A DNA stretch of 28,443 nucleotides from contig NVUS02000053.1 of the NCBI GenBank assembly GCA_002402005.2, positions 1 through 28,443 on the forward strand, in the 5' to 3' direction. The first letter of the stretch is position 1; each line of letters opens with the position of its first letter. Positions 1-28,443 of the stretch are shown here, piece after piece. The notes beneath the pieces are model-generated. The model saw only the letters and a program-made list of their open reading frames with translations. It was not told where the DNA came from and made no database searches. The DNA comes from OCS116 cluster bacterium. GTDB taxonomy: Bacteria; Pseudomonadota; Alphaproteobacteria; Rhizobiales; OSC116. The position numbers and the translations under genes were made by a program.

Positions 1-1610
1 ACTGCCGTCGCGTGGTTAGATAAGAAATTGGTCAGCACCGCAATCATAATAAAGAAGGCCGACAATACCACCCAAATCGGCGATCCCTCAAGGCTGTTGA
101 CCACAGTTTCAGCGATCAAACTCGCCCCACCAACCGCCTCCAAAGCGGTCGACATGGCCAAAGCCGCGCCAATCAGTAAAAATATCTTGCGGTCAATCGC
201 CCGTGTTGCTTGGCGTATATTCAACGAGCCAGTGGCAATCATCACCAACGCCCCAATAAATGCCGAGATCACAATCGGCACAATGTTCAACGCCGCCAAC
301 GCAATGGTCAAAGCAAATATGCCCAATGTGCGCCGTGCGTGGCTCAGCAACGGCATGTCAGTTGCCGACCATTCCAATACCAATAAATCACGGAATGTCC
401 GCATACCAAATATGTCAGCCCGCCGCCCCAGCAATAACAATACATCACCGGCTTCAAGCCGTATTTCGTCAATCGCTTGGCGCATCATGCGTTTGCGGCG
501 TTGAATGCCCAACACCGTACAACCCGTTGCAGCCAAATTGTTAGATTGATTGATGGTCTGTCCAATCATCCGCGACGCCGGCGCCACAATCGCTTCAGCC
601 ATGGTCAAATCAGCCGGGTCAAGGTCAGTGGTCGAATTTGTCCCATAATCAAAACTAGCCCGAATGAAGCTGTTTTTATCGTTGAAATTGCGAGTCAAAA
701 CATCACGTGTCGCCGCCATAATCACCACATCACCAGCCTTAAGCGTCAAATCCTCAAACGGTGGCAATATAGTCTGATATCCCCGGTTCACCGAGCGAAT
801 GGTCATGTTTTTCAATTCCGGAAACAACCCAAATTTACTCTCCATACCAATCAATGGCCCATCTTGGCAAAGCCGTATTTGCGCCAAAAACTGTTTGCCA
901 CGGGTGGCATTTGCCGCCGCTTCATCATTGGTTTTTTCGTTAGACTTCAATATATGCGGCATAATAAATATCACATATAACGCACCCACGGCCGATAACA
1001 TCAGGGCAGGGGCGGTAAAATCAAAAAACCCAATCGGCGGCAGGCCCTTTTGCTCGATGATTGATGATGCCAACAGGTTAGAGGATGACCCAATCAAAGT
1101 GGTCATACCACCCAAAATACTAATGAAACTAAGGCTCATCGCCACTCGTGATTCGGCAATTTTTATCTTGCGCGCCAAACCGATAATGATCGGCAAAAAC
1201 ATAATCACCACTGGCGTATTGTTCAAAAATGCCGACACAGTGCCCGCAATTAAAAATACAATAGCGATTGTCATTTGCGGATGCTTCTCACCCACGCGCG
1301 ATACCAATTGCGCCACACCATCCAATGCCCCGGTTTGGAACAAAGCTTGCCCAATCACCAATAATGACAAGATGGTGATCAGTGCTGGGTTGGCAAACCC
1401 CGCCAGTAAATCCACGCTGGATAAGGCTTTGCCGTCATCCATAATCACCGGAAAGAAGTTAAACAGCACCAAAAACGCCGCAATAATCGCCAGCGAGGTC
1501 ACCTCTAAGCTAATTTTTTCGGCCGCGTAAGATATGATGGCAAATAAGATAATGGCAAAGCACGCCCAGAGCGGAATGTTTGCAGCAATCATGTCGAATA
1601 ATTGAATCAT
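1..1610 (-). CDS. SLC13/CitMHS family di-/tricarboxylate or sulfate permease with two TrkA-C domains (3' end truncated by window edge)
   Basis: Not in the ORF track because it runs off the edge. Manual minus-strand translation from ATG at 1610 gives MIQLFDMIAANIPLWACFAIILF...AGFANPALITILSLLVIGQAL...SAFLNNTPVVIMFLP...LGGMTTLIGSSSNLL...RLEAGDVLLLLG...VLTNFLSNHATAV. These are typical SLC13 motifs (NNTP, TLIGSS-NL, SNxATA). Alternative in-frame ATG at 1592. Confidence 0.9.
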   Translation of the reverse strand, partial: MIQLFDMIAANIPLWACFAIILFAIISYAAEKISLEVTSLAIIAAFLVLFNFFPVIMDDGKALSSVDLLAGFANPALITILSLLVIGQALFQTGALDGVAQLVSRVGEKHPQMTIAIVFLIAGTVSAFLNNTPVVIMFLPIIIGLARKIKIAESRVAMSLSFISILGGMTTLIGSSSNLLASSIIEQKGLPPIGFFDFTAPALMLSAVGALYVIFIMPHILKSNEKTNDEAAANATRGKQFLAQIRLCQDGPLIGMESKFGLFPELKNMTIRSVNRGYQTILPPFEDLTLKAGDVVIMAATRDVLTRNFNDKNSFIRASFDYGTNSTTDLDPADLTMAEAIVAPASRMIGQTINQSNNLAATGCTVLGIQRRKRMMRQAIDEIRLEAGDVLLLLGRRADIFGMRTFRDLLVLEWSATDMPLLSHARRTLGIFALTIALAALNIVPIVISAFIGALVMIATGSLNIRQATRAIDRKIFLLIGAALAMSTALEAVGGASLIAETVVNSLEGSPIWVVLSAFFIMIAVLTNFLSNHATA

Positions 1611-1814
1611 GGTTTAATCATGCGAAATTTTGCCTGCAAAAGCCATAATAAAAAGGTTATAAACTATTTAACGCACAGAAACCCGCAAACAACTTAACTA
1701 TCCCAACCACATATGCTATTGAGCAATTACAGGCTCAATTGAATGAAAAGTCACACCAACAAAAATCATTATTCCGCCTGAATTTTAACCCCTAATCTTA
1801 GAGGGAGACATTAT

Positions 1815-3380
1815 ATGTCTGATACACCAAAAGAAACTGAAACTCCAGAAGTAGAAGCCCCAAAAGTGGAAGCCAATGAAGCTGAAGCTCCTGCTGTAGA
1901 AGCCAGTGCAGAAGCAGGCACTGAACCTACAGAGGAAGCAGCACCAGTAGAAACGAAAGCCGAACAAGCTCCAACTGAAGAAGTAAAGGCTGAAGAATCT
2001 CCTGCCGAAGAAGCTCCAAAAGAAGAAACCAAAACCGAAGACGCACCAGCAACCGAAGACGCACCAGCAGAAGAGGCTTCAACAGCCATCGATGCCAAAG
2101 CTCTATTCCCTAAATTCTTCTCACAATCCGTCAGCGATAGCGATTACGAAATCCGCAAAGCCATCGATAAAGAATATCGCCGCCAGTCAGAAGAAATTGA
2201 ACTGATCGCGTCAGAAAACATCGTTTCACGCGCTGTGATCGAGGCTCAAGGCTCTGTTCTCACCAACAAATACGCTGAAGGCTACCCCGGACGCCGCTAT
2301 TATGGTGGTTGCCAACATGTAGATGTGGTCGAAAATGTTGCCATCGAACGGGCTAAAAAACTATTCGGCGCAGCCTTTGTTAACGTACAACCGCATTCAG
2401 GTTCACAAGCCAATCAAGGCGCCATCATGGCGATGATTGAGCCCGGCGCTACAATTCTAGGCATGAGCTTAGATGCTGGCGGTCACCTAACTCATGGTGC
2501 CAAACCAAACCAAAGCGGCAAATGGTTCAATGCCATTCAATATGGCGTTAAAAAAGCCGACAACCTTATCGATTATGATGAAGTTGCCAAACTGGCCAAA
2601 AAACACAAACCAGCAGTTATCATTGCCGGCGGTTCCGCCATCCCACGCGAAATTGATTTTGCTAAATTCCGCGAAATCGCCGATTCATGTGGTGCAAAAC
2701 TTATGGTAGATATGGCACATTTCGCTGGCCTCGTGGCCGGTGGTCAGCATCCTAACCCAGTCGGCATTGCCGATGTGGTTACCACCACAACTCACAAAAC
2801 ACTACGTGGCCCACGTGGCGGTATGATTTTGACCAATGATGAAGATTTGGCCAAAAAAATCAACTCAGCCATCTTCCCCGGCATACAGGGCGGCCCGCTC
2901 ATGCATGTTATTGCTGCTAAAGCTGTGGCATTTGGCGAAGCGTTGCGTCCTGAGTTTAAACAATATACCCAAGCGGTCATCAACAATGCCCAAAAATTGG
3001 CAGCCACTTTGCAAGAAGGCGGCCTAGACATTGTCACTGGCGGCACCGATACACATGTATTGTTGGTCGATATGCGCCCCAAAAAGCTAACCGGCAAAGC
3101 TGCCGAAGAAGCCTTGGGTCGTGCCAATATCACCTGTAACAAAAATGCTGTTCCGTTCGATCCAGAAAAACCAACCATCACTTCTGGCATTCGTTTGGGC
3201 TCACCTGCGGCAACAACCCGCGGCTTTAGCGAAGCAGAATTCGAAACAATCGGTAAGCTTATTCTTGAAGTTCTCGATGGTTTGGTAGAGAATGGTGAAG
3301 AAGGAAATGGCAAAGTTGAGTCGCGCGTTAAACGTAAAGTGCGCGATCTATGTCGTCGCTTCCCAATTTACGAAGCTTAA
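1815..3380 (+). CDS. glyA: Serine hydroxymethyltransferase with a 90-aa acidic N-terminal extension
   Basis: Motifs [44 protein letters not shown]-lysine motif [34 protein letters not shown] at 1803-1807, 7 nt before ATG 1815. Confidence 0.98.
2033..2068 (+). repeat. Perfect 18-bp tandem duplication (AACCGAAGACGCACCAGC x2) encoding TEDAPA x2 in the GlyA extension
   Basis: Read directly from the sequence: 2033-2050 equals 2051-2068. Confidence 0.95.
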
Positions 3381-3437
3381 GTCACAGATTGGCTGCGCAT
3401 ACGCTACCCATCTAAAGATTTAGAATAAGGATAGTCT

Positions 3438-3899
3438 ATGCGTTGCCCATTTTGTGCCAATACCGACACACAAGTTAAAGATAGTCGACCGACGGATGAG
3501 CATACAGCCATTCGTCGTCGTCGTTTCTGCCCCGAGTGCGGCGGCAGGTTCACCACCTTCGAGCGGGTGCAATTGCGTGAGCTAACAGTGGTCAAAAAAA
3601 GCGGCCGGCGCATTGCCTTTAACCGCGAAAAACTCATGGCATCCGTACAAGTCGCCTTGCGCAAACGCGATGTTGATGAAGATCGTATCGAGCGCATGGT
3701 CAGTGGCATCGCCCGGCGGTTAGAGAGCCGCGGCGAAAACGAAGTGCAGTCCGAACTCATCGGTCAAATGGTTATGGATGGCCTGCGCGCGTTGGATGAA
3801 GTGGCTTACATTCGCTTTGCCTCAGTTTATCGAGATTTTCACGAGGCTAAGGAATTTGGCGAAATTATCAACAAATTGGCCGATGAAGATGACACCTAA
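3438..3899 (+). CDS. nrdR: Transcriptional repressor NrdR
   Basis: MRCPFC...DSR...[18 protein letters not shown] zinc ribbon followed by an ATP-cone ([10 protein letters not shown]). Confidence 0.98.
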
Positions 3900-4084
3900 T
3901 ATATTGATTTAAAGGCTTAACGTTAAGCATGTTAAGCCAGAATATGGTGTAAGAGCTCAGATTTTAGCAGACTTAAAACTTAAAAATGTTATATTGCGGC
4001 CAAATTCGGCAATAGAAATCATATATAGATGGTTTTTGCCAACTTAAAATGGGTCAAACCCCATCGATGAATGGAAAATTATAA

Positions 4085-4585
4085 ATGTCAGATAACTCCC
4101 CAAATTCTGCAAAAAAAGTCAAAACCCCTTCAGCCCGCTCTTTGTCCCGCCTAGGCGCAGTTTTGGCGCTTTATCAAATGGACATTGCCGGCACAGATTT
4201 AAACATTATCATTGATGAATTTGTCAATGCCCGTGGCCCATCAGCATTGGATGATGACAATCCAGACAGCATGCAAATCGATCTTTCCACCATGGATAAA
4301 GATCTGTTCACTGACATTTTACACGGAATGGTTGCAAATCAAAAAGAAATTGACACCGCCATTCACGACCGGTTGAACCAAGATTGGCCAATGGCACGTA
4401 TCGATACAACGTTACGAGCCATTTTCAGAGCCAGCGGTTACGAAATGCTAAAACGCGCCGATATACCGCCAAAAGTCATTATAAATGAATACGTTGAGAT
4501 GTCTAAAGCATTTTTCGATGGCCGCGAAACCAATATGATTAATGGCGTACTCGATAGCATTGCTAAAGATATTCGCGCATTATGA
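4085..4585 (+). CDS. nusB: Transcription antitermination factor NusB
   Basis: RSLSRLGAVLALYQMD...W...RID..LRAI.R...YE...VIINEYVE...INGVLD pattern; position in the conserved nrdR-(rib)-nusB-thiL block. Confidence 0.95.
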   Translation: MSDNSPNSAKKVKTPSARSLSRLGAVLALYQMDIAGTDLNIIIDEFVNARGPSALDDDNPDSMQIDLSTMDKDLFTDILHGMVANQKEIDTAIHDRLNQDWPMARIDTTLRAIFRASGYEMLKRADIPPKVIINEYVEMSKAFFDGRETNMINGVLDSIAKDIRAL

Positions 4586-4658
4586 TTTATTCGGTTGATT
4601 TTACAACTTATACGCGTTAGGAATGATTTACCAAAGTAAACTAAAGGCGTAGTTGGAC

Positions 4659-5639
4659 GTGCGTGAAAAAGATATCATTGCTAAATATTTTTCTCCTTTG
4701 TCAAAAAACGCGAAGGGCGCTGATGAGCTGAAAGACGACATTGCCGTGCTTGGTAATTTAGGCTCTGGTTTGTTGGCCATTAATATGGACACTTTGGTCG
4801 CTGGCACGCATTTTTTTTCAGATGATGACCCAACCATTTTGGCGCAAAAAGCTTTGCGGGTGAATATATCCGATCTGGCCGCCAAGGGCGCAGTGCCATT
4901 TGGTTATTTTCTATCTTTGGCTTTGCCCAAAACCGCTACCGAGGCTTATATAAAAGCCTTTGCGCATGGTTTGGCGATAGATCAACGTAATTTTAATCTC
5001 AATCTTTTGGGCGGCGATACGGTCAAAACCAAAGGCCCACTCACCATCACCATCACCATTTTGGGCTTGCTTTCCAGCAGCGAAATCCCGCGCCGTTCCA
5101 CCGCCCAAGCCGGCGATGATATCTATGTTTCCGGCACAATTGGCGATGGTGCTTTGGGCTTGTTGGCACATCCAAGCTATACTGGCAAAAACCGACTCAC
5201 CGCAAAATATAGCCGCCACATTGGTCATTATTTATGCCCCGAGCCCCGGGTCGAATTACAACCGATTATTTCAAAATTTGCCAGCGCGTCAATGGACATT
5301 TCTGATGGCTTGTTAGGCGATTTAACCAATATTCTAAACAGCTCCGAGCTGGGTGCTGAACTTAATGTCGATCACATCCCGTTCAGCGAAGAAACCAAAT
5401 CAATATTGCTCAATGAAATTGACATGTTGCCGACCATTCTAACTGGCGGCGATGATTATGAAATATTATTCACCGCTGCCCCCCAACATGCTGCTGACAT
5501 TGAAAAACAGGCTAGAAAACTGCATTTCGACCTAACAAAAATCGGCACTATGAATGCGGGCAGTGAATTGCAATTGTTGGATGGCAATAAGTCCCTCAAC
5601 ATTGCCGGTTTTAATCTCAGCCATTCACACACATGGTAG
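4659..5639 (+). CDS. thiL: Thiamine-monophosphate kinase
   Basis: DDIAVL, DTLVAGTHF, RVNISDLAAKGA, LLGGDT, GTIGDGALG, MDISDGLLGDL, GGDDYEILF motifs. Start taken as GTG 4659; the ORF track uses TTG 4653. Confidence 0.95.
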   Translation: MREKDIIAKYFSPLSKNAKGADELKDDIAVLGNLGSGLLAINMDTLVAGTHFFSDDDPTILAQKALRVNISDLAAKGAVPFGYFLSLALPKTATEAYIKAFAHGLAIDQRNFNLNLLGGDTVKTKGPLTITITILGLLSSSEIPRRSTAQAGDDIYVSGTIGDGALGLLAHPSYTGKNRLTAKYSRHIGHYLCPEPRVELQPIISKFASASMDISDGLLGDLTNILNSSELGAELNVDHIPFSEETKSILLNEIDMLPTILTGGDDYEILFTAAPQHAADIEKQARKLHFDLTKIGTMNAGSELQLLDGNKSLNIAGFNLSHSHTW

Positions 5640-5641
5640 GT

Positions 5642-7819
5642 TTAGGCCAGTATTTTCTGAATGAATATATCAACTTCAGCATGTAATTTATGGGTTTTGT
5701 CATCCATATCAGTGGCGGCTTCATTCATTTCTAACGCCAATTTATTGGCCTCAATCGCGCGCTCGCTTACCGATTCGATGTTTTGCGATACCAATAATGT
5801 CTCCGCCGAGGCTTCGCGAATGTTCTGAGTGATCAATTGGGTGGCGCTGCCTTGCTCTTCAACTGCCGATACCACAATAGAGGTGATGGCATTCACCTTA
5901 TCCATAATATTGGTTATGGCGCTAATTTCCACTACAGTGTCTTTGGTCGAGGATTGTATTTGCTCAATATGCCGTCTAATCTCATCAGTAGCCTTCGAGG
6001 TTTGTGAGGCCAAAGCCTTCACTTCGGAGGCCACAACCGCAAACCCCTTGCCAGCATCGCCCGCCCGCGCTGCCTCAATGGTTGCGTTCAATGCCAATAG
6101 ATTTGTTTGCTCGGCAATGGATTGAATGATCGAAACCACACTGCCAATGGCATCCGCCGCCTCGGTTAGCTCTTTCACTTTTTCACTGGTTTGGCTCGCA
6201 CCTTGCATGGCTTCTTCAACAATTTCATGGCTTTGGTTCACTTGGCTGGCAATTTCTAAAATGGATGATGAAAGCTGTTCCGCCGCCGTTGCCACGGTCT
6301 GCACATTCATCGAGGCTTTTTGCGATGCGCTTTGCGTGTCTTTTGATTCGGCTCTGTTTTGTTGCGCCCCCTCGATCAGGTTGCTAGATGTTAAATTCAT
6401 GTTTTCACAGCTATGCCCGACATTCTCAATGAATCCCATAATATTTTTCTGAAACTCTTCGGCAAAACTCACTCTTTGTTGTTTGGCTTTGTTTACCATA
6501 TCGTCGCGTTGGCGGGCTTGCTCAGCTTCCATTTGCACCCGTTTCATTGCATTTTCTTTAAAAACTTCAACCGTTTGGCTCATCTCGCCAACTTCGTCCT
6601 TTCGGTCATTATCGGTAATTTCAACGCTCAAATCGCCTTCTGCTATCCGCAACATGGTGTGGGTAAGGTTGGAGATTGGGCGGGTGACGGCACGCGCCGC
6701 CATGGCGCCCAACAAGGCAATCAGCGTAGTCAAAACCAAAGTGGCTATCAACATATAATTGCGCGCTTGGCTCAGCGGTATTTCCACTTCATCAGTGGCT
6801 TGCATGGCCAATAATGTCCAATCAAGCCCATGAAATTTAAACGGTGCAGCCGCCATCACTGCATTCACCCCCAGGTAATCTTGGTCAAATTCAATCGTGG
6901 CTTTGCCTATGGGCAGATCTTGTTTGATGATTCGGGCTTCAATTCTTGTAGCCAATATTTCAGAATCAACCAGATTTTTGGGGTGGGTGCGCAAGGTTTG
7001 GTCAGCACCGGTCAGCAAAGTTGCACCAGTTTCACCCAAATTATCACCAGAATCCATAATGCTTTCAATAATATCGGTCGGCATCTGAAACGCAATCACC
7101 CCCACTTTGCGGTTGGATATGCCGGCTGCATATATGGTTTTGGCCACAAAGCTAGCCGCCGCGCCATTGCTTGGCGCATAATGTTCAAAATCTTGAAAAT
7201 AAAATTGGCTTTTGTCATTACTTTTCAAGGCTTTGCGGTAAACTTTACCCAGCCCGGTGTCTTTATATTCGCCGTTTAAAAAATTGGTGGCATAATCATA
7301 TTCTTTATATACCGAATAGATTAAATCACCATCCATATTGAAAATGAAAATATCATAATAGCCACGAATTTTCAAAAATTCTCGAAAATGATAATGATGC
7401 TTTTGATGCGCCTCATGATAAGCGGTAGAGCCAAAAGCGCGTTCAAACTTTTCCTTCTGCCCGGTCGGGTAGGGGTTGTCCAAAATATAAGCTTTCTGGA
7501 GTTTTTTCTTCACGTCACCATCGATAGTTTGCCATGCGTCATCAAAATCATACAGCGCCTTCAAAGTTTCACGAGCCGAGGATTTAATCACTATATCTTG
7601 TTCAACATTGGCGAAAAAAGTGTTGAGTAATTTCTTTTGGCCAGACAATACACTGGTAAAACGATCCTTCACCGCATGGTTCACTTGGTTCGAAACCTCT
7701 GCATAGCCCAAATAGCCGGCACTGGTTGCCGCAACAATTGCCGCCAAAACAAACAATATTGGCAGCTTATATTTAAGTTTCATATTTTTCGAAAAAATAT
7801 TTAAATTCACCATTCTCAT
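5642..7819 (-). CDS. Methyl-accepting chemotaxis protein (periplasmic dCache-like sensor, HAMP, MA signalling domain)
   Basis: Two TM segments, HAMP ([24 protein letters not shown]...DEVGEMS), and the hairpin-tip signature [40 protein letters not shown] 7819 follows GGGA; the ORF track starts at TTG 7822. Confidence 0.95.
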
Positions 7820-7876
7820 CAATTCCCATCAAAATAATTTTACCGTCAAATTAAATATCATTACAGTTTAATTTAA

Positions 7877-7891
7877 TTAATAGGAGATTAA
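7877..7891. promoter_or_regulatory. Candidate CtrA box TTAA-N7-TTAA upstream of the chemoreceptor
   Basis: TTAA TAGGAGA TTAA, about 60-70 bp upstream of the MCP start. It lacks the terminal C of the TTAA-N7-TTAAC consensus and lies in very AT-rich DNA. Confidence 0.45.
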
Positions 7892-8109
7892 AAATACACG
7901 AGAATAATATAATTTAACCCTAATTATCAATAAGTTATATATGTTTCGTAAAGTTGTATATGTTTGCCAATTACCCGTAAAATATGGTGTCAAATGGCTG
8001 CCTAAAAATGGATTCAGGCCAGTTATCCAATAGATCAATACTATTGAGTGGTTGTCGCCGGATTTTTAGTTTACTTGATAGTTAATTCTACATTTTTCAA
8101 TGGTATTTT

Positions 8110-9327
8110 ATGACTGACCTAGCTTTAAACTCTCCCATAAATGACAAGGCTTCAAAACGCAATGCCATAATCTTGGCATTATGTTTTGCCCTTGGCGGCG
8201 TCACCACTTTCTGCGTGATGAGCTTGGCCGCCAATGTTGGTTATGGCATGGCGGCGGATAAAGGCAATGCCACGCTGCCAATCACTGCATTTCTAGTCGC
8301 CTCCATGTTCACCTCCATTCCGGCTTCAATGTTGATGCAAAAAATCGGCCGTAAATCGGGCTTTCGCATCGGCATTATATTCGGCACATTGGGCTGTTTA
8401 TTGGCCGCTTATTCCATTTACTTAAGCAGTTTCTGGCTGCTATGCGCCTCAACTTTCCTCATCGGCATCATGGCTTCGTTCCAAGCTTTCTATCGCTTCG
8501 CCGCTGCCGATACCGCGTCAGATCGGTTTAAAAGCGTGGCGGTGTCATGGGTTATGTTTGGCGGCGTTTTGGCCCCCATCGTTGCCCCTAGCCTGATCAG
8601 CTATAGCAAAAACCTGCTCGACCCATATTTCATTGCCGGCACATTCATTGTCGCCGCCGCGGTCACTATGGTGGCGTTTGTTCTGGTCGGTTTCATCAAC
8701 ATCCCGCACGAAACCACCAAGTCCAAAAAAGACACCGGCCGCCCCTTGCTCGAGATTATCAAACAACCATTATTCGCCATTTCCGTCGGCGCTGCCATGG
8801 CCAGCTATGGTTTGATGACCTTCGTCATGACCGCCACCCCACTGGCCATTCTAGGCTGTGGTCAAGGTTACGAAATTGACGACGTCACCTTCGTCATTCA
8901 ATGGCATGCCATCGCCATGTATGGCCCTGCCTTCTTCACCGGCAAAATCATCCAACGAATCGGCGCACAAACCGTCATCATGCTCGGCTTGGTTATGCTC
9001 ACCGGTTGTGCAGTGGTCGCCGCTATGGGCGTCGAGCTCAGCCATTTCTGGGTGGCACTGGTATTGCTCGGCCTTGGGTGGAATTTCGGCTTTGTCGGCG
9101 CCACCGCCATGGTCACCAAATATTACCGTTCCGAAGAAAAATTCAAAGCCCAAGCGTTTAATGATTTCTGCGTATTCGGCACTTTGGCCATTGGCTCATT
9201 CGCTTCAGGCAAAATTTACAATCATTGGGGTTGGGATGGCGTGACCATGATCATTTACCCGATCGCCGCCTTCGCGCTGCTATTGGTTCTCCTGTCGTTC
9301 TTTTTTAAAGATCAGAAAACCGTTTAG
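8110..9327 (+). CDS. MFS transporter, RfnT (riboflavin transporter)-like family
   Basis: Highly hydrophobic 405-aa MFS with motifs I recall from rhizobial RfnT (YRFAA, SWVMxGG, DTGRPLxEI, SYxLMTFVMTAxP, IQWH, FFTGKxI, HFWxALxxLGxGWNFGFxGATAM, KAQxxNDF). It sits in the syntenic position downstream of nusB. MFS assignment is secure; the substrate is inferred. Confidence 0.8.
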   Translation: MTDLALNSPINDKASKRNAIILALCFALGGVTTFCVMSLAANVGYGMAADKGNATLPITAFLVASMFTSIPASMLMQKIGRKSGFRIGIIFGTLGCLLAAYSIYLSSFWLLCASTFLIGIMASFQAFYRFAAADTASDRFKSVAVSWVMFGGVLAPIVAPSLISYSKNLLDPYFIAGTFIVAAAVTMVAFVLVGFINIPHETTKSKKDTGRPLLEIIKQPLFAISVGAAMASYGLMTFVMTATPLAILGCGQGYEIDDVTFVIQWHAIAMYGPAFFTGKIIQRIGAQTVIMLGLVMLTGCAVVAAMGVELSHFWVALVLLGLGWNFGFVGATAMVTKYYRSEEKFKAQAFNDFCVFGTLAIGSFASGKIYNHWGWDGVTMIIYPIAAFALLLVLLSFFFKDQKTV

Positions 9328-9339
9328 ATTATAATCAAA

Positions 9340-9371
9340 AAAATAGCCGCTCATAAACAAGCGGCTATTTT
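9340..9371. terminator. Bidirectional rho-independent terminator between the MFS gene and bamE
   Basis: AAAATAGCCGCT-cataaaca-AGCGGCTATTTT, 12-bp perfect stem between convergent genes with A/T tracts on both sides. Confidence 0.85.
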
Positions 9372-9393
9372 CATATATTTTAAACTGGCTGAG

Positions 9394-9891
9394 TTAGAAG
9401 TTGATTGATTTACCATCAGCAAACCCACCACTAGAGCCACCACCCGGTGTGCTCGCGCCAACGCCGCCAAACAGCTCCTGAATAAAGTTCAGGTCTTTCT
9501 TATATGTCGGTGTGGTTTGGCTAATAAAATCAATCACCACGCCATCTTGTAAGCCATAATGAGCGATTTTTTTCACCCGTTTATTGTTACCAAAATGCAC
9601 TGCCACAACTTGCCGTTCACTTTCTTTTGGTCCAATCAAGCCAAATCGGTCTTGCTTAGAGCTTATGTAATAATAAGACAAGCCGTTAGCCGTTGTGGTC
9701 ACCGAAGGGCTGCCCAATATGGCGTTGACTTCCTTTTTGGGCATACCAACTGTAATGTCTTCAACCGCGCCCGATTGCGCCACATAACCATGCTGGTCAA
9801 TCACTGTCCCACAGGCACTCAACATAAATGTCGATCCCAACAGAGCAAGGGCAAAAATAGTGCGAATTTTATTTGTATTTTTTTGTTTCAT
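9394..9891 (-). CDS. bamE: Outer membrane protein assembly lipoprotein BamE (SmpA/OmlA)
   Basis: Lipobox LSAC after a hydrophobic signal; HGY...ITVGMPKKEVNAILGSPS...YYYIS...RQVVAVHF SmpA/OmlA pattern; divergent from cbp3 as in Rhizobiales. Confidence 0.9.
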   Translation of the reverse strand: MKQKNTNKIRTIFALALLGSTFMLSACGTVIDQHGYVAQSGAVEDITVGMPKKEVNAILGSPSVTTTANGLSYYYISSKQDRFGLIGPKESERQVVAVHFGNNKRVKKIAHYGLQDGVVIDFISQTTPTYKKDLNFIQELFGGVGASTPGGGSSGGFADGKSINF

Positions 9892-10114
9892 AAAATGACT
9901 CGTCTACTTGAAATGGCTATTATTCATATAATTAAGTGGCAATAATAGGGCAATAATGTTTTAAGCAAAATGCGACATATTTTTATTAAAATCAATGATA
10001 AACAGTTTTTTGTGAAAATAAGTCGCATTTTTTTTGCTTTTTTGCTAATGAAAAGCAAGCGTACAGTCCGGTGCGCTTATATAAGGGGCTGGGTGAAACC
10101 ACAAGTTATAGATA

Positions 10115-10654
10115 ATGGTAAAATTTTTAGGCATATATTTCGGTCGTGAACGTCAAGAGAAACAGCGCGCCGATGCGCTTTATAATCATCTTGTTGCCGC
10201 TTCGCGCAATCCCACTCTTTATGGCAGCTCCGGCGCGCCCGATACCGCCAATGGCCGCTTTGAGCTTATCATTCTGCATATATTCCTACTGTTTCGCCGT
10301 ATGCAAGAAGACAATCAGCAAGTCAAATCCATCAAGCAAAAAACCTTCGATTGTTTCTTAGAAAATATGGATGTCAATTTACGCGAAATCGGTGTTGGGC
10401 CAGATGGTGTACCCAAACGCATTCAAAAAATGCTAGAGAATTTCTACGGCCGTGCCGGAGCCTATCAGGCCACAATAGATGATGGTGACGTGGATAAGAT
10501 GGCCGAGGCCATTGGCCGTAACTTTTATGCCGATGGCAAAGTCAATCAAGCCGGCGCACAACAAATCGCGCAATATGCATTTAACGCAGTTAAATTGCTA
10601 GACAATGCTTCAACCGATGATTTGTTGGCCTGCAATTTTAAATATTCGAATTAG
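10115..10654 (+). CDS. Ubiquinol-cytochrome c reductase chaperone (Cbp3/UQCC1 family)
   Basis: LYNHLVAASRNPTLY...PDTANGRFELIILH...MDVNLREIGVGPDGVPKRIQKM...FYGRA..Y pattern; conserved position before yceD-plsX. Confidence 0.9.
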   Translation: MVKFLGIYFGRERQEKQRADALYNHLVAASRNPTLYGSSGAPDTANGRFELIILHIFLLFRRMQEDNQQVKSIKQKTFDCFLENMDVNLREIGVGPDGVPKRIQKMLENFYGRAGAYQATIDDGDVDKMAEAIGRNFYADGKVNQAGAQQIAQYAFNAVKLLDNASTDDLLACNFKYSN

Positions 10655-10664
10655 GATTTATAAG

Positions 10665-11276
10665 ATGAAACAATATCATGTTAAAAATATGCAGCAGGTT
10701 TTTACGGTAGAAGATTTACCAAAAACCGGCTTTAAACTCAAATTAGAAGCTACGAAAGACGAGTGCAAAACGCTGGCCGAACAAATGAATGTCGAGCATG
10801 TCAACAGCTTCGCGGCTGAGCTGCTCATCAGTCAATGGCGGCGCGGCGGTGTGCATATCGAAGGCAATTTCACCACAACTCTCACCCAACAATGTGTCAT
10901 TTCACTTGATTCGTTTGAAACGTCGCTGGATGAGAAAATCGATCAAAAGTTTTTTGCCAGCACCAAAATACCTGAGTTGGGCGAAAAAAAAGAAGTCGAA
11001 ATGATTGATAATGACATGGATCCGCCCGAAGCTTTGGTAGATGGTCAGTTAAATATATTCGATTATTTGGCCGAAACCGTATTGTTGCAGCTCGATCCGT
11101 ATCCAAAAAAACCCGATAGTCAGCTTGAGTCTTTGGCCATTGAGGGCAAATTCGAGATCAATCAACCCAATATAGAAGATGATTTCACCACTGATGATGC
11201 GGCCGAACCCAAGCCCAAATCCAAAGCCACCCACAAGCCTTTTGCCGATCTCGCCAAATTGCTAAAAGACAAATAG
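10665..11276 (+). CDS. YceD/DUF177 family protein
   Basis: LEATKDEC..LA, LTQQCVISL, LQLDPYPKKP and C-terminal PFADLAKL motifs. Start moved to ATG 10665 (after AGGA) because the ORF-track start overlaps cbp3. Confidence 0.88.
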   Translation: MKQYHVKNMQQVFTVEDLPKTGFKLKLEATKDECKTLAEQMNVEHVNSFAAELLISQWRRGGVHIEGNFTTTLTQQCVISLDSFETSLDEKIDQKFFASTKIPELGEKKEVEMIDNDMDPPEALVDGQLNIFDYLAETVLLQLDPYPKKPDSQLESLAIEGKFEINQPNIEDDFTTDDAAEPKPKSKATHKPFADLAKLLKDK

Positions 11277-11408
11277 ACCATTTGTAATTTTAAATGCCAA
11301 CATCTTGAATGTATATGCATGGTGCATATGTATGTAAAAATGTTGCAAAAGCCTACAAAAAATATATCGTCAGAGGTTAGAACCGTTCTGACAGAAAATT
11401 GGACATAA

Positions 11409-12497
11409 ATGACCGAAAAAATTGTGATTGCATTGGATGTAATGAGCGGCGAGCAGGGCCCATCTGCTTGTTTAGATGGTGCAAATATATCATTGGGTCG
11501 TAATTCCAACCTGTTCTTTCACCTATATGGCGATCAGCAAATCATCGCGGATTGCTTAAAACAATTCCCCAATCTTGCCGCACAAAGCGAAACTCATCAC
11601 ACCGATTTTGTCGTGCCAATGGATATGAAACCCCGTCAAGCCTTGCGCCAAGGCCGCAAAGTCAGCTCTATGTGGCAGGCCATCAATAGTGTGCATGAAA
11701 ATGTTTCAGGCGGCGCCGTTTCAGCTGGCAATACCGGCGCGCTTATGGCCATGGCAACCTTTTGTTTGCGCACATTGCGCCGCATCGATCGTACCGCCAT
11801 TGCCGCCATTTGGCCAACCATAGATGGTGAAACCATTGTGCTGGATATGGGCGCTAACCTACATGTATCCTCACAAAACCTTGTCGATTTCGGCTTTATG
11901 GGCGCCGCCATGGCGCGGGTGGTTTTCAACATCAAAAGACCCCGTGTTGGCATTCTAAACATTGGCGAAGAAGAAATTAAAGGCAATGAAGATTTAAAAA
12001 CCGCGGCCGCTATATTGCGCGAGTCTGATATGCCACTCGAATATGTTGGCTTTGTCGAAGGCGATGGCATTTCCAAAGGCCATGCCGATGTGGTGGTCAC
12101 CGAGGGTTTTGCTGGCAACATTGCGCTTAAAACCGCCGAAGGCACCGCCCGTCAAGTGGTTACATTGCTTCGCGATGCTTTCAATAGCTCGTGGCGCGCT
12201 AAGCTCGGCTATCTGCTATTGGCTCCCGCACTCAAACCTTTTCGCAAAAAAATGGACCCCAACAATTCCAATGGTGGGGTGTTTTTGGGTTTGCGCGGCA
12301 TCGTGGTCAAATGCCATGGTTCGTCCGATAATCATGGCTATGCCCATGCGATAGACCTCACGGCAGCCATGATTAAAAACAATCTGGTCAATGAAATCCG
12401 TAAGGATTTGGATGTTTTCTATAAAGATCAAGATGAAGATCTGCTAGCAAAGCCTGAAATTAAGCAAGATAAGACAGAAAGTAAGGACAAATCATGA
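11409..12497 (+). CDS. plsX: Phosphate acyltransferase PlsX
   Basis: [80 protein letters not shown]; ATGA overlap with fabH. Confidence 0.96.
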
Positions 12498-13468
12498 GTA
12501 AGCTACGCTCAGTCATCATCGGCTCTGGCAGCTATTTGCCACCCAATATTGTCACCAATGAAGATTTGGCCAAAACCGTCGACACTACTGATGAGTGGAT
12601 TTTCTCACGCTCCGGCATAAAACAACGCCACATTGCCGATAAGGACATGATGACCTCCGATTTGGCCACCGAAGCGGCCAAAGATGCACTCAAAAATGCC
12701 GGCATTGATGCCAGCGAGATCGACCTGATCGTATTGGCAACTGCCACCCCCAACCGCACATTCCCCGCCACCGCCATCACAGTGCAAGCCAATCTGGGCA
12801 TCACTCAAGGCTGCGCGTTCGATGTGCAAGCGGTGTGCTCAGGCTTTGTCTACGCACTCACCGTTGCCGACAATATGCTGCAAGCTGGCAATTTCAAAAA
12901 AGCCTTGGTCATTGGGGCCGAAACTTTCTCCCGCATTATCGATTGGACGGACCGCACAACTTGTGTCTTGTTTGCCGATGGGGCAGGGGCTGTGGTGCTC
13001 GAAACACAACAGGGCGAAGGCACAATTGCCGATCGCGGTATTTTATATTCACATTTGCGTTCCGATGGTCGTTATGAAGACATGTTATATGTCGATGGTG
13101 GGCCAAGCCAAGGCTCACCCGGCTTTGTCAAAATGTCCGGCAATGAAGTGTTCAAACACGCGGTTAAAAAAATCGGCGCGTCTATCGAACAAGCTCTGGT
13201 CGATAATAACCTGACAGCCGATGACATTGACTGGTTTGTGCCCCATCAAGCCAATAAACGTATTTTAGACGCCGTCGCCAAACGCATTAAGCTAGATGAA
13301 GCCAAAGTCGTGGTCACGGTCGATAAGCATGCCAACACCTCAGCAGCCTCAATTCCATTGGCTTTGCACGAAGCGGTCAAAGATGGCCGGGTGAAAAAAG
13401 GCGACCTTATTTTGATCGAAGCTTTGGGCGGAGGTTTTACATGGGGCAGCATGTTATTTAGGTGGTAA
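12494..13468 (+). CDS. fabH: Beta-ketoacyl-ACP synthase III
   Basis: Catalytic triad contexts [19 protein letters not shown] and [10 protein letters not shown]; C-terminal GGGFTWG. Confidence 0.97.
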
Positions 13469-13556
13469 ATATTTTTTATTTGTAATATTTAATATTTAGC
13501 AATAATATCAGGCTACCATGTTAGTGATTACTTGTTTTGCGTGTTATTATAAATTA

Positions 13557-13569
13557 TATATTATTGATT
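13557..13569 (-). promoter_or_regulatory. Possible IHF site upstream of ihfA (autoregulation)
   Basis: Minus strand AATCAA-TAAT-ATA versus the consensus WATCAA-N4-TTR (one mismatch). The DNA is AT-rich, so chance is plausible. Confidence 0.3.
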
Positions 13570-13591
13570 TTAAAGGTAAATAGGAGGGAAT

Positions 13592-13891
13592 ATGCCGGAT
13601 AAAACGTTAACAAGAGCTGATTTGAGCGAAGCAATATACCAAGAAATTGGTCTGTCTCGCAGCGAATCTTCGCAATTGGTAGAAACAGTTATAGATGAGA
13701 TTTGTACAACTTTATCGCAGGGTGAAGCTGTCAAAATTTCTTCTTTTGGCAATTTTTTAGTCAGACAGAAGAAAGAGCGCATTGGTCGCAACCCCAAAAC
13801 GGGTGTTGAAGTGCCAATCACGGCTCGCCAAGTCGTCGTGTTTCATGCCAGCCATGTCCTTAAAGATAAAGTGGACCAAGCTCACAAATAA
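13592..13891 (+). CDS. ihfA: Integration host factor subunit alpha
   Basis: [21 protein letters not shown]...[26 protein letters not shown]; strong SD AGGAGG. Confidence 0.97.
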
Positions 13892-13984
13892 ATAAGAACA
13901 AAATCGTTAGACGAATTGGGAAGATAGCAGCTATTTATTTTATGCTATCTTTGACGAATATTTTGCGTCTAATCCCGCTCAGGG

Positions 13985-14013
13985 TTGAAAGAAACTCGGG
14001 CATATTATATATA
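13985..14013 (+). promoter_or_regulatory. Putative sigma70 promoter for the MerR-family gene
   Basis: TTGAAA (13985-13990), 17-bp spacer, TATATA (14008-14013), about 20 nt upstream of ATG 14035. Confidence 0.55.
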
Positions 14014-14034
14014 AATTTAAAAAAGTGTAATTTA

Positions 14035-14571
14035 ATGGAAAAATCTGCAAATGCTTTTCGCACCATAAGCGAAGCCGCGACTGAACTCGACGTACCTCAA
14101 CATGTGTTGCGGTTTTGGGAAACAAAATTCAAACAAATCAAACCGATGAAACGTGGTGGCGGTCGCCGGTTTTACCGTCCGCAAGATGTTAATCTTATCA
14201 AAGGCATAAAGTATTTTCTTTACGGCCAAGGCTATACAATCAAAGGCGTACAAAAAATATTGGCATCAAAAGGCGTGGTTTACACCGCCAATGTATGGCG
14301 CGAGGCCGAAGCTCCGGTTGCCAGTGCCGAAATTCACAATATCGATCTGCCGGATAATTTGGTGGCGGCTCACCAAAGCAACAAAGCTGCCAACCCATCA
14401 CCATCAGATTTTGTCAATCAATCCAACCCCATTTCATATGTCTCACCACCCGCTTCTCAAGTTGATGATAGCGCCGTGCAAGAGCGCATTATGATGGAAA
14501 AAAATGCCAAAATTAAAAGCATTTTGGCCGAATTGGGCGAGATTAAGCAAATCATCAAATCGGCAAAATAG
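14035..14571 (+). CDS. MerR-family HTH regulator conserved downstream of ihfA
   Basis: [49 protein letters not shown]...[11 protein letters not shown]. Start set at ATG 14035 by family N-terminus. Confidence 0.92.
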
Positions 14572-14600
14572 TTTCACGCCGTCAACATTACAAATTACAG

Positions 14601-14634
14601 TGCATTTAATCCTGAATTAAATGCATTTATTTCT
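14601..14634 (+). terminator. Rho-independent terminator after the MerR-family gene
   Basis: TGCATTTAAT-cctga-ATTAAATGCA, 10-bp perfect stem followed by TTTATTTCT. Confidence 0.65.
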
Positions 14635-14661
14635 TGTGCTTTGCAATTATACTGTTATAAA
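14633..14661 (+). promoter_or_regulatory. Putative rpsB promoter
   Basis: CTTGTG-N17-TATAAA directly upstream of the S2 leader; resembles the rhizobial CTTGAC-N17-CTATAT consensus. Confidence 0.5.
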
Positions 14662-14667
14662 GCGCAC

Positions 14668-14747
14668 ATCACACACGCAGATATCAAAAGGGTACAAGCG
14701 ACCCTTCCGGTGACATTGGTTCACAATCTGCGGAGGTTAAACCGGAA
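14668..14747 (+). ncRNA. rpsB 5' leader (t44 / S2 autoregulatory RNA)
   Basis: Same architecture as the E. coli leader: ACACAC start, CGCAGA (14676-81)/TCTGCG (14727-32) basal stem running into GGAGG, inner hairpin AAGGGT/ACCCTT, and TTCCGGT (14705-11)/ACCGGAA (14741-47) pseudoknot-type pairing. Confidence 0.85.
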
Positions 14748-14763
14748 AAACAGGAGTATACGC

Positions 14764-15849
14764 ATGGCGTTACCAGATTTCACAATGCGCCAGCTTTTAG
14801 AAGCTGGCATTCACTTTGGCCATCAAAAATCCCGCTGGAATCCTAAAATGGACCAGTATATTTTTGGCACACGCAACAAAATCCACATCATGGATCTTTC
14901 AAAAACCGTTCCTTTGCTGCATCAAGCATTGGTAGCTGTACGTGACGTTGTTGCTGGTGGTGGTCGTGTTCTTTTTGTTGGCACAAAACGCCAAGCATCA
15001 GACCCAATTAAAGCCGCTGCTCAAAGCTGTGCTCAATATTACATCAACCATCGTTGGTTGGGTGGCGCGTTAACGAACTGGAACACAGTTTCTAATTCAA
15101 TCAAACGCCTAAACGAGCTAAACAAAATTCTTGAAAGCGATGCCCACGGCCTCACTAAAAAAGAATTGCTTAAAATGACTCGCGAACAAAATAAACTTGA
15201 TCGCGCCATTGGTGGCATTAAAGATATGGGCGGCATTCCGAACCTTATCTTCATCATCGATACAAATAAAGAATCATTGGCAGTTGCCGAAGCTAGAAAA
15301 TTGGGCATTCCAGTGGTTGCGGTTTTGGATTCAAACTCAAACCCAGATGACATTGATTTCCCAATCCCAGGTAATGATGATGCGTCACGTGCCATCGAAC
15401 TTTATTGCGATCTAATCGCTCGTGCCGCTTTGGATGGCATTTCACAAGCTCATGGCGATGCTGGTTTCGATCTTGGCGAGGGCGCTGACCTTCCAGAAGA
15501 TATTGTAGCCGAAGTTGAAGCCGCTACAGATGCTGAAATTGAAGCACCTGTTGCTGCTGTTGAAGTCGCTCCAAAAGCCGAAGCTGCTCCTAAAGCTGAA
15601 GAAGCTCCAAAAGCTGAAGAAGCTCCAAAAGCTGAAGCTGCTGCATCTACTGGTGATGATGATCTGAAAGAACTTTCAGGCGTTGGCCCAGCTCTAGAGA
15701 AAAAATTGCACGCTGCTGGCGTAACAACTTTTGCTCAAATCGCTGCTTGGAACGATGCTGAAGTCGAAGAATTTGGCGAAAAGCTTTCTTTCAAAGGTCG
15801 TATCGAGCGCGAAGGCTGGATCGATCAAGCTAAAAAATTAGCAAAATAA
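14764..15849 (+). CDS. rpsB: 30S ribosomal protein S2 with C-terminal acidic linker and helix-hairpin-helix domain
   Basis: [27 protein letters not shown]...[10 protein letters not shown]...[10 protein letters not shown]...PIPGNDDA; extra C-terminal [17 protein letters not shown]...[13 protein letters not shown] domain. SD AGGAG at 14752-56. Confidence 0.98.
15568..15639 (+). repeat. Four 18-bp tandem repeats (GCTCCWAAAGCYGAAGMW) encoding [12 protein letters not shown] in the S2 linker
   Basis: Units at 15568, 15586, 15604 and 15622 read directly. Confidence 0.93.
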
Positions 15850-15858
15850 ATTAAATTG

Positions 15859-15933
15859 GCGTGTCATATATAAGACACGCGAATTGCTTAAAATCATTTT
15901 AAATTTAGCAACCATTCTAACGAGTGGTTGCTA
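15859..15933 (+). terminator. Two hairpins between rpsB and tsf (attenuator or mRNA stabiliser candidates)
   Basis: GCGTGTC-atatataa-GACACGC (15859-15880) and TAGCAACCATTC-taac-GAGTGGTTGCTA (15906-15933, one GU pair). Neither has a strong U-tract. Confidence 0.5.
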
Positions 15934-15956
15934 TTCTAACAGATAGGCTAAGAAAA

Positions 15957-16886
15957 ATGGCTATTACTGCAAGTATGGTAAAAGAATTACGCGCATCTAC
16001 TGGCGTCGGCATGATGGATTGTAAAACAGCGCTTAAAGAAACTGATGGCGACATGGAAGCGGCTGTAGATTGGTTACGCAAAAAAGGTTTGGCCAAAGCG
16101 GCTAAAAAAGCTGGCCGTGTGGCTGCTGAAGGCCTTGTGGCTGTTAAATCTTCTGGCACAGCCGCGGTTGTGGTCGAAGTTAACTCAGAAACAGACTTTG
16201 TTGCTCTAAACCCAGAATTCCAAAAATTGGCTGCCAATGTTGCTGACATCGCACTTGCCAATAATGGTGACGACGCAGCCATTAAAGCTGCCGCATACCT
16301 AGATTCAGGCAAAACAGTTGAAGAGTTTATCACCGCTTTGGTGGCTTCAATTGGCGAAAACCTTTCCTTCCGCCGTGCCACTGCACTGAGCGTTGACAAT
16401 GGCGTTGTGGCAACTTATGTACATAACTCAGTTGTTGCTGGCGTTGCTGGTAAATTGGGCGTTTTGGTGGCTTTGGAATCAACCGGTGATGCCGATAAAT
16501 TAAATGCATTGGGCAAACAAATCGCCATGCATATCGCCGCCACAAACCCAGCTTCATTGGATATATCTGATCTAGACCCAGCGGTTGTTGAACGTGAGAA
16601 AAACGTACTTGTCGAAACCGCTAGAGCTTCTGGCAAACCAGACAATATCATCGAAAAAATGATCGAAGGTCGTATGCGCAAATACTACCAAGAGGTTGTT
16701 CTACTTCAACAAACTTTCGTTATTGACGGCGAAAATACGGTTGAGAAAGCCATTCAAATCGCTGCCAAAGACATTGGCGCTGATGTGAAACTAACCGGTT
16801 TCGTACGTATGGAACTTGGTGCCGGCATCGAGAAAAAAGAAGAAGATTTTGCCGCTGAAGTTGCCGCCGCAACCGGTCAAGCTTAA
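15957..16886 (+). CDS. tsf: Elongation factor Ts
   Basis: [25 protein letters not shown]...LRKKG...[10 protein letters not shown]...IAMHIAA..P. True start is ATG 15957. Confidence 0.98.
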
Positions 16887-16915
16887 TCTTTAACGAAGAT
16901 TGAATTTATAATTTG

Positions 16916-16951
16916 AAAAGTCGATATCACACATGTGATGTCGGCTTTTTT
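16916..16951 (+). terminator. Rho-independent terminator after tsf
   Basis: AAAAGTCGATATCAC-acat-GTGATGTCGGCTTTT stem (two GU pairs) followed by a T-tract. Confidence 0.85.
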
Positions 16952-16994
16952 ATGTTAAGCTCCCTTAGTTTTAATATCATAGTGAGTCGCGTCC

Positions 16995-17759
16995 ATGTCA
17001 GAATCCGAAATCCTCAACAAACGTATCGTCAATCCAGATCTTAAATATAAGCGTATTCTGCTTAAATTATCCGGCGAAGCGTTGATGGGTGATCAGGAAT
17101 TCGGCATTGATATGGCGTTTGTCGATAAAATTGCCGCCGAAATCAAACAGGCTTGGAGCCAAGGTGCCGAGATTTGCTTGGTCATTGGCGGCGGTAATAT
17201 TTTTCGCGGCATTTCGGGCGCAGCCCAAGGTATGAACCGCTCTAGTGCCGATTATATGGGCATGTTGGCCACCGTTATGAACGCTTTGGCCATGGCCAAT
17301 GCACTCGAAGAGCTTAGTGTGCCAACCCGTGTTTTGTCAGCCATCCCCATGCCAACCGTTTGCGAGCCATTCGTTGGCCCACGCGCCCGGGCACATCTGG
17401 GCAAAGGCCGTGTGGTTATTTTTGCTGCCGGTACAGGCAATCCATTTTTCACCACCGACACCGGTGCAGCGCTCAGAGCCGCCGAAATGGGCTGCGAAGC
17501 TTTGCTAAAAGGCACCCAAGTTGATGGCGTTTATGACAGCGATCCCAATAAAAACCCCAATGCTAAAAAATACAAACAGGTCAGCTTTACCGATGTTTTG
17601 GCCAAAGATTTAAAAGTTATGGATGCCGCCGCCATCGCCTTGGCGCGCGATAATGACATCCCCATCATCGTCTATTCAATGACCAGCGAAAAAGGTTTGA
17701 TGGGTATATTGAAAGGCGAAGGCAGTTTTACCATTGTCAATAGCGGCAAAACATCTTAA
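16995..17759 (+). CDS. pyrH: UMP kinase
   Basis: [56 protein letters not shown]. Confidence 0.98.
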
Positions 17760-17798
17760 TGTTTAAACAATTGAATAACCTTTATAAATGAGAATATT

Positions 17799-18356
17799 AT
17801 GTCTGCATTAGATCTTAAAGATATTGAACGCCGCATGGAAGGCGCCATTGCGAATTTGAAAAACGAATTTTCTGGTTTGCGCACCGGCCGTGCCTCAATC
17901 GCCATGCTCGATCCGGTCATCGTTTCCGCTTATGGTGCAGATATGCCGCTTAACCAAGTGGCCAGTGTCAGCGTGCCCGAATCGCGTATGCTGTCAGTGT
18001 CTGTGTGGGATTCAGGTCTGGTTAACGCCACCGACAAAGCCATCCGCGATGCCGGCCTAGGCCTTAACCCCATTGTCGATGGCAATAATTTGCGCATTCC
18101 CATTCCAGAGTTGAACGAAGAGCGCCGTAAAGATATGACCAAAATTGCCGCTAAATATTCCGAATCGTGCCGCATCGCAATCCGCAATGTCCGCCGCGAT
18201 GGTATGGAAATCCTTAAAAAAGCCGAAAAAGATAGCGAAATCTCACAAGATGAGCAGCATGACAAAGGCGACCAAGTGCAAACGTTGACTGATACTTATA
18301 TCAAACATGTTGATGATGCACTTAAAACTAAAGACGCCGAAATCATGCAAGTTTAA
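17799..18356 (+). CDS. frr: Ribosome recycling factor
   Basis: LRTGRAS..MLD.V.V.AYG...[31 protein letters not shown]. Confidence 0.98.
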
Positions 18357-18386
18357 TCAAAATCTAAACCATAAGACGAGCTATAT

Positions 18387-19094
18387 ATGTCAACTGCCGA
18401 TCAATTCACCGATTTAAAGACCCGCCTTATTTCAGCTGTTATTTTGTCTGTTGCGGCTTTTCTGTGTATTTATTTCGGTTCAATATTCATGTTGCTCATG
18501 GTGGCTGCATTTTGTTATATTGGCATGAAAGAATGGATGGATTTACCCAAGAGCCGCAAATATCCACCCCAAACCAAGCGCAAATGGTTTGGCTATGGTC
18601 TGCTTTATGTCGGCTGGGCTTGCTTAGCATTATTGCTCATCCGCTTTTCAGATGATCTGGGTTATGCCGCCACCATATGGTTGATCACCATCACCATTGG
18701 CACCGATGTTGGCGCTTATTTTGCTGGCCGCTTCATTGGCGGAGCCAAAGTCGCTCCGAGCATCAGCCCCAATAAAACTTGGGCAGGCGTCGGCGGCGGC
18801 ATTGTCGGCGGCATCATCCTCAGTAGCATTTTTCTATCCTTAGCCAACGTGCCAGTTAACAGCTCCATCATTAAGCTGGTCATCATCTTTTCACTCATTA
18901 GCCAATGTGGTGATTTTTTCGAAAGCTACGTCAAACGGCGCTTTTCGGTCAAAGACACCGGCTCATTCTTACCCGGACATGGCGGTATATTAGACCGTAT
19001 GGATGGCCAAATATTCTTGCTCATTGCAGCGGCTACCTTTGCATTCATCATTGGCCCGATGGATCAAATGGCCACTAGCTTGCTTGTCTGGTAG
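18387..19094 (+). CDS. cdsA: Phosphatidate cytidylyltransferase
   Basis: DLKTRLISAVIL, TDVGAYFAGRFIGG, SPNKTWAG, SQCGDFFESYVKRRFSVKDTGSFLPGHGGILDRMDG. Confidence 0.95.
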   Translation: MSTADQFTDLKTRLISAVILSVAAFLCIYFGSIFMLLMVAAFCYIGMKEWMDLPKSRKYPPQTKRKWFGYGLLYVGWACLALLLIRFSDDLGYAATIWLITITIGTDVGAYFAGRFIGGAKVAPSISPNKTWAGVGGGIVGGIILSSIFLSLANVPVNSSIIKLVIIFSLISQCGDFFESYVKRRFSVKDTGSFLPGHGGILDRMDGQIFLLIAAATFAFIIGPMDQMATSLLVW

Positions 19095-19102
19095 CGCATA
19101 AA

Positions 19103-28443: not shown

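What the first reader, a model, noticed from the sequence alone, without database searches (positions are those of the whole stretch)
1815..2084. GlyA carries an obligatory 90-aa acidic intrinsically disordered N-terminal extension
Seen: the first 90 residues contain 26 E, 3 D, 6 K, 20 A and 11 P (net charge about -23) with no aromatic, Leu, Ile or Arg residues. A strong SD precedes ATG 1815, and there is no in-frame ATG/GTG/TTG near the normal SHMT start (FFSQSVSD region), so the extension must be translated. It contains a perfect 18-bp duplication, suggesting growth by slippage. Established: bacterial SHMTs begin within roughly 5-20 residues of this position. Inference: the segment resembles PED-rich linkers such as that of PopZ. 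It could act as a solubility or condensate tag, a spacer tethering SHMT to a one-carbon metabolon, or a proteolytic control element. I know of no described SHMT with this feature.
Basis: partly seen in the sequence, partly recalled or inferred. Interest (0 to 1): 0.68.

Follow-up and report, generated by a model that had tools for sequence, protein, structure and literature searches.

The report
Acidic floppy tail on bacterial SHMT
In a genus of uncultured deep-subsurface marine bacteria, the housekeeping enzyme serine hydroxymethyltransferase always begins with a 57-105-residue, strongly negative, structureless tail that has to be translated and keeps changing length by in-frame repeats; it is real and apparently undescribed for this enzyme, but its role is untested.

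Summary
glyA (1815-3380, 521 aa) starts with 91 residues that hold 26 E, 3 D, 6 K, 20 A and 11 P in the first 90. The net charge is -23, with no aromatic, Leu, Ile or Arg residue.

The tail must be translated. The only in-frame ATG/GTG/TTG codons before the catalytic domain are ATG 1815, which has a strong SD, and GTG 1866.

All seven species of the genus carry such a tail, as do 7 of 7 metagenomic proteins of at least 85% identity. The genus consists of Hyphomicrobiales MAGs. Tails are 57-105 aa, 24-32% acidic and net -10 to -24. None of the listed SHMTs of 33 other families in the order has a long tail; one has about 28 aa. None of the 14 best candidates among 400 alphaproteobacterial genomes has one.

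Four independently assembled runs bridge the junction, so this is not a chimera. The 18-bp repeat unit is polymorphic among those runs.

The tail evolves by lineage-specific in-frame tandem repeats (dN/dS 0.4, against 0.02 in the core). AlphaFold gives it pLDDT about 30.

Two new points. Ile92 sits exactly where relatives have their start Met. The catalytic core is unusually basic, with pI about 8.3 against about 5.9.

Most likely this is a disordered polyanionic bristle that balances charge. Its function is inferred, not shown.

The scan has noted similar clade-specific disordered tails on other housekeeping enzymes, but not on SHMT.

The parts
1700..1814 (+). Genus-specific conserved 5' leader directly abutting the start codon. 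It contains a predicted hairpin (CAGGC...GCCUG enclosing UGAAUGA/UCAUUAU) and a short stem that pairs CCCU with the SD.
   Evidence: Near-identical in all 7 species, and more conserved than the tail itself. Three pairs show double-sided changes. No Rfam match. An exact 33-nt core is found only in the 7 MAGs of this genus among the genome-contig collection.
1803..1807 (+). Shine-Dalgarno core GGGAG, 7 nt upstream of ATG 1815.
   Evidence: Sequence. AGGGAG or GGAGG is conserved before the ATG in all 7 species.
1815..2087 (+). Acidic, hydrophobic-free, predicted-disordered N-terminal tail of GlyA (residues 1-91).
   Evidence: Composition. pLDDT 29-38 with no secondary structure. Present in all genus members at 57-105 aa. 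Only this frame is stop-free in all 7 species. dN/dS is 0.40-0.42 in close pairs.
1845..1874 (+). 15-bp x2 in-frame tandem repeat ([10 protein letters not shown]).
   Evidence: TRF, 86% matches.
2033..2069 (+). 18-bp x2.1 perfect in-frame tandem repeat (TEDAPA x2). Copy number is polymorphic in the source population.
   Evidence: TRF, 100% matches. The 18 bases at 2033 are absent from the contigs of runs X3 and X4 and present in X1 and X2.
2088..2090 (+). Ile92 codon (ATC) at the position of the ancestral start codon.
   Evidence: It lies 37 residues before ELIASEN and 9 before FF. This is the modal Met1 position of the closest tail-less SHMTs (49 of the 109). The codon is ATC, ATT or ATA across the genus, with no conserved SD before it.
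2088..3380 (+). Canonical SHMT catalytic core (residues 92-521 plus stop), unusually basic.
   Evidence: Pfam PF00464, 552.6 bits, profile 2-399/399. All solved SHMTs align from residue 92 or later. Core net charge is +2 and pI 8.3, against a mean of -7.4 and pI 5.9 in 109 homologues.
2796..2798 (+). Codon of Lys328, the PLP-binding lysine in the invariant [14 protein letters not shown] motif.
   Evidence: Invariant columns T323-G336 in alignment A1. Its role as the Schiff-base lysine is established knowledge of SHMT.
3312..3356 (+). C-terminal helix (residues 500-514) that gained about five K/R relative to relatives. It is part of the basic shift of the core.
   Evidence: Per-column charge comparison at K500, R504, R507, R510 and R514. 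Predicted helix at 499-514.

Best explanation
glyA here encodes a normal, presumably active SHMT. It is fused to an obligatorily translated, intrinsically disordered, polyanionic N-terminal tail.

Origin (inferred): in the ancestor of this genus the original start codon became an Ile codon (ATG to ATH, now Ile92). Initiation moved about 270 nt upstream to a new SD+ATG placed directly behind a genus-specific conserved leader.

Evolution (shown): the tail has since evolved by in-frame tandem duplication and deletion of 15-42-bp units. Selection acts on composition, not on sequence: high acidity, no hydrophobic residues, and never fewer than about 57 residues.

Mode of action (inferred, not shown): a non-specific physico-chemical appendage, that is, an entropic bristle and charge balancer. 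The catalytic core of this clade is about 9 charges more basic than in relatives, and the tail turns it into a net-negative, soluble protein that should not stick to ribosomes or nucleic acids. The tail may also transiently cover cationic surface such as the folate/polyglutamate groove.
For: Real and translated:
- Exact composition, a single usable start and a strong SD.
- All 7 species of the genus keep the tail. In each, ELIASEN lies 94-142 residues from the start, against 31-45 in most of the other families of the order whose SHMT loci were listed. Six of the seven species have no ATG 31-45 residues before ELIASEN; G004 has none after position 94.
- Only the coding frame is stop-free in all 7 species.
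- Contigs of four runs bridge the tail/core junction at even depth.
- The tail's codon choice follows glyA's own bias and exceeds it: GAA 0.92, and no GCG, CCG or CCC.
- The conserved leader ends at this ATG.

Disordered: pLDDT about 30 and no secondary structure for residues 1-90.

Selection on composition: 14 variants are 57-105 aa, 24-32% acidic, net -10 to -24, with 0-2 hydrophobic residues. dN/dS is 0.40-0.42 against 0.02 in the core. Repeats are lineage-specific and in-frame.

No tail-less close relative: all proteins of at least 85% identity are 502-523 aa. The one exception is an annotation truncated at an ATT codon.

Lost ancestral start: Ile92 aligns with the modal Met1 of relatives.

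Charge coupling: core net charge is 0 to +3 in every tail-bearing SHMT, against -7.4 +/- 2.9 (range -13 to 0) in 109 homologues. The adjacent NrdR shows no such shift. Low-GC tail-less SHMTs are -9 and -4.

Rationale from the literature: positively charged proteins diffuse slowly in the bacterial cytoplasm, attributed to ribosome binding (PMC5726854, found; abstract and my own knowledge).
Against: - No protein-level or RNA-level data exist for this organism; no RNA run holds the locus.
- The charge argument rests on one clade, which is one evolutionary event.
- 3 of 36 tail-less SHMTs from other families also have a core net charge of 0 or more. One other family has a short Q/S/E-rich extension on an ordinarily acidic core. 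Neither feature therefore requires the other.
- With the tail the whole protein is about -21, more negative than typical SHMTs. Simple restoration of the usual net charge does not explain the tail's size.
- High dN/dS and large length variation are also what a tolerated passenger would show.
Confidence: 0.5

Rival explanations
1. Tolerated passenger (constructive neutral evolution). The start codon was lost, so translating a former leader became unavoidable. The segment has no function. Its composition only reflects a filter against harmful (hydrophobic, structured, basic) residues, and its length drifts by slippage.
For: Fast evolution, with dN/dS 0.4 in close pairs and about 1 between distant ones where the alignment is unreliable. 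Length ranges from 57 to 105 aa. An 18-bp indel is polymorphic in one population. No motif is conserved genus-wide beyond MS[DE][TN]. Ile92 sits at the old start position.
Against: The tail was kept in all 7 species and all 7 close metagenomic variants, across divergence at which synonymous sites are saturated (dS about 1). It never shrinks below 57 aa, and no proximal start has been regained, although one base change (ATH to ATG) would do it. The acidic fraction stays in a narrow band of 0.24-0.32. Codon bias is stronger than in the rest of the gene. It co-occurs with a gene-specific basic shift of the core.
Confidence: 0.25
2. Tethered polyanion that regulates the enzyme. The Glu-rich tail folds back electrostatically on the cationic surface around the folate site. 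There it mimics a folate polyglutamate tail or nucleic acid. It would tune activity or substrate preference with ionic strength or the polyglutamylation state.
For: The core gained about 9 positive charges, concentrated in the N-terminal helix next to the tail's attachment point and in the C-terminal helix. In eukaryotic SHMT1 the positively charged surround of the folate cleft binds polyglutamate tails and RNA by non-specific electrostatics, and the two compete (PMC6486632; bioRxiv 10.1101/2023.03.17.532973).
Against: I could not map the gained charges onto the folate site, because no coordinates were available. A dimeric bacterial SHMT was reported to be unaffected by RNA. The monomer AlphaFold model shows no docking of the tail. 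Tail charge varies more than two-fold among species.
Confidence: 0.1
3. Flexible tether carrying a short docking motif at its tip ([12 protein letters not shown]). The motif would recruit SHMT to a partner, a one-carbon metabolon, a condensate or a protease.
For: The first 12 residues are identical in the 4 closest species and in most metagenomic variants, while the middle of the tail varies.
Against: In the three more distant species the tip is MSDTNEKDAVE, MSDTTETNTPE or MSENNETNQSE, so only MS[DE][TN] is shared. The tip has no hydrophobic anchor residue. The neighbourhood (nrdR, nusB, thiL) holds no candidate partner gene. In the 72%-complete genome, my scan of open frames of at least 120-150 aa found no comparable long acidic tail on another ORF that looked like a metabolic enzyme. 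The other hits were not run through Pfam.
Confidence: 0.1
4. The tail is not part of the protein. Translation would start at a non-canonical internal codon, as the public annotation of one relative implies, or the segment would be an assembly artefact.
For: NCBI annotation of GCA_022968955.1 calls a 409-aa product starting at an ATT codon. Ile92 is an ATH codon at the old start position.
Against: The frame is open and anchored in all 7 species despite many indels, while the other two forward frames carry 1-17 stops. A strong conserved SD+ATG stands at the head of the tail. No conserved SD precedes Ile92, and that codon is ATA in two species. The ATT start lies at E. coli-equivalent residue about 15 and would remove conserved N-terminal residues (FF and the SVSD motif). 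Contigs from four runs span the junction.
Confidence: 0.03

Closest known systems
Canonical bacterial SHMT / GlyA (e.g. Burkholderia pseudomallei 3ECD, E. coli 1DFO)
   Same: Full-length PF00464 match. 5e-190 to 3ECD over residues 100-519. Invariant PLP-lysine motif and ELIASEN motif. Same glyA-nrdR gene order as in other Hyphomicrobiales.
   Different: 91 extra N-terminal residues that no solved SHMT chain covers. The start Met is replaced by Ile. The core pI is about 8.3 instead of about 5.9.
Acidic disordered 'entropic bristle' or solubility tails on folded proteins (general class; reviewed in PMC5424795, found)
   Same: High net negative charge, no hydrophobic residues, predicted disorder, and conservation of composition rather than sequence.
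   Different: This is a natural, clade-fixed tail on a central metabolic enzyme. No effect on solubility or diffusion has been measured here.
PopZ PED-rich linker of Caulobacter
   Same: Pro/Glu/Asp/Ala-rich, acidic, disordered composition (my own knowledge of PopZ).
   Different: No sequence relation: the phmmer search of the tail found no PopZ. There are no flanking PopZ helices. The tail is attached to an enzyme, not to a scaffold.
Ala/Pro/charged inter-domain linkers, such as the one in this genome's own ribosomal protein S2 C-terminal extension (14764-15846)
   Same: A/P/E/K-rich low-complexity spacer of similar composition in the same window.
   Different: That linker joins two folded domains (S2 and a helix-hairpin-helix). 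The GlyA tail ends free at the N-terminus with no second domain.
Eukaryotic SHMT N-terminal extensions (organelle targeting peptides; N-terminal arm of tetrameric SHMT1)
   Same: Extra residues before the conserved SHMT core (papers listed).
   Different: Targeting peptides are basic and amphipathic. This tail has no Arg and no hydrophobic residue and sits in a bacterium.

Membership tests
Serine hydroxymethyltransferase (PF00464) | Full-length match to the family profile above the curated cut-off | tested here: met
   552.6 bits against a cut-off of 27, profile 2-399/399, residues 107-483.
Serine hydroxymethyltransferase (PF00464) | PLP-binding lysine in the T-T-T-T-H-K motif, and conserved N-terminal ELIASEN | tested here: met
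   T323-K328 and E129-N135 are invariant in alignment A1.
Serine hydroxymethyltransferase (PF00464) | Serine/glycine interconversion activity | not testable with these tools
   It is the only strong SHMT match in the 72%-complete genome. Activity is inferred.
Intrinsically disordered acidic tail (entropic-bristle type) | High net charge with very low hydrophobicity | tested here: met
   Net -23 over 90 aa with no hydrophobic or aromatic residues. The same holds in 14 variants.
Intrinsically disordered acidic tail (entropic-bristle type) | No predicted stable structure | tested here: met
   pLDDT 29-38 and no helix or strand for residues 1-90. This is a prediction only.
Intrinsically disordered acidic tail (entropic-bristle type) | Composition conserved while sequence and length diverge | tested here: met
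Intrinsically disordered acidic tail (entropic-bristle type) | Measured effect on solubility, aggregation or diffusion | not testable with these tools
   Needs recombinant protein.
PopZ-type PED linker | Homology to PopZ, or flanking PopZ N-terminal and C-terminal helices | tested here: not met
   No PopZ among the hits of the tail in 1.84e9 representatives. The tail is followed directly by the SHMT core.
Signal or targeting peptide | Basic n-region plus hydrophobic h-region, or an amphipathic basic helix | tested here: not met
   No Arg, 6 Lys against 29 acidic residues, and no L/I/F/W/Y/M after Met1.
Known structured RNA upstream of glyA (Rfam families, e.g. ZTP) | Match to an Rfam covariance model | tested here: not met
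   No match at E <= 1 in 1400-2300.

The most novel reading that the evidence does not exclude
The tail is a covalently tethered polyanion that mimics a folate polyglutamate tail or RNA. It would reversibly occupy the cationic surface that this clade's SHMT core has acquired, so that ionic strength, Mg2+ or the polyglutamylation state of folates switches the enzyme. This would be a built-in bacterial counterpart of the riboregulation and polyglutamate competition described for human SHMT1.
Probability: 0.08. Interest if true: 0.75.

Novelty: new variant of a known kind. Interest (0 to 1): 0.5.

Why it matters
SHMT is one of the best-studied PLP enzymes. None of the 87 PDB SHMT sequences matched covers such a tail (the 60 listed all align from residue 92 onward), and I found no paper describing one.

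A tail fixed across a whole genus, evolving by repeats and paired with a basic shift of the catalytic core, gives a natural test case. It asks how bacteria use, or merely tolerate, disordered polyanionic appendages on abundant cytosolic enzymes, and how a lost start codon can create new coding sequence from a leader.

There is also a practical point. At least one public annotation truncates this gene at an ATT codon, so such tails are easily missed.

If the tail only improves solubility or is neutral, the finding is a modest curiosity.

Tried and rejected
- Assembly chimera: rejected. Contigs from four runs span 1784-2556 at even depth.
- RNA evidence: none available.
- Structured RNA or riboswitch explanation for the region: no Rfam match. 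The tail's mRNA folds no better or worse than shuffles (z = -0.93).
- Homologous donor for the tail: none. There were six compositional 'extensin-like' hits in unrelated proteins. A word-based search of residues 1-100 found only the genus's own proteins.
- Proteome-wide habit: rejected. Only 5 (strict criteria) to 12 (relaxed criteria) ORFs in the genome carry comparable acidic segments. Those read in full are a C-terminal processing peptidase-like protein, a LysM-like protein, an OmpA/MotB-like protein and S2. The further ORFs found only by the relaxed scan were not identified.
- GC-driven lysine enrichment as the cause of the basic core: not supported. Two low-GC tail-less SHMTs are -9 and -4, and NrdR shows no shift. 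The control is small.
- Other alphaproteobacterial SHMTs with long tails: 14 candidates with early alignment starts or long open frames all have an ordinary ATG 32-48 residues before ELIASEN. Only 150 of the 416 matches in that search were listed, so the survey is incomplete.
- Mapping the gained charges onto the folate site: not possible, because no model coordinates were available to me.

Full report
**What is there**

The ORF 1815-3380 (+) encodes 521 residues.
- Pfam places a full-length SHMT domain at residues 107-483, at 552.6 bits.
- Every solved SHMT aligns only from residue 92 or later.
- The in-frame stop upstream is at 1779.
- The only ATG/GTG/TTG codons before the conserved ELIASEN motif are ATG 1815 and GTG 1866.
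- GGGAG lies 7 nt before ATG 1815.
- The duplication is a perfect 18-bp unit in 2.1 copies at 2033-2069.

**Is it an artefact?**

No. The locus is held by four DNA runs of one subsurface-metagenome study. Their separately assembled contigs cross the tail/core junction: X1 1814-2153, X2 2029-2556, X3 1300-2700 and X4 1784-2518. Depth is even throughout.

In X3 and X4 the 18 bases at 2033 are missing, while X1 and X2 have them. The repeat unit is therefore an in-frame copy-number polymorphism in nature. No RNA run holds the locus, so transcription and translation are not directly shown.

**Conservation**

The window's genome belongs to a genus of uncultured Hyphomicrobiales MAGs (isolates named NORP94, NORP194, DT_98, DT_99, tPB_Alph1, BB6 and others).
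- All seven other species of the genus have an SHMT whose ELIASEN motif lies 94-142 residues from the start. In most of the other families of the order whose loci were listed, the distance is 31-45 residues.
- Seven metagenomic proteins of at least 85% identity are 502-523 aa and carry the tail as well.
- The one apparent exception, a 409-aa NCBI product, is an annotation that starts at an ATT codon. The tail is open and in frame directly upstream of it.
- Across 14 variants the tail is 57-105 aa, 24-32% acidic and net -10 to -24, with 0-2 hydrophobic residues.
- Only the coding frame lacks stops in all seven species. The other two forward frames have 1-17 stops.

Outside the genus I found very little.
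- One other family of the order has a short, obligatory extension of about 28 residues, rich in Q, S and E.
- Of 400 alphaproteobacterial genomes sampled evenly, the 14 best candidates for an extension all turned out to have a normal ATG.
- That survey covers only the 150 listed matches.

**How it evolves**

In the close pairs, dN/dS is 0.40-0.42 in the tail and 0.02 in the core. At greater distances the tail can no longer be aligned reliably.

Each lineage has its own tandem arrays, and every period is a multiple of three:
- 15 bp x 7.5 copies (a TSSD/TSSE-like unit);
- 18 bp x 5.9 copies (an EKVEAT-like unit);
- 42 bp x 2.1-2.5 copies;
- 30 bp x 2.7 copies.

Codon choice in the tail follows the bias of glyA and exceeds it: GAA 0.92, CCA 0.73, and no GCG, CCG or CCC. 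The tail has no relative outside the genus. A search of 1.84 billion representatives gave six compositional hits in unrelated proteins.

**Origin**

Ile92 lies 37 residues before ELIASEN and 9 before the FF motif. This is exactly the modal position of Met1 in the closest tail-less SHMTs: 49 of the 109, with a further 30 at 36 residues.

Across the genus this codon is ATC, ATT or ATA, and no conserved SD precedes it. The simplest reading is that the ancestral ATG was lost by one base change and that initiation now occurs upstream. This is an inference.

The new start sits at the end of a leader of about 115 nt (1700-1814). The leader is nearly identical in all seven species and is more conserved than the tail. 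It has a predicted hairpin supported by a few compensatory changes. It has no Rfam match. The core of its sequence occurs only in this genus among one genome each of about 185,000 species.

**Structure**

AlphaFold2 was run with a 27-sequence alignment. It gives pLDDT 29-38 and no secondary structure for residues 1-90, and a folded core. The core's own confidence is mediocre because the alignment is shallow.

**A new observation bearing on function**

I measured net charge of the catalytic core from the FF motif to the end.
- In every tail-bearing SHMT it is 0 to +3, with pI 8.0-8.5.
- In the 109 closest tail-less homologues it is -7.4 +/- 2.9 (range -13 to 0), with mean pI 5.9.

The shift of about +9 is spread over many positions. 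It is concentrated in two places:
- the N-terminal helix next to the tail's attachment point (K100, R114, K115, K119, R122);
- the C-terminal helix (K500, R504, R507, R510, R514).

It also includes changes at positions that are almost invariant elsewhere: Asp to Ala at 212 and Glu to Lys at 263.

Controls:
- Two low-GC tail-less SHMTs are -9 and -4.
- The neighbouring NrdR shows no shift.
- However, 3 of 36 tail-less SHMTs from other families also reach 0 or above.
- All tail-bearing proteins are one clade.

The association is therefore suggestive, not proven.

**Mechanism**

I commit to this reading: a disordered polyanionic appendage acting through bulk physical properties. It would keep an abundant, unusually basic enzyme net-negative and soluble, and stop it sticking to ribosomes and nucleic acids. 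Positively charged proteins are reported to diffuse slowly in bacterial cytoplasm because they bind ribosomes (PMC5726854).

- Shown: presence, obligatory reading frame, conservation, mode of evolution and charge figures.
- Inferred: disorder (a prediction), the start-codon history and the function.

Rivals are a tolerated passenger, a tethered pseudo-substrate or regulator, a tether with a docking tip, and non-translation.
- The regulator idea draws on eukaryotic SHMT1, where polyglutamate tails and RNA compete on the cationic surround of the folate cleft (PMC6486632; bioRxiv 10.1101/2023.03.17.532973).
- A dimeric bacterial SHMT was reported to be insensitive to RNA.

**Comparison and novelty**

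The enzyme is a member of the SHMT family. The tail is not a member of any sequence family. It works like the general class of acidic disordered tails, and it resembles PopZ's linker in composition only.

Papers that mention SHMT N-terminal extensions concern eukaryotic organelle targeting.

Earlier notes of this scan report similar clade-specific disordered tails on other housekeeping enzymes, such as ATP synthase beta and HisRS. The kind is therefore known, and this is a new variant on a new host enzyme. I score interest at 0.5: real, clean and testable, but without a demonstrated function.

Noticed in passing
window 1700-1814: A conserved glyA leader of about 115 nt, nearly identical in all 7 species of the genus. 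It has a predicted hairpin (three pairs with double-sided changes) and a short stem pairing CCCU with the SD. It has no Rfam match, and its core sequence is found only in this genus. It is a candidate regulatory RNA or operator for glyA.
   Followed up: partly
window 14764-15846: Ribosomal protein S2 (rpsB) is 361 aa. An S2 domain (residues 11-225) is followed by an acidic A/P/E/K-rich linker and a C-terminal helix-hairpin-helix domain (HHH_5, 25.6 bits, just under the cut-off).
   Followed up: partly
L031 4001-5230 (GCA_022968955.1, JALJPN010000001.1): The public annotation of the orthologous glyA in a relative calls a 409-aa product starting at an ATT codon. This omits the in-frame 105-residue tail and about 20 conserved core residues, so it is a likely start-site mis-annotation.
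   Followed up: yes
L007 (G005), tail of glyA; same as P0009: One species' acidic tail contains a strongly basic patch of about 18 residues (K/R/P-rich, KPARPKRTRKPRAKKK-like). No other species has it.
   Followed up: no
L010 (G025, another family of the order): An independent, shorter obligatory N-terminal extension on SHMT, about 28 residues and rich in Q, S and E. It has its own SD+ATG, and the only later start candidate is a TTG 8 residues before ELIASEN.
   Followed up: partly
window 3900-4084 versus L031 5741-9138: In the window nrdR is followed directly by nusB. The relative G003 keeps ribD, ribE, ribBA and ribH between them. The loss of the riboflavin block is therefore specific to this species or lineage within the genus.
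   Followed up: partly
window residues 212 and 263 of GlyA (nt 2448-2450, 2601-2603): Two positions that are almost invariant in 109 relatives are changed in the tail-bearing clade. Asp (108 of 109) becomes Ala, and Glu (106 of 109) becomes Lys.
   Followed up: no
L031 740-1480: In the relative G003 a Bpt-type aminoacyl-tRNA protein transferase gene (ATE_N/ATE_C, N-end-rule pathway) lies two genes upstream of glyA, on the other strand. I draw no link to the tail.
   Followed up: no
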